NCBI GenBank assembly: GCA_041664165.1 | Contig: JBAYLH010000006.1 | Location: forward strand, 143-64,142 | Direction of reading: 5' to 3' | Source: Candidatus Buchananbacteria bacterium | Lineage (GTDB): Bacteria > Patescibacteriota > Patescibacteriia > Buchananbacterales > UBA6539 | DNA: 64,000 bases | Shown: piece after piece, positions 1 to 64,000 of the stretch | How positions within the stretch are numbered: position 1 is the stretch's first letter | How the letters are laid out: every line of letters starts with the position of its first letter | Position numbers and translations under genes: made by a program | Notes under the pieces: model-generated | What the model saw: only the letters and a program-made list of their open reading frames with translations | Database searches by the model: none | Told to the model about the DNA's origin: nothing

Positions 1-12
1 GGCTGTTCGCCA

Positions 13-56
<44 letters not shown>

Positions 57-818
57 AGACTCGTGCTGTCTATAAATTCGGCTATATGCTGGAAAATCTG
101 GAAAGCCTCAAAGGAGTGAGGCTTGAGAATCTCACACTACTTAGCTATAATAATTATAGCTAAGTAAAAAAGTGTATGAGTGCAGACAATCAGCAGGAAA
201 GGCCAAATAATCTAAGTCCATGGTATATTACCGGTTTTACTGAAGGTGAAGGAACTTTTCACGTCGCAATTTACAAAGATTTAAAAATGAAATTTGGTTT
301 GAAATTCATTCCCGAGTTTCATATTAATCAAAGTTTTTTGCGGCAGGAAACCCTATTAGAGATCAAAAAGTATTTTGGTTGTGGCTATATAAAAAGTAAC
401 CACAGGCAAAATATTAGAGACGACACTTTGGTTTATGTTGTCAGAAATAGAATTGATCTTATTAGTAGGATAATTCCATTTTTTGAAAAGTATCCATTGC
501 TTTCAGACAAAAACAGTTCATTTGTTCTATTCAAACAAATAGTTAATCTGTTAAATAGTAAAGAACATTCGACCCTGGCCGGTAGTAAAAAGATACTTAA
601 TTTAGCCTATCAAATGAATCAGCAGGGTAAGTATCGAAAAATTGATCAAAAGTTATTGTTAGATTATTTGGAATCCTCAGAGACTATACGCCGAAATCCC
701 GCATAATCGGGATAAGATATAGTCCGAACTGCATGGCGACATGCAGATTCTGATAGAAATGTCAGAGCGCCACAGAGCATTAGAAGTTAAGGATGTGGTT
801 TTGCAAAGTAACAAATTG
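57..818 (+). mobile_element. Group I intron inserted in 23S rRNA at the I-CreI-type homing site (GAGACAGT|TCGG)
   Basis: The exon junction restores GACAGT+TCGGTC. The 5' exon ends in T and the intron ends in G at 818. It contains a LAGLIDADG ORF and a perfect hairpin at 141-164. Confidence 0.8.
176..706 (+). CDS. LAGLIDADG homing endonuclease (single-motif, I-CreI-like), intron-encoded
   Basis: N-terminal WYITGFTEGEGTF matches the LAGLIDADG motif. The protein is 176 aa and lies inside the rRNA intron. Confidence 0.85.
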   Translation: MSADNQQERPNNLSPWYITGFTEGEGTFHVAIYKDLKMKFGLKFIPEFHINQSFLRQETLLEIKKYFGCGYIKSNHRQNIRDDTLVYVVRNRIDLISRIIPFFEKYPLLSDKNSSFVLFKQIVNLLNSKEHSTLAGSKKILNLAYQMNQQGKYRKIDQKLLLDYLESSETIRRNPA

Positions 819-1186
819 TCGGTCTCCTATCCACTGTGGGCGTAGAAATTTGAGGGGGCCCATCTCTAGTACGAGAGGACCGAGATGGACGAATCTCTAG
901 TGTGCCAGCTGTCCTACCAGGGGCAGAGCTGGGTAGCTACATTCGGTTTGGATAAGCGCTGAAAGCATCTAAGTGCGAAGCCGTCCCCAAGATTAGATTT
1001 CGATATTAGGTTCCCGGAAGATTACCGGGTTGATAGGTGGCAGGTGTAAGAGCAGTAATGCTTTGAGCCGAGCCATACTAATTACCGATCTATTTAACCA
1101 CAAGAATTGGGATAAAGCGTAGAAACGCTACTTGCAATTATAATAAAAATTTTCAGAAGAAGCTTTGCCCAAAGTTTGGGCGAAGT

Positions 1187-1297
1187 GCTTCTGGTGGTTT
1201 TAGCGACAGGGAAACACCTGTTCCCATCCCGAACACAGAAGTTAAGCCTGCCAGCGCCGATGATACTCTTTCAAGGGGAAAGTAGGTCACTGCCAGT
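1187..1297 (+). rRNA. rrf: 5S rRNA
   Basis: CTTCTGGTGGTT...CCCATCCCGAACACAGAAGTTAAGC...GGGAAAGTAGGTCACTGCCAG are conserved 5S blocks. Confidence 0.9.
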
Positions 1298-1305
1298 TTA
1301 ACATT

Positions 1306-1335
1306 AAGCTCCACTTTACTAAGTGGAGCTTTTTG
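1306..1335 (+). terminator. Rho-independent terminator after the rRNA operon
   Basis: agctccac-tttactaa-gtggagct hairpin followed by TTTTT. Confidence 0.7.
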
Positions 1336-1359
1336 ATTTATGGTATAATATTAAAAAAT

Positions 1360-2094
1360 ATGAAGATTATTGTCACCAAAGATTATAATGACCTTTCCGC
1401 TCAAGTGGCTGATTTGGTTATTAAGCAAATTAAGTTAAAGCCCGATTCAGTTTTGGGTCTGCCGACCGGTGGTACGCCGTTAGGGCTATATCATAATTTG
1501 ATCAAAGCTTATCAACAGGGGATTATTAGTTTCAGCCGGGTGACGACTTTTAATCTTGATGAATATTTAGGTCTGGGTTGCGGTGACAAACAAAGTTATT
1601 GCTATTTTATGTGGCATAATTTGTTTAAGGAAATTGATATTAAAAAAGAAAACGTTTTTATTCCTAACGGCTTAGTCGCCAAAGTTAAGGCCGGTAATTA
1701 CTGCCGGCAATATGAAGAGGAAATCATCAATCGAGGCGGGCTTGATTTACAAATTTTAGGCATCGGCCAAAACGGCCACTTAGGTTTTAATGAGCCGGGT
1801 TCGGCAATTGAATCCGAAATGAGAATTGTTAATTTAAGCGATAATACCATTGAGGCTAACTCTCGATTTTTTAGTAACCCTAAAATAGTTCCGACCAAAG
1901 CCATTACTTTAGGATTAGAAGCCATAATGGCAGCCAAAAAAATCATCGTTTTAGCCGCCGGCCAGCCAAAGGCCGAAGCTATCGCCAAAGCAATTTCCGG
2001 TCCGGTCAGCCAGGAATTACCGGCGTCGGTTTTACAGCAGCATAATAATGTGACTTTTGTTTTAGATCGGCCAGCGGCCAGCCAGCTTAACTAA
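1360..2094 (+). CDS. nagB: Glucosamine-6-phosphate deaminase (NagB family)
   Basis: LPTGGTPLGLY, GIGQNGHLGFNEPGS and DEYLGL motifs. Start chosen at MKIIVTK; the ORF-track start at 1333 is in frame. Confidence 0.8.
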   Translation: MKIIVTKDYNDLSAQVADLVIKQIKLKPDSVLGLPTGGTPLGLYHNLIKAYQQGIISFSRVTTFNLDEYLGLGCGDKQSYCYFMWHNLFKEIDIKKENVFIPNGLVAKVKAGNYCRQYEEEIINRGGLDLQILGIGQNGHLGFNEPGSAIESEMRIVNLSDNTIEANSRFFSNPKIVPTKAITLGLEAIMAAKKIIVLAAGQPKAEAIAKAISGPVSQELPASVLQQHNNVTFVLDRPAASQLN

Positions 2095-2154
2095 AATTTT
2101 AGACTTAGCCAAGCCTTTGTCAGAAGGTTTTTTATTTATCCACAGATTATTAGT

Positions 2155-2200
2155 CTTGACCTAGTATTTTGTATGATATAGTATGATACTATAGTAAGTA
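2155..2200 (+). promoter_or_regulatory. Putative sigma70 promoter (cttgac-N17-tagtat) overlapping the palindrome tatagtaTGAtactata (2177-2193), a candidate operator
   Basis: The -35/-10 hexamers are spaced 17 nt apart. A direct repeat gtatgata x2 and 7-bp inverted arms sit about 50 nt upstream of a gene whose N-terminus is a ribbon-helix-helix. Confidence 0.4.
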
Positions 2201-2249
2201 GCTTGCAGCTGGCAGGAAATAGGAACTTTACAAGCTATAAACCAACTCT

Positions 2250-3083
2250 ATGGACAGATCAAGACTGACAATTACGCTAAAAAAAGAGATTTTAAAGCAA
2301 CTTGATGAATATATTGATGGCGCCCGGATTCGAAACCGGTCTCACGCCATTGAGTATGTTTTAGTTAAGCAGTTTGCGCCGAAAATAAAAAAGGCCGTGA
2401 TTTTAGCCGGCGGCATCGGTTTGAAGATGCGGCCGTTTACTTATGAAATGCCGAAAGCCATGATTTTAGTTGCCGGTCGGCCGGTTTTGGAATATATCAT
2501 TGAAAATTTGCGCCGGTATGATGTGCGCGATTTGATTATTTCCATCGGTCATCAGGGAGCGAAAATTAAACAGCATTTCGGCGACGGTTCAAAATTCGGC
2601 GTCAAAATTACTTATGTCGAGCAAGGCAAATCCCAAGTCGGCACGGTGGCACCGCTTTTGCAGATTAAGAAAACGATCGGCGATAATCCTTTTATTGTTT
2701 ATTACGGTGATGTTTTGGCTAATATTGATTTTGACGACATGATTGATTTTCATTTCGGCAGTAGCGGGTTAGTGACGATGGCCTTAACTTCGGTCAATAA
2801 ATCATCGGATTGGGGAGTGGTGCGGGTTCAAGGCAGCCGGGTTTATTCATTTTTAGAAAAGCCCGATGCCAGAAAGGATTTATCCAATGTGATTAATGCC
2901 GGGATTTATATTTTTGAACCAAAGATTTTTGATTACCTTAATCCCGACTGCAAGAGATTGGAAAAAGATGTTTTTCCTAAGCTAGTTGAAGAACGGAAAA
3001 TTTTTGGCTATCTTTTTGCCGGCCAGTGGTTTGACGTGGGCAACCCCGAAATTTATAAATTAGCAGTCAAAGAATGGCGCTAA
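2250..3083 (+). CDS. Ribbon-helix-helix (CopG/NikR-like) domain fused to a sugar-phosphate nucleotidyltransferase (RmlA/ManC-like)
   Basis: N-terminal TITLKKEILKQLDEYIDGARIRNRSHAIEYVL has the RHH pattern. It is followed by AVILAGGIGLKMRPFT (the G-rich NTP-transferase loop) and a typical nucleotidyltransferase body. Confidence 0.7.
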   Translation: MDRSRLTITLKKEILKQLDEYIDGARIRNRSHAIEYVLVKQFAPKIKKAVILAGGIGLKMRPFTYEMPKAMILVAGRPVLEYIIENLRRYDVRDLIISIGHQGAKIKQHFGDGSKFGVKITYVEQGKSQVGTVAPLLQIKKTIGDNPFIVYYGDVLANIDFDDMIDFHFGSSGLVTMALTSVNKSSDWGVVRVQGSRVYSFLEKPDARKDLSNVINAGIYIFEPKIFDYLNPDCKRLEKDVFPKLVEERKIFGYLFAGQWFDVGNPEIYKLAVKEWR

Positions 3084-3154
3084 TCGCTAGCAATAAAAGA
3101 GTGAGAGTCTTTTTTTATTACTTACATTAATCAGATTTAAACTAACTCAATATT

Positions 3155-4162
3155 ATGCCAATAAAAATTGCCATTAATGGTTTTGGCCGCATGGGTCGGC
3201 TCATTTTTCGAAAGATGTTTGACGACCCGGCCGTTCAAATTGTCGCAATTAATAGTCCTTCCAGTGTTGCCTTTTATGCCCATTTGCTTAAATATGATTC
3301 CTGCTACGGGATTTGGGATAAGGACGTCAGCGCTGAAGAGACAAAATTATTAGTTGATGGAAAATCAATTCCTTTGTATTGCCACCTGACGCCGCTGAAT
3401 TGCCCCTGGCGAGAGCTGGAAGTTGACATTGTCATTGAATCAACCGGCGTTTTTCGAAGCCGAGCCGATTCGGAATTGCACCTTAAAGCCGGCGCCAAGC
3501 GCATTATCATTACAGCGCCGGCCAAAGACGAGGATATCACACTGGTGCCGGGCGTCAATTTGGACGCTTTTGATCCGGCCAGTCATGTTATAATTTCTTC
3601 CGCTTCCTGCACTTCAAATTGCCTGGCGCCGATAATCAAAACCATCCAGCCGGCCTTGAAAATCAAGCACGGCTATATGGTTACGGTGCACGCCTATACT
3701 AATGATCAGCATCTAGTCGATGCGCCGCACAAAAAAGAAGATTTTCGGCGGGCGCGGGCGGCGACCGAATCCATTATTCCAACCGACACCGGCGCGACCA
3801 AAACGATCGGCAAGCTGATTCCGGAATTAGCCGGCCGGCTTTCTGGCATCGCCATGCGCGTACCGGTAGTTTTGCCTTCGGTGATCAATTTGGCTTTGGA
3901 AGTAGAAAAATCGACCACCGCCGAAGCGGTCAATAAAATCTTAAAAGACGCGGCCATGGGCGAACTTAAAGGCATTATGGATTTTTCCACGCTGCCGCTA
4001 GTATCGGTTGACTATCGCGGCAATCCCTGCGCTTCCATCATTGACGGCCTGCTGACGGAAGTGGTGGACGAAACCATGGTCAATATTGTTTCCTGGTATG
4101 ACAATGAATGGGGTTACATCAATCAGCTATCGCGGGTGATTAAGCATGTTGGTAAAAATTAA
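3155..4162 (+). CDS. gap: Glyceraldehyde-3-phosphate dehydrogenase, type I
   Basis: INGFGRMGR Rossmann motif, the SCTSNCLAP catalytic cysteine motif, and WYDNEWGY at the C-terminus. Confidence 0.9.
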   Translation: MPIKIAINGFGRMGRLIFRKMFDDPAVQIVAINSPSSVAFYAHLLKYDSCYGIWDKDVSAEETKLLVDGKSIPLYCHLTPLNCPWRELEVDIVIESTGVFRSRADSELHLKAGAKRIIITAPAKDEDITLVPGVNLDAFDPASHVIISSASCTSNCLAPIIKTIQPALKIKHGYMVTVHAYTNDQHLVDAPHKKEDFRRARAATESIIPTDTGATKTIGKLIPELAGRLSGIAMRVPVVLPSVINLALEVEKSTTAEAVNKILKDAAMGELKGIMDFSTLPLVSVDYRGNPCASIIDGLLTEVVDETMVNIVSWYDNEWGYINQLSRVIKHVGKN

Positions 4163-4303
4163 CCGGGTGGGCTATTTTTTAGGATAATTGGTAATTTTTT
4201 GAGCGGAACAATAATTCAAGTGATTAAATTGGGTATTTGACCAGTTCCAAATAAATAATTTTGTCACTTAGAATTGTTCGTCCTAACTTGGGAGGTTACC
4301 ATC

Positions 4304-5080
4304 ATGAATAGTGTGTTGTTCATTGATATTGGTTCTGATGTTCGCGATAAAACTAACAAAATAGTTGCCGGACTGCGCGCCCGCGGTATTTCGGTTTGCC
4401 ACCCTGAAAATAGCAAAGCCCTAGCTCCATCAGTAGCCCTCGGTCAGCAGTCTTTGGGCCAGCAGTTTGATGCTGTGGTTCATTTTGATCTTGGCATACC
4501 GCACCGCTTTACTTCGGTTCTGGAAGCTTACGAATTGACCGGTGTGCGGGTAATGAACCGGTACAATATTGCAAGTATGTTGTATAATCGGATTGGTTTG
4601 TGTATATTCTTACAGCAATACGCGATCAGGCAGCCGCGTTGGTATTACGGTTATCCTGGTGGTATTCCGGCCGATTTTGGACAGCAGGTTGTCCATAAAT
4701 CAGTTGATGGTCATCTTGTCCATCTGGTTGAACGCGGTCGAATCCATTCTTCAGATGAATTGGGTTTTTACCAGGAGCTGATACCAAACCATTCTGGTAT
4801 TACTCATACCGTCTATTGGATTTTCGGGCACTGTTTTACGGCGACCAAGTCGTGTGTTTTTACTTGCCCGGCAGAAGAGCGACGGCCCAAAGTCATGATC
4901 GACACAACTTTGGCATCGGAAATGGAAGTAGTTGATCAGATTTGGCGACAAAGTCAGCTCGACTTTTTCTGCGTTGAGTTTGTTGGTGACCATGTTATTG
5001 ATGTCAACCCTTATCCTAATCCGTTTTGTCATCCGGAAGCTGTCGGCTGGTTTGTCGATGGCATTAGCCAAGTTCTTTGA
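4304..5080 (+). CDS. ATP-grasp family protein (RimK/GshB-like fold), function unknown
   Basis: C-terminal FFCVEFVGDHVIDVNPYP resembles the ATP-grasp Mg-binding E..N motif. SD gggagg lies 9 nt upstream of the ATG at 4304. Confidence 0.5.
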   Translation: MNSVLFIDIGSDVRDKTNKIVAGLRARGISVCHPENSKALAPSVALGQQSLGQQFDAVVHFDLGIPHRFTSVLEAYELTGVRVMNRYNIASMLYNRIGLCIFLQQYAIRQPRWYYGYPGGIPADFGQQVVHKSVDGHLVHLVERGRIHSSDELGFYQELIPNHSGITHTVYWIFGHCFTATKSCVFTCPAEERRPKVMIDTTLASEMEVVDQIWRQSQLDFFCVEFVGDHVIDVNPYPNPFCHPEAVGWFVDGISQVL

Positions 5081-5145
5081 TGTGTCGGGATCAATTAGTT
5101 TTGGTCCCCCTTTTTTTAAAAAAATTACTGTGATAAAATTAAATT

Positions 5146-5739
5146 ATGATTGATGAAGCTATTAAAATCAAGCCAAGCACCAAAAAAGTTATTATTGGAT
5201 TGATAAGTCATTCAGATATTAGTGTTGACCGACTGCGCCATGAGATAAATCATATTTTTTGTGCTTTAACTTGGCTTTATAAATTAAACTCTAAGCCATC
5301 ATTAGCCTTAGAATTAGCAACGGCTCTTCATGATTGTGATCGGTTGTTTGATAAACGTCGTGCCCATCGTAAAAATTTTAAAAACTATATTGATTATAAA
5401 AAAAGCCATAGCAAGATTAGTGCTAAAATTGCGGGAGAAATTTTGATAGCCGTCGGCCAAAAATATCTTGTTAATCAGGTTAAAGATTTAATCATTGCTC
5501 ATGAATTTGGTGGTACCGTTTTGGCCAATAAGCTGAAAGTATGTGACAGCTTTGCTTTTTTTGATCAGAATTTATTAGATTATTATCGAGACGAAGGGAA
5601 TAGGGTGACTTTAGAAAAAATGGAATTTATGTACCAACGCTTAGATATTAAATCAAAAAAATTACTTTCGGCAAGTGCTTTAGATTTTAGATTAGTGCCT
5701 ACGTTAAATAATTATTTTTTGAAGATAAAAAATCAGTAG
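5146..5739 (+). CDS. Hypothetical protein, possible HD-domain hydrolase
   Basis: His/Asp pattern H..H...LHDCDR...H. The assignment is weak. Confidence 0.35.
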   Translation: MIDEAIKIKPSTKKVIIGLISHSDISVDRLRHEINHIFCALTWLYKLNSKPSLALELATALHDCDRLFDKRRAHRKNFKNYIDYKKSHSKISAKIAGEILIAVGQKYLVNQVKDLIIAHEFGGTVLANKLKVCDSFAFFDQNLLDYYRDEGNRVTLEKMEFMYQRLDIKSKKLLSASALDFRLVPTLNNYFLKIKNQ

Positions 5740-5978
5740 TAGTTGACAAAATATTACTAAAAAAATAGCTTTAATTAGCTATTTTTTTATTTTATCCACA
5801 ATTTTGTCGGAAAAAAATTGACAAGTTTTAAAATCCATTATAAGATAGCTATTATTAATATCCCGGTAGTGATCCCACACTTAATAGAGGAGATTACTGC
5901 CGGATAAAGGTTAAAACATAGTTGATAAAATATTCGTCTTTCACTTTTAATAAAACAAGTGGGGGACTACTACCGGGT

Positions 5979-6719
5979 ATGATTGAAAAAATCCTCCAAA
6001 ATTTAGGCCTAACTGACAAGGAAATCAAGGTTTATTTGTCATCTCTGAAACTGGGGCCAACACCGGTACGAAAAATTGCCCTGGAAGCCGGGATTAACCG
6101 CGGCACGACTTATGATATTTTAAAGGCTTTAATCGAGCTGGGCTTGGTCAGTTATTACCATCAGGATAAAAAGCAATATTTTATTGCCGAAGATCCGGCT
6201 AAGCTAAAGGATGTTTTAGAAAAAAAACAACAAGACTTAGAAAAGATTAAGGGCGATGTTGATCAGATTATTCCTCAACTAAAATCAATTTATGACAATG
6301 CGGAAAATAAACCGGTGGTTAAATTTTATGAAGGGGACGCCGGCGTTAAAATAATTTTACAGGACGTCATTGCCTCCTGCCTTGCGGCGGAAAAGAAAGA
6401 ATATTATGTTTATTCGTCTTCAACCATTAAAAAATATATTTATGAATTGTTTCCAGATTTTACCGATCAGCGGATTAAGGCCAACGTCAATGTCAAAGTA
6501 ATTTCGGTCGGACCGGGCGGTGAAATCCGGGGTTTAGACGAAAGAAAATGGCTGACGACCAAAGAAAGCGCCCCGACTTATACTTTGATTTATGCCGGCA
6601 AAGTGGCGATGATTTCCGTTGACAGTAATGACCGGCCGATTGGCATCATTATTGAAGATAACAATCTTTATAAAACGCAATGGATACTCTTTAATTTTGC
6701 TTGGCAGAAACTAGAATAA
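5979..6719 (+). CDS. TrmB-family transcriptional regulator (sugar-responsive type)
   Basis: MIEKILQNLGLTDKEIKVYLSSLKLGPTPVRKIALEAGINRGTTYDILKAL is the canonical TrmB N-terminal wHTH. The ORF-track start at 5922 is a TTG; the ATG at 5979 is preferred. Confidence 0.7.
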   Translation: MIEKILQNLGLTDKEIKVYLSSLKLGPTPVRKIALEAGINRGTTYDILKALIELGLVSYYHQDKKQYFIAEDPAKLKDVLEKKQQDLEKIKGDVDQIIPQLKSIYDNAENKPVVKFYEGDAGVKIILQDVIASCLAAEKKEYYVYSSSTIKKYIYELFPDFTDQRIKANVNVKVISVGPGGEIRGLDERKWLTTKESAPTYTLIYAGKVAMISVDSNDRPIGIIIEDNNLYKTQWILFNFAWQKLE

Positions 6720-6721
6720 AT

Positions 6722-6762
6722 TATAATTAAATTCTAAATCCGAAATTCTAAATCCGAAATAA
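6722..6762. repeat. AT-rich tandem repeat (aattctaaatccgaa x2) upstream of glmS
   Basis: Direct 15-nt repeat. Related ctaaatccgaaat/ctaaattctaa strings occur near 14805 and 27738. Confidence 0.5.
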
Positions 6763-6866
6763 ATTCAAAATCACAATTTCCAAAACTTAAAACTTTTTTG
6801 AAAATTTGAATTTAGTTATTAAATATTGTTTAGAATTTCGAAATTAGAGCTTAGAAATTAAAATAT

Positions 6867-8702
6867 ATGTGTGGGATAGTCGGTTACATCGGTTTAAAAC
6901 AAGCAAGCCCGATTTTAATTGACGGCTTGAAGCGGCTTGAATATCGCGGCTATGATTCGGCCGGCTTAGCGATTTGGGACGGTCAAAAAATCGGGCAAGT
7001 GAAATTAAAAGGCAAGATTTCGCAGTTAGCGGATTTAATCAAAGACCGGCAGCTTTCCGGCAGTATTGGCATTGCTCATACCCGCTGGGCGACTCACGGC
7101 ATTCCGTCGGAAGTTAACGCTCATCCGCATTTTGACTGCACTGGAAAAATTGCCATTGTTCATAATGGGATTATTGAAAATTTTTTGGCTTTGAGAAAAG
7201 TTTTGCAATCCGAAGGCCATAAATTTGTTTCGCAGACTGATTCGGAAGTCTTGGCTCATTTGATTGAGAAATATAAACCGGGCAAAACTTTGGAGCAAGC
7301 CGTGATTTTAGCTTTGAAACAGGTGGAAGGAACTTATGGTCTGGTGGTTTTTTGCGCCGATGAGCCGGATAAAATCGTGGCGGCGAAAAAAGGCAGTCCG
7401 CTGGTCGTTGGCGTTGGCCAGGGCGAATATCTAGTCGCTTCCGACGCTTCGGCGATAATTTCTTACACCAAACACGTGATTTACCTTGACGACAATGAAG
7501 TAATTACGATTACCGCTGGCAGCCATCAAGTTAATAACTTAATTAATAGTAATGGCATTGAAAAAAAGGTTGAAGAAATCAGTTGGAATCTAGAACAAAT
7601 TGAAAAAGGCGGTTTTGATACTTTCATGCTCAAAGAAATTTTTGAGCAGCCGGACAGTATTACTAATGCCTTGCGCGGCCGGGTTTTATTAGATGACGGA
7701 CAAGTTAAGATTAGGGGATTAGATGAAATTGAAAAAAGGCTGACATCAGTTTCGCGGGTCATTATTGTCGCTTGCGGCACTTCCTGGCACGCCGGCTTAG
7801 TCGGGGAATTTTTAATCGAAGACTTGGCTAAAATTCCGGTTGAAGTCGAATATGCCTCGGAATTTCGTTACCGCCATCCGGTCATTGGGCCGGACTGTCT
7901 CGTCATTGTTATTTCCCAATCGGGTGAAACCGCGGACACTTTGGCCGCTTTGGAATTAGCCAAGGAAAAGGGCGCAATTACTTTTGGTATCTGCAACGTC
8001 GTCGGTTCAACAATTGCCAGAAAAGTCGATGCGGGCTGTTTTTTGCATGCCGGGCCGGAAATCGGCGTGGCTTCAACCAAAGCTTTTACTTCACAGCTAA
8101 CCATTTTGAACTTACTGGCAGTTTATCTGGGTCGGCTCAGAAAAAATTTGTCAGCCGATAAAGCCAAAGAAATTTTAAAGGAACTTTTAGCCGTGCCGGC
8201 TCTGGTTAAAGAGTTGTTAGAGAAAAACGAGGAAATTAAAAGTTTAGCGAGTGAATTCAAACAAGCCACTAATTTTTTGTATTTAGGCCGCGGCTTAAAT
8301 TTCCCGGTGGCTTTGGAAGGCGCTTTGAAGCTGAAAGAAATTTCTTATATTCATGCCGAAGGCTATCCGGCCGCGGAAATGAAACACGGCCCGATTGCCT
8401 TGATTGATCAGCAGTTACCCGTATTATTTTTGGCTAATAAAGATTACACTTACGATAAAATTGTTTCTAATATTTTAGAAGTTAAGGCCCGGGGCGGCAG
8501 AGTAATTGCCATTGCTTCGGTTGGGGATGATGAGATTGCTAAAATCGTCGAACATGTGATCTACGTGCCAAAGGCTTTAGACTTTTTAACCCCGATTTTA
8601 AACACGATTCCGCTTCAGCTTTTGGCTTATCATATTGCGACTTTGAAAGGCTGCGACGTTGATAAGCCGAGAAATTTGGCTAAGAGTGTAACGGTTGAGT
8701 AA
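6867..8702 (+). CDS. glmS: Glutamine--fructose-6-phosphate aminotransferase
   Basis: MCGIVGY N-terminal nucleophile, two SIS domains, 611 aa. Confidence 0.95.
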   Translation: MCGIVGYIGLKQASPILIDGLKRLEYRGYDSAGLAIWDGQKIGQVKLKGKISQLADLIKDRQLSGSIGIAHTRWATHGIPSEVNAHPHFDCTGKIAIVHNGIIENFLALRKVLQSEGHKFVSQTDSEVLAHLIEKYKPGKTLEQAVILALKQVEGTYGLVVFCADEPDKIVAAKKGSPLVVGVGQGEYLVASDASAIISYTKHVIYLDDNEVITITAGSHQVNNLINSNGIEKKVEEISWNLEQIEKGGFDTFMLKEIFEQPDSITNALRGRVLLDDGQVKIRGLDEIEKRLTSVSRVIIVACGTSWHAGLVGEFLIEDLAKIPVEVEYASEFRYRHPVIGPDCLVIVISQSGETADTLAALELAKEKGAITFGICNVVGSTIARKVDAGCFLHAGPEIGVASTKAFTSQLTILNLLAVYLGRLRKNLSADKAKEILKELLAVPALVKELLEKNEEIKSLASEFKQATNFLYLGRGLNFPVALEGALKLKEISYIHAEGYPAAEMKHGPIALIDQQLPVLFLANKDYTYDKIVSNILEVKARGGRVIAIASVGDDEIAKIVEHVIYVPKALDFLTPILNTIPLQLLAYHIATLKGCDVDKPRNLAKSVTVE

Positions 8703-8750
8703 TTATTTTTTGTGTTATTCTGAAGGAGCTCCGATTTTATGTTGGGACGA

Positions 8751-8795
8751 CTGAAGAATCCCTGCCTGCCGGCAGGCAGGTCAGAGATTCTTCAG
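8751..8795. repeat. Palindromic hairpin element ctgaagaatc-cctgcctgcc|ggcaggcagg-gattcttcag (REP-like, possible glmS terminator)
   Basis: A perfect 20-bp inner palindrome with 10-bp outer arms. Related cctRcc..ggYagg palindromes occur at 13215-13236 and 48075-48096. Confidence 0.6.
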
Positions 8796-8826
8796 CCTTC
8801 GGCCTCAGAATGACAAATGAAAACAT

Positions 8827-10044
8827 GTGAAAATAATTTTATACGAAGACAATCAAGCCAGTAACTTATACCCGATTACCTTAACCCGGCCGAGTTTTGA
8901 TATTTTTTGCGGGGCGGCTAATTTAGTCCAAGTCATTAAAACAATTTTTTCCCAAGCCGGTGTTGGCTATCTGGTTCGCGATCATTTGAAAGAAATTGTT
9001 GCAAAAAAGTATCCGGCCAAAGAGGCGGATACTGGTTACGTTTTATATCTTAACGGCAGTTTAATCCCGAGTTTCACCTTAGCCAAAAAGTTGGCCGAGA
9101 CGATCAGATTTGACCAAGAATTAATTTTGAAAAATGGGGAAAAAATTATCGGGGCAATTGTCGCCGCTAATCAGCCAATTACTAATTATAACGAATTGGA
9201 AGCGTACTCAAAAAAGCTGGATTTAAAAATGATTCAAGTCCAATGGCCAAGTTTTAATTATTCCTGGGAAGTCATCGTTTATAATCAGCAAATTATTAAT
9301 GATAATTTGGATTATTTGAAAATTAATTTTAAAGAAATTAAGCCAAACGTCTTCGTCGGTGGCGGGGTCAAACTGGCCGATAACATTTCGTTTAACACCG
9401 ACAATGGCATAATTATCATCGATGAAAAGACCAAAATTTCGCCGTTTGTTTATTTAGCCGGTCCGCTTTATATCGGCTCTAACTGTCTAATTAAGGAATT
9501 CGCCGCGGTTAAAGACAAATGTTGCATTGGCCCGGTTTGCAAAATTGGCGGGGAAATAGAAGCGACGATTATTCAAGGCTATTCCAATAAGCAGCATTAT
9601 GGATTTTTAGGCCATAGTTATTTGGGCGAGTGGGTTAATATTGCCGCCGGGACTTCCAATTCCGACTTGAAAAATACCTATAGCTTGATTAAAATCGGGG
9701 GTGTTGAAACCGGCCAGCAGTTTTTGGGCACGGTCATCGGCGATTACAGCAAAACCGCCATTAATACCTCGATTTTTACCGGCCGGATCATTGGCGCCTG
9801 TAGCTTTGTTTATGGCACTATCACCCGCGATATTATTTCTTTTACCAACTATGCCGCTAATTTAGGCTGCGTTATTGAATTGGACTTCGACGTTGCCATT
9901 AAATCCCAAAAGGCAATGTTTGGCCGGCGCCAGATGGAACAAACGGCAGTAGAAATAAATTTATTAAAAAATATTTATGAGCTGACCGCCGCTGACCGGC
10001 TTGCTGCCAACGTTAAACCCGGCCGGTTGGAATTTAAAATTTAA
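8827..10044 (+). CDS. GlmU-like protein with left-handed beta-helix (hexapeptide-repeat acyltransferase) C-terminus and a degenerate nucleotidyltransferase-like N-terminus
   Basis: Hexapeptide repeats IGSNCLIKEFAAVKDKCCIGPVCKIGGEIEATII. The N-terminus is nucleotidyltransferase-like but lacks the G-rich loop. Confidence 0.55.
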   Translation: MKIILYEDNQASNLYPITLTRPSFDIFCGAANLVQVIKTIFSQAGVGYLVRDHLKEIVAKKYPAKEADTGYVLYLNGSLIPSFTLAKKLAETIRFDQELILKNGEKIIGAIVAANQPITNYNELEAYSKKLDLKMIQVQWPSFNYSWEVIVYNQQIINDNLDYLKINFKEIKPNVFVGGGVKLADNISFNTDNGIIIIDEKTKISPFVYLAGPLYIGSNCLIKEFAAVKDKCCIGPVCKIGGEIEATIIQGYSNKQHYGFLGHSYLGEWVNIAAGTSNSDLKNTYSLIKIGGVETGQQFLGTVIGDYSKTAINTSIFTGRIIGACSFVYGTITRDIISFTNYAANLGCVIELDFDVAIKSQKAMFGRRQMEQTAVEINLLKNIYELTAADRLAANVKPGRLEFKI

Positions 10045-10047
10045 ATT

Positions 10048-10791
10048 ATGGGTAAAATCCAAATTATTATTTTGGCGGCCGGCCACGGCAAAAGAATGAA
10101 TAACGCGGAATTGCCGAAGGTTTTAGTTCCGTTCAAGGGCAAGCCTTTGATTAGCCGTTTGCTGCAAGCAATTAAAGCCTCCGGCGTTTGCGCCAAACCG
10201 GCAATTGTTGTCGGACAAAAAGCCGACATGATTAAAGCGGCTTTGGGTTCGGACTATACTTATATTTTTCAGGCCGAACAACTGGGTACCGGCCATGCGG
10301 TAATGTGCAGTAAAGATGAGCTAGCCGGCAAAGCGGAAAATATTATGGTTTTATACGGTGATCATCCGCTGGTTTCCGCCGAAACAATAAAAAAAATTGC
10401 CGCTGCTCATTTGGAAACGGGAGCAATATTGACGATGGCCACGGTAACAATTCCGGATTTTTCCGACTGGCGAGCTAATTTTTATGATTTCGGCCGGATT
10501 ATCCGCACCGACTCAGGCCGAGTTTGCGCGATTGTTGAAAAAAAAGATGCCGCTGAAAGCCAGAAAGAAATTAAAGAAGTTAATCCGAGCTATCTTTGTT
10601 TTCAAGCCGAATGGCTCTGGGAGAATTTAGCTAAGCTGAAAAATGACAATGCCCAAAAAGAATATTATTTAACCGATTTAATCGGCAGCGCTTGTCGGCA
10701 GAGCCAAGAAATTACGACCGTTGAAATCAGGCCGGAAGAAGCATTGGGCGTTAATACGGCCGAACAGCTTGAATTGATAAATAAAATTTAA
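10048..10791 (+). CDS. Sugar nucleotidyltransferase (GlmU N-terminal-like, UDP-GlcNAc pyrophosphorylase-type)
   Basis: ILAAGHGKRM G-rich loop and the GT-A nucleotidyltransferase fold pattern. Its start is 4 nt after the stop of the acyltransferase-like gene. Confidence 0.65.
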   Translation: MGKIQIIILAAGHGKRMNNAELPKVLVPFKGKPLISRLLQAIKASGVCAKPAIVVGQKADMIKAALGSDYTYIFQAEQLGTGHAVMCSKDELAGKAENIMVLYGDHPLVSAETIKKIAAAHLETGAILTMATVTIPDFSDWRANFYDFGRIIRTDSGRVCAIVEKKDAAESQKEIKEVNPSYLCFQAEWLWENLAKLKNDNAQKEYYLTDLIGSACRQSQEITTVEIRPEEALGVNTAEQLELINKI

Positions 10792-12045
10792 ATGAGGTTA
10801 ATCGCCGATTTGCACATCCATTCCAAGTATTCCCGGGCTTGCTCGAAGGATTTAGATTTGCCTCATATTAATCAATGGGCAAAAATTAAGGGGATTCAAA
10901 TTGTCGGGACTGGCGATTTTACTCATCCGGCCTGGCTAAAGCATCTTAAGGAAAACTTGGTTGAAAACCGACCTGGTTTTTTTAAATTTAAAGGCGATAC
11001 CGACTCCGTTTTATTCATGCTGACGACCGAGCTTAGCTGTATTTATTCTCAGGGTGATAAGTGTCGGCGGATTCATCTTTGTATTTTTGTTCCGGATTTT
11101 AAAACGATTGATAAAATTAATGAAGCCTTAACTAAGCGGGGAGTTAATTTAAAATCCGATGGCCGGCCGATTATGGGTCTTCACGCCGATGAATTGACCA
11201 AGATTATTTTAGACGCCAATCCTCAGTCATTAGTCATTCCGGCTCATGCCTGGACACCCTGGTTTTCGGTTTTTGGTTCTCATTCCGGCTTTGACACCTT
11301 GCAGGCTTGTTTCGGCGATCAAACTAAGTATATTTATTCAATTGAAACCGGTTTGTCATCTGACCCGCCGATGAACTGGCGAGTTTCGGCGTTGGATAAA
11401 ATTACTTTAATTTCCAATTCCGATGCTCATTCACCGGCGAATTTAGGCCGGGAAGCCAATGTTTTTGAAATCCCGGAAAATGAATTAAGCTATCAAGAAA
11501 TTTACCGCATCCTTAAAGAAAAAGACCAAAAACGATTTTTGTATACGATTGAATTTTTTCCCGAAGAAGGCAAATACCATTGGGATGGCCACCGCGATTG
11601 CCAAATCCAGTTTAAGCCCGGCCAAACTAAAAAAAATAAAGGCATTTGTCCGATTTGCAAAAAGCCGCTGACGATTGGCGTGGTTAATCGCGTCGAGCAG
11701 CTGGCCGACCGACCGGAAAATTTTAAACCTGACACGATCGGCTATAAAAGTTTAGTGCCGCTGCCGGAAATTATTGCCGATTTTTTGGGGCAGGGGAAAC
11801 TGACTAAAAAAGTTACGGCCATTTATCAGGATTTAATTGCCAAAGGGGGCAATGAATTTCGGATTTTACTTGATTTATCGATTCCGGAATTAGAAAAAAT
11901 TGCGCCGTTGGAAATTGCCTTAGGGATTAAAAATGTCCGGGAAGGCAAAATTGAAATTTCCGCCGGCTATGACGGAGTTTACGGCGTGGTAAAAGTTTTT
12001 AAAGGCGGAGAAATAAAAAAACTAGCCCAAAAAAGTTTATTTTAA
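10792..12045 (+). CDS. PHP-domain protein with C-terminal Cys-x2-Cys element (TIGR00375/EndoQ-like)
   Basis: N-terminal ADLHIHSKYSRA PHP metal-binding motif, HAWTPW, SDAHS, and ICPICKKPLT. Confidence 0.55.
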   Translation: MRLIADLHIHSKYSRACSKDLDLPHINQWAKIKGIQIVGTGDFTHPAWLKHLKENLVENRPGFFKFKGDTDSVLFMLTTELSCIYSQGDKCRRIHLCIFVPDFKTIDKINEALTKRGVNLKSDGRPIMGLHADELTKIILDANPQSLVIPAHAWTPWFSVFGSHSGFDTLQACFGDQTKYIYSIETGLSSDPPMNWRVSALDKITLISNSDAHSPANLGREANVFEIPENELSYQEIYRILKEKDQKRFLYTIEFFPEEGKYHWDGHRDCQIQFKPGQTKKNKGICPICKKPLTIGVVNRVEQLADRPENFKPDTIGYKSLVPLPEIIADFLGQGKLTKKVTAIYQDLIAKGGNEFRILLDLSIPELEKIAPLEIALGIKNVREGKIEISAGYDGVYGVVKVFKGGEIKKLAQKSLF

Positions 12046-12142
12046 TTTTGACGGTGTATATAGTGTAATCAAATTTTTCTACCATCGCCGAGCCAAACAA
12101 AAAATCCCGCAGTTATGCCGGATTTTTTGTTTGAAATCTATT

Positions 12143-12241
12143 TTAACGCCCGCGCTTTTTGGCCGCTTTTTTCTTGGCGACTTTGCGTTTTGGCGCTTTT
12201 TTGGCGACTTTTTTCTTGGCCGCTTTCTTTTTGGTTGCCAT
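12143..12241 (-). CDS. Small lysine/alanine-rich basic protein, 32 aa (MATKKKAAKKKVAKKAPKRKVAKKKAAKKRGR), absent from the ORF track
   Basis: SD aaaggaggtg lies 7 nt upstream of the ATG, with an extended -10 promoter upstream. Downstream there is only a weak, imperfect hairpin flanked by A and T runs. The ORF-track entry 12079..12306 is in a different frame of the same strand. Confidence 0.6.
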   Translation of the reverse strand: MATKKKAAKKKVAKKAPKRKVAKKKAAKKRGR

Positions 12242-12304
12242 GTTTGCTCACCTCCTTTCGTGAATTCGTTTGCAAAAATTTTTACTAAAAATATTGATAT
12301 TGTC

Positions 12305-12313
12305 ATTATAGCA
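12305..12313 (-). promoter_or_regulatory. Extended -10 promoter (TGcTATAAT) for the small basic-protein gene
   Basis: The reverse complement of 12305-12313 is tgcTATAAT, about 60 nt upstream of the SD. Confidence 0.5.
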
Positions 12314-12593
12314 CTTTTTTATTTTTTACACAATGATTTTTGGGGTAATTGTTGGTAACTCATTTAAAATTTTGAATATTTTGAATCTGATGCAGAAATT
12401 AAAACATAAAATAAAAAACAGCCCATCAGGTTGGGATGTTTTTTTGGTAGTAAATTTTATTTTAATCTCGCGCGGAGCCTTTTGGCGGTTTAGGAAGTTT
12501 AAAGATGAGTCTAAATATTTGAATTGGTTTTCGTATTGTCCCGAAAAATTGTGGTTCACCACGTTCGGGTTAGTTGGAACCAAGTTATTGACT

Positions 12594-13160
12594 TTACTCT
12601 AAAATTTCCAGAACCATATCACGCAACTTTTCAAACTTCACATAGCCAGCTTTTTTGTTAAAGTGTCCCGCATTCGGCACAAAGGAAAGCTCAACGCCGA
12701 GATTCTTTGCAAGCTCTTTGCCGTTTTCTAATCCAACATAGGGGTCATCATCAGACTGAAAAACTACAAAGTGTTTAGCTTTATTCTTAATTTTGTCCCA
12801 GTCAAAGGTAAAACCACTAAAACTGTTGTCTCGGTCATAGTTCGCGATAGGGCGAACTCCAACCGGAGTTCCTACGAAGAATGCAGCTTTAACTGGATGC
12901 GTTAATTTTTCCAATACACGCAAAGTGAAAATGCCACCCAAACTATGCCCGACTAAGAGAGTGTCTTCGTTGATATACTGCTCATAATTTTTAAGGACAT
13001 CAAACCACTCGGATATTTTTGCAGGAACTATGGGAGGCGAAGGAAACTGTGGGACAAATACTTTATGTCCTTTTTGTTCCAATTCCTGCTTCATCCAAGG
13101 AAACCAGTTTTCTTCTGGGTAGCCTTCTGTGCCGTGGAATATAAAAATGTTGTTTTTCAC
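12594..13160 (-). CDS. Alpha/beta hydrolase, RBBP9/YdeN-like serine hydrolase
   Basis: GHSLGG nucleophile elbow, about 190 aa, no signal peptide. Confidence 0.7.
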   Translation of the reverse strand: MKNNIFIFHGTEGYPEENWFPWMKQELEQKGHKVFVPQFPSPPIVPAKISEWFDVLKNYEQYINEDTLLVGHSLGGIFTLRVLEKLTHPVKAAFFVGTPVGVRPIANYDRDNSFSGFTFDWDKIKNKAKHFVVFQSDDDPYVGLENGKELAKNLGVELSFVPNAGHFNKKAGYVKFEKLRDMVLEILE

Positions 13161-13182
13161 AGATATACGTAGATACGAGTGG

Positions 13183-13208
13183 ATTTGGTGGACCCGAGCG
13201 GATTCCCC
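13183..13208 (-). repeat. Decayed copy of a tRNA 3'-end (tggtggacccgagcggattccccgcc)
   Basis: Similar to the 3' acceptor/T-arm of tRNA-Ala at 14426 (tggtggactcgaggagattcgaactcc). It cannot fold into a tRNA. Confidence 0.6.
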
Positions 13209-13584
13209 GCCAGAGCCTACCTATTGGCAGGTAGGGCGGGTCAGCCTTCGGCTGAGAACTCTCGACCCCGCACTAAAACCCGCGAAAGTTTTTTGCAAAG
13301 AGATTAACTTTAATTGGCGCAAAAGCCGCCTATGGCTGTTAAAAAATAATTATTTGTTTTAAATTATTGGTTTAGTGCGGGGCAAGCCTCCATATTGTCC
13401 CGATAATTTTGGTGGTGTTATTTTAGCATTTGCTCGAACTTTTTTCAACCAAGAATGAATCGTCCCGCCACCGCCTCACAAAGCCTCGGCAAAAAACTCT
13501 TTAATCATTTTTGCCTTTATTAATAACTTTTAATCGCTAATTAAAGCTTAATATAGCTTTTAATCCCCCTTTTTTAAAAATTTA

Positions 13585-13614
13585 TTGACTCTTTCTCATT
13601 GGTAGTGGTAAAAT
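13585..13614 (+). promoter_or_regulatory. Sigma70-like promoter (ttgact-N17/18-taaaat)
   Basis: Hexamers lie directly upstream of the ATG at 13622, which lacks a clear SD. Confidence 0.45.
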
Positions 13615-13621
13615 ATCAGAT

Positions 13622-14116
13622 ATGATAGAAAAAAGGTTTTTTTCTCCAATTCAAGGCAAAACTATTGAGCAATTAGTCAAGGCTGAAAGAGAAGCCAAAA
13701 TAAAAAAAGCTGTGGATCGACGGGATAAGATTCAACGCCGACGAACCAAATGGACCAATGAGGCCTTAGCCATTAAAGCAGGCACGTTTTATGGAGTTAA
13801 AAAAGAAGAACTTCAACCGCCTGAAAAATCAAAGGGAGGAAGCTTGGCTGAAAGAGAAGCAACCATCAGCGCAGAACTTAGTGAGGAGGTAGAAACACCA
13901 GCAGTAACTTCAACCGCCAAACCTGAGGGCACCTCATCTCAACCTTCAACCACAGGCAAGACGGACACCATTATTTCGTATAGACCAGATCTAATAAGAT
14001 CTTCAAATACAATAAGCAAACATCCTTTTGCCCATGATCCAGCAGATGATGAAAAAAGAGGTTTTTTTAGTCGTACTTGGAGAAAAATAAAAGAATCTGT
14101 CAAAAGAGGCTGGTAA
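13622..14116 (+). CDS. Hypothetical protein, K/R-rich N-terminus and S/T-rich low-complexity centre
   Basis: Long ORF with promoter and terminator. No recognizable domain. Confidence 0.5.
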   Translation: MIEKRFFSPIQGKTIEQLVKAEREAKIKKAVDRRDKIQRRRTKWTNEALAIKAGTFYGVKKEELQPPEKSKGGSLAEREATISAELSEEVETPAVTSTAKPEGTSSQPSTTGKTDTIISYRPDLIRSSNTISKHPFAHDPADDEKRGFFSRTWRKIKESVKRGW

Positions 14117-14130
14117 ATATAGTTTTTTGG

Positions 14131-14155
14131 TGGACCCGAGGAGACTCGCCCCGAT
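14131..14155 (-). repeat. Decayed tRNA 3'-end copy (tggtggacccgaggagactcgcccc)
   Basis: Matches the 3' 25 nt of tRNA-Ala with substitutions. The T-arm partner is absent. Confidence 0.6.
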
Positions 14156-14202
14156 GTCGACTGACCGCGGAATCGGGGTCATGATTTCTCCCAATGTTAA
14201 AT

Positions 14203-14236
14203 CGGGATGCCGACTAAACGTCGGCATTTATTTTTA
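14203..14236 (+). terminator. Rho-independent terminator (atgccgac-taaac-gtcggcat + T-run)
   Basis: 8-bp stem followed by ttatttttaaaa. It lies downstream of CDS 13622-14116. Confidence 0.6.
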
Positions 14237-14292
14237 AAATAATTTGTGCGTCGGGAAACCCTTGACCCCCACATTGTCCCGACAAACTTTTG

Positions 14293-14318
14293 GACCCGAG
14301 CGGATTCCCCGCCACCTC
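14293..14318 (-). repeat. Decayed tRNA 3'-end copy (ttttggacccgagcggattccccgcc), preceded by an attgtcccga motif
   Basis: Near-identical to the copy at 13183. The upstream attgtccc motif also occurs at 13395 and 14405. Confidence 0.6.
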
Positions 14319-14425
14319 TCAGTAAACTCGAGGTGGTCTTGAGTTTTACCGAAAGGCCAGAGGCGGGTGCGCCTCTGGCGCAGAACTATAGGTCTACGCA
14401 GCAGTCTATTGTCCCAAAAAATTAT

Positions 14426-14501
14426 GGTGGACTCGAGGAGATTCGAACTCCTGACCCCCTGCTTGCAAAGCAGGTGCTCTAGCCAGCTGAGCTACGAGCC
14501 C
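14426..14501 (-). tRNA. tRNA-Ala (anticodon UGC), CCA encoded
   Basis: RC reads GGGCTCGTAGCTCAGCTGGCTAGAGCACCTGCTTTGCAAGCAGGGGGTCAGGAGTTCGAATCTCCTCGAGTCCACCA, with a G3:U70 pair and a standard cloverleaf. Confidence 0.9.
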
Positions 14502-14538
14502 TAGATTTTTAATCGTTGTTTCACTCCGGGTTTATTTT

Positions 14539-14793
14539 TTAGCGTAAGGCTGGGAAAAAGAGTTTCATGATCCCTTTCAAAACAGATTCAATCAAATTAG
14601 TCATGATTAGAAAACCAATGATGCTGAGTAAAATCCCGATTAATTTGTAGGCTAGCCGGCTGCCGCCTTCGGTTCCCAAATATTTATCAGCTGAAGGAAT
14701 GGCTCCGAAATTTTCATAAAACCACGGAGCTTTAATGGTTACTAAAGCGCCAACAGCAGTAACGATTAAGCCGAGAATAATTCTGCCAATCAT
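14539..14793 (-). CDS. Small membrane protein, 2 TM helices, hypothetical
   Basis: 84 aa, hydrophobic segments, intergenic position between tRNAs. Confidence 0.4.
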   Translation of the reverse strand: MIGRIILGLIVTAVGALVTIKAPWFYENFGAIPSADKYLGTEGGSRLAYKLIGILLSIIGFLIMTNLIESVLKGIMKLFFPALR

Positions 14794-15114
14794 ATAGTAA
14801 AATAAATTCTAAATTCTAATATCTAAATTTAAAATGTTCCAAACGGTTTGAGATTGATGATTTGGAAAATTGAAGTTTGTTTCGGATTTAGAATTCCAGG
14901 CTTCGGCTTTAAGTTATTGGTGGACGATGTAGGAATCGAATCCCACACCAAAACCCGCGGTGTAGTTAGTTATTTTTTGAGCTTTTTTGGTCGCGGAACC
15001 GGCCGTGCCTTGTTTTTATATAATTTTAGTTTTGATTATTGGTTTGGTACGGGACAGGCCTATGATTTTTTTGGGCTTCGCCGGCCGGAGTCGGCTTTAT
15101 AGAAGTTAAATAAA

Positions 15115-15188
15115 TGGGTGGTGAGGGATTCGAACCCCCGACTTTCTGCATGTAAAGCAGACGCTCTAACCAACTGAGCTAACCACCC
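15115..15188 (-). tRNA. tRNA-Val (anticodon UAC)
   Basis: RC reads GGGTGGTTAGCTCAGTTGGTTAGAGCGTCTGCTTTACATGCAGAAAGTCGGGGGTTCGAATCCCTCACCACCCA. Confidence 0.9.
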
Positions 15189-15283
15189 TTACAACTTCGG
15201 CCGACGAAAGTCGGTGTAATGCTGCCTGCCGGCTAATCGTCCCTAGCATTGGCAGAGGAGATTGCATATCTAAATTTTATCAA

Positions 15284-15300
15284 ATGCGGACGAGAGGATT
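15284..15300 (-). repeat. 17-nt duplicate of the tRNA-Leu 3' end (tgcggacgagaggattt), followed by the hairpin repeat gcgcctctggcgcagaac
   Basis: Identical to 15351-15367. The hairpin gcgcctctggcgc also occurs at 14369-14390, and a related ttccgccaRaggcggat string at 47318. Confidence 0.6.
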
Positions 15301-15350
15301 TTCCGCCAAAGGCGGATGCGCCTCTGGCGCAGAACCTGCATCTACTAAAA

Positions 15351-15434
15351 TGCGGACGAGAGGATTTGAACCTCCAAGGCCTTGCGGCCACAGGCCCCTC
15401 AAGCCTGCGTGTATACCAGTTCCACCACGTCCGC
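15351..15434 (-). tRNA. tRNA-Leu (anticodon GAG), long variable arm
   Basis: RC reads GCGGACGTGGTGGAACTGGTATACACGCAGGCTTGAGGGGCCTGTGGCCGCAAGGCCTTGGAGGTTCAAATCCTCTCGTCCGCA. Confidence 0.85.
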
Positions 15435-15659
15435 CTAAGGGTGTGTATATTTACCCCGCTTCAAGCCGGAAGAAAGACTTAAATTTAGCGGCCAAAAGCC
15501 GTAGGCGACTCCCGAGGTATAAATTTTGTTATTGGCAAAACTTTTTTGGGCTTGAGGCGGGGCCAGTTCCACCCTGCCTACCGCCCGTCTAACGGCAGTT
15601 AGGGCAGACAGGCACGTCCGCCTAGTTAGGGAGCGGAGTTTATAAAATCAGCCAAAAAA

Positions 15660-16049
15660 TTATTTTTGTTCGATCTTTTTTTCGCTCAGCCGCTTTTTAT
15701 AATTTCTCAGGTAATAAAGCTTAGCTTTCCGGGTATTGGCTTGTTTGACCGGTTCGATTTTGATGACGTTTGGTGAATGGAGAGGAAAGATTTTTTCCAC
15801 GCCGATACCGTCAGAAACTTTTCTGACCGTGATAGTTGAACCGGTTTCTTTGCCGTGTTTATGAGCGATAATCATGCCTTCAAAGACCTGAATTCTTTGT
15901 TTTTCGCCTTTTGGGCCGATTTCGGTGATTCTTTGGTGAACTTTGACCGTCATGCCCGATTTCAAAACCGGCAACGGCTGTTTTTCGATTTTCTTTTGGG
16001 AGAGCTTATCTTCATGCTCAGCTTTTTTTGACTTTTTTTCCTTAGCCAT
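15660..16049 (-). CDS. rplS: 50S ribosomal protein L19 with a K-rich N-terminal extension
   Basis: LKSGMTVKVHQRI...GEKQRIQVFEGMIIA...RKAKLYYLR is the L19 signature. Confidence 0.85.
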   Translation of the reverse strand: MAKEKKSKKAEHEDKLSQKKIEKQPLPVLKSGMTVKVHQRITEIGPKGEKQRIQVFEGMIIAHKHGKETGSTITVRKVSDGIGVEKIFPLHSPNVIKIEPVKQANTRKAKLYYLRNYKKRLSEKKIEQK

Positions 16050-16120
16050 AGTTTTATCCGTTTAAATTTAAAAATTAATACTTATCAACTATAAACGAAA
16101 ATCATTAAAAAGTCAAGGCT

Positions 16121-16690
16121 TTAATTTTTAGCAATGATTTCAACGACTCGGTTGATTGTTTCTCTCAATTTACCTTCGTTATTATAGACGATGTAGTTGT
16201 ATTTTTTGGCCAAAGCCAATTCTTTTCTGGCGTTTTCTAGCCGCAAATTAATAATCGCCGCCGGCATTTTTCCTCGTTTTTTTAACCGCCGAGCCAAATC
16301 GGCGATCGTTTTGGTCCGTAAAAATATTAAAACGGTTTTTTCGGGAATTTTATTTTTAATTTGCAGCGCTCCTTGGACATCAATATTCATCAAAAGACTG
16401 TTTTTTTTCAATTTTTTTTCTACCACCTTTTTGTCAGTACCGTAAAGATTTTCATGAACCACAGCCCATTCTAAAAAATCGCCGTTAGTTATTTTTTTCC
16501 GAAATTCATTCTCCGAAATATGAATTACCATTTTATCCTCCTTTTTTCCCAGGCGCTGGGTTCGGGTGGTGTAAGTGACGGAGGTTTTCAAAAAAGTCAG
16601 CCGCTTCAAAACGCCTTTGGCAATGCTGGTTTTGCCAACTCCCGAAGGGCCGGAGATAATAAAAATTTTGTTACTTTTTTCTGCAGGCAT
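16121..16690 (-). CDS. gmk: Guanylate kinase
   Basis: P-loop IISGPSGVGKTS and YTTR motif. Confidence 0.85.
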   Translation of the reverse strand: MPAEKSNKIFIISGPSGVGKTSIAKGVLKRLTFLKTSVTYTTRTQRLGKKEDKMVIHISENEFRKKITNGDFLEWAVVHENLYGTDKKVVEKKLKKNSLLMNIDVQGALQIKNKIPEKTVLIFLRTKTIADLARRLKKRGKMPAAIINLRLENARKELALAKKYNYIVYNNEGKLRETINRVVEIIAKN

Positions 16691-17654
16691 TTAAAAATTC
16701 AGTTAGTTGTTTAGGCAAAGGCGAGGAAAATTCCTGCCATTGATTGGTTAAATCATTAAAACCGATTTTAGCCGAATGCAAAAAAATCCGGCCGGGATCG
16801 ATAACTTTTATTTTTCGGCGCAGGAAATGAAAGAATTTTTTTCTGGGCTTGTAGATTTTGTCGCCTAAAATCGGATGGCCAATCGCGAAAAAATGCGCCC
16901 GAATCTGGTGAGTCCGGCCGGTTAAAATATTTACTTTCAGCAGGGTATAGTCTTTGACATATTCGGTTACTTCGTATTTGGTTTTGGCGGTTTTGTCCCG
17001 AGCCTTAACAATTCGCGTGCCTTGGCGCGGATGAGCGACAAATTGGCCTTCCTGGTTGCGGCCGATCGGCAAATTAATTTCACCTTGAAAATCCTCAATT
17101 TTGCCATAGACTAGCGCTACGTATTCTTTTTTAACCAGTCGGCTTTTAAACTGGTCTTTTAAGTGCCGATAAGCTTCGTTGGTTTTGGCAATCATCATGA
17201 CGCCGGAAACGTCGCGATCCAGCCGATGAATGATGCCACCGCGATAATTTTCGTCGCCAATTTTTTTTATTTCCGGATAGCGCTTAGCGACCCAGTCGAC
17301 CAAAGTATCTTTTTCGCCTTTTTCGGTTGGATGAACTAGCAGCCCGACGGGTTTGTCAACGACTAAAAAATCGTTATTTTCAAAAATTATTTTGGGCGGT
17401 AGGGGGGTAGGGAAGTAGGGAAGTAGGGTGGTAGATTGGTAGGGCGGTAGAGGGGTAGGAGGATTTTTGATTTCGACGGAAACAATGTCGCCATTTTTTA
17501 AGAAATGATGGACTTTGGTTGGTTTATCATTAATCAAGACTAGGCCGCCTTCGATTATTTTTTTCAGTTGCGACCTGGTTTGGTCATTTAGTTTTTTTAC
17601 TAAAAAGTGGTCGAGTCTTTGGCCGGTTTCTTCCGGTTGGATGACAAATTTCAT
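16671..17654 (-). CDS. rluD: RluA-family 23S rRNA pseudouridine synthase (RluD-like) with a Pro/Thr-rich in-frame insertion
   Basis: HRLDRDVSGVMMIAKT catalytic motif and an S4 domain N-terminus. The insertion PPTPLPPYQSTTLLPYFPTPLPP is encoded by the G-rich repeat 17394-17463. Confidence 0.8.
   Translation of the reverse strand: MKFVIQPEETGQRLDHFLVKKLNDQTRSQLKKIIEGGLVLINDKPTKVHHFLKNGDIVSVEIKNPPTPLPPYQSTTLLPYFPTPLPPKIIFENNDFLVVDKPVGLLVHPTEKGEKDTLVDWVAKRYPEIKKIGDENYRGGIIHRLDRDVSGVMMIAKTNEAYRHLKDQFKSRLVKKEYVALVYGKIEDFQGEINLPIGRNQEGQFVAHPRQGTRIVKARDKTAKTKYEVTEYVKDYTLLKVNILTGRTHQIRAHFFAIGHPILGDKIYKPRKKFFHFLRRKIKVIDPGRIFLHSAKIGFNDLTNQWQEFSSPLPKQLTEFLNACRKK
17394..17463. repeat. G-rich tandem repeat on + strand (ggtagggg/gtagggaa/gtagggtg...) inside rluD coding sequence
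   Basis: Seven or more ggtag(g) units. They have G-quadruplex potential on the template strand and are in frame. Confidence 0.7.
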
Positions 17655-17658
17655 AGCT

Positions 17659-19179
17659 TTAAAGATACTTTTTGATGTAATTTAAGCCCTGGTCTTTAGT
17701 TTTGATTTTGCCGCGCAGCTGGGCTTCGCGCAAAATTGCCAGGTATTTGCCGATCTTCGGACTGGAGACAAGCTTAAATTTTTTTATTAAATCGTGGCCG
17801 TTGACCAAAGGTTTGGGCAACTCTTTTTTATTTAAGCTGGTTTTGCCCAGTTTTTTGATGTGCTTTTGTAATTTTTGGTAGCTAGAAAAATCCGGCCGGC
17901 CGGAAGGCGGAACCGTCGCCAAGATGTCGGCAAAAATCAGCATCAATAGCTCGCGGCCGGGAAAATCAGGGTTAAAAAAATATTTTTCAATGGTGGTATC
18001 TTTCATCTCGGCCGATTTGGTATGGGTCGGCAGCATGTGTTTACTGATAATTTTAGAAATTAAGTCAATGTCTAAACCGGCCGAAGCCAATTTCAGCCGG
18101 TCGGCGATTTGACAGAATTTTTGGGCGGAAACATTATCGTGATTATTAAACCTCAGCCGGTCGGCCCGGATAATGGTGTCAGGTTTGCCGATGTCGTGGA
18201 AAAGCAAACCCCATTTAATTTCCGCCGGAACTAAAACCTCGCCGAATTCTTTTTTGAACTTTTTAGCTTTTAAATTGTTTAAAGCTAAAACCGTGTGCCG
18301 CCAGCAGTCGCCTTCCGAATGGAAATTTTTCGGCTGGGGGCATTTTTTCATTTTCAGCAATTCCGGGATCAAAATTTTTATCGCGCCTGACTGATCTAAA
18401 AGTTTTAGACCTAAAACCGGATCGGCGCTGATGGTTTTGATTAATTCTTTGGCAATGACTTCGGCGGGCACGATTCTTTCGTTATCAACGATTTTATCAA
18501 TATTTTTTATGCCCTTGACGATGGCTTGCCAAGTTTTGGTTTCAATTTTAAAACCCAGCTGGGTGGCAAATCGGATGGCGCGCAGCATTCGAGAATAATC
18601 TTCCTGAAATCTTTTTTGGGGATCGCCAACGGCTCGGATAATTTTTTTATTAATGTCAGCTAGGCCGTTAAAGGGATCAATTAGTAGGCTGGTAGGCTGG
18701 TAGGCTGGTAGGTTGGTAGAGATTTTGTAGGCCATGGCGTTGATGGTAAAATCGCGGCGGGACAAATCCGCTTCAATATTCAACTTGGCATTACTGGCAA
18801 TTTTAAAATCGTGGTAAGCGCCGGACAGGCTGGCCGAATGTTCCGTTCGGGGCAGGGCAATATCAATTTCTTCTTTTTCCCAAAGCTTCGGCCGGAATTT
18901 AAAAACCCCAAACCGTTTGCCGACTAAACTGACTTTGCCTTGAGTAGCCAAAAATTTTTCCAAAGCTGCTTTGTTGACGAGCCGGACGACAAAGTCAAAA
19001 TCATTAGTCGGCCGATTTAAAATGGCATCCCGTACGGCGCCGCCAACTAAAAAAACCTCAGCTGGCGGAAATTTTTTAGCAAGCTGATTGATGAAGGGTT
19101 TAATTTGTTCGCCTACGCTTTTTGATAAGCTTAGGGCTTGGGTCGGTAAATTTTTTTGAAGATTTTGCTTATTTTCCAT
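17659..19179 (-). CDS. cca: CCA-adding tRNA nucleotidyltransferase (pol-beta head + HD domain, Bacillus-type)
   Basis: GGAVRDAILNRPTNDFDFVV head motif, RRDFTINAMA, HDIGKP in the HD domain, and a C-terminal tRNA-binding tail. Confidence 0.8.
   Translation of the reverse strand: MENKQNLQKNLPTQALSLSKSVGEQIKPFINQLAKKFPPAEVFLVGGAVRDAILNRPTNDFDFVVRLVNKAALEKFLATQGKVSLVGKRFGVFKFRPKLWEKEEIDIALPRTEHSASLSGAYHDFKIASNAKLNIEADLSRRDFTINAMAYKISTNLPAYQPTSLLIDPFNGLADINKKIIRAVGDPQKRFQEDYSRMLRAIRFATQLGFKIETKTWQAIVKGIKNIDKIVDNERIVPAEVIAKELIKTISADPVLGLKLLDQSGAIKILIPELLKMKKCPQPKNFHSEGDCWRHTVLALNNLKAKKFKKEFGEVLVPAEIKWGLLFHDIGKPDTIIRADRLRFNNHDNVSAQKFCQIADRLKLASAGLDIDLISKIISKHMLPTHTKSAEMKDTTIEKYFFNPDFPGRELLMLIFADILATVPPSGRPDFSSYQKLQKHIKKLGKTSLNKKELPKPLVNGHDLIKKFKLVSSPKIGKYLAILREAQLRGKIKTKDQGLNYIKKYL
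18683..18721. repeat. Octamer tandem repeat (taggctgg x3 + taggttgg) inside cca coding sequence
   Basis: Perfect tandem copies that encode NLPAYQPTSLL in frame. They share the ggtagg core with the rluD repeat. Confidence 0.75.
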
Positions 19180-19419
19180 AGTTTTATTGTAGCATTAAAG
19201 CCCGAAAACACAAAAATAATAAAGTCGCCCCTCACCCACCCCATCTCCCGAAGAACCTGCCTTGACGGTAGACAGGGAGAGGGGAATTAGCTCTAACCCC
19301 CTTCTATCCCTCACTTAAATTAAGGACAAGAAGGCTTTTTTTGGGCTTGGGTTGACTAAGCTATTCAAAGCTAGTAAGCTAAAGCCAATAAATAAGCTGT
19401 TTTGACAGGAGAAACAGCG

Positions 19420-19784
19420 TTTTACGCACGTCACAACTTATTAAGGGAAGGGGAAATCGTATGTCACACGGCAGTCACAAGACAACCAAACACGGAGAAA
19501 AAGGTGATGTCCGACGGAAGTTTCACCGCGGTGGGCCTCAATGCGTTTCCAGGCGGAAGCTCAGCAAAAAGAAAAAGAATGAACAACAGTAGAGAGAAAG
19601 GGAAGGTAGCTATGGCCAGCGCCTCAAAAAAAAGAAAAGGAATTGGAGGGTGGAAGCCGGAAAATTGCCCCGGCGGCGGTAGTGAAAAGATCAAATTCCG
19701 GACACACTTAAGGTCCGGACCGAGAAAAAAGCGGCCAAAAGGGCCACCACCAAAGAACAGATAAGAGAGGAGACAACGATAACG
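19420..19784 (+). other. Purine-rich (A+G-biased) leader of about 365 nt upstream of the purM-like gene, a candidate cis-regulatory RNA
   Basis: The + strand is strongly A/G-rich. The ORF-track ORF 19402-19764 and two short basic ORFs are more likely artefacts of this composition. Confidence 0.35.
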
Positions 19785-20966
19785 ATGAAAAAGTATACGG
19801 AAGACGGAGTTGATACCGTAGAAGGCGACAGCCTCAGTGCCTGTGCTGGTAAACTTTGTGCCAGTACTTACGGGAATTCACCTTTGATCGAGGTGTATGA
19901 TATGTCGCAGGGCAACTTTCGCGGGCCAAGGGGTTATCGTTTGGTCCAAGTACCTCCCGATTGCGTGATGACCTTGGCACCCGATGGAGTCGGTACTAAG
20001 GTCGTGGTCATCGATGCTTCGTTTGGTCATCGCAAGGCCGGGTTTGACCTAGCGGCGATGACCGGGATGGACATTACTCGCTGGGGTGGCAAACCATTGG
20101 TTTTCACTAACGTGCTGGATACTTTCACGATTGGCAAACAGGGTGACAGAACTAACGTCGCCAGTCGGGAGCTTCTTGCCGGTTTAGTTGATGCCGCCAA
20201 AGTGCTTCAAATGGTTGTGCTCAATGGCGAAACAGCGGAATTGTCCAGTTGTGTTGGTTCGGAAAACCCCGACGCGACCGTGATGTTCAATTGGGCTGGT
20301 GTGGCCTGGGGTATTTATCACCCGAAAAAGATGATTCTTGGTGACACTTTGGCACCGGGACAGAGCATCATGGCTCTGAAAGATTGGTTTCGATCCAACG
20401 GTCACAGCTCAGCGCGCAAGGCTTTGGCTATGCATTTTGGGCCAAAGTGGTGGGAGAATCCTGACGCTACGGAGACTATCGCCGCTGTGGCGACGCCATC
20501 GATGTTGTATGACCCGTTTCTTAATCACGTTCACGGCTGGGACAATCCGGATTTGTGTCCGATAATACCGATCCATCTGATCGTCCATAATTCCGGCGGA
20601 GCCATCGAGGACAAATTCGCCAAAGATTTGTTATTTCCGGCGGGACTTTCAGCGGAACTCGACGACTTGTTCGATCCACCGCAGGCAATGAAAGATATTG
20701 TTACCTGGCGGGGGATGACTGATTTGGACTGGTTAGGTACCTTCAATGGTGGCCAAGGTGCTTTAGTTGTGGTTGATCCGGAAAATGAAGGTCAGTTTAT
20801 TGATTTGGCCGAGAGCTACGGAGTCACTGCCAGGCGTTGTGGTCGGATTATAGAGACTGCTGCCAGCGAAATGCCGCAGGTGTGCGTCCTTTCTAAGTTC
20901 ACTGGTGAATGGGTTACACTGAAATCGAAACCTAAACAAGCGACTACTGACGGAGGGTTAAGGTGA
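19785..20966 (+). CDS. purM: Phosphoribosylformylglycinamidine cyclo-ligase (AIR synthetase, PurM family)
   Basis: EDGVDTVEGDSL, LAPDGVGTKV, NGETAELSS and TFNGGQGALVVV align with PurM conserved blocks. GC is about 55%. Confidence 0.75.
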   Translation: MKKYTEDGVDTVEGDSLSACAGKLCASTYGNSPLIEVYDMSQGNFRGPRGYRLVQVPPDCVMTLAPDGVGTKVVVIDASFGHRKAGFDLAAMTGMDITRWGGKPLVFTNVLDTFTIGKQGDRTNVASRELLAGLVDAAKVLQMVVLNGETAELSSCVGSENPDATVMFNWAGVAWGIYHPKKMILGDTLAPGQSIMALKDWFRSNGHSSARKALAMHFGPKWWENPDATETIAAVATPSMLYDPFLNHVHGWDNPDLCPIIPIHLIVHNSGGAIEDKFAKDLLFPAGLSAELDDLFDPPQAMKDIVTWRGMTDLDWLGTFNGGQGALVVVDPENEGQFIDLAESYGVTARRCGRIIETAASEMPQVCVLSKFTGEWVTLKSKPKQATTDGGLR

Positions 20967-21706
20967 TGAATGATACAATCCGCTTTGCCATAGTTGCTTC
21001 CGGCGGCGGCACTGGTGCCAATGCGGTGATGACCGCTTACCGTAAAAAACAGTTGCTGCCGGAGTGCGAGATTGTTGAATTACTAGTTACCAAGGCTGGT
21101 GCTGACTGTTTGAAAAAGGCAGAGGCACATTAAATTCACACGACGGTTATTGCCCGCCATGGAAATTTCTGGGATGAACATCTCAAAATCGACCGGCCAA
21201 TGATGCAGAATGATTTTGAAATAGCAGTCAGCTATTGGCTTGCGGTTAATGAAATCCGGCTCGTCTTTTTGCTGGGATGTATTCACCGGATGCCTGCCGA
21301 TTGTATCGGCAAGGATGGCCGGTCGATAGTAATGTATAACATCCACCCAGCCGATCCGCTTGCCCACGGCGGCCAAGGAATGTACGGTTTAGCGCCACAC
21401 AGGCACGTTTTGGCCGAAATTCTTGACCAAATTACCCGAGAGCAGAAAGGGATAGAAGAAGAGTTTTTCACCTGGCCAACTGTTCATGAAGTGACTGCGG
21501 AATATGACCAAGGGTCGCCGTTGTTGACTCACGCCGTGAGAATATCAACGGCTATCATTGAAAAGGCGCAGGAACTGCAGCGCGCCGGCCAACCTTTGGA
21601 CGAAGCAGCCAAGATGTTGCAAGCTTTGGTGCTGCCCTGCGAGCACTTGTTGCTCCCGGCAGCAGTCAATTTAGCCTGCCAACGGATTTTGGTTGCTAAG
21701 GGCTAA
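20966..21706 (+). pseudogene. purN: Phosphoribosylglycinamide formyltransferase (PurN-like) with a single in-frame TAA at 21131-21133
   Basis: FAIVASGGGTGANAV N-terminal block, then ...KKAEAH*IHTTVIARHG..., then NIHPADPLAHGGQGMYGL (the NIHPSLLP block). Both halves are in the same frame (20966 and 21200 are both frame 2). The ATG overlaps the purM stop. Confidence 0.7.
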
Positions 21707-21788
21707 GTGAGTTGTACCTTGTAGTTATTACCGCGTTTTCTTGGTTTCGTACCGAGGATTCGCGGTCTCCCGACGTTTGCTTCGCGAA

Positions 21789-21838
21789 AATCGGGATCCC
21801 GACTCGCTGCTTCGCGGTGACGTCGGGATTTTTTTTAT
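21789..21838 (+). terminator. Terminator built on the palindromic unit atcgggatcccgac...gtcgggat + T8
   Basis: atcccgac/gtcgggat 8-bp stem with a 17-nt loop, followed by tttttttt. A second atcgggatcccgac unit lies at 21882-21933. Confidence 0.55.
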
Positions 21839-21990
21839 TATAAAATACTAATCTACGAATATCCCGATGTTTAGCTTCGCTAAAATCGGGATCCCGACTT
21901 CTTTATTATTAATAATATAATGTACGTCGGGACATCCGAATGCTGGTATCCGCGCCAGCCGGACATTACTTTTTCAAATTGAATATTCGC

Positions 21991-22035
21991 GAGTTTTGGT
22001 GAGGGGTTAAACTTGGCAAGAATAATATTACGCCC
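21991..22035 (+). repeat. Partial copy of the REP-like element tail (gagttttggtgaggggttaaacttggcaagaataatattacgccc)
   Basis: About 90% identical to 26093-26136. Confidence 0.7.
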
Positions 22036-22388
22036 AGCCGAATGCCGGTATCGGTAGTTTGACTAAACTATTAAAAATCATTAAGATTAAGCAAGTTTAG
22101 AAGCGTTGTTCTACTAAATAGTCTGCCTTTGTCCCAATAAATTGGGACTACGGCGAGACAAGTCCGCCTTCAGTCGCCTTTGGCGACTTTCGGCGAGACA
22201 AGGAGGGACAGCGTTTTTGGTACGTTTACAATCCGTGTTTCCATTCGCCCAAAGTGAGGGCGGATGTTGAGAATAGATGAAGAAGGATGGGAAACTGTCT
22301 TGAGGAAAGGTTGGGTAGAGTATGGTAGTAAAGGAAATATCTTTTTGGGATGGGCTAGGTGTATTTGGTGCGGAAAGGAGAGTGTCAC

Positions 22389-25271
22389 ATGGTTTCATCG
22401 GTCTATAAGACTAGGACCGGACTTGATCCGGCTGCCGCGCAGTTGTTTAGGCGACTGCATCAGAATGGTTATACCAAGGTAACCGCAGTTAGACTTGAAC
22501 GAGTACTCCGGGTCGAAGGTGTTGATCCTGAACAAGTCGATAAGTTAATGCCACTTTTTTTCCATCCAGTTTTGGAGGAGATAAGTGGTGCTTCTCTGCT
22601 TGATGAAGCAATGGGGCCGATAGTTGAAGTCTGCTATCAGCGCGGTGTTACCGATCCGGAACTCAAGTCAACCAGGCATGCCGCCCAAGCTTTGGGCGTC
22701 GACAATCTGGAATGGGCGCGTTTGGCAACCCGCTATCAATTCTTTGGCGTGGATGGTCAAACTGCCCGTGAGATTGGTAAACGTTTTCTCTATAACGATC
22801 AAGTGGAAACCGTTATCGAACCCGGAGAAATTTGGGAAACACTTAAGCCGCAGGGAAAATCTGTCGGCGTAGAGTATCTCGATATAGCCAATATGGACAT
22901 CGAGGCGATGAGAACTTTGTCGTCCAAGCGCCGTTTGTTTATGGATGATGCCCAACTTCTCGCCGTTCGACTCTTCTTTGCTGAAACCGAACCACACTTG
23001 ATGCGCGATGGCGAACTGGAAATGACGGCAGCGGCCTGGGGTGATCACTGCAACCACACGGCGATGAAATCACTTGGTTTGCTACAAAGGATTCAGCAAG
23101 CCACGGCGCGGATTAACCATCCGCTGCTAATTTCGGCTTTTGTTGACAACTCTGGCGTGATGGAATTCTTCCTCGGCCAAGCCATCAATTTCAAGGGTGA
23201 AACCCACATCTCGCCTTCGTCACTAGCTACCTATGGTGGAATCATGACCAAGCACGGTGGAGTAATTCGTGATATCCAGTTTACCGGTCAAGGTGCTTGG
23301 CCGATTGCTGGGACAACGATTATGGGCATTTGTGATCCCAGGATTGCCTGGGTCGATGTTCCTAAAGGTGCACTTCATCCGCTGGTGATTTTGTTGGAAT
23401 CTATTCGGGGTACCAAGGACTACTGTAATCCGATGGGGATTCCAATGGCTTGGTCGCAATACCTAGTTCATCCCGGGAACGTTAAGTGTCTTGCCCTTGG
23501 TCATTCAATTGGAATTATGCCGGCAGATCGGGCGCAAAAGGGTGAACCACAACCCGATGATCTCGTCGTTTTGATCGGCGGGGATACTGGTAATGACGGG
23601 ATGCACGGAGCCACGGTTAGCAGTGCCGGATTGACTCATGAAAGCGCGGCAGTTGACGGCACCCACGTTCAGATCGGTATGCCAATTGAAGAGCGGGTGT
23701 TTATGGAAGCCATTCCGGTTCTTCGTGATGCCAACTGTATTCGCGCTTGTACTGATTGCGGTGCGGCTGGTTTGTCTTCGGCCGTGGGTGAGATGGGCAG
23801 CAAGACCGGGGTGTTTGTAAACCTGGCTTTTGTGCCACTCAAAACCCGAGGGTTGAAGCGTTGGGAAATCTGGCTTTCGGAAAGCCAGGAACGCGGCGTG
23901 CTGGCTATTCCGCCAGATAAACTTGAGTTAGCGTTGCAGATTTTGCGCGACTACGGTGTTCCAGTAACTGTCATCGGCGTGTTTACCGACACTAAACGTT
24001 GTCAGGTTATCTATGACGAAAGTCAAAACTACGGTACTTGGTTAACCAATCGGACTACTAGCTTGGCCGGCGAAGTCGTTGTTGATTTGCCCTACGGTTT
24101 TCTGTCGCAGGAATGCCCGTTACCCAAAATTGAAGTGAGAGAACCCAAAGAGAAGCCGGAGGCATTTCGGCCGTCGGTGCCAGCTAATGAGCCAGCCTGG
24201 GTCGGTTTGGTTCAAAAACACTTAGGCCAGTTCAATATTTCGGATCAGTCAGGCGCCGCGCATCAATTTGATCAGACGGTTCAGGGTGCAACTCGGTTGG
24301 CGTATATGGGAGGATATGATGAACGGATGCCTGACGAGCTCATGGCTACTACGCCGATTTTGGGTGAATCTTATACAGTTGGTCTGGCTAATGCCTGTAA
24401 TCAATTCTATGGTGATGTTGACCCGGCCGGTCAAGGTCGGTTGGTGATGGCTCAGGCGATGACGAGGCTGGTGGCAGCCGGTTTTTCGTCTGACGACATT
24501 GTCTGTAACGTCAACCTTTACACCTCACGAGTCGTTGGTTTTCCCGAGAATGCCTGGCGGTTGAAGCAATTGGTCGAGTATGGCTACGCTCCGGCGTCGG
24601 AAGAACTCGGCATGCCAGTGGGTTCTGGTAAGGACAGTTGTAGCGGCACTTTTGCCACTGCCGATGGTCGCCACATTCACGCGCCATTGACTCTAGATGT
24701 CTTGGCCGTGGGTCGGATGCCGGACTACAGACGACTGATTCCTAAGGCCTTCTCGCAGCCTGGTGACAAGCTGGTGCTGTTTCATCAAGGTCTGAAGGAA
24801 ATCAATCTCGGTGGATCAGTGTTTCTAGATTTGTTTGACCATCGTCGTGGCGACAAGTTACCGGTCTTGGATCTCAAAGACCTGCGTCGTGGACTCATTA
24901 ACTACCATCAGATGCTAATGAGTCTTAATTGGTCGGCGGGTGTTCACTCGCGATCGGTTGTGGCCGAAGGCGGATTGATTCGGCGGTTGTTTGAGATGTG
25001 TTACGGCGGCGATTTAGGCTGCAAAATCGACCTGCCCGAAAGTTGTGATGGCGTTTTGGAGTGGCTGTTTGGTGAACCCAATAGTGCGATTCTTTTGGCC
25101 GTTCCAGAAGTTGATCCGTTGCTGAATTCGCTAAGCGAATGCACCGTTCTTGGAGAAGTCACGGCCGAACCGACAATGGCCGTTTCTTATCACAGAGAGC
25201 CGCTTTTCTCCGAAACGATAGCGACTTTGGCAACTAACTGGGCGAAGACCTTTACGGAGGTGGTCATATGA
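22389..25271 (+). CDS. purL: Phosphoribosylformylglycinamidine synthase subunit PurL with N-terminal PurS-like extension (PurS-PurL fusion)
   Basis: DHCNHTAMKS, GGVIRDIQFTGQGAWPIAG, GDTGNDGMHGATVSSA, VQIGMPIEE and WLSESQERGVLAI match PurL blocks. SD aaggagag lies upstream of the ATG at 22389. Confidence 0.8.
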   Translation: MVSSVYKTRTGLDPAAAQLFRRLHQNGYTKVTAVRLERVLRVEGVDPEQVDKLMPLFFHPVLEEISGASLLDEAMGPIVEVCYQRGVTDPELKSTRHAAQALGVDNLEWARLATRYQFFGVDGQTAREIGKRFLYNDQVETVIEPGEIWETLKPQGKSVGVEYLDIANMDIEAMRTLSSKRRLFMDDAQLLAVRLFFAETEPHLMRDGELEMTAAAWGDHCNHTAMKSLGLLQRIQQATARINHPLLISAFVDNSGVMEFFLGQAINFKGETHISPSSLATYGGIMTKHGGVIRDIQFTGQGAWPIAGTTIMGICDPRIAWVDVPKGALHPLVILLESIRGTKDYCNPMGIPMAWSQYLVHPGNVKCLALGHSIGIMPADRAQKGEPQPDDLVVLIGGDTGNDGMHGATVSSAGLTHESAAVDGTHVQIGMPIEERVFMEAIPVLRDANCIRACTDCGAAGLSSAVGEMGSKTGVFVNLAFVPLKTRGLKRWEIWLSESQERGVLAIPPDKLELALQILRDYGVPVTVIGVFTDTKRCQVIYDESQNYGTWLTNRTTSLAGEVVVDLPYGFLSQECPLPKIEVREPKEKPEAFRPSVPANEPAWVGLVQKHLGQFNISDQSGAAHQFDQTVQGATRLAYMGGYDERMPDELMATTPILGESYTVGLANACNQFYGDVDPAGQGRLVMAQAMTRLVAAGFSSDDIVCNVNLYTSRVVGFPENAWRLKQLVEYGYAPASEELGMPVGSGKDSCSGTFATADGRHIHAPLTLDVLAVGRMPDYRRLIPKAFSQPGDKLVLFHQGLKEINLGGSVFLDLFDHRRGDKLPVLDLKDLRRGLINYHQMLMSLNWSAGVHSRSVVAEGGLIRRLFEMCYGGDLGCKIDLPESCDGVLEWLFGEPNSAILLAVPEVDPLLNSLSECTVLGEVTAEPTMAVSYHREPLFSETIATLATNWAKTFTEVVI

Positions 25272-25990
25272 GTGAAAGAGTGAGAGTTTTAATACCGTAT
25301 TTTCCGGGTGTTAATTGCCACCGAGAAACAATGTACGCTTTCAGGAGCGTTGGAGCTGAACCGAGACTAGGATTACTTTCGGCCTTAATGGATGGAACCT
25401 GTCGTCTCGATGACTGCGATATCCTCGCTTTAGCCGGCGGCTTTGCTTTCGGTGATGATCACGCCGCCGGTCGGGTGATGGCTATTGACTTGACACGACG
25501 CTTCGGTGATCAATTGAGGCGAGTTGTCGAAAAACATATTCCGGTTATCGGGATCTGCAATGGCTTTCAAGCCCAAATGGAAACAGGGCTATTGCCTGGC
25601 GATGGCGAAATTGGTCAACCGACTGCGGTTTTGGATCATAACGTCACGGCTAGGTTTGAGCACTGGCGGTTTACGCCAGTTGTTTTGCACGATCCGGTTG
25701 ACGTTGGCTGCGTTTGGACCAAAGGCCTAGATGGAGCCAAGATTCGTCTGCCGTCCGCACATGGACAAGGATTTCCGGTGCTACCTAATGGCCCGGACTC
25801 GTATCACGTCATGGCGACATACGGTGCCTATGAAGGCGATAGTACCTACATCGGCGTTGGTGGCTCTAGCCCCAATGGCAGTAAAATTGCCGGACTTTGT
25901 ACCAAGTACTGCGCCGGTTTGATGCCTCATCCCGAACGGTCTGAGGATGGTCTAGTCATCTTCGAGGCAGGGGTTAATTCTGTTCGTTGA
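25268..25990 (+). CDS. purQ: Phosphoribosylformylglycinamidine synthase glutamine amidotransferase subunit PurQ
   Basis: GICNGFQ nucleophile motif and HPER. Its start overlaps the purL stop (ATGA). Confidence 0.8.
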   Translation: MSERVRVLIPYFPGVNCHRETMYAFRSVGAEPRLGLLSALMDGTCRLDDCDILALAGGFAFGDDHAAGRVMAIDLTRRFGDQLRRVVEKHIPVIGICNGFQAQMETGLLPGDGEIGQPTAVLDHNVTARFEHWRFTPVVLHDPVDVGCVWTKGLDGAKIRLPSAHGQGFPVLPNGPDSYHVMATYGAYEGDSTYIGVGGSSPNGSKIAGLCTKYCAGLMPHPERSEDGLVIFEAGVNSVR

Positions 25991-26032
25991 TTTGTCCTAC
26001 CGCGTGGCTTTCCTTTGGGAGAGCCCGCGGTC

Positions 26033-26136
26033 TTTTTTTAGTATTTGTCTGCGAGGGCAAGCCGATAGGTGCTGCCCGAGCAGTTACAAATACTAAGTTT
26101 TGGTGCGGGGTTAAACTTGGTAAGAATAATATTACC
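26033..26136 (+). repeat. Structured REP-like element: long imperfect hairpin (ttagtatttgtctgc...gcagttacaaatactaa) plus tail ttttggtgcggggttaaacttggtaagaataatattac
   Basis: 10+4 bp stem. An inverted copy lies at 34590-34660 and a partial tail copy at 21991-22035. It sits just after the purQ terminator hairpin. Confidence 0.75.
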
Positions 26137-26261
26137 CATACATCCAAAACTACCAATAATAGGTAAACAAAAAATCACTCCGGTTTTTCGGAGAGATTCT
26201 AAATCTTGTCAAAATAAGTTAATAAATATATAATAGGAAAGTTTAAAAGAGTTGTTGGCCA

Positions 26262-26338
26262 GCCCATGTAGCTCAGTTGGTTAGAGCGCCACCCTTATAA
26301 GGTGGATGTCCCTGGTTCAAGTCCAGGCATGGGCACCA
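26262..26338 (+). tRNA. tRNA-Ile with genomically encoded anticodon UAU, CCA encoded
   Basis: GCCCATGTAGCTCAGTTGGTTAGAGCGCCACCCTTATAAGGTGGATGTCCCTGGTTCAAGTCCAGGCATGGGCACCA, anticodon loop CTTATAA. Confidence 0.8.
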
Positions 26339-26403
26339 TATAAAATTGAATAGTTGACAATTGGCGGATTATCGCTTATTCTAAAAAAGTTAACATTTAT
26401 TAA

Positions 26404-26480
26404 GGGCGTATAGCTCAGTTGGTTAGAGCGTTACGTTGACATCGTAAAGGTCCGTGGTTCGAGTCCACGTACGCCCACCA
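26404..26480 (+). tRNA. tRNA-Val (anticodon GAC), CCA encoded
   Basis: GGGCGTATAGCTCAGTTGGTTAGAGCGTTACGTTGACATCGTAAAGGTCCGTGGTTCGAGTCCACGTACGCCCACCA. Confidence 0.9.
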
Positions 26481-26481
26481 A

Positions 26482-26512
26482 AAAATCTCTGTGAAAATTC
26501 AGGGATTTTTTG
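26482..26512 (+). terminator. Rho-independent terminator after the tRNA pair
   Basis: atctctg-tgaaaatt-cagggat followed by tttttg. Confidence 0.6.
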
Positions 26513-26591
26513 TTTTAAAAAATCTGAACGCGGGGTTCAGCATCTTCATCTTTGTTGGGATTTTTAGCCATGCTAGAAATTGGCCGGGTTT

Positions 26592-27728
26592 TTATTTTTG
26601 CCCAAGTCTTTCTTTAATTTTGCCGATTACTTCTTTTTCCGCATCCAAAAGAGTTGTTTCGGGCAAGCAAAACTGGGATTGGGTTTTTGAGCCGGTCGGA
26701 TTAAAGGCGCTGGCTAAGTATAAGGCGTTATGGTCTTTGAAGGTATTGACTAAAACGCAGGTTCGGCCGGAGATTTGGTAAATTAAAACCACAATTTCTA
26801 TGCCGGGGATAAAAGATATCAATTCTTCAATTACATCGGGCAGATCTTTGGCGTCGGCTTTGGCTTCCAAAAAATCATGGTCAGTCAAAAGCGACCAGAC
26901 CAGTTTATTGCCCGACTCGCTTTTTAATCTCGCCAAAACCCGGCCCCATAAGTTTAAGGTCTGCAAAGTCCGGCTTCGGTATAAATTTTTGATAATCACG
27001 TCCCGTTCGGCGTCAGCGGCCAAGAGGCTGCCGGCAATTTCCAAAGTTTTCGGCGTTACGTTCGGGGTTTTAAAGCTTTTGGTTTTGGCCACCATGCCAG
27101 TCAGCAGACAAGTGGCGATATCTTTATCCAGCAAATTTTTGTCTAAAGAATTAATCAGGTTGAATAAAATTTCGGCGGTGGCCACGGCATTCATATTGGT
27201 TAAATTGATTTGGCCGAAGTGTTCGTTTTCGGCATGATGGTCGATATTGGCCAAGTCGGTGTTATAGAAAAATTCCGTGAAGTTGGCAAAGATTTTTCCC
27301 AGCGAAGCTAAATCGGGAGTATCCAAAGTAATGATCAAATCATATTTGTACTCGGAATTTTCGGCATTGACGTGTTCTTTGTTGAAAGATCCGGACTTAG
27401 GGACAATATAGATTTTTAATTTGTCGCCTTCCAAATTATAGCTGAATTCTTCAATTTTATCTTTATCGGCGTCAATACTGATGACAAATTTTTGCAGATT
27501 GGAAACCTGGGAATTAATTACGTCGGCCGAGGGCAAGAATTTCAAATTTTTTGGTAAAATAAAATCGTCGCAGACAATATCAACTAGCTTATCCTGCTTT
27601 TTCAAAACTAAATAGAGCGCTAAAGCCGAAGCCACAGCGTCTATGGAAAAGTCCTTGGGAAAAGTGATCAGAACGTGATGACTCTTTTTGATCACCTCCT
27701 GGAGTTGCTGAATTTCGTTTAAAGCCAT
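26592..27728 (-). CDS. nrnA: DHH/DHHA1 phosphoesterase (NrnA-like oligoribonuclease/pAp phosphatase)
   Basis: NIDHHAENEHFG DHH motif and a DHHA1-type C-terminus. Confidence 0.7.
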   Translation of the reverse strand: MALNEIQQLQEVIKKSHHVLITFPKDFSIDAVASALALYLVLKKQDKLVDIVCDDFILPKNLKFLPSADVINSQVSNLQKFVISIDADKDKIEEFSYNLEGDKLKIYIVPKSGSFNKEHVNAENSEYKYDLIITLDTPDLASLGKIFANFTEFFYNTDLANIDHHAENEHFGQINLTNMNAVATAEILFNLINSLDKNLLDKDIATCLLTGMVAKTKSFKTPNVTPKTLEIAGSLLAADAERDVIIKNLYRSRTLQTLNLWGRVLARLKSESGNKLVWSLLTDHDFLEAKADAKDLPDVIEELISFIPGIEIVVLIYQISGRTCVLVNTFKDHNALYLASAFNPTGSKTQSQFCLPETTLLDAEKEVIGKIKERLGQK

Positions 27729-28018
27729 AGAGTAATAAATCCGAAATCCGAAGCACTAAATCCAAAACAAATTATAATGTTTCAAATCATAAATACCAAA
27801 CTGTTTGGAATTTAAAAAATCGGGATTTGTTATTTGTTTAAGATTTAGGGTTTAGTGCTTAGGATTTTTTGAAACACAAAGTCTATTATTATACCCCCTT
27901 TTAGGGGATTTGTCATCTTAATGGTTTAGCCAGGTTGTGTCAATAGGCGTTAAACCTGACCTTGCCTAAAAGCGGGGAATTAGCTAAAATAACAGTATTA
28001 AATCTTAATAATTTTGCC

Positions 28019-29209
28019 ATGAATGACAAAGAAAAACAGATCGAAGCAGTGCTTACTCGGGGAGTGGAAAATATCTACCCCAGCAAGGAAGCCTTAAAAA
28101 AACTTTTAATGTCGGGTAAAAAAATTACTCTTTATTGCGGCTACGATCCGAATTCACCAACGCTGCATATAGGTCATGGAATTACGATTAGAAAATTAGC
28201 CCAGTTTCAGCAATTAGGCCATCAGGTAATTTTTTTATTTGGTGATTTTACCGGTCAAATTGGGGACCCGGATAAATTGAGCGTCCGGCAGCAAATCAGT
28301 CACCAAGAAGTTTTAGCTAATCTAACCGGTTGGAAAAAACAAATCAGAAATCTAATTAATACTGATAAAATTGGTTTTAAATTTAATTCAAAATGGCTGT
28401 CTAAGTTGCAATTTTCTGATTTAATTGAAATCGCCAAAAATTTTACGGTTCAGCAGTTAATGGATCGTGATATGTTTCAGGAAAGATTAAAAATTGACCG
28501 GCCGATTTATCTTCATGAATTTTTTTATCCCTTAATGCAGGCTTATGATAGTGTGGCGATGGATGTTGATTTGGAAATTGGCGGTAATGACCAGACTTTT
28601 AATATGTTAGCCGGCCGGACCTTGATGAAAGCGATGAAGGGCAAAGAAAAATTTGTTTTAACGATGAAGCTTTTGGCCGATCCAACTGGAAAAAAGATGG
28701 GGAAATCAGAAGGTAATATGATTACCTTAGCTGACACTCCTAATGACATTTATGGCAAAGTGATGAGCTGGACTGACGAAATGATTTTGCCGGCGTTTGA
28801 GATTTTGACTAGTGTGCCAATGCCGGAGATTGCCCAAATCAAAAAAGATTTGCAAAACGGCAAAAATCCTAAAATTTTAAAAATGCTTTTGGCCTACAAA
28901 GTCGTTGAAGTCTATCACGGCCAGCCAGCTGCCATTACGGCCGAAGAAAATTTCAAGCAGGTTTTCGAGGAAGGCTTGAACCCCGACCAAATGCCGGTTT
29001 TTAAAACCGACAAAAGAAATATTATCGAGGTTTTAATCGTTACCAAATTAGCCAGTTCTAAAATGGAAGCGAGGCGATTAATTGCCCAAGGGGGCGTTAA
29101 AGTTGATACCAAAACCATTGACAGTGAAGATTTTAAAATTGGAAAAATCGATGCTGACGGGGTGGTAATTCAGAAAGGCAAACGGCATTTTGCGAAAATA
29201 GTTGATTAG
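28019..29209 (+). CDS. tyrS: Tyrosine--tRNA ligase
   Basis: HIGHG and KMGKS class I signatures and a C-terminal S4-like domain. Start chosen at MNDKEKQ. Confidence 0.9.
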   Translation: MNDKEKQIEAVLTRGVENIYPSKEALKKLLMSGKKITLYCGYDPNSPTLHIGHGITIRKLAQFQQLGHQVIFLFGDFTGQIGDPDKLSVRQQISHQEVLANLTGWKKQIRNLINTDKIGFKFNSKWLSKLQFSDLIEIAKNFTVQQLMDRDMFQERLKIDRPIYLHEFFYPLMQAYDSVAMDVDLEIGGNDQTFNMLAGRTLMKAMKGKEKFVLTMKLLADPTGKKMGKSEGNMITLADTPNDIYGKVMSWTDEMILPAFEILTSVPMPEIAQIKKDLQNGKNPKILKMLLAYKVVEVYHGQPAAITAEENFKQVFEEGLNPDQMPVFKTDKRNIIEVLIVTKLASSKMEARRLIAQGGVKVDTKTIDSEDFKIGKIDADGVVIQKGKRHFAKIVD

Positions 29210-29354
29210 GTTTTAGGTCGTTAGGTTTTAGGTTTGGTTTTGGAGCAAGTTAAAAGTCAGGAAAATATTAAATATTCTTATTAGAAAATTAGAGATATAA
29301 ATTATCTGCCTAGTCCCTAACTAGCTAGAGCCTAGAGCCTAATTATCTAACTAT

Positions 29355-29717
29355 ATGGCAAAAAAAATTCTAATTATCGAAGACGAAAAAGCGTTAATTA
29401 GGAATTTGGAATTGGCTTTACGCGATGAGTATGAAGTTTTAAGCGCCGTTTCGGCCGAGGAAGGTCTGAGTAAAATTAAAAAAAACAAACCGGATCTGAT
29501 TTTGTTGGATGTGATTTTACCGGACAAAGACGGCATTGAAGTTTTGCAGAAATTAAAGAGCGGCAAAGATACTCGCGATATTCCGGTGATTGTTTTGACC
29601 AATTTGAGCGACAGTGTTACGGTCAGTAAAATTTTGGCGGCCGGCGGCAAAGAGTATTTAGTGAAATCGGACTGGGGAATCAGTGAAATCGTTAAAAAAA
29701 TTGAAACTATAATTTAG
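29355..29717 (+). CDS. Stand-alone response-regulator receiver (CheY-like) protein
   Basis: The REC fold with a DLILLDVILPDKDG phospho-acceptor region. 120 aa, no output domain. Confidence 0.8.
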   Translation: MAKKILIIEDEKALIRNLELALRDEYEVLSAVSAEEGLSKIKKNKPDLILLDVILPDKDGIEVLQKLKSGKDTRDIPVIVLTNLSDSVTVSKILAAGGKEYLVKSDWGISEIVKKIETII

Positions 29718-29734
29718 TTTTTAAAAAGTTTAAA

Positions 29735-29768
29735 AAAGGCCAGCGTTTTCGGCACTGGTTTTTTTGTT
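29735..29768 (+). terminator. Terminator hairpin + T7
   Basis: ggccagcgttttcggcactgg followed by tttttttg. Confidence 0.5.
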
Positions 29769-29875
29769 TGGGTTGACTTTTGGGTTTTTTAGTGGTACCT
29801 TAGAAAATACTTTTTAGCTAGGTGGCTACTAAGCAGGCAGAAACCAGAAGAAGTAAGCAAGAAGGAGGAGGTTAG

Positions 29876-30115
29876 ATGAGGCAGAACCGAAGAACAAAGC
29901 CGCCATTAACGGCGCCAAAATCAGAAGTGATTCAGGAAGTATTGTCGGCCTTGTGCTCTTTGGCCACCAGCAACAAAGTGGAAGATCCGGCTCGGGAAAT
30001 CGGAATCATCCGGTCGGAAGTCCGAAAACACAGGATCACGGAAAACGTTTTGCGCCATGCCATGGGCTGGCCCCCGGCTCCGCGAAAGCGTCATCCACAA
30101 AAGGCTGCGGCTTAG
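29876..30115 (+). CDS. Small protein (79 aa) with a helix-turn-helix resembling sigma-70 region 4.2
   Basis: Strong SD gaaggaggagg lies 6 nt upstream of the ATG. EIGIIRSEVRKHRITENVLRH resembles E(E/V)G..(F/G)(V/I)(S/T)RERIRQIE.KAL.KLRH. A strong terminator follows at 30142-30177. GC is about 52%. Confidence 0.5.
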   Translation: MRQNRRTKPPLTAPKSEVIQEVLSALCSLATSNKVEDPAREIGIIRSEVRKHRITENVLRHAMGWPPAPRKRHPQKAAA

Positions 30116-30141
30116 CGGGGTTACTTCTCAGTTCCTTGTTT

Positions 30142-30177
30142 CGGACCGACAAGTGGTTTTGTCGGTCCTCTTTTTTT
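30142..30177 (+). terminator. Rho-independent terminator (cggaccgacaa-gtggtt-ttgtcggtcc + T7)
   Basis: 11-bp stem, followed by ctttttttat. Confidence 0.75.
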
Positions 30178-30276
30178 ATGGATTGACAAGAGGATTGATT
30201 TTCAATAAGGTTAATTTGGCTTACAGCTATTGTTCATTTTCACAATCGACCGCGGGTTATTAGGAGGGAAATCCCA

Positions 30277-31368
30277 ATGGATCAAACTGAGCAAATAAAA
30301 AGGATGCTTTTTTTCTGCATCGAAACCGCCTTAGAACGAGGGGCTTCGGATATTCATCTTTCGCCCGGCGCTCCACCTCGGATCCGGTGGCATGGCAAGA
30401 TCGTTGATCTTGATTGGCCAGTTATCAATCCGTCTGATACCGAACAAGCCATGAGGCTGCTTTTAGCCAAGGATAACCAAGATGAGGTTATCGGACCGAA
30501 TGGTGATGCTGATTTCGCTAAAACCTTTGACCAGTTTCAAGCTCGGTTTCGCGGTAACATCTGCCGGACCCAGAATGGCCTAGTCATTGCGTTGCGGCAT
30601 TTGCCTAATGACATTCCGGCAATGGAGGAGATAGGTTTGCCCAGCCAAGTGATTCAGCGTTTACTCTCTTGCCAGCAAGGTGGCATTATTTTAGTCACCG
30701 GCCCGACTGGTTCTGGTAAGACGACGACTTTAGCTTCAATGATTAACTACTTGAATGTGACTCGGGCGTTACACATTATTACGGTTGAGGCGCCGGTAGA
30801 GTATGTTCACCCACACAAGAGATCAAGTGTTGATCAGCGGGAAATGCCGCTGGATACGCCGTCGTTTGCAGCGGCGGTTCGGTGTGCTTTACGTCAGGAT
30901 CCTGACGTGATTTTGGTCGGTGAAATGCGCGACTTAGAAACCATTGCGGCCGCGATCACAGCGGCGGAAACCGGCCATATGGTCTTAGCCACTCTGCATA
31001 CTAATTCGGCGGCGGATACGATTAACCGGATTATTGATGCGTTTCCGCTTAGCCAGCAGTCACAGATTAGGGTTCAATTGGCCACGTCTTTGCTGGCGGT
31101 GATTTCTCAGCGACTTTTGCCGCGGGCCGATGATTCCGGTCGGGTAGCGGCTTTCGAGTTGATGATCAATAACACGGCGATCAGGTCTCATATCCGCGAT
31201 AACAAAACGTTGCAGATTAACTCAACGATTGAAACCAGCAAGAAAGAGGGGATGGTTCGTTTTGATGATCATTTGGCCGGGCTAGTTAGTAAGAGGATTG
31301 TGGCTTTTGAAACCGCTTTGAAGTTTGCCTGCGAGCCGAAAGATTTTCCCGGCCGGGTAAATCGGTAA
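30277..31368 (+). CDS. pilT: Type IV pilus retraction ATPase PilT/PilU family
   Basis: Walker A GPTGSGKTTTL, Asp box, His box, PilT-type length (363 aa). Confidence 0.8.
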   Translation: MDQTEQIKRMLFFCIETALERGASDIHLSPGAPPRIRWHGKIVDLDWPVINPSDTEQAMRLLLAKDNQDEVIGPNGDADFAKTFDQFQARFRGNICRTQNGLVIALRHLPNDIPAMEEIGLPSQVIQRLLSCQQGGIILVTGPTGSGKTTTLASMINYLNVTRALHIITVEAPVEYVHPHKRSSVDQREMPLDTPSFAAAVRCALRQDPDVILVGEMRDLETIAAAITAAETGHMVLATLHTNSAADTINRIIDAFPLSQQSQIRVQLATSLLAVISQRLLPRADDSGRVAAFELMINNTAIRSHIRDNKTLQINSTIETSKKEGMVRFDDHLAGLVSKRIVAFETALKFACEPKDFPGRVNR

Positions 31369-31385
31369 GTAGTAAACAAACATCT

Positions 31386-31417
31386 TGGACCAAAATACAA
31401 TTTTTGGTCCTTTTTTT
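31386..31417 (+). terminator. Rho-independent terminator (ggaccaaaa-tacaa-tttttggtcc + T7)
   Basis: A perfect 9-bp stem. Confidence 0.75.
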
Positions 31418-31668
31418 ATCAATCAATAAAGGCAGGGGGCATCCCAGCTTTTTTCCCAGATGATGGGGTTTGGCCGAGAGGATGGACCTGCCTTTAAAGT
31501 TGCTGTTCAATCATGGCAACTTGGACTTAATTGTGAGCTTCTTTTTTGGAGAGCGGATAACTGGTACTGCCGGCCTCTAGTAACACTTTAGTAGTGGTTT
31601 TTAGACCAGAATTTTGCCAGTTGCCCCCTGCCTGTTGCACTTATGTAGACGCTGGAATTTTAGTTTTG

Positions 31669-33225
31669 TTACAACTGGCTGGTTTTTCGGCTAATTAAAC
31701 TGGTGCCGGTCATTTCCTTGGGTTTTTTAACTTTTAACAAGTCTAAAATGGTCGGCGCGATATCGGCTAAAATACCATTGGGTTTTAATTTAACTCGGCC
31801 GACCCCGACTAAAAACAAGGGGACATCGGCGGCGGTGTGAGCGGTGTGCGGCTGGTTCGCCTGGCAGTCCCAGCAAAGTTCCGCATCGCCGTGGTCGGCC
31901 GTGATAATGGCAACGCCTTTTTGTTTTTTGATTTGATCCAAAACTAAGCCGACAGCCTCGTCAACGGTTTTAATGCCGGTGATAATGGCTTTTTTTACGC
32001 CGGTATGGCCCAAAATATCCGGATTGGCGAAATTAACAATAATCACGTCGTATTTATTTTCTTTCAATTTCTTGACCGCGGTCTGGGCGATTTCTTTGGC
32101 TTTCATCTCCGGTTTTAAATCATAAGTTTCAACTTTGTCAGACGGGATTAAAATTCGGTCTTCGCCGGGAAACGGCTTTTCTTTCATGGCGTTTAAAATG
32201 GTGGTGAGATAAACCCATTTTTCCGTCTCGGAAATTCTCAGCTGTTTTTTGCCGGCTTGGCTTAGAACTTCGCCCAGGCAGTTTTTGACTTCGGGTAAAA
32301 CAAAAGCCGCCGGCGCTTTTAAGTCTTTGTAATATTTGGTCGCCGCCACGTAATGAATTGCCGGTTTTCCCCCAGCCCGGCTAAAACCTTCAAATTCGGT
32401 TTCCGTTAAAGCCTGGGATATTTCAATTTCCCGGTCAAGTCGGTAATTAAAATTAATCACCACATCATTTTTTTTCATTCCCTGGTAGCTATTAATAATA
32501 GTCGGCTGGATAAACTCATCATTTTCTTGGCGCCGATAGGCCCTGTCAACCGCTTGGCTGACAGTTTTGGCTTGGTATTTGGCCTGGCCATAGACTAAGG
32601 CATTAAAAGTTTTTTCGACTCTTTCCCAGCGGTGGTCGCGGTCCATAGCCCAGATGCGGCCGATAATCGTTTTAATGACTGAGGTTTTTATTTTCAGTTC
32701 GTTTAACTTTTCGGTTAGCCGTTTTAAGTAATGCCGCGCCATTTTCGGCTCAGTATCTCGGCCGTCGGAAAAAACGTGGATATTAATTTTATTTGGATTG
32801 ATTTTATTTTTTATTGCCATTTCTAAAAGAGCGTGTAAAGTTATGTCGTAGCTATGAACCCCTTTGTCTGACAGCAGCCCGAGAAAATGAACATTAGATT
32901 TATTTTTTTTGGCTAGCCGGAAAGCCTTAAGGTAAACCGGGTTTTTGAAAATTTTCCCGGTGGCAATGGCGTGAGTAATTATGGTTTGCGGCAGTAAAAC
33001 ATTCCGGCCGGCGCCGATGATATAGTGGCCGATTTCCGAACTGCCCTGGTGACCCAAAGTTAAACCGATTTTGGTGCCGGCGGCGCCGATTACGGTATTT
33101 GGATAATTTTTAATCAAGCTATCAATCACCGGCGTCGGTGCCAGAAAAATCGGGTTATGTTCCCACTCGTCGCCAATGCCCCAGCCGTCTAAGATCATTA
33201 AAACTAAGGGTGAAATTTTTTTCAT
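31669..33225 (-). CDS. gpmI: 2,3-bisphosphoglycerate-independent phosphoglycerate mutase
   Basis: N-terminal VLMILDGWG, phosphotransferase and metalloenzyme domains, 518 aa. Confidence 0.9.
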   Translation of the reverse strand: MKKISPLVLMILDGWGIGDEWEHNPIFLAPTPVIDSLIKNYPNTVIGAAGTKIGLTLGHQGSSEIGHYIIGAGRNVLLPQTIITHAIATGKIFKNPVYLKAFRLAKKNKSNVHFLGLLSDKGVHSYDITLHALLEMAIKNKINPNKINIHVFSDGRDTEPKMARHYLKRLTEKLNELKIKTSVIKTIIGRIWAMDRDHRWERVEKTFNALVYGQAKYQAKTVSQAVDRAYRRQENDEFIQPTIINSYQGMKKNDVVINFNYRLDREIEISQALTETEFEGFSRAGGKPAIHYVAATKYYKDLKAPAAFVLPEVKNCLGEVLSQAGKKQLRISETEKWVYLTTILNAMKEKPFPGEDRILIPSDKVETYDLKPEMKAKEIAQTAVKKLKENKYDVIIVNFANPDILGHTGVKKAIITGIKTVDEAVGLVLDQIKKQKGVAIITADHGDAELCWDCQANQPHTAHTAADVPLFLVGVGRVKLKPNGILADIAPTILDLLKVKKPKEMTGTSLISRKTSQL

Positions 33226-34397
33226 AAAGTTAGTTTTAGTTTTTGATAAATTTCAAAAAGCCGGTCAAAAGTCTTGTCCCAGCTTTGGCTTAAAGCTTTG
33301 ACCCTGGCTTTTTGGCCCATTAATTCTCTTTTAGCTTGGTTTTTAATTAGTAAATCAACCGCCTGGCCAAAAGCTTTAGGTGTCGGTTCGGAAATTAAGC
33401 CGTCAATATTATGGCTGACTAGTTCTTTCGGTCCGCCGCGATCAGTTACAATTGCCGGCAGGCCGGAAGCTTGGGCTTCCAAAATGACATTGCCAAAAGT
33501 GTCGGTTACCGAAGGGAAAACAAAAAAGTCGGCATTGGCGTAAACCCAGCCGAGCTTCGAACCGGAGAGATAGCCAAAAAATGTCGCCTTGGGCAATTGA
33601 GCTTTTAAGCCTTGGCCATACGGGCCTTCGCCAGCCAGCCAGAGCTTAACGTCGGTTCGGTTTTTAAAAACTGAAACCAGTAAGTCTAAATTTTTTTCAG
33701 TTGACAGCCGGCCGACATACAAAGCCACCGGCAATTTTTCTTTTCTTTTTGGACTTTTGTATTTGGGGCTAAAAATTTCTGTCTTGACTCCACGGGGAAA
33801 GATTTCAATTGGCCGGCCTAGAATTTTTAAGTTATCTTTAATCGTTTGTGTCGGCGCCAAGACAAGATCGGTTTTGGCGTAAAACCATTTTAAAAACCGC
33901 CAGGTGGCCGCGTGGGACAAATCAGTCATTGAATCGCGGATGTAATCCGGCAGTTTTTTCAAACCGTTTTTGGTCCAGCAGCTGACGTATTCCGCCAGCA
34001 GAGTATGGAAAACCCCGATTTTGGGAGTTGGGTTTTTGGCTAATAAAATTCGGGCGGCAATGCCAAGCGAACCCGGAGTAGCCAGATGAAAAATATCATA
34101 TTTGCCACTGAGCAGTTTTTCTTTAAAGCCGGGCGAAATAATTTTAGCGTCAAACGGCGGCAAATCATGATAATAATTCACCGGCCAGACAGCGGTAAAC
34201 TGATAAATTCTGACTGAGCCCAGTTTTTTAGTTTTGGTCGTTTTGCCAATGGTAAAAATATCAACGGCCAGATTTTTATGCCGGCAGTATTTAACCAATT
34301 CCTGGTAAGTCCGGGAAACGCCGTTGATGGCATAAAATGAATCGGTGATGATGGCGATTTTTGCGCCAGAAGTGGCGGGCATACTCCATTTTTTCAT
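33222..34397 (-). CDS. Glycosyltransferase family 4 (GT-B, retaining)
   Basis: C-terminal FVFPSVTDTFGNVILEAQASGLPAIVTDRGG EX7E-type motif. Its stop overlaps the gpmI start. Confidence 0.75.
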   Translation of the reverse strand: MKKWSMPATSGAKIAIITDSFYAINGVSRTYQELVKYCRHKNLAVDIFTIGKTTKTKKLGSVRIYQFTAVWPVNYYHDLPPFDAKIISPGFKEKLLSGKYDIFHLATPGSLGIAARILLAKNPTPKIGVFHTLLAEYVSCWTKNGLKKLPDYIRDSMTDLSHAATWRFLKWFYAKTDLVLAPTQTIKDNLKILGRPIEIFPRGVKTEIFSPKYKSPKRKEKLPVALYVGRLSTEKNLDLLVSVFKNRTDVKLWLAGEGPYGQGLKAQLPKATFFGYLSGSKLGWVYANADFFVFPSVTDTFGNVILEAQASGLPAIVTDRGGPKELVSHNIDGLISEPTPKAFGQAVDLLIKNQAKRELMGQKARVKALSQSWDKTFDRLFEIYQKLKLTL

Positions 34398-34589
34398 ACC
34401 TTATTATTATAGCAATTATAATTTTAATCTACGAATTAATGAATAATATGAGTACTCATAGGCCTGTCTGGGTAATTATTCGACGCTATGTTAAACATTC
34501 GGTGTGTGTATTTGGCTGCCTCGTCGGCTCGCCTCGCTTCCGAGTCGGAGCGGGCTCGCCTCACTCGACGCGAGTCGGAGCGGGCGAGA

Positions 34590-34660
34590 CGGGTTTAACC
34601 CCGCACCAAAATTAGTATTTGTAGCTGCTCGGCTTCGCCTCGTAGACAAATACTAAAAAA
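34590..34660 (-). repeat. Inverted copy of the REP-like element (gtttaaccccgcaccaaaattagtatttgt...acaaatactaaaaaaaa)
   Basis: The reverse complement aligns with 26033-26115 over about 75 nt with a 13-nt internal deletion. A GC-rich repeat patch (cgagtcggagcgggc x2, gctcgcctcgc) lies immediately 5' at 34500-34590. Confidence 0.75.
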
Positions 34661-34708
34661 AAGACCCCGCACCTTTTTCCTGAAACAAGTTCAGGATTAG
34701 TGCGGGGT
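34661..34708 (-). terminator. Terminator of the GC-rich orphan gene (ccccgcac...gtgcgggg with nested hairpin, then T-run on minus strand)
   Basis: 8-bp outer stem enclosing cctgaa-acaag-ttcagg. The minus-strand reading is followed by cttttttttag. Confidence 0.65.
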
Positions 34709-34734
34709 TGAATTGAGCCGAGCGGCTGGTATGA

Positions 34735-35706
34735 TCAGGCGCGCGGCAGGGATTCGAGAAAGCGCTGTCGAGTGAAAAGGGAAAAATCGCAGCGATCCGG
34801 ATCGATGGCCTGATTGGCCAACGAGAACAATACCGGAAGGCAGGTCCTCTCGCCGGGAAGAAGCTGCACTTCAGAGCCGATGTCTTCCATCTCAACCATT
34901 GCTGGACCGGGGTTTCCCGTCTTTGACCACGGACCAACGTACATCGCGGCGTTGCACCCGGGGATGGGGTAGGACAAATTGCGATCGAAAGGCATCGCGG
35001 CCTTGAATAGCGTTTGGTCGCTGTCCGGCATAATCATGGCTTGCCCGCCAAAGGGGGAACACCAGGCGCGTTTAGCCTCAAAGCCAGTTGGCCGGAGAAG
35101 GTGCAGCCACTGCCCGTTCATGATAGTTCGACTGAATTGCGCATCGCCTTCGGCGCTGGTTTCGTGGCCACCACCCCAGCTTGGGAAGTGCACGATCGTG
35201 GATGAATCCCAAGCAGCATTGCCGGTGTTCAAGCGACTGGCGTAGAACGCGTTGGTACCCACCGGGTCGGTGCAGGTGATTGGCCAGATTCCGCCGGCAA
35301 TGAGCATATCTCCGGCATTCTCGACGAAGTTGACCACCTCGACCATGTTGTCCGCTAGGGGCCGGACAATGAACCCTTTGACAAGCTGCATTGCGTCCGG
35401 AGGTGCCGTGAAAACGAAGCTGTCGTCATCGAGCGATTTGATTTCGATTGGGCCAGTGTCGGGAGTGTAAGCCCCGTCGTGTTCGTCCGCGCCCTTCGAT
35501 GCCCACCAGATCCGGTGGCCACCGATCAACTTCCACAACCCGCGCCCGAACTTACCCTTCGAATCGAAATAGAGCAAGTTCCTTTCCATGCTTGAGCCGA
35601 GATGGACGATTCGCAGAGCCGTCGTGAGGATCACCAGTTCGATTCCGGGCAGACTTAGTTGAAATGCTGGTTGATCATGAAAATCAACGTACTTTCCCGT
35701 AAACAT
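34735..35706 (-). CDS. Hypothetical protein, 323 aa, GC-rich (about 58%), no recognizable domain
   Basis: A long ORF with SD aggagt upstream and a dedicated terminator. Its composition is unlike the flanking genes. Confidence 0.55.
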   Translation of the reverse strand: MFTGKYVDFHDQPAFQLSLPGIELVILTTALRIVHLGSSMERNLLYFDSKGKFGRGLWKLIGGHRIWWASKGADEHDGAYTPDTGPIEIKSLDDDSFVFTAPPDAMQLVKGFIVRPLADNMVEVVNFVENAGDMLIAGGIWPITCTDPVGTNAFYASRLNTGNAAWDSSTIVHFPSWGGGHETSAEGDAQFSRTIMNGQWLHLLRPTGFEAKRAWCSPFGGQAMIMPDSDQTLFKAAMPFDRNLSYPIPGCNAAMYVGPWSKTGNPGPAMVEMEDIGSEVQLLPGERTCLPVLFSLANQAIDPDRCDFSLFTRQRFLESLPRA

Positions 35707-35990
35707 AGTTTTCTTTTACTCCTGTATTGTTGCTGAACTTCGTTTCGGTTTTTTACTGTTTTCTCAGACTGAACCGACGGGGCGCAGTCTTTTATTGGCT
35801 TCCTTTATCCCTCTGCACCCTGCAGAAGTGCAGAGACACTGCTGTTGGATACTAAACCCGTTTCACCCTCCTTTCTTTGGGTCTGGTTTTTGGTTTTGAA
35901 AAAGAGCAGGCCTAAACCTCCTCCTTGCTAGCCTTACCCTAGCCGATTTTAACTCATTTGTCAACGGTAAATTCCTCCATTATTTTTTAG

Positions 35991-37367
35991 CTATTTTTTT
36001 CGCCGGCGAAAATAGCTGACAAAAGGCTCAGGGTCTAGCGGGTAAAAATTATTGATGATATTAAAATAAACCGATTTGATTTCCTTAAAATAAAGCAATG
36101 GATTTTTGTTGGCCGGGCGATAGTGATTTTTTACTTCTTGAATTTTCGGCAGCATTATGACGGCCGCTAAAAGCCGGGAGAGGCTGGAGATAATAAAGAT
36201 GAGAAAAAAGATATTGATAAAATCGACTTTGGCATATTGGGCGATCAAGCCGCCGAGCAAAGCGCCGATAAAAATCCCGATGCCGTTAAGCAAAGTATAA
36301 TAAGCGACGACTAAGCCCCGCCGCTGCTGGCCGATTGAATCATAAATAAAATTCGAGGTGGCTAAATTAAAAGCCGACCAGCCTAAGCCGGAAAATAATT
36401 GCGGCACCAAAATCAAATAAATCGGGCTTTGGCCGAAAAGCCAAAAGATCGGCAGCGGAATAACTAAAATCGCCGCCAGTCTTAAAGTTTCGCGGTTGCC
36501 GTAAGTGTCGGCGAATTTTCCCCAGAGCGGCAAAAACAAAAAAGAAAAAATTCCGGCGGCGACGTTGACGGCCGTGAATTCAATCGGATTGAAATGCAGC
36601 TCTTTCCACATGTAAACCGAAAAAAACGGCCCGGCGATGTTTGCCCCCAGGGTAATTAAGCTGGTAAATAAAGCAAAGCGGTTGAAATTAAGGCGAGGAA
36701 TTTCCTTGATGAACTGCCAAAAAGAAAAATAGTATTCTTTTTCCAAGGTAATTTCTTCAACGTAATGGCGGTTTAGCAGGAAAGCGGAGATATAGCGGGC
36801 GGCGGCGGCGGTTAAAAAAAGAATTAAAAAGCCGATGATAATATTAATCCGGCTGAAATAGTAGAGCAGGAAAGCCGAAATTATGGTGGTGGTAACCGAA
36901 GTAATGGTGGAAAATTTAGTCCGGCGGGAAAAATATTTGCCTCTGATTTTTTCCGGCACGACGTCGCCCATGAGCGAAAACCAGGCCGGTCCGGCAATGG
37001 CGCCTGACAGGGAATAAATGACAAAAGCCAAAATAACCAGCGGTGTCAGATAAAAACTCGGCCCCTGAGCCAAAAAAATCAAGCCTAAAATAATAAATAA
37101 AAACCAGGAGCTGGCCTGGGCAACGACGCCGGCCACCACGATTTTTTTGCGGTTGGTTTTTTCCATCAGCCGGCTGCCGAAGATTTGAGCCATTGGCCCG
37201 AATAAATTGGCCAAGCTGGAAATTAAACCAACCTGCAAATTAGTCGCCTTTAGTTCTAAAGCGTAGGGGATGATGTAAGAATCGCTGATGCCGACCATGA
37301 CCGAAGCAATCGCTCCTTCTTGGGTTGATAATTTTCTGGTTTTGGCTTTTTGGTTTTCAGTATCCAT
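35991..37367 (-). CDS. MFS transporter
   Basis: About 12 predicted TM segments and two 6-helix halves, 458 aa. Confidence 0.7.
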   Translation of the reverse strand: MDTENQKAKTRKLSTQEGAIASVMVGISDSYIIPYALELKATNLQVGLISSLANLFGPMAQIFGSRLMEKTNRKKIVVAGVVAQASSWFLFIILGLIFLAQGPSFYLTPLVILAFVIYSLSGAIAGPAWFSLMGDVVPEKIRGKYFSRRTKFSTITSVTTTIISAFLLYYFSRINIIIGFLILFLTAAAARYISAFLLNRHYVEEITLEKEYYFSFWQFIKEIPRLNFNRFALFTSLITLGANIAGPFFSVYMWKELHFNPIEFTAVNVAAGIFSFLFLPLWGKFADTYGNRETLRLAAILVIPLPIFWLFGQSPIYLILVPQLFSGLGWSAFNLATSNFIYDSIGQQRRGLVVAYYTLLNGIGIFIGALLGGLIAQYAKVDFINIFFLIFIISSLSRLLAAVIMLPKIQEVKNHYRPANKNPLLYFKEIKSVYFNIINNFYPLDPEPFVSYFRRRKK

Positions 37368-37550
37368 ATTTTTTGGTAATTAAATGATAGTTTTTTTATG
37401 CGGTAATGTCAAAAATAATTTTGCCCTTGCTTAGATTTTTTGATTATGGTAAGATGAAATTGGTACAAAGAGGTGCCAAAAAAATTCGACGAAGACGTCT
37501 ATAAATTTAGGCGCTTTTTTTGTTTTGTTTAATAATTAAAATTAAAAAAA

Positions 37551-38762
37551 ATGATTGCTTTTGATTCGGGCAATACCGCTTTTATGCTGGTAGCGACCAG
37601 CTTAGTAATGTTAATGACGCCAGGCTTAGCCTTTTTTTATGGGGGCTTAGTCGGCCGGAAGAATGTTTTAGCGATTATGATTCAAAGTTTCATCTCCATG
37701 GGCTGGACCACGGTGCTTTGGTATCTCTTTGGCTACTCGCTTTGCTTTAGCGGCGATTTTTTTGGCATCATCGGCAATTTCAACCATGCTTTTCTACGCG
37801 GTATTGAGGTTACGGCTATGCATCCCAATGGTTTTCCGCTAATGATTTTTGTCGCTTATCAGATGATGTTTGCCATTATCACCCCGGCCTTAATCACCGG
37901 CGCGTTTGCCAATCGGATTAATTTCAAAGCTTATTTTATTTTTTTGACGGTCTGGCTGATCTTGGTTTATTTTCCGATTTGCCACATGGCCTGGGGGCCA
38001 AACGGTTTATTTCAGCAGTGGGGAGTTTTGGATTTCGCTGGCGGTACGGTGGTTCACGCCACAGCCGGCTTCGCGGCTTTGGCAGCGGTTTTATTTGTCG
38101 GTAAAAGAAAAAACGGCACTGAGTCGCCGCATAATTTGCCGCTGGTGGCTTTGGGTACCGGTCTTTTATGGTTTGGCTGGTATGGTTTTAACGCCGGCAG
38201 CGAATTAGCCGCTGACAATATTACCGCCTTAGCTTTTTTAAATACTGATATTGCCGCTTCTTTTGCCGCTGTTACCTGGTTATTTTTAGCCTGGTTTTTT
38301 GAAAAAAAGCCAAAATTTTTGGGTTTACTGACTGGAGCTGTGGCTGGGTTAGTGGCAATTACGCCGGCTGCCGGCTATGTTACGCCGACCTCAGCGGTTT
38401 TGATTGGAATTATTTCGGCTATTGTTTGTTATTTAGCCGTGGCTTTGAAAAATAAATTGAAGTTTGATGACGCGCTTGATGTTTGGGGTGTGCATGGCGT
38501 GGGCGGTGTGGTCGGTTGTATTTCGCTTGGGATCTTTGCCACGCTCGCTGTCAATAAAAACGGAGCGGCCGGACTCCTTTTTGGCAACTCAATTTTTTTC
38601 TTGAAAGAAATTGCTGTTGTTTTAGGTGTTGCCCTATATGCTTTTGTTTTTTCCTATGCGATGCTTTGGTTAATTGATAAAATTACTCCAGTTCGAACTT
38701 CTCCTGACCACGAAGATGATGGCTTGGATTTTTCCCTGCACGGAGAAACCGCTTACGAATAA
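37551..38762 (+). CDS. amt: Ammonium transporter (Amt/MEP family)
   Basis: DFAGGTVVH and GWYGFNAGS conserved blocks, 11 TM. Confidence 0.85.
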   Translation: MIAFDSGNTAFMLVATSLVMLMTPGLAFFYGGLVGRKNVLAIMIQSFISMGWTTVLWYLFGYSLCFSGDFFGIIGNFNHAFLRGIEVTAMHPNGFPLMIFVAYQMMFAIITPALITGAFANRINFKAYFIFLTVWLILVYFPICHMAWGPNGLFQQWGVLDFAGGTVVHATAGFAALAAVLFVGKRKNGTESPHNLPLVALGTGLLWFGWYGFNAGSELAADNITALAFLNTDIAASFAAVTWLFLAWFFEKKPKFLGLLTGAVAGLVAITPAAGYVTPTSAVLIGIISAIVCYLAVALKNKLKFDDALDVWGVHGVGGVVGCISLGIFATLAVNKNGAAGLLFGNSIFFLKEIAVVLGVALYAFVFSYAMLWLIDKITPVRTSPDHEDDGLDFSLHGETAYE

Positions 38763-38810
38763 TAACCAATTTGTACTTGAGTTGATGGGTGATATCTTTT
38801 ACGATCGTTT

Positions 38811-38842
38811 TAAAAAAATCCCGCTAGTCCAGGGATTTTTTT
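38811..38842. terminator. Bidirectional terminator between convergent amt and mgtA
   Basis: aaaaaaatccc-gctagtccag-ggatttttttt. Both sides have A/T runs. Confidence 0.65.
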
Positions 38843-38860
38843 TATTCAAATTGGCAATCA

Positions 38861-41485
38861 CTAATCCCAACCATATCGTTGATTAAACCAAGTTTTGACT
38901 AATTGGGTAACTAAAAAATAGGTGGCCGTCATTACTGTCAAAAATAGAAAGTAAAGCGGGGGCAGGGGAACAAAACCCAACATCGGTGCGAGTGGTGAAA
39001 ATGGTAAAAATATGCCAATTGCAACTATACCGAGCGTGGTTAAGGTTAGCATTTTTGATGGTGAACTTTGTAAAAATGGAATTTTATGAGTGCGGATGAC
39101 ATAAATGATCAAAGTTTGGCTGACTAAAGATTCGACAAACCAGCCGGTATGAAAAAGCGCCGGATTAGCCCAGCAGTTAAAAACAAATAGCATGACAAAA
39201 TAGGTCAGATAGTCGTATAGCGAACTAATCGGCCCGATGACTAAGATAAAACGCCTCATGTAATCAATCCGCCATTTTCGGGGTTTAAGCAGATACTCGT
39301 CATCGATTTTGTCGGTTGGAATCGCGGTCTGGGAGAAATCATAAAGCAAATTGTTGGTCAGGACTTGGATTGGCAGCATCGGCAAGAAAGGCAAAAAAAT
39401 ACTGGCGCCAACCACCGAAAACATATTGCCGAAATTTGACGACGCGGCCATTTGGATGTATTTGACGATATTACCGAATACTTTCCGGCCTTCGATGACG
39501 CCGTCTTTTAAAACTAGCAAGTTTTTTTCCAGTAAAATTATATCCGAAGATTCTTTGGCGATATCGGCGGCGCTGTCAACGGAAATGCCGACATCGGCCG
39601 CCCGCAAGGCCGGCGCATCATTAATGCCATCACCTAAAAAGCCAACTGCATGATTATTGCCACGCAAGGCCCGAATAATTTTTTCTTTATGAAAAGGGGC
39701 CAGTTTGGCAAAAATTGAAGTTTTCTCAACTATTTCCGCTAATTTTTTGCCTTCCAGTTTTTCAATTTCACTACCTAAAATAATATTTTCGGCGGGAATG
39801 CCGACCTGCTGGCAGATTTGGCGGGTTACGATTTCGTTGTCGCCGGTTAAAACTTTGATTGAAACGCCGTATTTTTTCAGTTCAATGACCGCCTGAGCGG
39901 CTGATTCTTTCGGCGGATCCAAAAAGGCCAAAAAGCCCAGCAAGATTAAATCTTTTTCATCGCTGACGGAGTAACGGCGGTTACCGTCGGAAACTTTTTT
40001 GTAAGCGACCGTAACGACTCGGAAACCATCGCCATTTAATCTTTTTTCGATTTCGGTTTTATATTTTTTTTCGATTTTTTCAATGGGAATAATTTTTTTG
40101 CCGACTTGAACCCGGTTGCAAAGCGTCAGCATTTCTTCAACGGCGCCCTTGCAGATTAAAATATTTTGGCCGGTTGGCTCTTTAACGACCACGGAAAGCC
40201 GGCGGCGGATAAAATCAAAAGGAATTTCATCGATTTTTTTGTAATTTTTTTTGACTTGTAAATTTTTTTCCACTTCTTGGTGGCGCAAGACCGCGGCATC
40301 AATTAAGTTGGTCAAGCCGGTTTGGTAAAAACTGTTCAAATAGGCATAGTTTAAAACCGCTTTAGTCTCCTGTCCGTAGATATTTAAATATTTTTCTAAA
40401 ATCACCCGGCCTTCGGTTAAAGTTCCGGTTTTGTCCGTGCATAAAATATCCATGGCGCCAAAATTTTGAATGGCCGGCAAATGGCGGACAATCACTTTTT
40501 TCTTTGCCATATCCAAGGCGCCTTTGGAAAGATTGACCGAGACAATCATCGGCAGCATTTCCGGCGCCAGTCCGACGGTAACGGCGACAGCGAATATGAA
40601 AGCCTCAAACCAGTTGCCTTTGCTGATGCCGTTCAAGATAAAAACCGTCGGCGCCATGACGATGATAAAACCGATAATGAGCCAGGTAAAATTTTTAATT
40701 CCCAAGTCAAAACTGGAAACAGTTTCAAAAGTATCCAAAGCTTTGGCTAGCGACCCCAAGTAAGTGTCGTGGCTGGTGCAAATTACCATCGCTTTAGCCG
40801 TGCCGCTTTCGACGTTGCTGCCTAAAAAGCAAAGGTTAGACACTTCCAGCGGATTTTTGGTATTTTGCGGTTCAGCGTGTTTTTCGGCCGGGATTGATTC
40901 GCCCGTCAAAGCAGCCTGGTTAACAAAAAGATCTTTGGATTCAATTAGTCTGACGTCGGCTGGGATCATATCGCCGGCCGAGAGGAAAATAATATCGCCG
41001 GGTACTAAATATTTAATGTCAATTTCTTTTTTTTGGCCGTCGCGGATGACGTGGGCCGTGGTTTTGACCATCGCCTTAAGGTCATCGGCGGCTTTATCGG
41101 CCTTGGCTTCCTGAAAGAATCGCAAAATTACGCTTAAAACCACCATGATTAAAATCATCGCGGTAGTGCGAAAATCCCTGGTGATTAAAGAGACTAAAAC
41201 TAAGGTTAAAAGCAGAAGGCTTAACGGATCTAAAAAATTGCCCAGCAGCCGAGCCCACCATTTAACCGGCGGTTCGGCCGCGACTTCGTTCAAGCCGTGC
41301 TTTAATCGCTGAGTTAATATCTCGGGATGGCTTAAGCCTTTAAGCGAGGTATGAAAATCTCGGAAAAAATCTTCCTTTGACTGGCCGGCCACTCGGATTA
41401 ATTTCTCGGTTATTTTTGGCGAAATATTGGAATTAGCCGAGGGCTGGTTTTTGGAGTTAGCCAATATTTTTTTGATAATGCCCAT
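38861..41485 (-). CDS. mgtA: Magnesium-translocating P-type ATPase (MgtA/MgtB type)
   Basis: DKTGTLT phosphorylation site, GDGINDAPAL, TGES, 10 TM, 874 aa. Confidence 0.85.
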   Translation of the reverse strand: MGIIKKILANSKNQPSANSNISPKITEKLIRVAGQSKEDFFRDFHTSLKGLSHPEILTQRLKHGLNEVAAEPPVKWWARLLGNFLDPLSLLLLTLVLVSLITRDFRTTAMILIMVVLSVILRFFQEAKADKAADDLKAMVKTTAHVIRDGQKKEIDIKYLVPGDIIFLSAGDMIPADVRLIESKDLFVNQAALTGESIPAEKHAEPQNTKNPLEVSNLCFLGSNVESGTAKAMVICTSHDTYLGSLAKALDTFETVSSFDLGIKNFTWLIIGFIIVMAPTVFILNGISKGNWFEAFIFAVAVTVGLAPEMLPMIVSVNLSKGALDMAKKKVIVRHLPAIQNFGAMDILCTDKTGTLTEGRVILEKYLNIYGQETKAVLNYAYLNSFYQTGLTNLIDAAVLRHQEVEKNLQVKKNYKKIDEIPFDFIRRRLSVVVKEPTGQNILICKGAVEEMLTLCNRVQVGKKIIPIEKIEKKYKTEIEKRLNGDGFRVVTVAYKKVSDGNRRYSVSDEKDLILLGFLAFLDPPKESAAQAVIELKKYGVSIKVLTGDNEIVTRQICQQVGIPAENIILGSEIEKLEGKKLAEIVEKTSIFAKLAPFHKEKIIRALRGNNHAVGFLGDGINDAPALRAADVGISVDSAADIAKESSDIILLEKNLLVLKDGVIEGRKVFGNIVKYIQMAASSNFGNMFSVVGASIFLPFLPMLPIQVLTNNLLYDFSQTAIPTDKIDDEYLLKPRKWRIDYMRRFILVIGPISSLYDYLTYFVMLFVFNCWANPALFHTGWFVESLVSQTLIIYVIRTHKIPFLQSSPSKMLTLTTLGIVAIGIFLPFSPLAPMLGFVPLPPLYFLFLTVMTATYFLVTQLVKTWFNQRYGWD

Positions 41486-41588
41486 AAAATTTAGTCATTT
41501 AACTTCATTTATTATATCACTAATAATTTTTATTTTACAGTTTGTTTTTTGTGTTTTTTTATGATCTATGTTCTAATGAAGTAAATAT

Positions 41589-42089
41589 ATGAAAAAAATA
41601 TTAATTACCTCAATCAATATTATTATTTTAGTTTTACTGGCGATTCCGGTTTTTACCTTCATCAAAAATGTCAGCAGTCAGGCTGCTATTGCCAGTCCGG
41701 TTAATTCGGCTAATTCCGGTTTGGTCAATTTTAACGCCGCTAATCCTGGCCAGGCTGGCCAGTCAGTCAATTTAACCTTGGCGGAAGTGGCGAAACATAA
41801 CCAGTCCAATGATTGTTGGCTGATAATTAATAATCAGGTTTATGATTTAAGCAGCTATGCCCCTTATCATCCCGGCGGCAGCGCGATGCTGCCTTACTGC
41901 GGCCGGGAAGCCACGGCCGCTTATAATGACAAAGACGGCGGCGGTGCGCCTCATTCCCAAAACGCCGCTAATCTTTTAACTAATTATTTTATTGGCCAAC
42001 TCGGACAGCAGTCAAAAAATTTATCGGGTCAGCCGGTGGCGCCGCCAGCCGGCATCAATCAGCTCAACCGGGAAATAGAAGACGATTAA
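41589..42089 (+). CDS. Secreted or membrane-anchored cytochrome b5-like heme-binding domain protein
   Basis: N-terminal signal/anchor, then AKHNQSNDCWLIINNQVYDLSSYAPYHPGG (cyt b5 HPGG motif). Confidence 0.65.
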   Translation: MKKILITSINIIILVLLAIPVFTFIKNVSSQAAIASPVNSANSGLVNFNAANPGQAGQSVNLTLAEVAKHNQSNDCWLIINNQVYDLSSYAPYHPGGSAMLPYCGREATAAYNDKDGGGAPHSQNAANLLTNYFIGQLGQQSKNLSGQPVAPPAGINQLNREIEDD

Positions 42090-42090
42090 T

Positions 42091-42417
42091 ATGAATCAAT
42101 TTTTAGTAAAATTAAATTTTATTGCCCGAAAGCTCCACCGATTTTTGGTTTTATTTTCCGCCATTACTTTTCTCGTGATGGCCGCTACTGGTTTATTAAT
42201 CCGCTACCTCTGGTTTGCTACGGAAACTACCACCGGCTCGGTTTTTCAGTTCGGCTCGGTATTAATCAGAGAAACAGCCATTCGGCAGCTTCATTCTCAG
42301 TATAGTCTTTATTTTACGATGGTTATCGGTTTAATGATGATTACCGGTTTAACTATGTATTTTTTGCCGAAAATAATCGCCAAAAGAAACCAACTGCCCC
42401 AAAAATTTCAGAAGTAA
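42091..42417 (+). CDS. Small membrane protein (3 TM), hypothetical
   Basis: Starts 2 nt after the cyt b5-like gene. Hydrophobic. Confidence 0.45.
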   Translation: MNQFLVKLNFIARKLHRFLVLFSAITFLVMAATGLLIRYLWFATETTTGSVFQFGSVLIRETAIRQLHSQYSLYFTMVIGLMMITGLTMYFLPKIIAKRNQLPQKFQK

Positions 42418-42477
42418 ATTGAGCCATATAAAAAAATCAGCCTCAAAGCGGGGTTGATTTTTTTAGTTTGTAATATT

Positions 42478-43788
42478 TTAGTAGTTGAATTTTCGGCCAG
42501 CTTGCCGGTTTGGTTTCGGCCGGTATCTTCTTCTGTTGTATGAATTGTTTTTATTCCGGTTATCCGGCGGTTGCAGCCGGCCGATAGTGTCTGGCCGGCG
42601 GTTTTTTTGATACTGATAATTGAAACCGGGCGGCATTATCGGCTGCTCAATTTTGGGTAAAGCCGGCGTTGGTGAAACCGGCAAAGTCGTTTTAATCAGC
42701 CGTTCAATGCCTTTGATATCGCCATGCTGATCCGGTGTGGCGAAAGAAATCGCGTGGCCGGTTCGGCCCGCCCGGGCGGTTCGGCCGATGCGGTGGATGT
42801 AATCCTCAGGATTTTCCGGCAGGTCATAATTGATGACGAGCTGAATGCCGGTTACATCGATTCCTCTGGCGGCGATGTCAGTCGCGACTAAAATCCGGTA
42901 GCGGCCGATTTTAAATCCCTCCAAGGCTTCCAGTCTTTGGTTGAGGCTTCGGTTGGAATGAATTTCATTGGCAGTATAGCCAAGCGCTCTGATTTTATGC
43001 GTAATTTTTTTGGCGCCGAATTTGGTTCGGGAAAAAATTAAAATGCTGCCGGTATATTGTTTTAACAAATTGGCCAAAAGCGATATTTTATCTTTGCCGT
43101 CAACAAAAAATAATTCCTGAGTAACTGATTTTACCGTGGTGCCCGAAGGCGCCACTTCAACGCGCAACGGTAATGACATGTAGGATTTGGCAATCGCTAC
43201 AATAGCCTGCGGCATGGTGGCCGAAAACAGCATCGTCTGGCGTTCTCTGGGGACGGCTTGAAGAATTTTTTTGATCTGCGGGGCAAAACCCATATCCAGC
43301 ATCCGGTCGGCTTCGTCTAAAACTAAAATGCCGACTTTGGCCAAATTCAGCCGGGAGTTTTGGATATGATCGATTATCCGGCCGGGCGTGGCAATGATGA
43401 TTTGTGGCCTGAGGCTTAAAGCTTTGTGCTGCTTGGCCGGGTTTTCGCCGCCGATTAAAATCGCCGTTTTCAGGCCGATTGACTCGCCGATTTTTTTTAA
43501 TGTCTGATCGACTTGCACGGCCAGCTCCCGGGTCGGCAAAATAACCAGGCCGATGATGCGGCCTTGGTTTTGGGCGATTCTTTGAATCATCGGAATGCCA
43601 AAGGCCAGAGTTTTGCCGGTGCCGGTTTGGGCAATGCCCATTAAATCTTTGCCGGCAATGGCCGGCGGGATTGATTGCTCCTGAATCGGAGTCGGATGAA
43701 AAAATTTATGCCGGGCTAGAATTTCCAAAAGTTTGGGGGCAATACCGAGTTCGTCAAAATTTTTATTGGAATTAGTCGAAGTAGTCAT
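42478..43788 (-). CDS. DEAD-box ATP-dependent RNA helicase with R/N-rich C-terminal tail
   Basis: Q-motif, AQTGTGKT, DEAD, SAT and HRIGRTAR motifs. Confidence 0.9.
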   Translation of the reverse strand: MTTSTNSNKNFDELGIAPKLLEILARHKFFHPTPIQEQSIPPAIAGKDLMGIAQTGTGKTLAFGIPMIQRIAQNQGRIIGLVILPTRELAVQVDQTLKKIGESIGLKTAILIGGENPAKQHKALSLRPQIIIATPGRIIDHIQNSRLNLAKVGILVLDEADRMLDMGFAPQIKKILQAVPRERQTMLFSATMPQAIVAIAKSYMSLPLRVEVAPSGTTVKSVTQELFFVDGKDKISLLANLLKQYTGSILIFSRTKFGAKKITHKIRALGYTANEIHSNRSLNQRLEALEGFKIGRYRILVATDIAARGIDVTGIQLVINYDLPENPEDYIHRIGRTARAGRTGHAISFATPDQHGDIKGIERLIKTTLPVSPTPALPKIEQPIMPPGFNYQYQKNRRPDTIGRLQPPDNRNKNNSYNRRRYRPKPNRQAGRKFNY

Positions 43789-44037
43789 AAGTCGTTATTA
43801 ATTGGTTAAAGCGCAAACACCCTGAGTATAGCAGAAAATGCTTTGTTTTAACAGGGAAGAGCAAAAAATTTCGGCTTGTCATTTCTCACTGGTTTATTAA
43901 CAGACTGACCTAATGCGGAATCCGGGAATCTTGTCATTAATGAATTTCGTATTTTTTTGTTTTAATGAAATTAGTTTTTAGAAAAATTCCGCCAAACAAA
44001 AATTGAATTGGCCGATGTTTCAGTATATAATCAAATC

Positions 44038-45282
44038 ATGAACAAGATTTTTCAAAAATTCGATGTCGCTGTCATCGGCGGGGGACCGGCGGGAATGATG
44101 GCGGCCGGCTGGGCGGCCAAAAGGGGCGCTAAAGTGGTATTACTGGAAAAAAATAAAACTTTAGGCAAAAAGCTTTTAATCACCGGCAAAGGCCGCTGTA
44201 ATCTCACCAACGCTCAAAAAGATAACCGGGAGTTTATCAAAAAACTTGGCTTAAACGGCCCGTTTCTTTTTTCCGCCCTGAATGCCTTTGGGCCGAAAGA
44301 CGCGGTTGATTTTTTTGAAAATCTTGGGGTAAAGACCAAAGTGGAGCGTGGAGGCCGGGTTTTCCCGGTTTCTGATTCTGCCGCGGATGTTTTGAACGCC
44401 CTGGTTCGGTTTTTAAACGCCGGCCGGGTTACGGTTATCAAAGAAGCCAAAATCAGAGAATTGGTTGTTGAAAAAAATTTGGTCAAAAAAATTAAATTGA
44501 CTGATTCCGAAATTGAAATCAAAAAAATAATTTTAGCCACCGGCGGTTTGGCCTATCCCGGCACGGGCTGTACCGGCGACGGCTATGTTTGGGCAAAAAA
44601 ATTCGGCCACGAAATAATCAAGCCGACCCCGGCTTTAGTGCCGATTTTGGTGAAAGAAAAATGGGTCAAAGCGCTTGAAGGCTTGAGCTTGAAAAATGTT
44701 TCAATCGCGGTTTACCAAAATAACAAAAAAGCGGCTGAGGAATTCGGCGAAGCGCTGTTTACCGACCGCGGCCTGTCCGGGCCGATTATTTTGGATTTGA
44801 GCCAGACCGTTGGCCGAAATTTAGCCAAAGGCGCGGTTGAATTAAAAATTAATTTTAAACCCGCTCTCGACTGGCCGGCTCTGGGCTTGCGCCTGCAAAA
44901 AGACTTCGGCCAAAATCCAAACAAGGCGTTTAAAAACAGCTTGGATCAGCTTTTGCCGAAAAAATTAATTTCAATTTTCGTTGAGCTTTCAAAAATAGCT
45001 GAAAATAAAAAAGCCGGCCAGCTGACTCGCGAAGAAAAAAATCGGCTGCTTAAATTGTTTTTTGGTTTTACCCTGACCGTTGACCGGCTAGATGGCTTTG
45101 AGAAAGCGATTGTTACGGCCGGCGGCGTCAGCGTAAAAGAAATCAATCCGAAAACCATGGGTTCAAAAATTATAAAAAATTTGTTTTTTGCCGGCGAAAT
45201 AATTGATCTCAACGGGCCAACCGGCGGCTATAATTTGCAAATCGCTTTTGCCACTGGCTACTTGGCCGGAACCAGCAATTGA
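44038..45282 (+). CDS. HI0933/YhiN-family FAD-dependent flavoprotein (BaiN-like)
   Basis: FDVAVIGGGPAGMMAA dinucleotide-binding motif and GKGRCNLTN, 414 aa. Confidence 0.75.
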   Translation: MNKIFQKFDVAVIGGGPAGMMAAGWAAKRGAKVVLLEKNKTLGKKLLITGKGRCNLTNAQKDNREFIKKLGLNGPFLFSALNAFGPKDAVDFFENLGVKTKVERGGRVFPVSDSAADVLNALVRFLNAGRVTVIKEAKIRELVVEKNLVKKIKLTDSEIEIKKIILATGGLAYPGTGCTGDGYVWAKKFGHEIIKPTPALVPILVKEKWVKALEGLSLKNVSIAVYQNNKKAAEEFGEALFTDRGLSGPIILDLSQTVGRNLAKGAVELKINFKPALDWPALGLRLQKDFGQNPNKAFKNSLDQLLPKKLISIFVELSKIAENKKAGQLTREEKNRLLKLFFGFTLTVDRLDGFEKAIVTAGGVSVKEINPKTMGSKIIKNLFFAGEIIDLNGPTGGYNLQIAFATGYLAGTSN

Positions 45283-45421
45283 TTTTTGTCAGTCATTTCA
45301 AAAAAGTCTTCCATTTGAGGAAGACTTTTTGGTAAGGGTCGGGAAAGGGGATAATGTTAGATCTGGATTATCTAAGATTAATAAAGACTTAATGTTGGCT
45401 TTCAATAATCCGAAAGTTTGG

Positions 45422-46615
45422 TTATGCCAGCTTTTTAATTACGCCTTCCGTGGCATTGACCTCAATTAAATCGCCATCCTTAAAAATATTGGTTGCTATT
45501 TTTGTTCCGATGACACACGGCACCTTGAATTCTCGACTGACAATTGCCGCATGGCACGTGACTCCGCCTTCGTCAGTAACAATCGCCGCGCATTTTTTAA
45601 TAAGTGGCACAAAGTCCGGAGTCGTCATTTTTGTTACCAATACCCGGCCGTTTCTTATATGCTTATCGTCATTTGGCATAATAATTTTGACTTTGCCGGA
45701 GGCAATGCCTGGAAAAGCGGTTTGCCCCCTGACTTCATCGGTGTCTTTTATATTTAAAATTTTTTCTTTAAGAAAATTAAAATTTTTACCGTAGTCAACT
45801 TTAATGTCGCCATCGGTATAGACTAAGCATTGTGTCGGAAAATGGGCATAGGGAATTGGTTTGGAAAGTCGCGCTTTTATTTCGTCCGCACCTGCCCATT
45901 GAACATATTCTTTCAGATTGGTAGCAGCGCCTAGCTTTTGAAAAAAATTATTAGAATATTCATACCAACATTTTTCGTAAGCTTCCTTGCGAAAATCTCG
46001 GAATAAAAATAATTCTTTTAACAAGTTTATTAAAGGTTTATCTGCATTACGAAAAAAATTTGAGTTGATCTCATCAGAGGTTTTAATGCCAAACAATTTG
46101 CTTTCTGAACCCGCACTGATAAGTTGTATCAGTTCTGCCTGAGCTTCATTTTGATTGCTATAATGCGATAAAACAATTATTTCTAAAGTTTTTTCCAATA
46201 AAATCGGAACGGTATATGCCGCAGCAAACTCCGCCCAGACCTTGCAGAATCTTTGGAATTTTATACTCACATTGTCTTGGTTATTCAATGTCCGACTAAT
46301 TTTTAATAATTTTTCAGTATTTTTTCTAAAAGATTTAATATCATTAACGATGGCATTCGGGTTATTTTGTATTTCCTTAATAAATATATTTATAATGATT
46401 TTACGCTCATCAATGTTCATAAAATTATCAGCTGAAATGCCATTTTTTGCAAAGTAGCAGAAAGTAATGAATGGATTTTTAAGATCTAGGCCAAATCGTT
46501 TTTGAAACCATTGGATAAATCCTTGAATAGTTAAAAAAGTCCGTAAAGGTGGCGCCTTTCGGCCGACAATTTGTTCCCACTGTTGATTCAAAATAAAGTT
46601 ATAGTTTTTTATCAT
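45422..46615 (-). CDS. Protein with C-terminal PEP-utilizing-enzyme mobile (phosphohistidine swivel) domain and an unrecognized 300-aa N-terminal region
   Basis: C-terminal VLVTKMTTPDFVPLIKKCAAIVTDEGGVTCHAAIVSREFKVPCVIG matches the PEP-utilizer His-swivel domain. Confidence 0.6.
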   Translation of the reverse strand: MIKNYNFILNQQWEQIVGRKAPPLRTFLTIQGFIQWFQKRFGLDLKNPFITFCYFAKNGISADNFMNIDERKIIINIFIKEIQNNPNAIVNDIKSFRKNTEKLLKISRTLNNQDNVSIKFQRFCKVWAEFAAAYTVPILLEKTLEIIVLSHYSNQNEAQAELIQLISAGSESKLFGIKTSDEINSNFFRNADKPLINLLKELFLFRDFRKEAYEKCWYEYSNNFFQKLGAATNLKEYVQWAGADEIKARLSKPIPYAHFPTQCLVYTDGDIKVDYGKNFNFLKEKILNIKDTDEVRGQTAFPGIASGKVKIIMPNDDKHIRNGRVLVTKMTTPDFVPLIKKCAAIVTDEGGVTCHAAIVSREFKVPCVIGTKIATNIFKDGDLIEVNATEGVIKKLA

Positions 46616-46674
46616 ATCATATTTATTTTAACAAATTTTTGCCAAAAAGACACCGCTCTTCTTTTTTTTACAAA

Positions 46675-46702
46675 AAATTCCTCCCCTAGGGAGGAGTTTT
46701 TG
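46675..46702. terminator. Symmetric hairpin terminator (tcctccc-cta-gggagga) flanked by T/A runs
   Basis: 7-bp stem. It serves the minus-strand gene 46792-47172. Confidence 0.6.
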
Positions 46703-46791
46703 AGTAAGGCGTAAAGGGGTCGGGGAGGGGACGACGTTAGAACCAGGTTATCCACGCTTTTTCAGGAATTGAAGTTATATTTTTATGAAAA

Positions 46792-47172
46792 TTATTCCCA
46801 AAATAAAAATAATTTTTTGAATAGCCGTCTGTCAATAAAAGCTGCTAAAATTACCCCGACTCCATACATTACATAATCAATCGGGTCAAATACGCTCGCG
46901 AGTGCATATATTCTAAAATATTGCAGCGTTTCCGAGAGGGCACATAGTAAAAAAACTAGTATTGCTTTAACAAACCATGGTTTCAATTTTGGAAATTCCC
47001 TTTCAATTAGTTTTAGTAAAAAATAATAACTAAATGGAATTACAATATCAGCAAAGTATCTATCATGAAATGTACTTATAATCTGGTTACTGATTTTAGA
47101 ACCGAGAATAAATATAGTAGCTATTACTATTTCTAGTATTATAATAGCTATTTTCATTTTTTTGTTCCTCAT
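46792..47172 (-). CDS. Small integral membrane protein (4 TM), hypothetical
   Basis: 126 aa, hydrophobic. Confidence 0.45.
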   Translation of the reverse strand: MRNKKMKIAIIILEIVIATIFILGSKISNQIISTFHDRYFADIVIPFSYYFLLKLIEREFPKLKPWFVKAILVFLLCALSETLQYFRIYALASVFDPIDYVMYGVGVILAAFIDRRLFKKLFLFWE

Positions 47173-47473
47173 ATATTTTTAGTATAACAAAAAACACCTC
47201 CCCCTGTTTACCGGCCCGCTATGCCGAAGCGTCAGCGAGGCGAGCAGGCAGGCGAAATAGGGGAGATGCCTTCTCCTGAAACTACGAACACTTTAGCAGG
47301 TTCAGGCGACCTACAGGAATTTCCGCCAGAGGCGGATCTGCTTTTTGTATTTAATAAGGTGGCGGGAAACCCGTAGCGAGAGTGCCACCCGCCCGCCTGA
47401 GCGGCAAATATAAAAGCACATAGGGGTGGCTAGAGGGAATCGTCCCGATTTTAGAATAATCAATCAACTCAAG

Positions 47474-47547
47474 GGTGGCCTACGGGAATCGAACCCGTAA
47501 CGAGAGTGCCACAAACTCTAGTGATAACCATTTCACCAAGGCCACCA
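47474..47547 (-). tRNA. tRNA-His (anticodon GUG) with encoded G-1
   Basis: RC reads G-GTGGCCTTGGTGAAATGGTTATCACTAGAGTTTGTGGCACTCTCGTTACGGGTTCGATTCCCGTAGGCCACC. Confidence 0.85.
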
Positions 47548-47617
47548 TAAAGCCACCTTTGAGTTGATATTGTCAATCGGGATCCCGACTTCATTAATAA
47601 TATAATAATTTTTTGGG

Positions 47618-47690
47618 TCGGGAAACCCTCAACGAGAGTGCCACAAACTCTAGTGATAACCATTTCACCAAGGCCACCATGGACTAATTT
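47618..47690 (-). pseudogene. Pseudo-tRNA-His: intact 5' two-thirds, deleted T-loop and lost 3' acceptor strand
   Basis: 47640-47690 is identical to 47497-47547. The T-arm is reduced to gggtttcccgac and the acceptor 3' strand is replaced by an A-run. Confidence 0.7.
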
Positions 47691-47704
47691 TTACCCTTAT
47701 CACT

Positions 47705-47776
47705 CGCCCCCGCGTGGAATCGGACCACGATCTAAGGCTTAGAAGGCCCTCGTTCTATCCATTGAACTACAGGGGC
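47705..47776 (-). tRNA. tRNA-Arg (anticodon UCU)
   Basis: RC reads GCCCCTGTAGTTCAATGGATAGAACGAGGGCCTTCTAAGCCTTAGATCGTGGTCCGATTCCACGCGGGGGCG. Confidence 0.8.
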
Positions 47777-48358
47777 TCAAGATAGGTTATGATATCAGAC
47801 TGAGACAGGGCGAGTGACAAGAGCAAAACCTTTTTCGTCCATATAAATTCATGAGAGTCAGGCGAGTCGGGCGGGGAAGGCTGTTGCTCTATCTAGTTGC
47901 TCGCCTCGCATCGCCAGCTAGATGGGCTACGGCGAAGCGGGAGCTACGGGATCTTATATTATTAGGCTCTCGCTTACCTCGCCTAAAATTTTTATTTTAA
48001 ACTATTTTTTTGAAAATGTAAGTCGACCTGCCCGCCAGCGGCTGCACCTTAGATTAGGGGTAAAATGTGACACCTGCCTATCGGCAGGCAGGAATGAGGC
48101 AGTCTTTACGGTAGCCTTTTTTTATTTGACTAACAAGAATAAATGTAGTCTATTATAAAATACGGGAAAAGTCAATTCAAATATTTATAAAAAATTTCCG
48201 CCGACTGCCTGAAAAGCCGGTTGGTTTTGGTGAAAAAGCAGTCGAAACTGGAAAGATAGGAACAATTGAAAAGAATGATTGGCAAAAACTATGAGTGGGA
48301 GTATACTTAAAATAGTCCTGTTTTTCGCTGGGTTAAAACATAATCAACAAGATAGGGT

Positions 48359-48757
48359 ATGCTAAAAAAATTATTTAGCAGAAAGAAATCAGCTCGCCGG
48401 GTTTTAATAGTCGAGGATGACGCGCTATTATCCAGAGCTATGGCCGAGAGTCTAAAAGCGGAAAAAGTCGAAGTTTTGGTGGTTGGTAACGGCTCAAACG
48501 TTTTGGCTGAGGCGATCCGATTTTCACCCAAGGTTATTTTATTGGATTTAATTCTGCCCGGTATTGATGGCTTTATGGTGTTAAAACAGCTTAAAGAAGA
48601 AATTAAAACTAAAAATATACCGGTGGCCGTTGTTTCTAACTTGGATCAAATCAGTGACGTTAAGTCGGCTAAGACCTTGGGTGCGGATCAATATTTTCTC
48701 AAAGCCAATACTAAAATAAATATTATTATTCAATATGTCAAAGATAAATTAAAATAA
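48359..48757 (+). CDS. Stand-alone response-regulator receiver protein
   Basis: REC domain with VILLDLILPGIDG, 132 aa. Confidence 0.8.
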   Translation: MLKKLFSRKKSARRVLIVEDDALLSRAMAESLKAEKVEVLVVGNGSNVLAEAIRFSPKVILLDLILPGIDGFMVLKQLKEEIKTKNIPVAVVSNLDQISDVKSAKTLGADQYFLKANTKINIIIQYVKDKLK

Positions 48758-48761
48758 TAAT

Positions 48762-49145
48762 ATGGCCGAAAACAAAAAAACAATTATTTTGATTATTGAA
48801 GATGACGAAGTATTGCTTCGAGCTTTATATTTGACTTTTCACAAAAGTGATTATACTATCGCCACGGCCACGGACGGCGACACGGGTCTTAAAATGGCCG
48901 AAAGAGTGAAGCCGGATATTATTTTTTTGGATTTATTGCTGCCGAAAATGAACGGTTTTGATTTTTTGAAAAATATTAAAGCCGACCCGGTTCTTAAAGA
49001 CATTCCCATTATCGTTTTATCTAATTTGGGCGATCAAGAAAATATTGATAAGGCTAAAGAATTAGGGGCTCTTGATTATTTTGTAAAATCCAATACCAAT
49101 CTAGTGAAATTAAGGGAAAAAATCGACCAAATGCTAAAAATGTAG
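48762..49145 (+). CDS. Stand-alone response-regulator receiver protein
   Basis: REC domain with IIFLDLLLPKMNG, 127 aa, directly after the previous REC gene. Confidence 0.8.
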   Translation: MAENKKTIILIIEDDEVLLRALYLTFHKSDYTIATATDGDTGLKMAERVKPDIIFLDLLLPKMNGFDFLKNIKADPVLKDIPIIVLSNLGDQENIDKAKELGALDYFVKSNTNLVKLREKIDQMLKM

Positions 49146-49197
49146 CTTAAAATCCTTGATTCGTTGATTTTGTAAATTTTTTAATTTTAAAAATCAA

Positions 49198-50019
49198 ATG
49201 AAAGACAAATGGCTAAACTTGGTTTTGCTTTTGACTAACCGCGTTTATCGCCGAAAGCAGCTCGTAATCGGCCAAATCGGGCTGGCGGCAATAATGAATG
49301 TTGTCGTTTTGGTTATTTTGGAAATGATCTTGGGTTTTATTTCCCTGCCTCTCTATTTGACTTTAAAACCGGAAAAAGTCGTTGCCTATTTCGCCGAAAA
49401 AGGCAGCTACGAAAAAGTTAACACCGATTACAATTTACGCCGAATTTTAACCGTTACCGGCGTGGGTCTGATTGCTTTGATTTGGGCGGTTAAGCTGCTG
49501 TTGATTTTAGTTTTTCCGATATTTTACGGGCCATTGCAGCTTTATTCCGTTTCCGGTTTACAGCCCGTGGATATTTTAAGCCAGGATTTAATAACTACCG
49601 AAACTGGCATTCAAACCGCGCGCCTCGTCGATTCAATGCCTAAGCCTCAAATCTTGCAAGTGCGAAAAGTCAGCGGGGGAGATTACGCTTTTTTCGGCAA
49701 AGGACAACCTGATACCCAGGTTGTTTTATTGTTATCTGATATTTCCACGGCCATTTATACCGCGCCCGTTGATAAAAACGGCAATTGGCGAATTGATCAG
49801 CAGCAAAAAAAATTCAAATTGAGCGAAGGCAATCACTCAGTTATAACTTTTAGCTATGATTCTAAACTGGGTATTAGAAGCCAGCCATCACCGCCGCAAT
49901 TTTTTAAAGTTACTTCTTCCTGGGCTGATTACCTGGTGAAAAATATCGATTCGTTTGCTAATTGGTCGGTGATAATTATTATTATATTTGGCATATTTTT
50001 AATCTTTTTAGTCGTCTAA
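49198..50019 (+). CDS. Membrane protein with N- and C-terminal TM segments; N-terminus is paralogous to the following giant protein
   Basis: MKDKWLNLVLL...KQLVIGQ...LPLYLTLKPEKV parallels MQARWLNLFF...KQKIIGA...LPIYILVPPTKV at 50024. Confidence 0.6.
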   Translation: MKDKWLNLVLLLTNRVYRRKQLVIGQIGLAAIMNVVVLVILEMILGFISLPLYLTLKPEKVVAYFAEKGSYEKVNTDYNLRRILTVTGVGLIALIWAVKLLLILVFPIFYGPLQLYSVSGLQPVDILSQDLITTETGIQTARLVDSMPKPQILQVRKVSGGDYAFFGKGQPDTQVVLLLSDISTAIYTAPVDKNGNWRIDQQQKKFKLSEGNHSVITFSYDSKLGIRSQPSPPQFFKVTSSWADYLVKNIDSFANWSVIIIIIFGIFLIFLVV

Positions 50020-50023
50020 CTGT

Positions 50024-53000
50024 ATGCAAGCTCGCTGGCTAAATTTGTTTTTTCGTTATTCCGGCTACACCTTTAAGTTAAAGCAAAAAATAATCGGCGC
50101 CGACAATTGGCTGGTCGCCGGGTCTTATGCCGTCTTGTTGATTGTTTCCGAATTGGGTTTTACGGTTGTGTCTTTGCCGATTTACATTTTAGTACCGCCG
50201 ACAAAAGTCCAGGAAGAGGGGTTTGTTTTTCCCAAAGCAATTAAAGATAAGCCGCAATTTCAAACTTATGCGGTCAGAAGGAAAATTAGCTTAGCTACTT
50301 TTTTTGGGGCGGGGGGGATTTTTTTATTAAAGCTTATTTTTATCGGTTTGGTTTCATCTTATCTTTTAGGGGCTCAAGCGCTTTTAGCCGCCAGCCAGGA
50401 TTGGAATTTCAGCACGGCAGGCGATTACACTTATCCGGCTGGTAAAATTGTAGTTACGGGTGGAGTAGCTCAACTAGTAGATCAAGGCACGGGCGGAAAC
50501 TGTTTGGGTACGGCAAATGCCTGCAATACTTTTGTTACCTCGCCAACTTGCATTGCCCAAGCCGGCTGTGCGTGGGGTGGAGCGGCTTCGGGTGCTACCA
50601 CTAATCCGGACTTTACCTCTAACTCCACTGGCTGGACCGGCGCCGACTGGCTCTGGACGGCGACGACGGAAACTCGGGTAACGTCGGGGGGTAATCCAAC
50701 CGCTTTTATTCAGGTTAATATTCCTAAGGCTAAAAATATCATCGGCGGGGGCTATTGGTATCAGGCATTCACGACGACGGCTGCTAATCCGACGGCGACG
50801 GTAAGCTTTGATTGGAAAAGTATTGCTTACGCCGCTGGCACCTCCGTAACGGCCTATGTTTTTGTTGATACCGGTTTTGGTGTGCCGACTATCGGTTCGC
50901 AGGTTTGGTCACAGACAATTACCGCTACAACGGCCTGGGCGTCGGTAACTAATATTAATGTGTCTTCAAAAGTTGCGGCGGCCGGAACTTATTATTTGAA
51001 AGTTGCTTACTATGTTACCGGCGGCAGTGGAAGTGTTGGCCCATTTACGGTTGGTTTCGATAACGTGCAGCTTAATTGGTCTAAGGCCGCCAGTTGCACC
51101 GGTACGCCAACGGCCTGCAATGCTTTTGTCACCTCGCCAACTTGCACCGCGCAGGGCGGTTGCGCTTGGAATACTGTGTCTGTTTATCCGACGGATTCTC
51201 CTGCCATTTATCCCAATACTTCACTGGCTCCCGCCGGGGTTACCAACTGGAATTTATTTACTGAAACCGCCACGAAAAACGGCGGTGCCATTAATTATCA
51301 GCTTTCCGATGATGAAGGTGTTACTTGGCAATATTGGAACGGCTCGGCTTGGGCCGCGGCATCTACCGCCGCTAATTCCAATTCCGCTTCGGTGATTAAT
51401 ACCAATATTGCTTCGTTTTCCGCCGCCGCCGGCAAAATAAAATGGCAAGCATTTTTAGTCAGCAACGGTTCGCAGCAGATTATCTTAGATAATGTTTCTA
51501 TCGGTTATACGCAAAATGCGGCGCCCAGTGTTCAAAGCTTAACGGCGGCGCAAGACACTTCTTCCGGTTTTGTCCGCATCAATTATAATTTGCAGGATGG
51601 TAATAGCGATTCAATCAATTTGGTAAATTATGAATATTCTTTAACCGGCGCTTTTACTGGCGAAGAATTACCCATGACTGCCGCTAGCGATCCGGCGCAT
51701 AGCGGAATAACCGCCTTGACCAGCTCGCCGACCGGCGTGGCTCACGCCTTTGTCTGGAATGCCGGAAACGATTTAGGGTCGGTGTTTGCCAATACTATTT
51801 ATATCCGGTTGCGCGCCTATGATGGCATCACAAATAGTGGCTATGAAGTCTCGGCGGCAGTGAGTGCGGACTACGTTTTACCGGTTGTTTCGGCGGTAGC
51901 CGCGGTGCAAATGCCGGCCAGCGCCGATATTCAAATTGGTTATAATTTGTTTGATCATACGGCGGATAATATTTTAGTTGAATTGCAAGTTTCTTCGGAT
52001 GGGGGATTGAACTGGACCGTGCCCGTTACATCAGTCAGCGGCGATATCGGTTCGACGGTTTCTAGCGGTAACGGCAAGTCAATCATTTGGCAGGCGGGTA
52101 CGGATTTTGCCAACCAGGAACAGAATAACATGATGGTTAGAGTCCGCGCCAAAGACAAATATCAAAATCAGGGTAATTATATTGACTCAGCAAGTTTTGT
52201 TTTGGATAATCGCGCGCCCATAATTGCCGCGCCGGTAAATTTATTAGCCCAGCCTTTGGCCGGCGCGACGACGGTTTTAGTTGGTGGGAGTTTTAGCGAA
52301 GGCAATCCCAATACTAATAATTTTTACGTAGCGCTTAATGGCAACGCTTACGGCTCAGCCGAAGCCGGCGATACCAATACGGCGACGCCTTCGGATAAAA
52401 GCGTTTCGGCGGCGGCAACTTTGGACGGCAATGATTATATTTCGGCGGTAAAAATAGAGCACGCTGATGATTTTGGCCATTTGACGGTTAATGAAAATAC
52501 TTCGCCCAACTCCGCCTATAAATATGTAAAGCCGTATACTCCGCCAGCGCCGACGGTCGGTGCTTTAGCGGAAAATTCCGTTGAGGTAACAATTAACAAG
52601 CATTCTGCCGAGACAGATGGCTTAAAATATGCGATTTTTGAAAACACGCAAAGTTTATACGTGCAAAGCGACGGCTCTTTGAATTCCAATCCGGATTGGC
52701 AAGCCGCGGGCACCGTTACGGTTACTGGCTTGTCGCAGCCGATTTCGCAATATATTTTTCAAGTCAAATCGCGAAATACCAGCGATACCGGCTTGGCAGC
52801 CACCAGCGAAAGCGATTATTCCAGTGGGGCTTCTTCCAGCTACCAATCCCCGCAGGTGGTTATTAATTCCGTCGCTCAGACAACGAATGACACTAAGTAT
52901 GTGGTGATAAATTACACCGGCACTGATCATCAAAATCAAGCGAACAATTTAACCAAATACGAATATTCCCTTAATGGTACGGATTGGCAAGTAATGACAG

Positions 53001-55654
53001 AAAAATCCGGAGTTGGCAGCGCCGGCGTAGCCAGTTTGGCGTTTACCGCCGCCGGCGCGAATTTGGTTTTTGCTTGGGATGTCGGAGTTGACCTGCCGAA
53101 TGTTGAAGATTCTACGGTTTATGTCCGGCTCGAGTCAAATGATTTAATTACCAATAGTAATCTGGCGGTTTCATCTGCCTTTGTTGTGGATACGGCCGGA
53201 CCGGTTGTTTCAAACATCCAGGCAATTCAAACGCCCGGCACTGACAACGTGTCAATTTCGTACGACTTAGCCGATGGTGCCGGCGCTAACAATGCCGTTA
53301 CTTTGTCTGTCTCCGATGATAGCGGCACTACTTATGCGGTGTCGGCGCCAAATAAAACCGGCGCTGTCGGCAGCGGCGTTACCGCCGGTTTGGCGCGCAG
53401 TATTGTTTGGGTGGCCGGCGTTGATTTTAATAATCAAGAAAACGGCACGATGAGAATAAAGATTATAGCGACCGACAGCTATGGCAATCAAGGCAGTTCC
53501 CTTGAATCAGCCGATTTTTCCGTGGACACAAAAGCGCCGGTCATTAGCGATGTGGTAGCGGCGCAGGATTCGGGCTCGGCTTTGGTGGCTGTTACTTATA
53601 CTTTGGCCGACTTAAGCTTAGCCGATGTTGAGTTTAGCGTTTCGGCTAATAGCGGCGGTAGTTGGATTGTCGCCACCACTACTTATATGGGTAATATTGG
53701 TTTAGGGCAGTCAGCCGGGGTTAAAAATTTTAATTGGAACGCGGGGACTGATTTTCCCGATCAAGAATTAGCAACTATGAAAGTTCGCGTCCGCGCCGCT
53801 GATGCTTTCGGCCATCAAAGCGCGGATGAAGAGTCATCGGATTTTAGCGTGAATACCAAAGTGTTGTCTATTGCCAATATTACCGCCGCGCAAGACCCGG
53901 GATTAAAAACCGTAACCATCCATTACGACTTGAATAAAACAGCCTCAATTTATCTGGATATTTCTGCTGACAGCGGAATGAGCTGGAATGTGGCCACCAC
54001 GACTTTGTCCGGACAGATCGGCGATTCTATCACCGCGGGAAATAATAAAACGGTAAGTTGGAACGCCGGCGTGGATTTTAATAACGACGAAAAAGCCAGT
54101 CTGCGCGTCCGGCTGAGCGGTATTGATAGCACCGGCGTGGCCAGCCCAGAGTATGAATCCGCGGATTTTTCCGTGGATACGGCGCCGCCGCTGGGCTTAT
54201 TATCTTTAAATAAATTCGCCAGTACCGATAATTCGGTTACTTTGGCTTGGGAAGCTAATACCGATGCCAATTTTAGCCATTATGAACTATGGCATGGCAC
54301 CAACCAAAATAATGTTGATAGCCGCAGCGGTGTTGCCAGTAAATGGAGCATAGCTAATGACGCTGCTTTAAATAATCCTTTGACTATTTCAACGATTATT
54401 ACCGGCCTAACTTTAACGACTGATTATTTCGTTAAAATTTGGGCCGTCGATGATTTTGGCAATGAAAAAACCGTGCCGGCAATTAATGTTTTTGAGGCTC
54501 CGATTCAAGCCCCGGCTCTGACGCCGATTTCTGAGCCGGAAGCGCCGCCGGCCGGTGGCGTGGTGCTTATTATTGATAGTGTGCCGCCGGCCAAACCGAT
54601 TTTAAACCCGCTTGTTACTCCGACCAAAGAAACTTTAGCGGTAATTTCCGGCTTAGCGGAAACTATGGCTAAAATTGATTTATATGATAATGGCGTTTTA
54701 ATCGGCCGGTTAGATAATCTGGCTGGCAGTGATGGTATTTTTAGCCAGGATTTTAATTTGAATTCAGGCGATCATTCTTTAACGGTTAAAGCGATTGATA
54801 GCGCCGGTAATGTCAGCCCGTTTTCGGATCCGGTAATTTTAAATATCACTACCTTGCCGCCAAGTGTTCCGATAATTTTAGCACCAAAAAATAACCTCAG
54901 CATTACGGCGGCGACGTTACAAATTGTCGGCGTGGCAGATGCCGATAATAAAATTCTCATCGCCGTTGATAACAATCAATTTACGGCTGCAAGCGACAGC
55001 AACGGAGCTTGGAGTTTTATTTTGCCCAGCACTTTCGCTTTAAGCGACGGCCAGCATCTAATTTCGGCTATGGCCTTGGACGCGGCGGGTAATCAAAGCG
55101 CGGCGGCGACTTTAACCATAACTAAAACAACGGTTAAAGCACCAGTCGTCCCGCAGGCTGGCAGCCAAGCCGCTGTTTTGCCAGTCGTCCCGCCGGTTTC
55201 CATAATCAGCGAGACGACTAAAGCCGTGGAATTGCCGGGTATTCCCGTACCAACTGTCACCACGGCCGGAGCGGCCGTCTCAGCGGCCGGCGATATTTTA
55301 AGTTTTTCCGGCACGGCTTTGCCTAATTCCGACGTGGTGGTTTACATCCATAGCGATCAGGCCTTGATTTATCAGACTCGCGCTGATGCCCAAGGCGCTT
55401 GGCGCGTTGACCATTCGCAAAGTATCGCGGAATTGGCGCCGGGAAATCATACGGTTTATGCCGTCTTAGTTGATCCGGCCGCTAAAATAAAAAGCCAGCC
55501 CAGCGCGGTGGCCACCTTTACGGTTAGCCGCAATTTTTGGGTGATGGTGTATCAGTATTTAAATTGGCAGACGACAGCAGTAACTTTGATAGTTTTATTA
55601 CTGGCAATTTTTTGGCTCTATCGCCTGCGAAAAACGCCTAATATTATAAAGTAA
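50024..55654 (+). CDS. Giant surface protein (1876 aa) with N-terminal membrane anchor, many about 100-aa Ig/fibronectin-like repeats and a C-terminal TM + basic tail
   Basis: Repeated modules (Y.L.D....N...YEYSL.G..W and V...A.D.Y.N.G), Thr/Ser/Ala-rich composition, and a C-terminal hydrophobic segment followed by YRLRK. Confidence 0.75.
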   Translation: MQARWLNLFFRYSGYTFKLKQKIIGADNWLVAGSYAVLLIVSELGFTVVSLPIYILVPPTKVQEEGFVFPKAIKDKPQFQTYAVRRKISLATFFGAGGIFLLKLIFIGLVSSYLLGAQALLAASQDWNFSTAGDYTYPAGKIVVTGGVAQLVDQGTGGNCLGTANACNTFVTSPTCIAQAGCAWGGAASGATTNPDFTSNSTGWTGADWLWTATTETRVTSGGNPTAFIQVNIPKAKNIIGGGYWYQAFTTTAANPTATVSFDWKSIAYAAGTSVTAYVFVDTGFGVPTIGSQVWSQTITATTAWASVTNINVSSKVAAAGTYYLKVAYYVTGGSGSVGPFTVGFDNVQLNWSKAASCTGTPTACNAFVTSPTCTAQGGCAWNTVSVYPTDSPAIYPNTSLAPAGVTNWNLFTETATKNGGAINYQLSDDEGVTWQYWNGSAWAAASTAANSNSASVINTNIASFSAAAGKIKWQAFLVSNGSQQIILDNVSIGYTQNAAPSVQSLTAAQDTSSGFVRINYNLQDGNSDSINLVNYEYSLTGAFTGEELPMTAASDPAHSGITALTSSPTGVAHAFVWNAGNDLGSVFANTIYIRLRAYDGITNSGYEVSAAVSADYVLPVVSAVAAVQMPASADIQIGYNLFDHTADNILVELQVSSDGGLNWTVPVTSVSGDIGSTVSSGNGKSIIWQAGTDFANQEQNNMMVRVRAKDKYQNQGNYIDSASFVLDNRAPIIAAPVNLLAQPLAGATTVLVGGSFSEGNPNTNNFYVALNGNAYGSAEAGDTNTATPSDKSVSAAATLDGNDYISAVKIEHADDFGHLTVNENTSPNSAYKYVKPYTPPAPTVGALAENSVEVTINKHSAETDGLKYAIFENTQSLYVQSDGSLNSNPDWQAAGTVTVTGLSQPISQYIFQVKSRNTSDTGLAATSESDYSSGASSSYQSPQVVINSVAQTTNDTKYVVINYTGTDHQNQANNLTKYEYSLNGTDWQVMTEKSGVGSAGVASLAFTAAGANLVFAWDVGVDLPNVEDSTVYVRLESNDLITNSNLAVSSAFVVDTAGPVVSNIQAIQTPGTDNVSISYDLADGAGANNAVTLSVSDDSGTTYAVSAPNKTGAVGSGVTAGLARSIVWVAGVDFNNQENGTMRIKIIATDSYGNQGSSLESADFSVDTKAPVISDVVAAQDSGSALVAVTYTLADLSLADVEFSVSANSGGSWIVATTTYMGNIGLGQSAGVKNFNWNAGTDFPDQELATMKVRVRAADAFGHQSADEESSDFSVNTKVLSIANITAAQDPGLKTVTIHYDLNKTASIYLDISADSGMSWNVATTTLSGQIGDSITAGNNKTVSWNAGVDFNNDEKASLRVRLSGIDSTGVASPEYESADFSVDTAPPLGLLSLNKFASTDNSVTLAWEANTDANFSHYELWHGTNQNNVDSRSGVASKWSIANDAALNNPLTISTIITGLTLTTDYFVKIWAVDDFGNEKTVPAINVFEAPIQAPALTPISEPEAPPAGGVVLIIDSVPPAKPILNPLVTPTKETLAVISGLAETMAKIDLYDNGVLIGRLDNLAGSDGIFSQDFNLNSGDHSLTVKAIDSAGNVSPFSDPVILNITTLPPSVPIILAPKNNLSITAATLQIVGVADADNKILIAVDNNQFTAASDSNGAWSFILPSTFALSDGQHLISAMALDAAGNQSAAATLTITKTTVKAPVVPQAGSQAAVLPVVPPVSIISETTKAVELPGIPVPTVTTAGAAVSAAGDILSFSGTALPNSDVVVYIHSDQALIYQTRADAQGAWRVDHSQSIAELAPGNHTVYAVLVDPAAKIKSQPSAVATFTVSRNFWVMVYQYLNWQTTAVTLIVLLLAIFWLYRLRKTPNIIK

Positions 55655-55661
55655 TAATTTT

Positions 55662-58643
55662 ATGCCTAGGAAAAATCAAATTAACGCCATTTGTCTTTCG
55701 TCGGTTCAGGGCGATGAACAATATCGGCTTTTATTTAATCATATTCCCGACGCGGTTGTCATTGCCGATTATCACGGCTGGATTTTAAATGTTAACGAGG
55801 CGGCTTGCCAGTTATTCGGCTACCCCAAAAAAGAATTATTGTCCATGAGTATTAAAGCCTTGCATCCCAAAGCTTCGCGCCGATCAACTTTTGCTTTATT
55901 CAAGCAAATTGTCAAAAGAAGATCTCGAAGCTTGTTTGACATTGATATTATCACCAAAGGCGGCCAAGTCAGGCATACCAACTTAAATGTCAATTTGATC
56001 GAGTCGGCCGGTCAAACCAGATTGATGGGAATTTTTCGGGATGTTACCGAAAAAAAAGAAACGGAGCGGCGCTATGAAACTTTAGCCAAAATGGCCAATG
56101 ACAGTATTTATTTGTTGAATAAAGACGGCGTGGTTATTTATGTCAATGAATTCGGCGCCAAACAGCTTAACGCCAAGCCGGCTGAAATTATCGGTCAAAA
56201 GATAAAGGCTTTGTTCCCGCCGGCAATTTATAGACGGCAGAAAAATAATCTGGATCAAGTTTTCAAAACCGGCCGGCCAAGCTACTATGAAAATTTGTCA
56301 TCTTTTTCTTTCAGACCGGTTTGGCTTTCAACCAAATTAACGCCGATAAAAGATCAGCGAGGCGGAGTTGAAAGCGTGATGGGTCTGTCGCGCAATATTT
56401 CGGAAAGCTACGCTATTCAAACAAATCTAAAACAAGAAACTTCATTGTTGAATTCCATCACTCAGACATCGCTGGAAGGCATTTTGGTAATTAGTAAGGC
56501 CGGCAAGGTCGTCTTCTGCAACCAGCAGTTTCTTAATTTATGGAAAATTCCGAATAGATTGGCAAGTTTGAAAGATGACAAAAAATTATTGGCTTATGTC
56601 GTCAGTCAATTGGCCAAGCCGAAGGAATTTTTAGCTAAAGTTAATTATCTTTACCGCCACCCTTCATTAACTTCGTCTGATCAGATAAATTTTAAAGATG
56701 GCCGGGTGTTTGACCGGCAATCGATTCCGCAAAGTATCGACGGGAAAATCGTCGGCCGAGTTTGGCGCTTTAATGATATTACCGAAAACCAAGAACGTCA
56801 AAACCAGCTGGTTTTATCCGAGCAAAAGTATCGCCGCTTATTTGAGGCGGCAAAGGATGGCATCCTTATCCTTGATGCCGAAACCGGAGAAATCAGGGAA
56901 GTTAACCCGTATTTAATTCAGATGCTGGGCTATAGCCATAAGGAATTTTTGAAACGGAAGCTCTGGGAAATTGGTTTATTTAAAGACATCGTTGCTTCCA
57001 AAGAATCATTTGAGCAATTGAAACGCAAAAAATACATCCATTACGAAAATCTGCCTTTGCGGACGAAATCGGGCATGACTTTTCACGTGGAGTTTGTCAG
57101 TAATGTGTACCTGATTGACCATACGAAAGTTGTCCAGTGCAACATTCGCGATATTACCGCGCGGTATGAAGCGGAAGAGAATTTAGCCAATAACGAAGCC
57201 CGTTTCCGGGCGATTTATGAAAATAGTCCGGTGCCGATTTTTTTAATCGGGTTGGACGGCCGTTTTTTAAATGTGAATTTAGCCGCCGTTAAAATGCTTC
57301 AGTATTCGCAAAAGGAATTGCAAAAATTAACTTTCGGCGATATTACCCATCCGGAGGAAGTTAAAAGGGATGTGGCAAAAGTCAAAGAATTGATAAGCGG
57401 TAAAATTTCCAACTATGACATGGAAAAGCGCTACCTACGAAAAGACAAAAAAATTATTTATGTCCATATTAGCGCCACTCTGGTTAGAGACGTCAAAAAC
57501 AAACCGGCATATTTTTTGACGATTGTCGAAGACGTTACGGATCATCATGAGTATTTGGAAAGAATCCGGCAATCGGAAATAAAGTACAGCACTCTGGTGG
57601 AAAACAGCAATGATGCGGTTTTAGTCATTCAAGATGGACTATACAAATTTGCCAATAAAAGTTCGGAAAATATTACCGGCTATAAAGCTAAAGAGGTGCT
57701 GGGCAAGCCGCTGATAGATTTCGTATCGCCTAAAGATAAAAAAAGGGTGATGGATATATATGTTAAGAGAATGAGGGGCGAACAAGTGCCTAGCCGGTAT
57801 GAATTTGAGGTTGTAAAAAGAGATGGCAGTTTGCTGCCGATCGAAGTCAGCAGCTCGGTCGTGGAATTCGACGGCCAGCCGGCGGTAATGGCGATTATTC
57901 GCGATATCACTAAAGCCAGGGAAATTGACCGGGTAAAATCGGAATTCATTTCGGTTGCTTCGCATCAATTGCGCGGGCCGCTGACCGGCATTAAATGGTT
58001 TAGCCAGCTATTGATAGACGAAAAGGCGGGCAAACTAACACCCAAGCAATTTGATTTTCTAAGGCAGGTTTACAACAGCAATGAACGGATGATCAGCTTG
58101 GTTAATGATCTGCTTGATGTTTCCCGCATTGAAACCGGGCAAAAATTCGTACTTGAAAAAAAACCAGGCGATATCGTTATTTTGATAAATAATGTAATTA
58201 AAGATCAAAGGATTAATTTGCCGGTAGAAAATATAAGCATAAAGTTTGACAGATCTTTTCCCGATAAACTGGTTTTTAATTTCGACCAAGGTAAAATTTA
58301 TCAAGCTTTTTCCAACTTAATCAGCAATTCGATCAAGTATTCCGGCAAGGATAAAAAAATAATTATCGGCCTAAAGCGTTTGGGCGACAAGGTTGAGTTT
58401 TTTGTTAAAGATTTCGGTTTCGGCATCCCTCAAAATCAGCAAAGCCGGGTCTTTCAGAAATTTTTTAGAGCCGACAATACCGCCAACATATCGACCGAAG
58501 GCACGGGCTTGGGTCTTTATATCGTCAAAGGCATCGTGGAGGCTCACGGCGGCAAAGTCTGGTTTGAATCGGCGGAGAATAAAGGAACAACTTTTTATAT
58601 CGTTTTGCCGCTGAAAAATCAAAAAAATCCCGATATTAAATAA
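55662..58643 (+). CDS. Cytoplasmic multi-PAS sensor histidine kinase
   Basis: At least 5 PAS/PAC repeats, HisKA (SHQLRGPLT) and HATPase_c (GTGLGLYIVKGIVEAHGGKVW). No TM segments. Confidence 0.85.
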   Translation: MPRKNQINAICLSSVQGDEQYRLLFNHIPDAVVIADYHGWILNVNEAACQLFGYPKKELLSMSIKALHPKASRRSTFALFKQIVKRRSRSLFDIDIITKGGQVRHTNLNVNLIESAGQTRLMGIFRDVTEKKETERRYETLAKMANDSIYLLNKDGVVIYVNEFGAKQLNAKPAEIIGQKIKALFPPAIYRRQKNNLDQVFKTGRPSYYENLSSFSFRPVWLSTKLTPIKDQRGGVESVMGLSRNISESYAIQTNLKQETSLLNSITQTSLEGILVISKAGKVVFCNQQFLNLWKIPNRLASLKDDKKLLAYVVSQLAKPKEFLAKVNYLYRHPSLTSSDQINFKDGRVFDRQSIPQSIDGKIVGRVWRFNDITENQERQNQLVLSEQKYRRLFEAAKDGILILDAETGEIREVNPYLIQMLGYSHKEFLKRKLWEIGLFKDIVASKESFEQLKRKKYIHYENLPLRTKSGMTFHVEFVSNVYLIDHTKVVQCNIRDITARYEAEENLANNEARFRAIYENSPVPIFLIGLDGRFLNVNLAAVKMLQYSQKELQKLTFGDITHPEEVKRDVAKVKELISGKISNYDMEKRYLRKDKKIIYVHISATLVRDVKNKPAYFLTIVEDVTDHHEYLERIRQSEIKYSTLVENSNDAVLVIQDGLYKFANKSSENITGYKAKEVLGKPLIDFVSPKDKKRVMDIYVKRMRGEQVPSRYEFEVVKRDGSLLPIEVSSSVVEFDGQPAVMAIIRDITKAREIDRVKSEFISVASHQLRGPLTGIKWFSQLLIDEKAGKLTPKQFDFLRQVYNSNERMISLVNDLLDVSRIETGQKFVLEKKPGDIVILINNVIKDQRINLPVENISIKFDRSFPDKLVFNFDQGKIYQAFSNLISNSIKYSGKDKKIIIGLKRLGDKVEFFVKDFGFGIPQNQQSRVFQKFFRADNTANISTEGTGLGLYIVKGIVEAHGGKVWFESAENKGTTFYIVLPLKNQKNPDIK

Positions 58644-58667
58644 TAATTTAATAAGATTGCAAAAACT

Positions 58668-59039
58668 ATGAAAAAAATTCTGTTAATCATTGATGATGAG
58701 CCGACCGTTCTTGAAGCCCTATCATCACAGTTTGATCAAGAAAAGGTCAGCGTTTTAACGGCTAAAGACGGCCAAGAAGGCTTAAAAATTGCTTTGGAAA
58801 ATCATCCGGATTTGATTTTGCTTGATTTGATAATGCCTAAAATGGACGGGATGACGATGCTAACCAAATTAAGAGATGACGAATGGGGCAAAACCGCCGA
58901 GGTAATAATTTTAACTAACTTAAGCGATGCCCAAAAAGTCGCCGAAGCGGTCGATCGCGGCACTTATGAATATTTAGTCAAAGTAAATTGGAATGTCAGC
59001 GACGTGGTTAATAAAGTTAAGAATAAATTGGGCTTGTAA
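58668..59039 (+). CDS. Stand-alone response-regulator receiver protein
   Basis: REC domain with LILLDLIMPKMDG, 123 aa, 25 nt after the kinase gene. Confidence 0.8.
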   Translation: MKKILLIIDDEPTVLEALSSQFDQEKVSVLTAKDGQEGLKIALENHPDLILLDLIMPKMDGMTMLTKLRDDEWGKTAEVIILTNLSDAQKVAEAVDRGTYEYLVKVNWNVSDVVNKVKNKLGL

Positions 59040-59240
59040 TTTGTTTTTCGGTTTTTCTTGTCTTGGCAAAGGGGATACCCCCAGAGAAGGAAGCTGACGC
59101 TGGGAAAACAGTTGAAATAATTAGAATTTCAAATATTGCAAAATATCGCTAAAATTTGCGAAGATTATAAGGGAGAGGGTATAATATAAATAAGGTAAGA
59201 TTAGTTTAAATATACAAAATTACTCTTAAAAATCAAATTT

Positions 59241-60440
59241 ATGAAAAAATTTGTTAAAGGTTCAGCCTCAGCATTAGCTGTTTTTTTTGTGTTTGTTCTG
59301 ATTGGAACAAACACCGTGCTTGCGGCTACGTCGCCATCTCTTGGATTGGCGGCCACCTATGGTGTTCTCGGTAGCACCTATACCAACACAACGGCAGGAA
59401 CGACGATCACCGGAGATATCGGATTTACCACCGGACCAGCGGTTGCTCCCTTGGGCGTTCACACAAACTACGGATCTGGCGCTCCGTATGCTACGGCCGG
59501 CACAGATCAGGGCAGTGCCTTATCTAGTTTGGCTTCTCAGCCGTGTACATTTACTTTTGCGCCCGGAGCGATTAATCTCTCTACTGATACGACCCACGGT
59601 GCTATCGGTGTGTATGCTCCCGGAGTATATTGCAGTACGGGGGCGATGAATGTAGGCGGTCCGCTTACTCTTAGTGGCAGTGGAACGTACATTTTCAGAC
59701 CCGATGGCGCGCTTAATTCGACGGCCGGCGCGGTTGTTACTTTGGCTGGTGCCTCAGCTTGCGATGTTTTTTGGACACCAACAGCGGCGACAACACTTGC
59801 CGCCAATACGACGTTTGTGGGAACAGTAATTGATAATTCTGGTATTACCGTGGGTGCTAATACTACGTGGACAGGAAGAGCCTTGACGTATGGCGGAACG
59901 GTTACGACCGATACGGACACCATTACCGTACCGACTTGCGCGGTCTCCCCAGCCACTCTCCATATCATCAAAACAGTTATTAACGACAATGGCGGCACCA
60001 CAGCTGCTTCCAGTTTTAATCTACATGTAAAACTTTCCGGGACTGACGTTTCAGGAAGTCCGGCAAGTGGAACGGCTTCGCCCGGAACTTCTTATTCACT
60101 GGCTGCCGGTACGTATGTAGTGAGTGAAGATTCAAATGCCTCTTATACGCAAAGTTTCAGCGGGGATTGTAATTCAAGTGGCAGTGTGACGCTGGCTGCC
60201 GGCGACAACAAGACTTGTACGATTACCAATAATGACATCGCGGCTGTGGTCGTTCCACCGACCCCAACGCCCACGCCAACACCTACACCTACACCTACGC
60301 CTACACCTACGCCCAGTCTTCCAAATACGGGAATCGATCCTAGCAGCAGTAGCAGTGTTTCCTGGAATGTTATTATTCCGATTGGTATTTTTGTTGTTCT
60401 ATTTTCGCTCTACCTGGCGCGAAAGAAATTGGCAATTTAA
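59241..60440 (+). CDS. Secreted DUF3494 (ice-binding-like beta-helix) protein with (PT)n linker and LPNTG sortase signal
   Basis: Signal peptide, LGLAATYGVLGSTYTNT...GDIG N-terminal DUF3494 signature, PTPTPTPTPTPTPTPTP, and LPNTG + TM + RKK. Confidence 0.7.
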   Translation: MKKFVKGSASALAVFFVFVLIGTNTVLAATSPSLGLAATYGVLGSTYTNTTAGTTITGDIGFTTGPAVAPLGVHTNYGSGAPYATAGTDQGSALSSLASQPCTFTFAPGAINLSTDTTHGAIGVYAPGVYCSTGAMNVGGPLTLSGSGTYIFRPDGALNSTAGAVVTLAGASACDVFWTPTAATTLAANTTFVGTVIDNSGITVGANTTWTGRALTYGGTVTTDTDTITVPTCAVSPATLHIIKTVINDNGGTTAASSFNLHVKLSGTDVSGSPASGTASPGTSYSLAAGTYVVSEDSNASYTQSFSGDCNSSGSVTLAAGDNKTCTITNNDIAAVVVPPTPTPTPTPTPTPTPTPTPSLPNTGIDPSSSSSVSWNVIIPIGIFVVLFSLYLARKKLAI

Positions 60441-60456
60441 CCTAAGTATTGCATGT

Positions 60457-62628
60457 ATGAAAATATTTAATAGAAATTCAATATTAACCATATTAGTCAT
60501 TTTCTTTATGCTTGTTGCGCTCGGCCTAGCTGGGCCGAACGTTGTTTTAGCGGCGGCTACTGCGCCCACTTTGGGTAACGCGGCAAGTTTTGCGGTTTTG
60601 GGCGCCTCGACCGTGACAAATACTGGATCTACGGTTCTCCATGGCGATCTCGGACTTAGCCCGGGTACTTCAATCACTGGTTTTTTTGGAACCGTTGCAA
60701 ATGACGGCCCGGGAGTTTTTACCGGACATGCGGTTCATCAAACCGATGCAACGGCTGGTTTGGCGCAGACGGCTGCTACTAGCGCCTACGGTGATCTCAA
60801 TCAGGGGTGCGACTTTGGCCCCTTTGGTCCGACCGATTTAGCCGGACAAACGCTTGTTCCGGGCGTTTATTGTTATTCATCGTCGGTTCAGATATCGTCG
60901 GGAGGAGTGCTCACTCTTAATGCCCAGGGCAACCCCAATGCCGTTTGGGTCTTTAAAATTGGCAGTACACTCACAACTATTTCGGGCGCCTCGGTTGTAT
61001 TTAGTAATCCAGGCGTAGGTACTCCGGGTTGCAACGTGTATTGGCAAGTTGGCAGTTCAGCGACTCTCGGTACAACCACGACGTTTGTTGGAACCATTAT
61101 TGCAGCTGACGATATTACGCTGAATACCGGCGCAACCGTAAGCGGCAGAGTCTTGGCGCGCGGCGTGGCCGCTGATGGTGCCGTAACTTTGGATACCAAC
61201 ACCATTACCGTGCCGACCTGCGCAGCCGTTCCGTCTTTAACTCTCAACAAAATTTTAGTCAAAGACAACGGCGGCACCGCTGTTGAATCAGATTGGACTT
61301 TAACGGCAACTGGCCCGATAACTTTGACTGGTTCTGGTGCCGCTGGCTCTACTGACGTAGTCAGCGACGGCACTTTTTCAGCCGGCACCTACACCTTATC
61401 TGAATCAGGACCAGCGGGTTACAGTACTTCCTTATGGACATGCACGAATGGTATTACTGTTGCTAGCGGCCAAATTACTCTGGCCAATGGACAGTCAACA
61501 GTCTGTACAATCACTAATGATGATATCGCGCCTCAACTCATTGTGAACAAGGTTATCGTTAATGATAGCGGCGGCACTAAGGCGATTTCTGATTTTCCGC
61601 TCTTTATCGACGGCAGTAGCGTGGTATCGGGAGTCGCAAGTACTACTGTGACAGGATTACACACAGTTTCCGAAACTTCTGATTCTGATTATGTGGCCAC
61701 CATTAGCGGCAATTGCGCTGCGGATGGTACGATTACTCTTGCATTGGGTGATGTGAAGACCTGTACCATCACTAACAACGACATCGCACCAGTTTCATCA
61801 GGTGGCGGCGGAGGTGGCGGCAATGCGCCTGTACCACCTCTTATTGATGTAGTAAAAGTACCCAGCCCTTTAGCCCTACCAGGTGGTTCAGGTTTGGTAA
61901 AATACACTTACACCCTTCGCAATATCGGAACGGTTCCGGTGAGCAATGTAACAATGGTCGGCGACACTTGCAGTCCTATAACATTAATTTCTGGTGATGC
62001 TAATGCCGACGCCAGGCTCGATTTGAATGAAACTTGGATCTACACCTGTTCCAAGACGCTTTCAGAAACTCACACGAACATTGTTACGGCGACTGGCTGG
62101 GCTAATGGCATAAGTGCAACCGATATCGCCAACGCGACGGTTGTTGTCGGCTTACCGGTCGTGCCACCCTTAATTCATGTAACCAAAGTTCCCAATCCGC
62201 TGACGTTGCCGGCCGGCGAAGGAATGGTTACCTACGCCAATAAAGTTACCAACCCGGGAACAGTCGCCTTAAGCAATATCAGTCTTTCTGATGATAAATG
62301 TAGCCCTGTGGGATATATTTCCGGCGACACAAACAGCGATTCAAAACTTGATATCACGGAGACGTGGACCTATACCTGTCGCATGAGACTTACTAAAACC
62401 ACGACAAACACCGTTACCGCCAAAGGTGAAGCCAATGGTCTGATGGCGAGAGATTTCGCGATTGCGACCGTGGTTGTGGCTCCTACCGTTGCAGCTACTG
62501 CCGTTCCGGCACTGCCGGATGCAGGGATTGCCCCTGACCAGAAAGGTATTTCATGGAATATCATTATACTCTTTAGCATCCTCATATTAGTTTTAACTTC
62601 GTTTATTATAATTCCCCGCCTGCGCTGA
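60457..62628 (+). CDS. Secreted DUF3494 (ice-binding-like) protein with tandem Ig-like domains, Gly7 linker and LPDAG-type sorting signal
   Basis: Start at MKIFNRNSILTILVIFF (signal peptide). LGNAASFAVLGASTVTNT...GDLG is paralogous to 59241. C-terminal LPDAG + TM + PRLR. The ORF-track N-extension from 60232 is an alternative frame of the (PT)n repeat. Confidence 0.7.
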   Translation: MKIFNRNSILTILVIFFMLVALGLAGPNVVLAAATAPTLGNAASFAVLGASTVTNTGSTVLHGDLGLSPGTSITGFFGTVANDGPGVFTGHAVHQTDATAGLAQTAATSAYGDLNQGCDFGPFGPTDLAGQTLVPGVYCYSSSVQISSGGVLTLNAQGNPNAVWVFKIGSTLTTISGASVVFSNPGVGTPGCNVYWQVGSSATLGTTTTFVGTIIAADDITLNTGATVSGRVLARGVAADGAVTLDTNTITVPTCAAVPSLTLNKILVKDNGGTAVESDWTLTATGPITLTGSGAAGSTDVVSDGTFSAGTYTLSESGPAGYSTSLWTCTNGITVASGQITLANGQSTVCTITNDDIAPQLIVNKVIVNDSGGTKAISDFPLFIDGSSVVSGVASTTVTGLHTVSETSDSDYVATISGNCAADGTITLALGDVKTCTITNNDIAPVSSGGGGGGGNAPVPPLIDVVKVPSPLALPGGSGLVKYTYTLRNIGTVPVSNVTMVGDTCSPITLISGDANADARLDLNETWIYTCSKTLSETHTNIVTATGWANGISATDIANATVVVGLPVVPPLIHVTKVPNPLTLPAGEGMVTYANKVTNPGTVALSNISLSDDKCSPVGYISGDTNSDSKLDITETWTYTCRMRLTKTTTNTVTAKGEANGLMARDFAIATVVVAPTVAATAVPALPDAGIAPDQKGISWNIIILFSILILVLTSFIIIPRLR

Positions 62629-62786
62629 AGCTTCCGCCTCCGCTGATGCTTCGGTGGACAAGTCGGCGGGCAGGTAATAAAATATATAATCTAGGCGGCA
62701 GGATTAACAAATGTGCTCAGTAATGGATTTCTTTTGGAGGTAAGAAAGGCTCCGCTTAGACGGAGCCTTTCTATTGTTGATTATTT

Positions 62787-63812
62787 ATGCCATCGAAAAT
62801 CTCATTAAAACAGCCATTGTTAATTGCCAGTATTGTGGGAATTGTATTTTATTCAGTAATTATTTTATTTCTGATTTTTGGTTCGCCTGTTCAGGGTTCT
62901 GATACAAAGCCCGCCTCACCGACCAATAGTCAGGCTTTGCAAAATTTAATTGACGGAAAGTCAGTCGAAGCTATCTGGGGTATCACTTTTCCAAAACAAC
63001 CGAGCCTGCCTGCCGGCCAGGCAGGTGCGGGGCTGCCAATTCGTCTAAAAATTCCAAAGATTAATATTAATATTGCTCTTGAGTCGGTAGGTCTTACGCC
63101 TCAGGGAGCGGTGGATGTACCAAAAGACCCCGCTAACGCTGCCTGGTTTAATCTCGGGTCGCGTCCCGGAGATAATGGTAGTGCCGTTATTACCGGCCAT
63201 TATGGCTGGTGGAAAGACGGTACGTCCGGGATATTTAATAATTTATCTAAATTAAAAAAGGGAGACAAAATATACGTCCAGGATGACAAAGGAACAATTA
63301 TTACCTTTGTGATTAGTGAATTTCAGACGTATGATCCGAATGCGGATGTTCCAGAAGTGTTTAACTCAAATGACGGAAAAGTACACCTTAATCTCATCAC
63401 CTGCGAAGGAGTTTGGAATAAAAGTGCCAAACAGTATTCCAAGCGGTTAGTGGTGTTTGCCGATAAAGAAGAAGTAAACAGCAGCAATCTGATCGCATTT
63501 GCTGGCGTGATGTCCGCAGCATCTGCCCCGGCTGTTGTGACGCCTGCCCCCGCGGCTCCCGCGGCCTGCACTACTGCCGCCACTTTTACCAAGTTTTTGT
63601 CTTTTGGGAGTACTCAAAAGCAGGTTCGCCAGCTTCAAAATCTCCTGCAGTGTCTGGGCTACTTTCCGGCCGATGTCGCGCCGACTGGCTATTTCGGTCA
63701 GGCGACCGAAGATTCAGTCAAAAAATTTCAATCGGCAAACGGCATTGAAGCTGCTGGTTATGTGGGACCAGCTACTCGCTCGGCTCTTAATCATTATGTC
63801 GTGATGAAATAA
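62787..63812 (+). CDS. Sortase (TLxTC cysteine transpeptidase) fused to a C-terminal peptidoglycan-binding domain (PG_binding_1-like)
   Basis: N-terminal TM anchor, LNLITCEG catalytic Cys motif, and C-terminal LQNLLQCLGYFPADVAPTGYFGQATEDSVKKFQSANGIEAAGYVGPATRSAL. Confidence 0.7.
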   Translation: MPSKISLKQPLLIASIVGIVFYSVIILFLIFGSPVQGSDTKPASPTNSQALQNLIDGKSVEAIWGITFPKQPSLPAGQAGAGLPIRLKIPKININIALESVGLTPQGAVDVPKDPANAAWFNLGSRPGDNGSAVITGHYGWWKDGTSGIFNNLSKLKKGDKIYVQDDKGTIITFVISEFQTYDPNADVPEVFNSNDGKVHLNLITCEGVWNKSAKQYSKRLVVFADKEEVNSSNLIAFAGVMSAASAPAVVTPAPAAPAACTTAATFTKFLSFGSTQKQVRQLQNLLQCLGYFPADVAPTGYFGQATEDSVKKFQSANGIEAAGYVGPATRSALNHYVVMK

Positions 63813-64000
63813 GAGATTAAGTTTTTTAAAAGGGTTTAATTAATTATTATACCATCGTGAGCTTGCTCCGAGGTTACTTTGCAAGGAAGAGTTTGAGAAA
63901 CCATCGGTTTTTCAATGAAAAAATATTCCTTACTATACCTCGTCAGCTTGCTGCGAGGTAGTTGATTTAAAACAAGCCTATTATTGATGTGTAATATAAT

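Follow-up and report, generated by a model that had tools for sequence, protein, structure and literature searches.

What interrupts the 23S rRNA gene that opens the 64,000-nt stretch of DNA analysed here (the window), and is the interruption a mobile intron of the I-CreI type, as a sequence-only reading had proposed? Our best explanation, in which we have high confidence, is that positions 57-818 are a group I intron inserted between U2604 and U2605 of 23S rRNA (E. coli numbering), with a single-domain LAGLIDADG gene in its P6 loop and a host probably of the CPR/Patescibacteria type; we infer that the element splices and homes.

Sites were numbered by aligning the flanks, joined to each other, with rrlH of E. 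coli K-12 (locus L001). The sequence-only reading had placed the insertion at 57-818 with an exon junction of GAGACAGT/TCGG (a slash marks the insertion point throughout), and the alignment shows both to be exact. Window positions 1-56 match E. coli 23S positions 2549-2604, and positions 819 onward match 2605 onward; joined, 1-56 and 819-1088 restore an uninterrupted 23S rRNA 3' end. An ENA contig that contains the window and reaches 298 nt farther upstream (ERZ27249449 k141_1347139) has exons colinear with rrlH positions 2253-2604 and 2605-2782 without a gap. Because the exons are colinear and no nucleotide is lost, 57-818 is a clean insertion. Its boundaries are unambiguous (first nucleotide A57, last nucleotide G818, splice junctions ...GACAGU/A...G/UCGG), and its GC content is 34.8%, versus 43.9% for the window. 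The features of the locus are as follows.

1-56, plus strand: 23S rRNA 5' exon, E. coli 2549-2604; 50-56 (AGACAGU) is the exon strand of P1.
57-818, plus strand: group I intron of 762 nt at L2604, identified by exon alignment, helices and terminal G.
819-1088, plus strand: 23S rRNA 3' exon, E. coli 2605 to about 2900.
1190-1298, plus strand: 5S rRNA (Rfam), followed by a terminator-like hairpin at 1306-1331.

The insertion position thus lies between E. coli U2604 and U2605, in 23S domain V and adjoining the peptidyl-transferase centre. This is not the I-CreI-type homing site to which the insertion had been assigned: the I-CreI site, 2593/2594, is 11 nt upstream. A 762-nt intron at this place breaks 23S gene calls. 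Rfam finds the bacterial LSU model (LSU_rRNA_bacteria 2656-2912) only from 844, at 844-1088, and in CPR bacteria such an intron also affects the mapping of reads and rRNA surveys that rely on primers.

Is the insert a group I ribozyme? At its gathering threshold, Rfam calls no intron in the window. Run on the insert, the Intron_gpI model (RF00028) reaches 36.6 bits (E = 1.8e-7), short of its gathering score, which is 50. In the resulting alignment the R and S elements are near-perfect and P8 and P9 are present, which makes the 3' half convincing; the 5' half is misaligned, having been wrongly forced into the ORF, and the ~440-nt ORF in P6 splits the model. A homologous intron (locus L036), searched alone against the same model, scores similarly (34.6 bits against the same gathering score). 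The Rfam test is equivocal by itself, and group I identity is settled by covariation. We fetched homologous loci from species-representative genomes, starting from an alignment of protein homologs, aligned 37 homologous introns with the ORF centre removed, and tested a hand-built structure by covariation. Across 57 pairs and the 37 introns, pairing is kept in 93.8% of cells; shifting the 3' partners by 1-3 columns lowers this to 28-39%. Changes on both sides are seen in 26 pairs, a value reached in 0/500 shuffles, and compensatory changes occur in P3, P5, P6, P6a, P7 and P9. The assignment to group I, in 23S domain V, is therefore borne out. The elements of the ribozyme are listed below.

50-56 (exon) with 65-71 (guide, GCUGUCU), plus strand: P1, 7/7 pairs in 37/37 introns, with a U56.G65 wobble at the 5' splice site.
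57-63 (AGAC-CG) with 820-825, plus strand: P10, in which 57-60 and 62-63 pair; 75-80% of cells paired, consensus GACCG/CGGUC.
77-82 (UUCGGC) with 690-695 (GCCGAA), plus strand: P3, 99-100% paired, 5/6 pairs changed on both sides.
87-195, plus strand: P4-P5 domain, containing P4, P5 and a three-way extension made of P5a, P5b and P5c.
87-92 with 190-195, plus strand: P4, 100% paired.
97-100 with 183-186, plus strand: P5, 98% paired.
105-110 with 117-122, plus strand: P5a hairpin.
131-137 with 172-180, plus strand: P5b, 97.7% paired, 5/7 pairs covary.
139-150 with 154-165, plus strand: P5c hairpin.
196-198 with 674-676, plus strand: P6, 100% paired, the third pair changing from A-U to G-C in 11 sequences.
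203-211 with 663-671, plus strand: P6a, 9/9 pairs covary.
659-676, plus strand: 3' strands of P6a and P6, within C-terminal ORF codons.
682-724, plus strand: 3' half of the catalytic core, with P7, P3', P8, J8/7 (AUAAGA) and canonical R (UCAGAGACUAUA) and S (AAGAUAUAGUCC) elements.
682-688 with 718-724, plus strand: P7, 97.7% paired.
696-701 with 708-713, plus strand: P8, a hairpin in 38/38 sequences despite almost no sequence conservation.
729-735 with 740-746, plus strand: P9 hairpin with a GCGA tetraloop, 100% paired, 6/7 pairs covary.
749-755 with 760-766, plus strand: P9.1 with a GAAA tetraloop, from a single-sequence fold and visible in homologs.
767-774 with 794-804, plus strand: P9.2, from a single-sequence fold and visible in homologs.
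818, plus strand: terminal G (omega-G), a G at the end of all 38 homologous introns.

Within the conserved P3-P9 core, P3 and P7 form the pseudoknot. Single-sequence folds give the same helices (z = -5.06 for 87-195 and z = -2.96 for 725-818). Since the exon does not vary, no covariation is possible in P1 and P10; P10 of the window intron requires a bulged U, and P9.0 is weak, with 72% of cells paired among the homologs. Directly in the window sequence, 203-215 and 659-671 can be read as a longer P6a of 13 perfect pairs; it draws the two ends of the ORF together, and with P6 it closes the ~440-nt ORF loop. Two peripheral elements are absent from the window intron. First, there is no P2 between P1 and P3; in some relatives P2-like hairpins are present, or the P1 loop contains a hairpin. 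Second, no sequence stands between P3' and P8, which leaves no P7.1/P7.2, extra helices that are typical of subgroup IA. A conserved GUAACA near the 3' end (809-814) was searched for a pairing partner and yielded none. A small hairpin considered at 124-134 (UGAGAAUCUCA) was rejected: its pairs show no covariation, and 131-137 instead form P5b with 172-180.

From these elements a conventional splicing pathway can be proposed. The exon AGACAGU would pair with the intron guide GCUGUCU to form P1, with the U.G pair at the splice site, and an exogenous G held in P7 would attack after U56. P10 would then align the 3' exon, G818 would enter the G site, and ligation of the exons would restore 23S rRNA. 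Guanosine-dependent self-splicing is thus a prediction from sequence.

The insert also encodes a protein, which the sequence-only reading had described as an intact single-motif LAGLIDADG endonuclease containing WYITGFTEGEGTF.

176-706, plus strand: homing endonuclease ORF of 176 aa with a single LAGLIDADG_1 domain; AUG in the P5b 3' strand, stop in the P8 loop.

That description holds: Pfam finds a single LAGLIDADG_1 match (PF00961, residues 18-123, 7.5e-23, 81.8 bits versus a cutoff of 23.1). The endonuclease motif reads YITGFTEGEG, and E25 and Q52 align with the catalytic D20 and with Q47 of I-CreI, respectively. Among 23 homologs no variation is seen at G24-E25-G26, Q52 and K112. Full length and with its catalytic residues conserved, the enzyme looks intact. 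Its best PDB sequence matches are to each half of the monomeric I-OnuI-family enzymes (down to 1e-38), followed by the single-domain I-TnaI, I-Vdi141I and I-CeuI. I-CreI, whose query sequence we checked against PDB, is not among the best 60 PDB sequence matches; compared pairwise, it is 25% identical over 114 aa (BLASTP E = 1e-6). An AlphaFold2 (AF2) model has a pLDDT of 86.7 and an alpha-beta-beta-alpha-beta-beta-alpha core fold (H15-25, E26-34, E42-53, H54-67, E71-74, E84-89, H92-105). With this model, Foldseek returns I-TnaI and I-Vdi141I as the best matches (TM 0.88-0.93, with 0.89 for I-TnaI and 0.88 for I-Vdi141I; 32-34% identity, probability 1.00). Judged by sequence and predicted fold, the closest solved relatives are I-TnaI, I-Vdi141I and the half-domains of the I-OnuI family, and the endonuclease is not I-CreI-like.

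The ORF had been placed in a peripheral loop of the intron. The P6 loop does hold most of the coding sequence, but both ends of the ORF run through core helices. The ORF starts inside P5b, passes through P5', P4', P6 and P6a, leaves the loop through P6a', P6', P7 and P3', and stops in the P8 loop. About 13 codons at its start and about 17 at its end double as ribozyme core. Codons 2-9 (SADNQQER) are P5', J5/4, P4' and P6, and codons 10-14 are P6a; at the other end, the codons of P6a' are followed by ESSETIRR, which is P6', J6/7, P7 and P3'. Both ends of the peptide are invariant in the protein alignment yet modelled as disordered (AF2 pLDDT <50 at residues 1-8 and 173-176), which argues that their conservation is driven by the RNA. 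ORFs that overlap group I core sequence have been described before (Hausner et al. 2014, PMC3984707).

How widespread is the element, and does it move? The expectation that such insertions recur in uncultured lineages proved right, the lineages here being CPR: about 40 species-level genomes carry a homologous intron and homing endonuclease (HE) at exactly 2604/2605, and most of their ORFs are intact too. The HE clade tracks the site, with identity of at least 45% at 2604 and of 34-41% at 1917, 1931 and 1951. The nearest HE homologs and loci bear the names Falkowbacteria, Buchananbacteria, Magasanikbacteria, Kerfeldbacteria and Patescibacteria group, which suggests a CPR/Patescibacteria-type bacterium as the host. 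Separate insertions at L2593 occur in eight loci (L011, L027, L037, L054, L055, L058, L065 and L069). Three of these (L011, L027 and L037) have introns at both 2593 and 2604, with the 11-nt exon CGTGAGACAGT between; one and the same bacterial group uses both sites, each independently of the other.

Intron-less alleles, which the sequence-only reading had proposed to seek, are present as well. Intron-less 2604 junctions are found in other CPR lineages and also within groups that contain carriers (Uhrbacteria and Magasanikbacteria). An exact 40-nt joined-exon query retrieved four metagenome contigs, three of which share the gene order of the window (23S, 5S, NTP-transferase gene) at 70-89% nucleotide identity and lack the intron; these syntenic intron-less relatives are among loci L083-L086. 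In the joined exons, the best local dyad axis falls exactly at the insertion point (GAGACAGT/TCGGTCTC, 6/8). This fits a homodimeric enzyme, although the dyad is weak evidence for a homodimer target because it mirrors an rRNA helix. In the proposed homing cycle, a protein dimer would cut intron-less 23S rDNA near this pseudo-palindrome, and repair from an intron-bearing copy would spread the intron. Dimerisation, cleavage of the intron-less site and homing are suggested by the single domain, the dyad axis and the precedent of I-ShaI, a CPR single-domain enzyme of site 1931 that dimerises and cuts its own insertion site according to the CPR rRNA survey of Tsurumaki et al. 2024 (J Bacteriol 206:e00074-24; PMC11270868). 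We infer current mobility in the same way. The nearest homolog found is 86-87% identical in protein sequence, which gives no direct indication of a recent transfer.

The most serious competing explanation, which we nevertheless consider unlikely, accepts a real intron but holds that it is now fixed and vertically inherited, its protein acting mainly as a splicing helper (maturase) and not as an active nuclease. In its favour, the ribozyme has no P2, and loss of the ORF would harm the ribozyme because the two are physically interwoven. It also suits this explanation that distant hosts yielded no near-identical copies, the best match being the homolog of 86-87% amino-acid identity. However, E25, Q52 and K112 are invariant. 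Catalytic residues are often lost in LAGLIDADG proteins that are maturases only. The patchy presence and absence within phylum-level groups, and among syntenic relatives, speaks against fixation too. LAGLIDADG maturases are known, and Tsurumaki et al. (PMC11270868) mention them, but the same paper describes the related CPR enzyme I-ShaI as an active nuclease.

It is far less probable still that the insert is a decayed or non-catalytic intervening sequence, cut out by RNase III-type processing to leave a fragmented 23S and a relic ORF. All core helices are intact and are maintained by compensatory changes across the 37 sequences; the U.G pair, the terminal G and the R and S elements are conserved; and the ORF is full-length with its catalytic residues, as it is in most homologs. 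The Rfam score under gathering would suit such a relic, and intervening sequences are known in bacterial 23S genes, many short non-intron CPR 23S insertions being noted by Tsurumaki et al. (PMC11270868), but the known sites of intervening sequences (23IS2 and 23IS4) lie elsewhere. Least credible of all, and refuted by the site numbering, is the original assignment to an I-CreI-type intron at L2593 with an I-CreI-family enzyme, for although the 22-bp I-CreI recognition sequence overlaps the same 23S stretch and both proteins are single-domain LAGLIDADG_1 enzymes detectable by BLASTP, the E. coli alignment is not shifted by 11 nt, true L2593 introns co-occur with L2604 introns across the 11-nt exon, and the I-OnuI-family halves match far better than I-CreI does.

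A group I intron at L2604 with its own endonuclease clade can be set beside several known systems. One is the Chlamydomonas reinhardtii chloroplast intron Cr.LSU with I-CreI (L2593), which likewise belongs to group I, interrupts 23S domain V and encodes a single-motif LAGLIDADG enzyme in its P6 loop. I-CreI is homodimeric and has a pseudo-palindromic target in the same rRNA stretch, as the window protein is suggested to have. The two differ in that Cr.LSU is inserted 11 nt upstream and the proteins share only 25% identity. In addition, Cr.LSU is a subgroup IA3 intron with P7.1/P7.2-type extras, which the window intron lacks. The distinction between sites 2604 and 2593 matters for the comparison of homing sites and for the mining of meganuclease specificities, since the L2604 enzyme clade would recognise another 23S target (around GAGACAGT/TCGGTCTC) than I-CreI. 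Like the window protein, Thermotoga 23S I-TnaI (PDB 5GKK) and archaeal I-Vdi141I (PDB 3E54) are single-domain enzymes encoded by rRNA introns; their insertion sites and hosts are others, and the intron of I-Vdi141I is of the archaeal type and not of group I.

Within CPR bacteria, the intron of I-ShaI (Ca. Shapirobacteria 23S, 23IS7 in PMC11270868) is likewise group-I-like and encodes a single-domain LAGLIDADG_1 protein, but its site is 1931 and its enzyme belongs to another HE clade, the 1931, 1951 and 1917 enzymes being those 34-41% identical to the window protein. Tsurumaki et al. (PMC11270868) class 23IS6-14 as group-I-like, state that sites -9, -10, -11, -13 and -14 were unreported in other bacteria, and list 23S 2604 among the sites that concentrate LAGLIDADG_1 ORFs. 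Hence, the window element is an instance of a class already described there. It resembles their 23IS13 in site (position 2604), in its single-domain LAGLIDADG_1 ORF of about 180 aa, in being group-I-like by Rfam and in belonging to the same radiation. Their account of 23IS13 is at catalogue level (Rfam hit, Pfam domain and position), and in the main text of PMC11270868 we found neither a secondary structure of the 2604 class nor mention of its ORF/core overlap, of the P6a helix that closes the loop or of expression signals. In the literature that we searched, the term 'L2604' does not occur, and for 2604 combined with group I intron only Tsurumaki et al. 2024 was relevant. The window element is a sound but ordinary example of a class catalogued in 2024 (PMC11270868). 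To the catalogue-level description it adds a covariation-backed structure, a coding sequence that doubles as core and a possible internal promoter; the general picture of 2015-2024, of CPR rRNA genes full of mobile introns, is unchanged.

The possible promoter lies in the P5a-P5c region.

123-151, plus strand: putative sigma70-like promoter match, TTGAGA-17 nt-TATAAT (11/12), 24 nt upstream of the ORF start.

In a promoter scan this match was the best in the region, and weaker matches were at chance level in number. At the homologous place in 37 introns, an exact TATAAT is present in 18/37 and an extended -10 TG in 25/37, the -35 is mostly TTGAnn, and many homologs read TGnTATAAT. In about 20 introns an in-frame ATG follows the -10 by 6-12 nt, versus 24 nt in the window; a spacing of 6-12 nt is that expected of leaderless mRNAs. 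No Shine-Dalgarno sequence is recognisable before the ORF of the window or those of the L2604 family, and the AUG of the window ORF is base-paired in P5b. Several HE lineages at other 23S sites do have a GGAG-type site but lack a -10. Nor do CPR intron ORFs at other 23S sites generally carry a -10-like box close to the ATG (5/34, against a background of 7.5%), so the promoter idea rests on the L2604 family together with loci L046, L048 and L070, in the last of which TGGTATAAT precedes the ATG by 6 nt at a different structural position.

These observations lead us to a tentative hypothesis, that the L2604 intron family may carry its own sigma70-type promoter in the P5a-P5c extension. We hold it to be possible but rather doubtful, because all members have also inherited this stretch as a conserved RNA hairpin. 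An intron-internal promoter drives transcription of the ORF in the phage T4 introns td, nrdB and sunY (I-TevI and others), where the start codon is otherwise sequestered in the ribozyme. The window intron would resemble these only if its promoter match is real. The T4 introns differ in carrying GIY-YIG or HNH enzymes, in residing in protein-coding genes and in using phage promoters, the window promoter being a sequence match only. If the hypothesis is correct, the endonuclease would have an mRNA of its own, often leaderless and without the 5' half of the ribozyme; the AUG would be freed from P5b, and expression of the enzyme would be uncoupled from both rRNA transcription and ribozyme folding.

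In the comparison loci L002-L072, CPR 23S rRNA genes are interrupted at many sites, and several interruptions per gene are often found. Besides U2604/U2605 (L2604, E. coli numbering), the recurrent positions are about 1917, 1931, 1951, 2257-2263, 2450, 2500, 2532, 2593, and ~2650. L2604 is the sole interruption of the window's own 23S from 2253 to the gene end. In three relatives, an intron at L2593, the I-CreI-type site, and one at L2604 lie back to back, separated by the 11-nt exon CGTGAGACAGT:

L011, 2611-2862: L2593 and L2604 intron pair
L027, 55-831: L2593 and L2604 intron pair
L037, 2656-2875: L2593 and L2604 intron pair

The P3-P4-P5-P5b sequence (…AUGCUGGAAnnUCUG…GUAUC…CUAC…) is common to the L2604 family and to introns located elsewhere in 23S (1931/1917 region), namely those in L046 (~2920-2970), L048 (~715-765), L059, L062, and L064. 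The TGGTATAAT box of the L2604 family is also present in the L046 and L048 introns. Together, these shared sequences suggest a single ribozyme lineage that moved between 23S sites.

Near the 3' end, most of the 37 aligned L2604 introns keep a GUAACA motif (window 809-814), 4-9 nt upstream of the 3' splice junction, with its central AACA present in at least 90% of rows. We found no pairing partner for GUAACA, either at 809-814 or at the same position in homologs. Lineage-specific insertions, each adding 50-90 nt of hairpins, occur at peripheral positions of otherwise homologous introns:

L019: in P8
L009 and L041: following the 5' strand of P3
L012, L028, and L035: in the P1 loop

The P5 extension, 5' of the endonuclease ORF, contains a near-consensus match to a sigma70 promoter (TTGAGA-17-TATAAT, window 123-151). 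This putative promoter is conserved in the L2604 family, at homologous positions in L002-L043, frequently as TGnTATAAT; the ATG then follows 6-12 nt downstream, a leaderless-like arrangement. The endonuclease ORF has no recognisable Shine-Dalgarno sequence in the window, nor do its counterparts in L002-L043.

Compared with window 1-3400, the syntenic, intron-less metagenome contigs L083-L086 also lack one gene:

1333-2094: glucosamine-6-phosphate isomerase-like gene, between 5S and the NTP-transferase gene

Many loci with a CPR-like 23S and an L2604 intron are titled "uncultured Gammaproteobacteria," one "Nanoarchaeia," and one "Bacilli" (such titles occur on L002, L008, L009, L012, L017, L018, L053, and others); the names are probably placeholders or stem from mis-binning.

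Follow-up and report, generated by a model that had tools for sequence, protein, structure and literature searches.

A predicted ribbon-helix-helix DNA-binding domain fused to a sugar nucleotidyltransferase in Patescibacteria, with a conserved tandem-box candidate operator at its own promoter

The window analyzed here, a 64,000-nucleotide stretch of a Candidatus Buchananbacteria contig, carries on its plus strand an open reading frame (positions 2250 to 3083, the last counting the stop codon) that starts with ATG and encodes a protein of 277 amino acids, with 100% identity to the Candidatus Buchananbacteria protein P0001. In this protein, a predicted ribbon-helix-helix (RHH) domain precedes a putative sugar-1-phosphate nucleotidyltransferase domain. 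A NagB-family gene lies directly upstream of the fusion gene, GAPDH is another neighbor, and GlmS together with an NTP_transf_4-plus-hexapeptide protein is encoded 3.8 to 5.7 kb downstream. The amino-sugar neighborhood noted in a preliminary description of this DNA is real in the window but is not conserved in other species, where the neighbors are a kinase-like protein, PFK, GAPDH, PGK, a PGI-like SIS protein, a ROK kinase and HAD hydrolases. The commonest downstream neighbor, a protein of ∼330 amino acids with a sub-threshold match to DUF6206 and insignificant matches to protein kinases, is absent from the 64-kb window.

The RHH domain is predicted for residues 1 to 45 (2250 to 2384, plus strand). 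The N terminus, MDRSRLTITLKKEILKQLDEYIDGARIRNRSHAIEYVL, displays the strand (RLTITL), helix A (KKEILKQLDEYI), turn (DGARIRNRS) and helix B (HAIEYVL) that are features of the RHH superfamily. Against the Pfam model RHH_1, for which the gathering threshold is 20.5 bits, the window protein yielded an E value of 7e-4, with 19.8 to 20.0 bits for the isolated domain and 15.4 bits for the full protein. Matches to this model (E ≤ 0.01, the best at 1.3e-7) were obtained for 30 of 38 diverse N termini of the family, and among the relatives P0177 scored 25.5 bits and P0173 scored 23.1 bits, above the threshold. A search with the family profile retrieved NikR of E. coli (E = 8.7e-5), CopG (0.007) and NikR of P. 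horikoshii (0.025); the alignment of NikR with the window protein ends at residue 44, and hhalign against the NikR N terminus gave 97%. AlphaFold2 models contain an extended segment at residues 1 to 11 followed by helices at residues 12 to 22 and 30 to 42, the strand being unpaired in these monomer models, which are single-chain predictions. When the N-terminal model was used for a fold search, NikR ranked first (TM 0.78, rmsd 2.1 Å), and MazE, CdbA, SvtR and ParD were among the top matches. The assignment of the N-terminal 45 residues to the RHH class in the preliminary description is borne out by these profile and fold matches, and the structure prediction, which could have refuted it, agrees with it.

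The stretch RLTITL...RNRSHAIEY is the most conserved part of the protein among 25 homologs with 56 to 100% identity, and its conserved residues are those that face DNA in RHH proteins. The strand contributes R5, T7 and T9, and R28-N29-R30-S31 lie where helix B begins. Among distant relatives, the near-invariance of the domain is a biased figure because these proteins were retrieved with an RHH query. The possibility that the domain is a type II antitoxin of the CopG, ParD or HicB kind was also considered; the window protein matches HicB_lk_antitox only faintly (E = 0.024), and this reading was rejected because there is no toxin partner at the locus, where the RHH domain is fused to an enzyme and the neighbors are the NagB-family gene and GAPDH.

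The remainder of the protein had been described as an NDP-sugar pyrophosphorylase of the RmlA/ManC type, and the domain searches agree. Residues 48 to 269 (2391 to 3056, plus strand) match PF00483 (NTP_transferase) with an E value of 3.6e-43 and a score of 148.3 bits against a cut-off of 21.2 bits, and the Pfam domains found after the RHH domain are exclusively of the NTP_transferase type. The best matches in the PDB are 8x7s (a UTP-glucose-1-phosphate uridylyltransferase), GDP-mannose pyrophosphorylases and MurU; Foldseek aligns the Rossmann-like fold with 8x7s at an E value of 5e-21 and a TM score of 0.76. From these matches, residues 48 to 269 are predicted to form a sugar-1-phosphate nucleotidyltransferase domain of the RmlA/ManC type. 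Its subfamily is less distinct: all NCBIfam equivalog models (RmlA, ManC, MurU, GlmU and GalU) score far below their cut-offs, for example, 155 against 292 for Arch_glmU, 145 against 440 for the ManC Rv model and 115 against 250 for MurU. Among the 25 homologs, G54, G55, K69, D154, E203-K204-P205 and D262 are invariant, and R61 is conserved in at least 90%; K69, D154, E203-K204-P205 and D262 represent the Mg- and phosphate-binding motifs, and the last three align with the equivalent motifs of 8x7s and 7whr. The phosphate-binding loop reads GGIGLKMRPFTYEMPK, compared with the signature G-x-G-T-R-x-x-P...P-K, so that Lys59 stands opposite the canonical Arg and Leu58 opposite the Thr. In the relatives, position 59 is mostly Lys, with Arg in P0105, Ala in P0106 and Asn at locus L062.

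The two domains reside on one chain and are fused across hundreds of species. More than 120 protein clusters contain the fusion at full length, with 93 to 100% of the length covered, and relatives occur in 362 GTDB species stretches; the RHH domain is present in all 80 loci that were kept for comparison. We found no description in the literature consulted of an RHH-nucleotidyltransferase enzyme with a conserved candidate operator. In public annotation the family is labeled as nucleotidyltransferase only, so the regulatory half is at present invisible in the databases.

Upstream of the fusion gene, a promoter scan identified a −35 hexamer, TTGACC (2156 to 2161), separated by a 17-nt spacer from a −10 hexamer, TAGTAT (2179 to 2184), both on the plus strand. 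Superimposed on this promoter is a tandem repeat of the form GTATGATA-N2-GTATGATA (2171 to 2188, plus strand), that is, two candidate operator boxes (2171 to 2178 and 2181 to 2188) that follow each other with a period of 10 bp, each containing an internal dyad, TAT-G-ATA. The −10 hexamer covers the 2 nt between the boxes and the first part of the second box, and the 64-kb window contains no other double box. A direct repeat overlapping the −10 region had been pointed out in the preliminary description, and this element proved to be the conserved one. A search of the gene strand for GTATGAT-N3-GTATGAT, allowing up to 2 mismatches and extending 400 nt upstream from the gene, located the pattern in 49 of the 80 related loci (30.7 kb searched), compared with 15 matches in the remaining 1.18 Mb, ∼10 of which are at intergenic sites beside the fusion gene. 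In the 49 aligned upstream sites, positions 2 to 7 of the box (TATGAT) are kept in 47 to 49 cases and the leading G in 44; the conservation includes a purine at position 8, and three loci (L028, L035 and L074) contain three boxes.

The conserved box pair lies on or beside the gene's own core promoter. This position is invariably retained, although at least four registers occur. The −10 hexamer can be a TAGTAT lying across the boxes, or it can coincide with the TATGAT of the first box or with that of the second; in a fourth arrangement, the boxes start just past a separate TATAAT. In the window and in 19 related loci, TTGAC precedes the first box at a fixed distance of 9 nt; between lineages, the register of the boxes relative to the −35 hexamer moves by 4 to 31 nt while the pair stays intact. 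A fixed element of the promoter would keep its place, whereas a repressor site is free to shift. In 31 of the 80 loci the strict upstream double box is absent, some having degenerate or inverted versions and some having boxes downstream only, and no recognizable double box was found in the Gottesmanbacteria/Microgenomates group. Inverted sites of the form TATGA...TCATA at loci L054, L064, L203 and L040 are intergenic and were kept as variants; a further such site (L072, position 2770) is inside an open reading frame, probably occurs by chance and was discarded.

A second element of the promoter region had initially seemed the better operator candidate. The palindrome TATAGTAT-g-ATACTATA (2177 to 2193, strand-neutral) is present as described, is perfect (8+1+8) and overlaps the −10 hexamer, being centered on G2185 of the second box. 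As evidence on its own it is weak, because the window contains 14 palindromes of this class, compared with ∼6 expected. Conservation upstream of orthologs had been set beforehand as the test that could refute its role; the outer arms are missing even from orthologs with 77 to 83% amino acid identity, and in the 160 nt upstream of the 80 orthologs no perfect palindrome equivalent to 2177 to 2193 was found. The 17-bp palindrome was accordingly rejected as an operator and is a lineage-specific extension of the small dyad within the second box.

Farther upstream, 11 nt before the −35 hexamer, the window contains an exact match to the DnaA-box-like 9-mer TTATCCACA (2136 to 2144, plus strand). Among 54 double-box sites in the related loci, 27 have this 9-mer or its complement, with at most 1 mismatch, in the 70 nt preceding them, compared with a background rate of 0.023 per 70 bp. 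The 9-mer is thus a second conserved element upstream of the fusion gene. The leader and flanks gave no indication of an RNA element: there was no Rfam match, and folding was no better than in shuffled sequences (a hairpin of −7 kcal/mol after the upstream gene, z = −0.9; 5′ leader, z = +0.9; the 3′ end likewise).

Taken together, the protein is probably an autorepressing bifunctional "trigger enzyme" in which the RHH domain and the enzyme share one chain. A cis-element on the gene's own core promoter is the layout expected of an enzyme-regulator that represses itself, PutA, BirA and NadR being examples. Under this model, the RHH domains of two chains would pair to form the two-stranded ribbon, and two RHH dimers, probably joined by an oligomeric enzyme domain, would sit one helical turn apart on the GTATGATA boxes. 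The boxes overlie both the spacer and the −10 hexamer of the TTGACC-N17-TAGTAT promoter, so that RNA polymerase would be excluded and the gene would repress itself. DNA binding would be tuned by whether NTP, sugar-1-phosphate or NDP-sugar occupies the enzyme domain, such that synthesis of the enzyme, along with expression of the adjacent sugar-metabolism genes in other species, would track the sugar-nucleotide pool. Within this scheme, we infer binding to the boxes, repression rather than activation, control by a ligand and the direction of that control, as well as enzymatic activity and sugar specificity.

It is rather unlikely, although conceivable, that the GTATGAT boxes are tandem −10-like elements or the site of another regulator, with the RHH domain binding elsewhere or weakly and the link to the fusion gene reflecting ordinary promoter conservation. 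TATGAT matches TATAAT at 5 of 6 positions, a box is the best-spaced −10 element in 14 loci, and the conserved TTATCCACA makes it probable that further factors act on this promoter; because TATGAT is itself −10-like, part of the box conservation could indeed stem from promoter function. However, the conservation exceeds that of a −10 element in several respects, namely, the leading G, the purine at position 8, the strict 10-bp period and the presence of up to three copies, and the shifting register with respect to the −35 hexamer also argues against this explanation. The conserved promoter of a TrmB-like gene in the same genomes has a plain TATAAT or TAAGAT without boxes, and matches to the double box are almost confined to the fusion gene and its immediate neighbors. 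Moreover, autoregulation is typical of RHH proteins, as exemplified by CopG, Arc, MetJ, NikR and PutA.

Another reading, which we consider improbable, is that the protein is solely a transcription factor, the nucleotidyltransferase-like domain having become a noncatalytic ligand sensor. The replacement of the canonical Arg of the GxGTR loop by Lys is compatible with such a pseudoenzyme, and further nucleotidyltransferases are encoded nearby (8827 to 10044 and 10048 to 10791). Many relatives that share the RHH domain have lost catalytic residues or whole motifs. Of 78 distant relatives found through the RHH domain alone, 38 retain K204 and 35 retain D262; ∼20 representatives of ∼210 amino acids each lack the K204/D262 region altogether. 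For the window protein, however, the Arg-to-Lys change is conservative, the catalytic positions listed above are invariant in the close family, with R61 nearly so, and active enzymes can be aligned with the entire enzyme domain at ∼30% identity. The degenerate relatives are informative in a different way. Two of them are encoded directly upstream of a manC-type gene, followed on the longer contig by PGM/PMM and ROK genes, and the position of these catalytically degenerate RHH proteins at the head of manC-type gene clusters suggests a sensing role for the enzyme domain as well.

A role of the RHH domain in oligomerization alone, without DNA binding, is highly improbable. RHH domains are obligate dimers, and the C-terminal β-helix of the nearest structural relatives (350 to 400 amino acids) is missing from this protein, so that the RHH domain might take the place of the β-helix of ManC/GlmU-type enzymes. 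Oligomerization would, however, constrain the hydrophobic core rather than the polar, DNA-facing surface residues that are in fact conserved, and it offers no reason for a conserved box pair at the promoter. Finally, all of the sequences derive from metagenome assemblies, and an error of assembly or gene calling could in principle have merged two genes, one for a small RHH protein and one for an enzyme. This explanation is refuted, because the same uninterrupted frame and linker (...FAPKIKKAVILAGG...) recur in over 120 clusters and, across many studies, at 80 independent species loci.

Among characterized systems, the autorepressing enzyme-regulator proposed here most closely resembles PutA, an RHH-containing enzyme that represses its own regulon (PMC5293562). 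The likeness, in both architecture and logic, consists in an N-terminal RHH domain and a metabolic enzyme on one chain; the enzymatic portion differs, comprising PRODH and P5CDH domains in PutA and a nucleotidyltransferase, with neither of these domains, in the window protein. PutA is also much longer (∼1,300 amino acids, compared with 277), binds GTTGCA sites rather than GTATGATA boxes and is switched by flavin reduction coupled to membrane association. BirA and NadR are enzymes that repress genes of their own pathways, with a reaction intermediate or substrate controlling DNA binding; they differ in activity (biotin ligase and NMN adenylyltransferase/kinase, respectively) and in using winged-helix or HTH domains, not RHH, to bind DNA.

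The nearest match of the RHH domain, in both sequence and fold, is NikR, and the R-x-T-x-T strand and the NRS turn are common to both proteins. MetJ, Arc and CopG are RHH repressors that regulate their own genes or operons, binding as dimers to adjacent short boxes that overlap the promoter, and MetJ in particular recognizes tandem 8-bp boxes, each of them palindromic, and employs a small-molecule corepressor. These three are small stand-alone proteins without an enzyme domain and recognize other box sequences. The NikR operator consists of two inverted GTATGA half-sites ∼16 bp apart (PMC7055735). The half-site is equal to the core of the boxes described here, which are arranged as direct repeats with a 10-bp period instead. 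This correspondence may be coincidental, because CopG has an identical RLTITL strand yet binds a different sequence. In NikR, as is proposed here, an RHH domain is combined with a ligand-binding domain at the C terminus through which DNA binding is controlled; that domain is a nonenzymatic, nickel-binding ACT-like domain with a His/Cys site, compared with PF00483 in the window protein, which on this basis falls outside the NikR family. On the enzymatic side, ManC, CugP and MurU share the PF00483 domain at ∼30% identity, with TM scores of ∼0.7 to 8x7s, VTC1, GMPPB and MurU. Matches of this type cover residue ∼42 onward and never residues 1 to 41 (judged from the alignments for 8x7s and 7whr and from the coordinates for the rest), and the C-terminal β-helix of ManC and CugP has no counterpart here.

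To our knowledge, Patescibacteria (CPR) combine small genomes with few recognized transcription factors and almost no characterized regulation. The fusion protein and its boxes provide a concrete candidate regulator-operator pair that is conserved across many Patescibacteria lineages, and they would bring NDP-sugar pyrophosphorylases into the small set of enzymes that carry their own DNA-binding domain (PutA, BirA and NadR). In addition, because the family couples one type of RHH domain to enzyme domains of both kinds, intact and degenerate, it could provide a natural series for the change from an enzyme to a ligand-sensing regulator. As a tentative extension, which we regard as possible but doubtful, the RHH-nucleotidyltransferases might be enzyme-derived transcription factors that sense sugar nucleotides and constitute a large family, confined, as sampled, to Patescibacteria. 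Intact members would synthesize an NDP-sugar and repress themselves, degenerate members would be pure sensors, and TAT(G/C)ATA boxes, often alongside the DnaA-box-like element, would control genes for sugar activation, salvage and glycolysis (the manC-PGM/PMM-ROK cluster and the PFK, PfkB, kinase-like and HAD genes). If so, these proteins would possibly be among the main metabolic switches in genomes with very few regulators. A scan of metagenome contigs for the exact motif was discarded as a route to the regulon, since 118 of the 120 stretches contained chance or satellite matches in unrelated DNA and the CPR fusion gene was present only in L097 and L142. At the loci of the fusion gene, extra box pairs precede adjoining HAD, PfkB-kinase, PFK and kinase-like genes.

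The fusion gene (2250-3083, plus strand) is an open reading frame with an ATG start that encodes 277 aa, and its product is 100% identical to P0001 in the protein cluster search. The window belongs to a Candidatus Buchananbacteria genome (Patescibacteria/CPR). It is separated by a 155-nt intergenic gap from a NagB-family gene on its 5' side (1333-2094) and is followed by a GAPDH gene (3155-4162). The upstream sigma-70-type promoter consists of TTGACC (2156-2161), a 17-nt spacer, and TAGTAT (2179-2184), and its -10 hexamer is overlapped both by a perfect palindrome, TATAGTAT-g-ATACTATA (2177-2193), and by a direct repeat, GTATGATA (2171-2178 and 2181-2188). All the sequence features listed in the preliminary description were found in place.

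That description assigned the N-terminus to the ribbon-helix-helix (RHH) fold, an assignment that was borne out. The evidence is much stronger for the family than for the window protein itself, whose residues 5-35 match Pfam RHH_1 at 19.8-20.0 bits, slightly below the 20.5-bit cut-off. RHH_1 is matched by 30 of 38 diverse family N-termini (best E 1.3e-7), and a PDB search with a profile of 28 family N-termini retrieved Escherichia coli NikR (residues 4-44; E 8.7e-5), CopG (E 0.007), and P. horikoshii NikR (E 0.025), with no further match. Alignment of the family N-terminus to that of NikR with hhalign gave 97% probability. For both the full-length protein (pLDDT 86) and the isolated domain (pLDDT 79), AlphaFold placed an extended segment (residues 1-11) ahead of two helices; the strand is unpaired because only the monomer was modelled. 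Foldseek ranked NikR first for the domain model (TM 0.78, rmsd 2.1 Å over 44 columns), with MazE, CdbA, SvtR, Reg576, and ParD among the next top matches and with the weak E-values expected of a query of only 46 residues. Among 25 homologs with 56-100% identity, RLTITL...D..IDG..IRNRSHAIEY is the best-conserved stretch of the protein, and R5, T7, R28, N29, R30, S31, H32, A33, and E35 are invariant; in known RHH-DNA complexes, these positions match the strand that enters the DNA major groove and the start of helix B, which clamps the phosphate backbone.

The rest of the chain is a nucleotidyltransferase domain (PF00483, residues 48-269, E 3.6e-43). No NCBIfam equivalog model matches the window protein at its threshold, and the closest solved structures, at ∼30% identity, are tlr0611 (8x7s), a UTP-glucose-1-phosphate uridylyltransferase, the GDP-mannose pyrophosphorylases of plant, human, and Leishmania, and MurU. 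In the same 25 homologs, G54, G55, K69, D154, E203-K204-P205, and D262 are invariant. The sole departure in the window protein is Lys59 (GGIGLKMRP), at a position of the GxGTR loop where Arg is canonical. By these comparisons, the domain looks catalytically competent.

Homologs covering 93-100% of the query, N-terminus included, occur in more than 120 protein clusters with identities as low as 56%. Across GTDB species, each represented by one genome, 362 related stretches were identified; 80 loci were kept from these, and in all of them the RHH domain is in frame with the enzyme. The loci are labelled Buchanan-, Falkow-, Uhr-, Kerfeld-, Nealson-, Doudna-, Gottesman-, Berkel-, and Moranbacteria, Microgenomates, and unclassified Patescibacteria; the few bins labelled otherwise may reflect mis-binning. 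Compared across these genomes, the RHH-nucleotidyltransferase fusion is genuine and widespread. Two loci in bins labelled as archaeal (L039, uncultured archaeon; L057, Candidatus Altiarchaeales) carry the full gene, in L057 with an inverted TATGAT-N9-TTCATA on its 5' side; either these bins are wrongly assigned or the gene was transferred to DPANN-like archaea. Public annotations of these proteins name the nucleotidyltransferase only, and a literature search of incomplete coverage found no paper on such a fusion and nothing linking Patescibacteria to RHH, CopG, or NikR regulators. The fusion is of interest as a widespread, unannotated, and directly testable protein of organisms whose regulation is almost unknown.

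The palindrome, proposed in the preliminary description as the operator, is not a conserved element: it is absent upstream of all orthologs examined, including those at 77-83% identity, and palindromes of its class are not rare in the window (14 observed versus ∼6 expected). Side-by-side comparison of upstream regions identified the direct repeat, GTATGAT-N3-GTATGAT, as the conserved element. The core of the earlier proposal, an RHH-enzyme fusion whose own promoter carries a cis-element, stands. Allowing up to 2 mismatches, 49 of the 80 loci have this double box on the gene strand in the 400 nt upstream (30.7 kb in total), compared with 15 matches on both strands of the remaining 1.18 Mb of these loci, ∼10 of which are intergenic and within ∼1 kb of the fusion gene. 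The 64-kb window contains no second double box. The consensus of the 49 sites is G-T-A-T-G-A-T-R-n-a-G-T-A-T-G-A-T-A-A-T. Positions 2-7 and 12-16 are kept in 47-49 of them, the G that opens each box is kept in 44, and T17 is kept in 36. Each box contains a small dyad, TAT-G-ATA, and the two centres lie 10 bp apart on one helix face, a spacing that suits two symmetric RHH dimers side by side. Because the palindrome and box 2 share exactly the same centre, G2185, the palindrome is a lineage-specific extension of the box 2 dyad.

The box pair is invariably placed on the core promoter or beside it, in a register that varies between loci. At 20 sites, including that of the window, 9 nt separate the -35 from the boxes, and TAGTAT, extending across the gap into box 2, serves as the -10; with 5-7 nt (8 sites) or 15-16 nt (5 sites), the -10 is the second or the first TATGAT, respectively, and with 29-31 nt (3 sites), the boxes begin just past a separate TATAAT. 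Up to three copies occur (L028, L035, and L074), and the boxes are not present in another conserved promoter of the same genomes. The sliding register, the extra copies, and the absence from the other promoter favour a repressor site over a fixed promoter feature.

We infer that the window protein is quite probably an autorepressing trigger enzyme. Two RHH dimers, held out by an oligomer of the enzyme, would bind the boxes at 2171-2188 and block the TTGACC-N17-TAGTAT promoter at its spacer and -10, and DNA binding would be modulated, in one direction or the other, by a substrate or NDP-sugar product acting as ligand of the enzyme domain. As in NikR and MetJ, an RHH domain is joined to a ligand-controlled domain; the window RHH is most similar to that of NikR, and the box core equals the NikR half-site, GTATGA (PMC7055735). 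The window protein is nevertheless not a NikR, given that its C-terminal domain is an enzyme and its boxes are direct at 10 bp, whereas those of NikR are inverted at 16 bp. Furthermore, CopG shares the strand sequence of the window protein and binds a site of different sequence, so the half-site match should not be over-read. PutA likewise combines an RHH domain and an enzyme on one chain and is an autogenous repressor (PMC5293562), as proposed here. Domain content rejects identity with PutA, BirA, or NadR.

At 27 of 54 double-box sites, the DnaA-box consensus, TTATCCACA, or its complement lies 5-27 nt 5' of the TTGAC -35, against a background rate of 0.023 per 70 bp. The window has exact copies only at 2136-2144 and 5792-5800, the latter preceding the promoter of the TrmB-like gene, an arrangement kept in seven related genomes; further positions are L013:65, L035:4922, L001:6887, L004:5865, L006:7209, L007:4148, L010:4629, L012:7614, and L014:2349. 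The element could reflect DnaA acting as a transcription factor or the site of another factor.

In some species, a second box pair lies 3' of the fusion gene, preceding a HAD hydrolase (L026, L027, and L032), a PfkB sugar kinase (L033), a phosphofructokinase (L052), or an uncharacterised kinase-like protein of ∼340 aa (L024 and L035); in L077, boxes precede a phosphoribosyltransferase gene that is co-oriented with the fusion gene and immediately 5' of it. The commonest 3' neighbour (23 loci; for example, L012:4945-5937 and L001:4948-5979), absent from the window, is a kinase-like protein of ∼330-340 aa with motifs such as IGIDPKPSNF and YVDLMPPR, a sub-threshold DUF6206 match, and insignificant protein-kinase matches; it may be a sugar kinase partner. 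Other neighbours include PFK, GAPDH, PGK, a PGI-like SIS protein, ROK kinase, NagB, and TrmB-family regulators. The amino-sugar setting described earlier holds for the window, with its NagB and GlmS genes; what the loci have in common is a setting of hexose-phosphate metabolism and sugar activation rather than of amino sugars in particular.

When residues 1-48 were compared by phmmer with 1.84 billion representatives, 136 matches reached E ≤ 1e-3; the 78 of these with lengths of 195-330 aa were aligned to the window protein. Their RHH residues are nearly invariant, partly because the RHH domain was the query. Catalytic residues are often lost: K/R at 59 is kept in 16 of the 78, K69 in 30, D262 in 35, K204 in 38, and D154 in 56. 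About 20 representatives of 200-219 aa have no EKP-to-D262 region, and proteins of ∼210 aa, comprising P0154, P0173, P0177, P0195, and ∼20 other representatives, join the same RHH to a degenerate nucleotidyltransferase-like domain. P0173 and P0177 (loci L202 and L203) lie directly 5' of a ManC-type nucleotidyltransferase gene, followed in L203, on a longer contig, by phosphoglucomutase/phosphomannomutase and ROK kinase genes. Several of these genes have GTATGA-type boxes in front of them (GTATGAAtttGTATGAT in L204, TATGATGATGTCATA in L203, and TATGAA-N13-TTCATA in L201). In L054 and L064, the strand variant FTITM accompanies an inverted TATGAT-N3-ATCATA, located 5' of a ∼330-aa gene directly preceding the fusion gene. 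These patterns suggest that DNA binding is the constant function of the family and the enzyme fold a ligand-sensing module, with catalysis kept in the subfamily of the window.

In several Buchananbacteria-like loci, the long 5' leaders between boxes and start codon are made of short tandem repeats (L014:1-90, L006:3915-3950, L012:3800-3860, L003, and L004), with units such as AGGAAGT (x12), TAGGTTGG (x4), and, in L003 and L004, CAAATT or ACAAAT. Other leaders carry hairpin-forming repeats inserted just 3' of the boxes (L001:3898-3950, L005:3855-3880, L009:823-870, L042:1160-1230, and ∼3900-3980 in L061 and L072), for example, ATGACAAGTnnACTTGTCATCCTGAG...CGAAGGATC and TGTCATTGCGAGC...GCAATGACA, which look like a dispersed palindromic repeat family.

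Elsewhere in the window, 5922-12045 is a series of sugar-related genes: a TrmB-family regulator (5922-6719), GlmS (6867-8702), an NTP_transf_4+hexapeptide protein (8827-10044), a MobA-like nucleotidyltransferase (10048-10791), and a 417-aa protein with no Pfam match (10792-12045). A GC-rich 20-bp palindrome (8761-8780) lies shortly 3' of glmS. The window start cuts a 23S rRNA gene, whose match at 844-1088 is confined to model positions 2656-2912; 5S rRNA follows (1190-1298). A LAGLIDADG endonuclease ORF (176-706) inside the 23S rRNA gene implies an intron, and a perfect 14+1+14 palindrome (138-166) is located just 5' of this ORF.

Follow-up and report, generated by a model that had tools for sequence, protein, structure and literature searches.

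A short lysine-rich gene convergent with an endonuclease Q gene in Patescibacteria, and the putative nucleic-acid-binding role of its product

The 64-kb stretch of DNA analysed here (the window in what follows) contains, on its minus strand between a hydrolase gene and an endonuclease Q (EndoQ) gene, a 32-codon open reading frame that we hold with little doubt to be a real gene, because its position is conserved in 19 other genomes, its promoter, Shine-Dalgarno (SD) sequence and terminator are conserved as well, and it carries codon-level signatures. An earlier note on this DNA had proposed that a gene for a small basic protein had been missed here, and these three kinds of observation strongly support it. 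The gene is a tail-only variant of the H1-like and protamine-like polycation theme of bacteria, and is absent from the protein databases searched. By analogy with better known proteins, we put at roughly one half the probability that its product is an abundant polycation which binds nucleic acids and most likely serves the nucleoid as counter-ion and compaction factor.

The gene and its signals

The features of the locus are as follows, in window coordinates.

10792..12045, plus strand: EndoQ homologue (PHP-type nuclease), the convergent neighbour; matches PDB 5zb8 and 7k30 at E about 1e-54 and Pfam MJ0043_C
12093..12134, both strands: bidirectional intrinsic terminator hairpin (A-run, stem, T-run) serving both the small gene and its convergent neighbour EndoQ
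12143..12241, minus strand: coding sequence of the 32-aa polycation MATKKKAAKKKVAKKAPKRKVAKKKAAKKRGR; ATG at 12241, TAA at 12145-12143
12248..12258, minus strand: SD sequence AAAGGAGGTGA; the spacer from GGAGGTG to ATG is 7 nt
12305..12313, minus strand: extended -10 element TGcTATAAT; TATAAT is 12310..12305 and starts 69 nt before the ATG
12328..12333, minus strand: -35-like hexamer TTGTGT, 17 nt 5' of the -10 box, a layout common to 12 of 20 family loci
12419..12433, strand not assigned: terminator-like hairpin with flanking A and T runs, between the hydrolase gene (12594..13160, minus strand) and the promoter of the small gene; the consensus scan lists it on the plus strand, and its minus-strand reading also shows a T-run

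The minus-strand frame is present as the earlier note had read it, and its product contains 15 lysines, 3 arginines and 8 alanines, which gives a net charge of +18 in a calculated mass of 3431 Da without the methionine (3562 Da with it) and a charge density of 0.56 per residue, like that of protamine. It has no acidic residues and a hydrophobic moment of 0.26, and only 3% of it consists of bulky hydrophobic residues (LIFWYM). AlphaFold2 predicts one continuous helix over residues 2–30 with a pLDDT of 90, which is weak evidence since the input was a single sequence of Ala/Lys type, and the predicted helix is compatible with the behaviour of histone H1 tails. Such tails lack order in the free state and turn helical on DNA. 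A scan of the whole 64-kb window found no second ORF of this composition.

The sequence of the ORF is of low complexity, and all six frames across its region are fairly open. The mechanical ORF list holds, as had been remarked, a longer ORF in another frame of the same strand, namely one of 75 aa (12079..12306), together with one of 45 aa in the remaining frame of that strand. The former was rejected as a gene, since it starts inside the -10 box and crosses both the SD sequence and the terminator.

The start codon follows AAAGGAGGTG (12258..12249, minus strand) after a 7-nt spacer, in agreement with the earlier reading, and the full SD element agrees with the canonical anti-SD complement over 11 nt. 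No other gene in a survey of 49 from the window has so long a match; the second best reaches 7 nt and most have 3–5 nt (longest-ORF starts were taken for the other genes). The extended -10 element is likewise where it had been placed, its TATAAT beginning 69 nt upstream of the ATG, for which about 60 nt had been given. The description of the downstream hairpin as weak has to be corrected: the structure at 12134..12093 spans 42 nt and forms 18 pairs with one G/G mismatch, at an energy of -22.8 kcal/mol that only one shuffle in 200 reached (z = -4.45). The convergent gene stops 48 nt before it, and the A-run ahead of its stem and the T-run behind it let it serve as an intrinsic terminator in either direction. 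A consensus promoter and terminator scan missed both the promoter layout and this hairpin, the latter because of its G/G mismatch; folding and comparison across loci found them.

On the upstream side, the hairpin at 12419..12433 would insulate the small gene from the hydrolase gene. As it parts the two, the small ORF has a promoter and a terminator of its own, and we infer that the gene is monocistronic and forms its own transcription unit. To judge from its sequence, it is probably highly expressed.

Recurrence beside EndoQ and in other contexts

The two PDB entries matched by the convergent neighbour are structures of PfuEndoQ, and the best relatives of this EndoQ homologue are encoded by metagenome-assembled Patescibacteria (CPR) genomes; the window DNA itself comes from a Patescibacterium. 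In the window, 97 nt separate the EndoQ stop from the small ORF. Eighty genome loci were fetched via EndoQ and then scanned for small K/R/A-rich ORFs, and 19 distinct loci other than that of the window (L004, 5, 6, 8, 15, 22, 29, 34, 37, 40, 42, 45, 49, 50, 57, 58, 66, 69 and 81), whose EndoQ proteins are 51–73% identical to the one encoded in the window, were found to carry an ORF of 20–76 aa with M-[A/P]-(x)-KKK at its start and a K/R run at its end. In every carrier it lies on the strand opposite to EndoQ, 51–256 nt past the EndoQ stop, and no further such ORF was found elsewhere in the 658 kb of fetched loci, even with relaxed thresholds. The labels of the carriers include Parcubacteria, Falkowbacteria and Magasanikbacteria. 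Among loci with non-CPR labels (Zixibacteria, Deltaproteobacteria, Nitrospirae, Planctomycetota and others) the ORF is absent, save in five MAGs labelled "bacterium" or "uncultured Gammaproteobacteria" that we suspect to be mislabelled. Many CPR EndoQ loci are also without it. The gene upstream of the small ORF changes from locus to locus, and EndoQ is its sole conserved neighbour in this clade.

The EndoQ-linked family can thus be defined by position (a small ORF convergent with EndoQ, within about 50–260 nt of the 3' end of the latter), by the peptide (an M-[A/P]-(x)-KKK start, at least 40% K+R, otherwise only A, V, P or T, no acidic residues, and a C-terminal K/R run) and by its own signals (a promoter, a strong SD sequence 6–9 nt 5' of the ATG, and an intrinsic terminator straight after the stop). 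The window locus has all three, its peptide showing the pattern MATKKK…KKRGR. In the family as a whole, lysine makes up 50%, alanine 22%, arginine 9.5%, valine 5.5%, proline 5% and threonine 3.6% of the residues, and members differ in length because short K/A/V/P/T repeats have been gained and lost.

The signals recur across the 20 family loci. An SD sequence of the GGAGG or GGGGG type stands 6–9 nt 5' of the ATG in 18 of them, typically as AAGGrGGTGAnnnAAC-ATG (manual count), and a stable hairpin lies directly 3' of the stop codon in all 20, mostly with an A-run before it and a T-run after it. The arrangement TTGTnn-N17-TATAAT is found 55–130 nt 5' of the ATG in 12 loci, and TAYAAT occurs between -160 and -20 in 15 (9.0 ± 2.0 in shuffles).

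As indirect evidence on whether the gene is unannotated, four metagenome contigs carry this very 32-aa peptide as a called gene. In three of these the DNA agrees 100% with that of the window across the ORF and its 300-nt flanks, so that a substitution-rate (dN/dS-style) comparison holds no information for the window gene, and the next relatives differ by repeat indels that make a codon-by-codon alignment impossible. In the 20 family genes the frequency of T at codon position 1 is 0.01, lysine is encoded by 226 AAA and 152 AAG codons, and alanine by 63 GCT, 50 GCA, 32 GCC and 17 GCG. The lysine frame is open in all 20 genes, while the two other frames of the same strand contain stops in 9 and 14 of the genes, respectively, a further reason for the rejection of the 75-aa ORF. 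The varied wobble codons and the stops in the other frames show that the class of amino acid is held while the wobble bases drift.

The longest A-run in any of the 20 genes is at most 8, though half of their codons are for lysine. When AAA and AAG were shuffled among the lysine positions, runs of at least 9 were expected in 11.5 of the 20 genes, and none of 2000 shuffles gave a value as low as that observed; 65 non-redundant metagenome genes, from among the matches listed, are likewise without long A-runs relative to shuffles of their lysine codons. Long poly(A) tracks lead to ribosome sliding, and such homopolymers are prone to frameshifts. To avoid A-runs would thus matter chiefly where a reading frame has to be preserved; since A or T runs of 9 or more are rare throughout these genomes (none in the window and 7 in 163 kb), their avoidance may also reflect a general constraint on homopolymers and not translation specifically. 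On the whole, the codon statistics fit a translated lysine frame.

Comparable ORFs are found beyond the EndoQ synteny. Metagenome contigs were scanned with a DNA pattern built from the family SD sequence and start (GGAGGTG-N5-10-ATGSCA-N0-3-AARAARAARG), which gave at least 120 stretches, and of at least about 116 matches that were translated, at least 78 are short K/R-rich ORFs and at least 72 passed a stricter filter (13–89 aa, no acidic residues, less than 8% bulky hydrophobic residues or Cys). Among the matches listed, their contigs are of both low (0.29–0.53) and high (0.57–0.70) G+C, and with a contig G+C of 57–70% the AAR-codon ORFs there cannot stem from base composition. The neighbours, again among the matches listed, cluster into several lineage-specific contexts, which include a convergent EndoQ gene (10 loci of 72 by neighbour clustering, 12 by tblastn), convergent PrmC and RF1 genes (5 loci), an upstream SerRS gene (4 loci), a divergent NadD gene with lysA downstream (8 loci) and, in high-G+C contigs, an ECF sigma and anti-sigma pair after which the mini-ORF is placed. 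Recurrence in several unrelated contexts indicates that the architecture is a recurrent class, and the mini-ORFs that are not syntenic with the window gene may be of convergent origin. Since homology tools are blind to this composition, the term "family" rests here on synteny, architecture and composition.

Relation to known proteins and probable function

Searches with the window peptide matched no Pfam family at E <= 10, Hc1 included, and in NCBIfam at the same limit gave only a meaningless 6.8-bit match to the lysine-rich tail of a ValRS model. With phmmer there were no matches at E <= 10 among all PDB chains, small ribosomal proteins included, and none among 1.84 billion representatives; the composition-bias correction blinds such tools to this type of sequence. 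A word-indexed protein search with the 42-aa relative from L006 returned 50 candidates, none of them significant. Exact-sequence look-up showed ten family peptides (that of the window and nine relatives) to be absent from a collection of 15 billion proteins, and the upstream hydrolase protein, taken with its longest-ORF start, is not on record. The longer relatives reach 21 bits at best against HC2 (PF07382; cut-off 40), 19.6 bits against Hc2 (NF038052; cut-off 135) and 13.3 bits against the Burkholderia H1-like model (NF038053; cut-off 80), and they also give sub-threshold matches to the lysine-rich tails of ValRS, TopA and Rpf models. In composition, then, the family is akin to the bacterial H1-like proteins, and by these profile scores it is a member of no curated family; the resemblance to histone H1 and Hc1 that the earlier note had seen holds for the composition and fails for family membership. 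Membership of the linker histones proper was considered and rejected, as all 32 residues are tail-like with no GH1 winged-helix domain, Pfam gives no match and the AlphaFold2 model is a single helix. In the literature searched, mini-proteins of this kind are not described for Patescibacteria.

Comparison with known polycations nevertheless helps to place the peptide. Chlamydial Hc2 (HctB, PF07382 / NF038052) and Hc1 share with it a Lys/Ala-rich low complexity and a length set by repeats, and HC2 is the best, though sub-threshold, match of its longer relatives; Hc2 is 165–237 aa long, however, whereas the family spans 20–76 aa, and the host here is non-chlamydial and offers no developmental-cycle context. 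The AlgP and PhaF proteins of Pseudomonas and the Burkholderia H1-like proteins (NF038053) are likewise K/A/P repeat polycations, but they have 200–350 aa with extra domains or long KPAA arrays, while the family consists of free-standing mini-proteins. The tail of MDP1/HupB and the C-terminal domain of linker histone H1 have a similar composition (K, A, P, T) and a charge density of about 0.4 per residue, below the 0.56 of the window peptide, and are attached to a folded domain (an HU fold or a winged helix, respectively) where the window peptide is the tail alone. Protamines agree with it in having about 30 residues, more than 55% of them basic, no fold of their own and a similar charge density; they are Arg-based and eukaryotic, whereas the window peptide is Lys/Ala-based and bacterial, and homology is not implied.

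According to the respective papers, Hc2 is a Lys/Ala-rich, repeat-built condenser of DNA whose length follows its repeat number (PMC2848022), the disordered lysine-rich tail of MDP1/HupB drives DNA compaction by charge (PMC5974015, PMC10810275), AlgP binds polyphosphate granules (PMC9239181) and the H1-like repeats of PhaF bind RNA (PMC12818456). By analogy with AlgP, Hc2, PhaF and MDP1, nucleic-acid binding and compaction would be the function of the window peptide. It would be an intrinsically polycationic mini-protein of 32 residues that has no globular domain and acts through its charge density, probably without order in the free state and with helical structure once bound. Its ligands would be polyanions, most likely chromosomal DNA, which it would neutralise and condense as protamines, chlamydial Hc2, the C-terminal tails of H1 and the lysine-rich tail of mycobacterial MDP1/HupB do; the bound polyanion may also be RNA, ribosomes or polyphosphate. 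As the length of family members changes by repeat number, their function probably depends on charge and length and not on a specific fold.

A different view is that the product is a small basic protein associated with RNA or the ribosome, either a lineage-specific ribosomal mini-protein like bS22, bL37 or bTHX, or a disordered RNA binder like PhaF that would stand in for those elements of rRNA or protein which the ribosomes of Patescibacteria have in reduced form. This we think unlikely, though it has substance. The peptide resembles bS22, bL37 and bTHX in size (24–33 aa) and net charge, and falls within the range of bS22 in both; a very strong SD sequence together with a promoter and terminator of its own is typical of abundant translation components; some metagenome relatives adjoin PrmC with RF1, or SerRS, among the matches listed; and the RNA binding that PMC12818456 describes for H1-like repeats of PhaF is pertinent as well. 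Yet the three ribosomal proteins have fixed lengths and specific, non-repetitive sequences with no similarity to the family, whose range of 20–76 aa by repeat number is unlike that of a protein fitting one rRNA pocket, and the window gene is outside any ribosomal operon. Although bacterial ribosomes with small extra proteins have been deposited, no PDB chain matched at E <= 10, nor did any ribosomal family of NCBIfam or Pfam, so that the bS22-type protein suggested by the earlier note finds no support. We found no solved Patescibacteria ribosome in the literature.

The constancy of EndoQ as sole conserved neighbour over 19 genome and 10 metagenome loci, with the other flank reshuffled, and the weak matches to lysine-rich tails that are fused to nucleic-acid enzymes (TopA, ValRS) could point to a partner of EndoQ acting in trans, in effect a separable polycationic tail by which the repair nuclease would be tethered to DNA and loaded or stimulated. 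We regard this as quite improbable: the two genes are convergent, so that co-transcription is impossible, the loci were fetched through EndoQ and their ascertainment is therefore biased, many EndoQ loci of Patescibacteria are without the ORF, and only 10 of the 72 metagenome examples cluster with EndoQ, the rest being in at least four unrelated contexts (among the matches listed). The persistent tail-to-tail pairing across a common bidirectional terminator most likely reflects a compact gene pair that is hard to break, rather than a proven functional partnership.

It is very improbable that the ORF is non-coding and arises incidentally from a purine-rich spacer, or from a small non-coding RNA, between promoter and terminator. 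The low complexity of the sequence, its six fairly open frames and the lack of matches in homology searches would be expected of such a by-product, but the region has no Rfam match, the ATG follows a strong SD sequence by 6–9 nt in 18 of 20 loci, the lysine frame is always open where stops are frequent in the others, wobble bases vary with the amino-acid class kept, and AAR-rich ORFs are still found where contig G+C reaches 70%.

An exported antimicrobial or host-acting cationic peptide of an episymbiont seems far-fetched. An amphipathic antimicrobial peptide was rejected on account of the low hydrophobic content of the sequence, of its hydrophobic moment of 0.26, a value near that of protamine where classical antimicrobial peptides have 0.5–0.9, and of the absence of export or immunity neighbours; there is no signal peptide or leader, and transporter, immunity and maturation genes are missing beside the ORF in every context. 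The peptide is nonetheless short and cationic, Patescibacteria live attached to host cells, and the machine-learning search of smORFs for antimicrobial peptides that includes Patescibacteria (bioRxiv 10.1101/2025.11.13.688364) would probably flag it. Least credible is a leader peptide rich in lysine codons that senses the supply of lysyl-tRNA and controls transcription by attenuation, for although about half of the codons are for lysine, a terminator directly follows the ORF and one metagenome clade has lysA downstream, the orientation of EndoQ (10792..12045, plus strand) contradicts it at the window locus, the next gene being convergent there and in all EndoQ-linked loci so that there is nothing to attenuate, and the lysA clade has a terminator and a separate promoter-like TTGCAA…TATACT between the two genes.

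Invisibility of such genes and their possible meaning

The gene was missed because it has fewer than 40 codons, is of low complexity and is overlapped by other open frames, and its product yields tryptic fragments of 1–3 residues. With tryptic peptides of at most 3 residues, standard proteomics cannot detect the protein. This amounts to a systematic blind spot, as none of ten family members is present in the collection of 15 billion proteins, and profile and pairwise searches give no significant matches.

It is tentatively possible that ultra-small Patescibacteria and, separately, several more phyla, high-G+C soil bacteria among them, possess free-standing "mini-protamines" of 13–90 residues that are among their most strongly expressed genes and serve as major counter-ions and compaction factors of nucleic acids. 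Were that so, the class would have remained invisible because gene callers and databases drop it, homology searches are blind to it and trypsin shreds it. The signature of SD sequence, M-A/P-KKK start and terminator also led to dozens of similar mini-genes on unrelated contigs, and the class may therefore occur widely.

Patescibacteria hold a genome of roughly one megabase in some of the smallest known cells, and do so with a reduced set of proteins. A conserved polycation of 20–76 residues that is apparently very highly expressed would be a simple candidate for neutralising the charge of DNA or RNA and compacting it there, and its "tail-only" form would join the bacterial histone-H1-like proteins.

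Mini-genes on other metagenome contigs

The mini-genes, short lysine/arginine-rich ORFs of the small-gene type with a strong SD, lie in several different gene contexts on the metagenome contigs matched by the SD-plus-start DNA pattern. One clade, comprising L157, L099, L115, L163, L165, L182 and L200 among the matches listed, carries a poly-Lys mini-gene linked to lysA, represented in L157 by the following:

~11665, minus strand: poly-Lys mini-gene of L157

The 5' UTR of this mini-gene is almost constant across the clade, AAAAGGATTTT…GCCAAAAGGAGGTGAyAnAATA-ATG, and 3' of the mini-gene is a conserved, structured region of about 150 nt with a terminator, ATGGAAGG…CCTTCCATTTTTT, at its end. The terminator is followed by a separate promoter-like element and then lysA, and the NadD and HypA/B/E genes lie upstream of the mini-gene. 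Other low-G+C clades, again among the matches listed, place the mini-gene beside two further sets of neighbours: L105, L169, L178, L185 and L198 have it convergent with PrmC and RF1, and L132, L136, L146 and L158 have it directly downstream of seryl-tRNA synthetase.

Mini-ORFs of 17–20 amino acids (e.g. MPAKKKAAKKSAKKKKK) are present on contigs of 64–70% G+C (L202, L199, L155, L137, L085, L098 and L168 among the matches listed), within a conserved cluster ordered endonuclease-III-like gene (divergent), ECF sigma factor, zf-HC2 anti-sigma factor (seen in L155), mini-ORF and small membrane protein. A related set of 15-amino-acid mini-ORFs (MPAKKKAKKSSKKKH; L090, L104, L113 and L138 among the matches listed) has coding DNA that is identical between contigs despite diverged flanks.

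Spacer upstream of the small gene

The 350 nt that separate the small gene from the upstream hydrolase gene contain mechanical ORFs of 85 and 89 amino acids on opposite strands (region 12326..12602), both overlapping this feature:

12419..12433: terminator-like hairpin

Because they are AT-rich and overlap the hairpin, these two ORFs look spurious as genes.

RNA genes of the window

Within 1..1298, the 3' region of the 23S rRNA gene is interrupted; rRNA genes bearing introns are typical of CPR bacteria.

1..345 and 844..1088: LSU-like sequence, on either side of the next element
514..746: group-I-intron-like element (36.6 bits to RF00028, short of its gathering score of 50)
1190..1298: 5S rRNA, after the LSU-like segments
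26262..26338: tRNA-Ile, anticodon TAT (UAU), adjoining tRNA-Val(GAC)

A UAU tRNA-Ile is uncommon, since most bacteria decode AUA with a lysidine-modified CAU tRNA.

The convergent endonuclease Q gene

10792..12045, plus strand: full-length endonuclease Q homologue (E ~1e-54 against P. furiosus EndoQ)

A genome scan gave 564 confirmed relatives, many of them in Patescibacteria and various anaerobic phyla, which makes EndoQ look widespread among bacteria of this kind.
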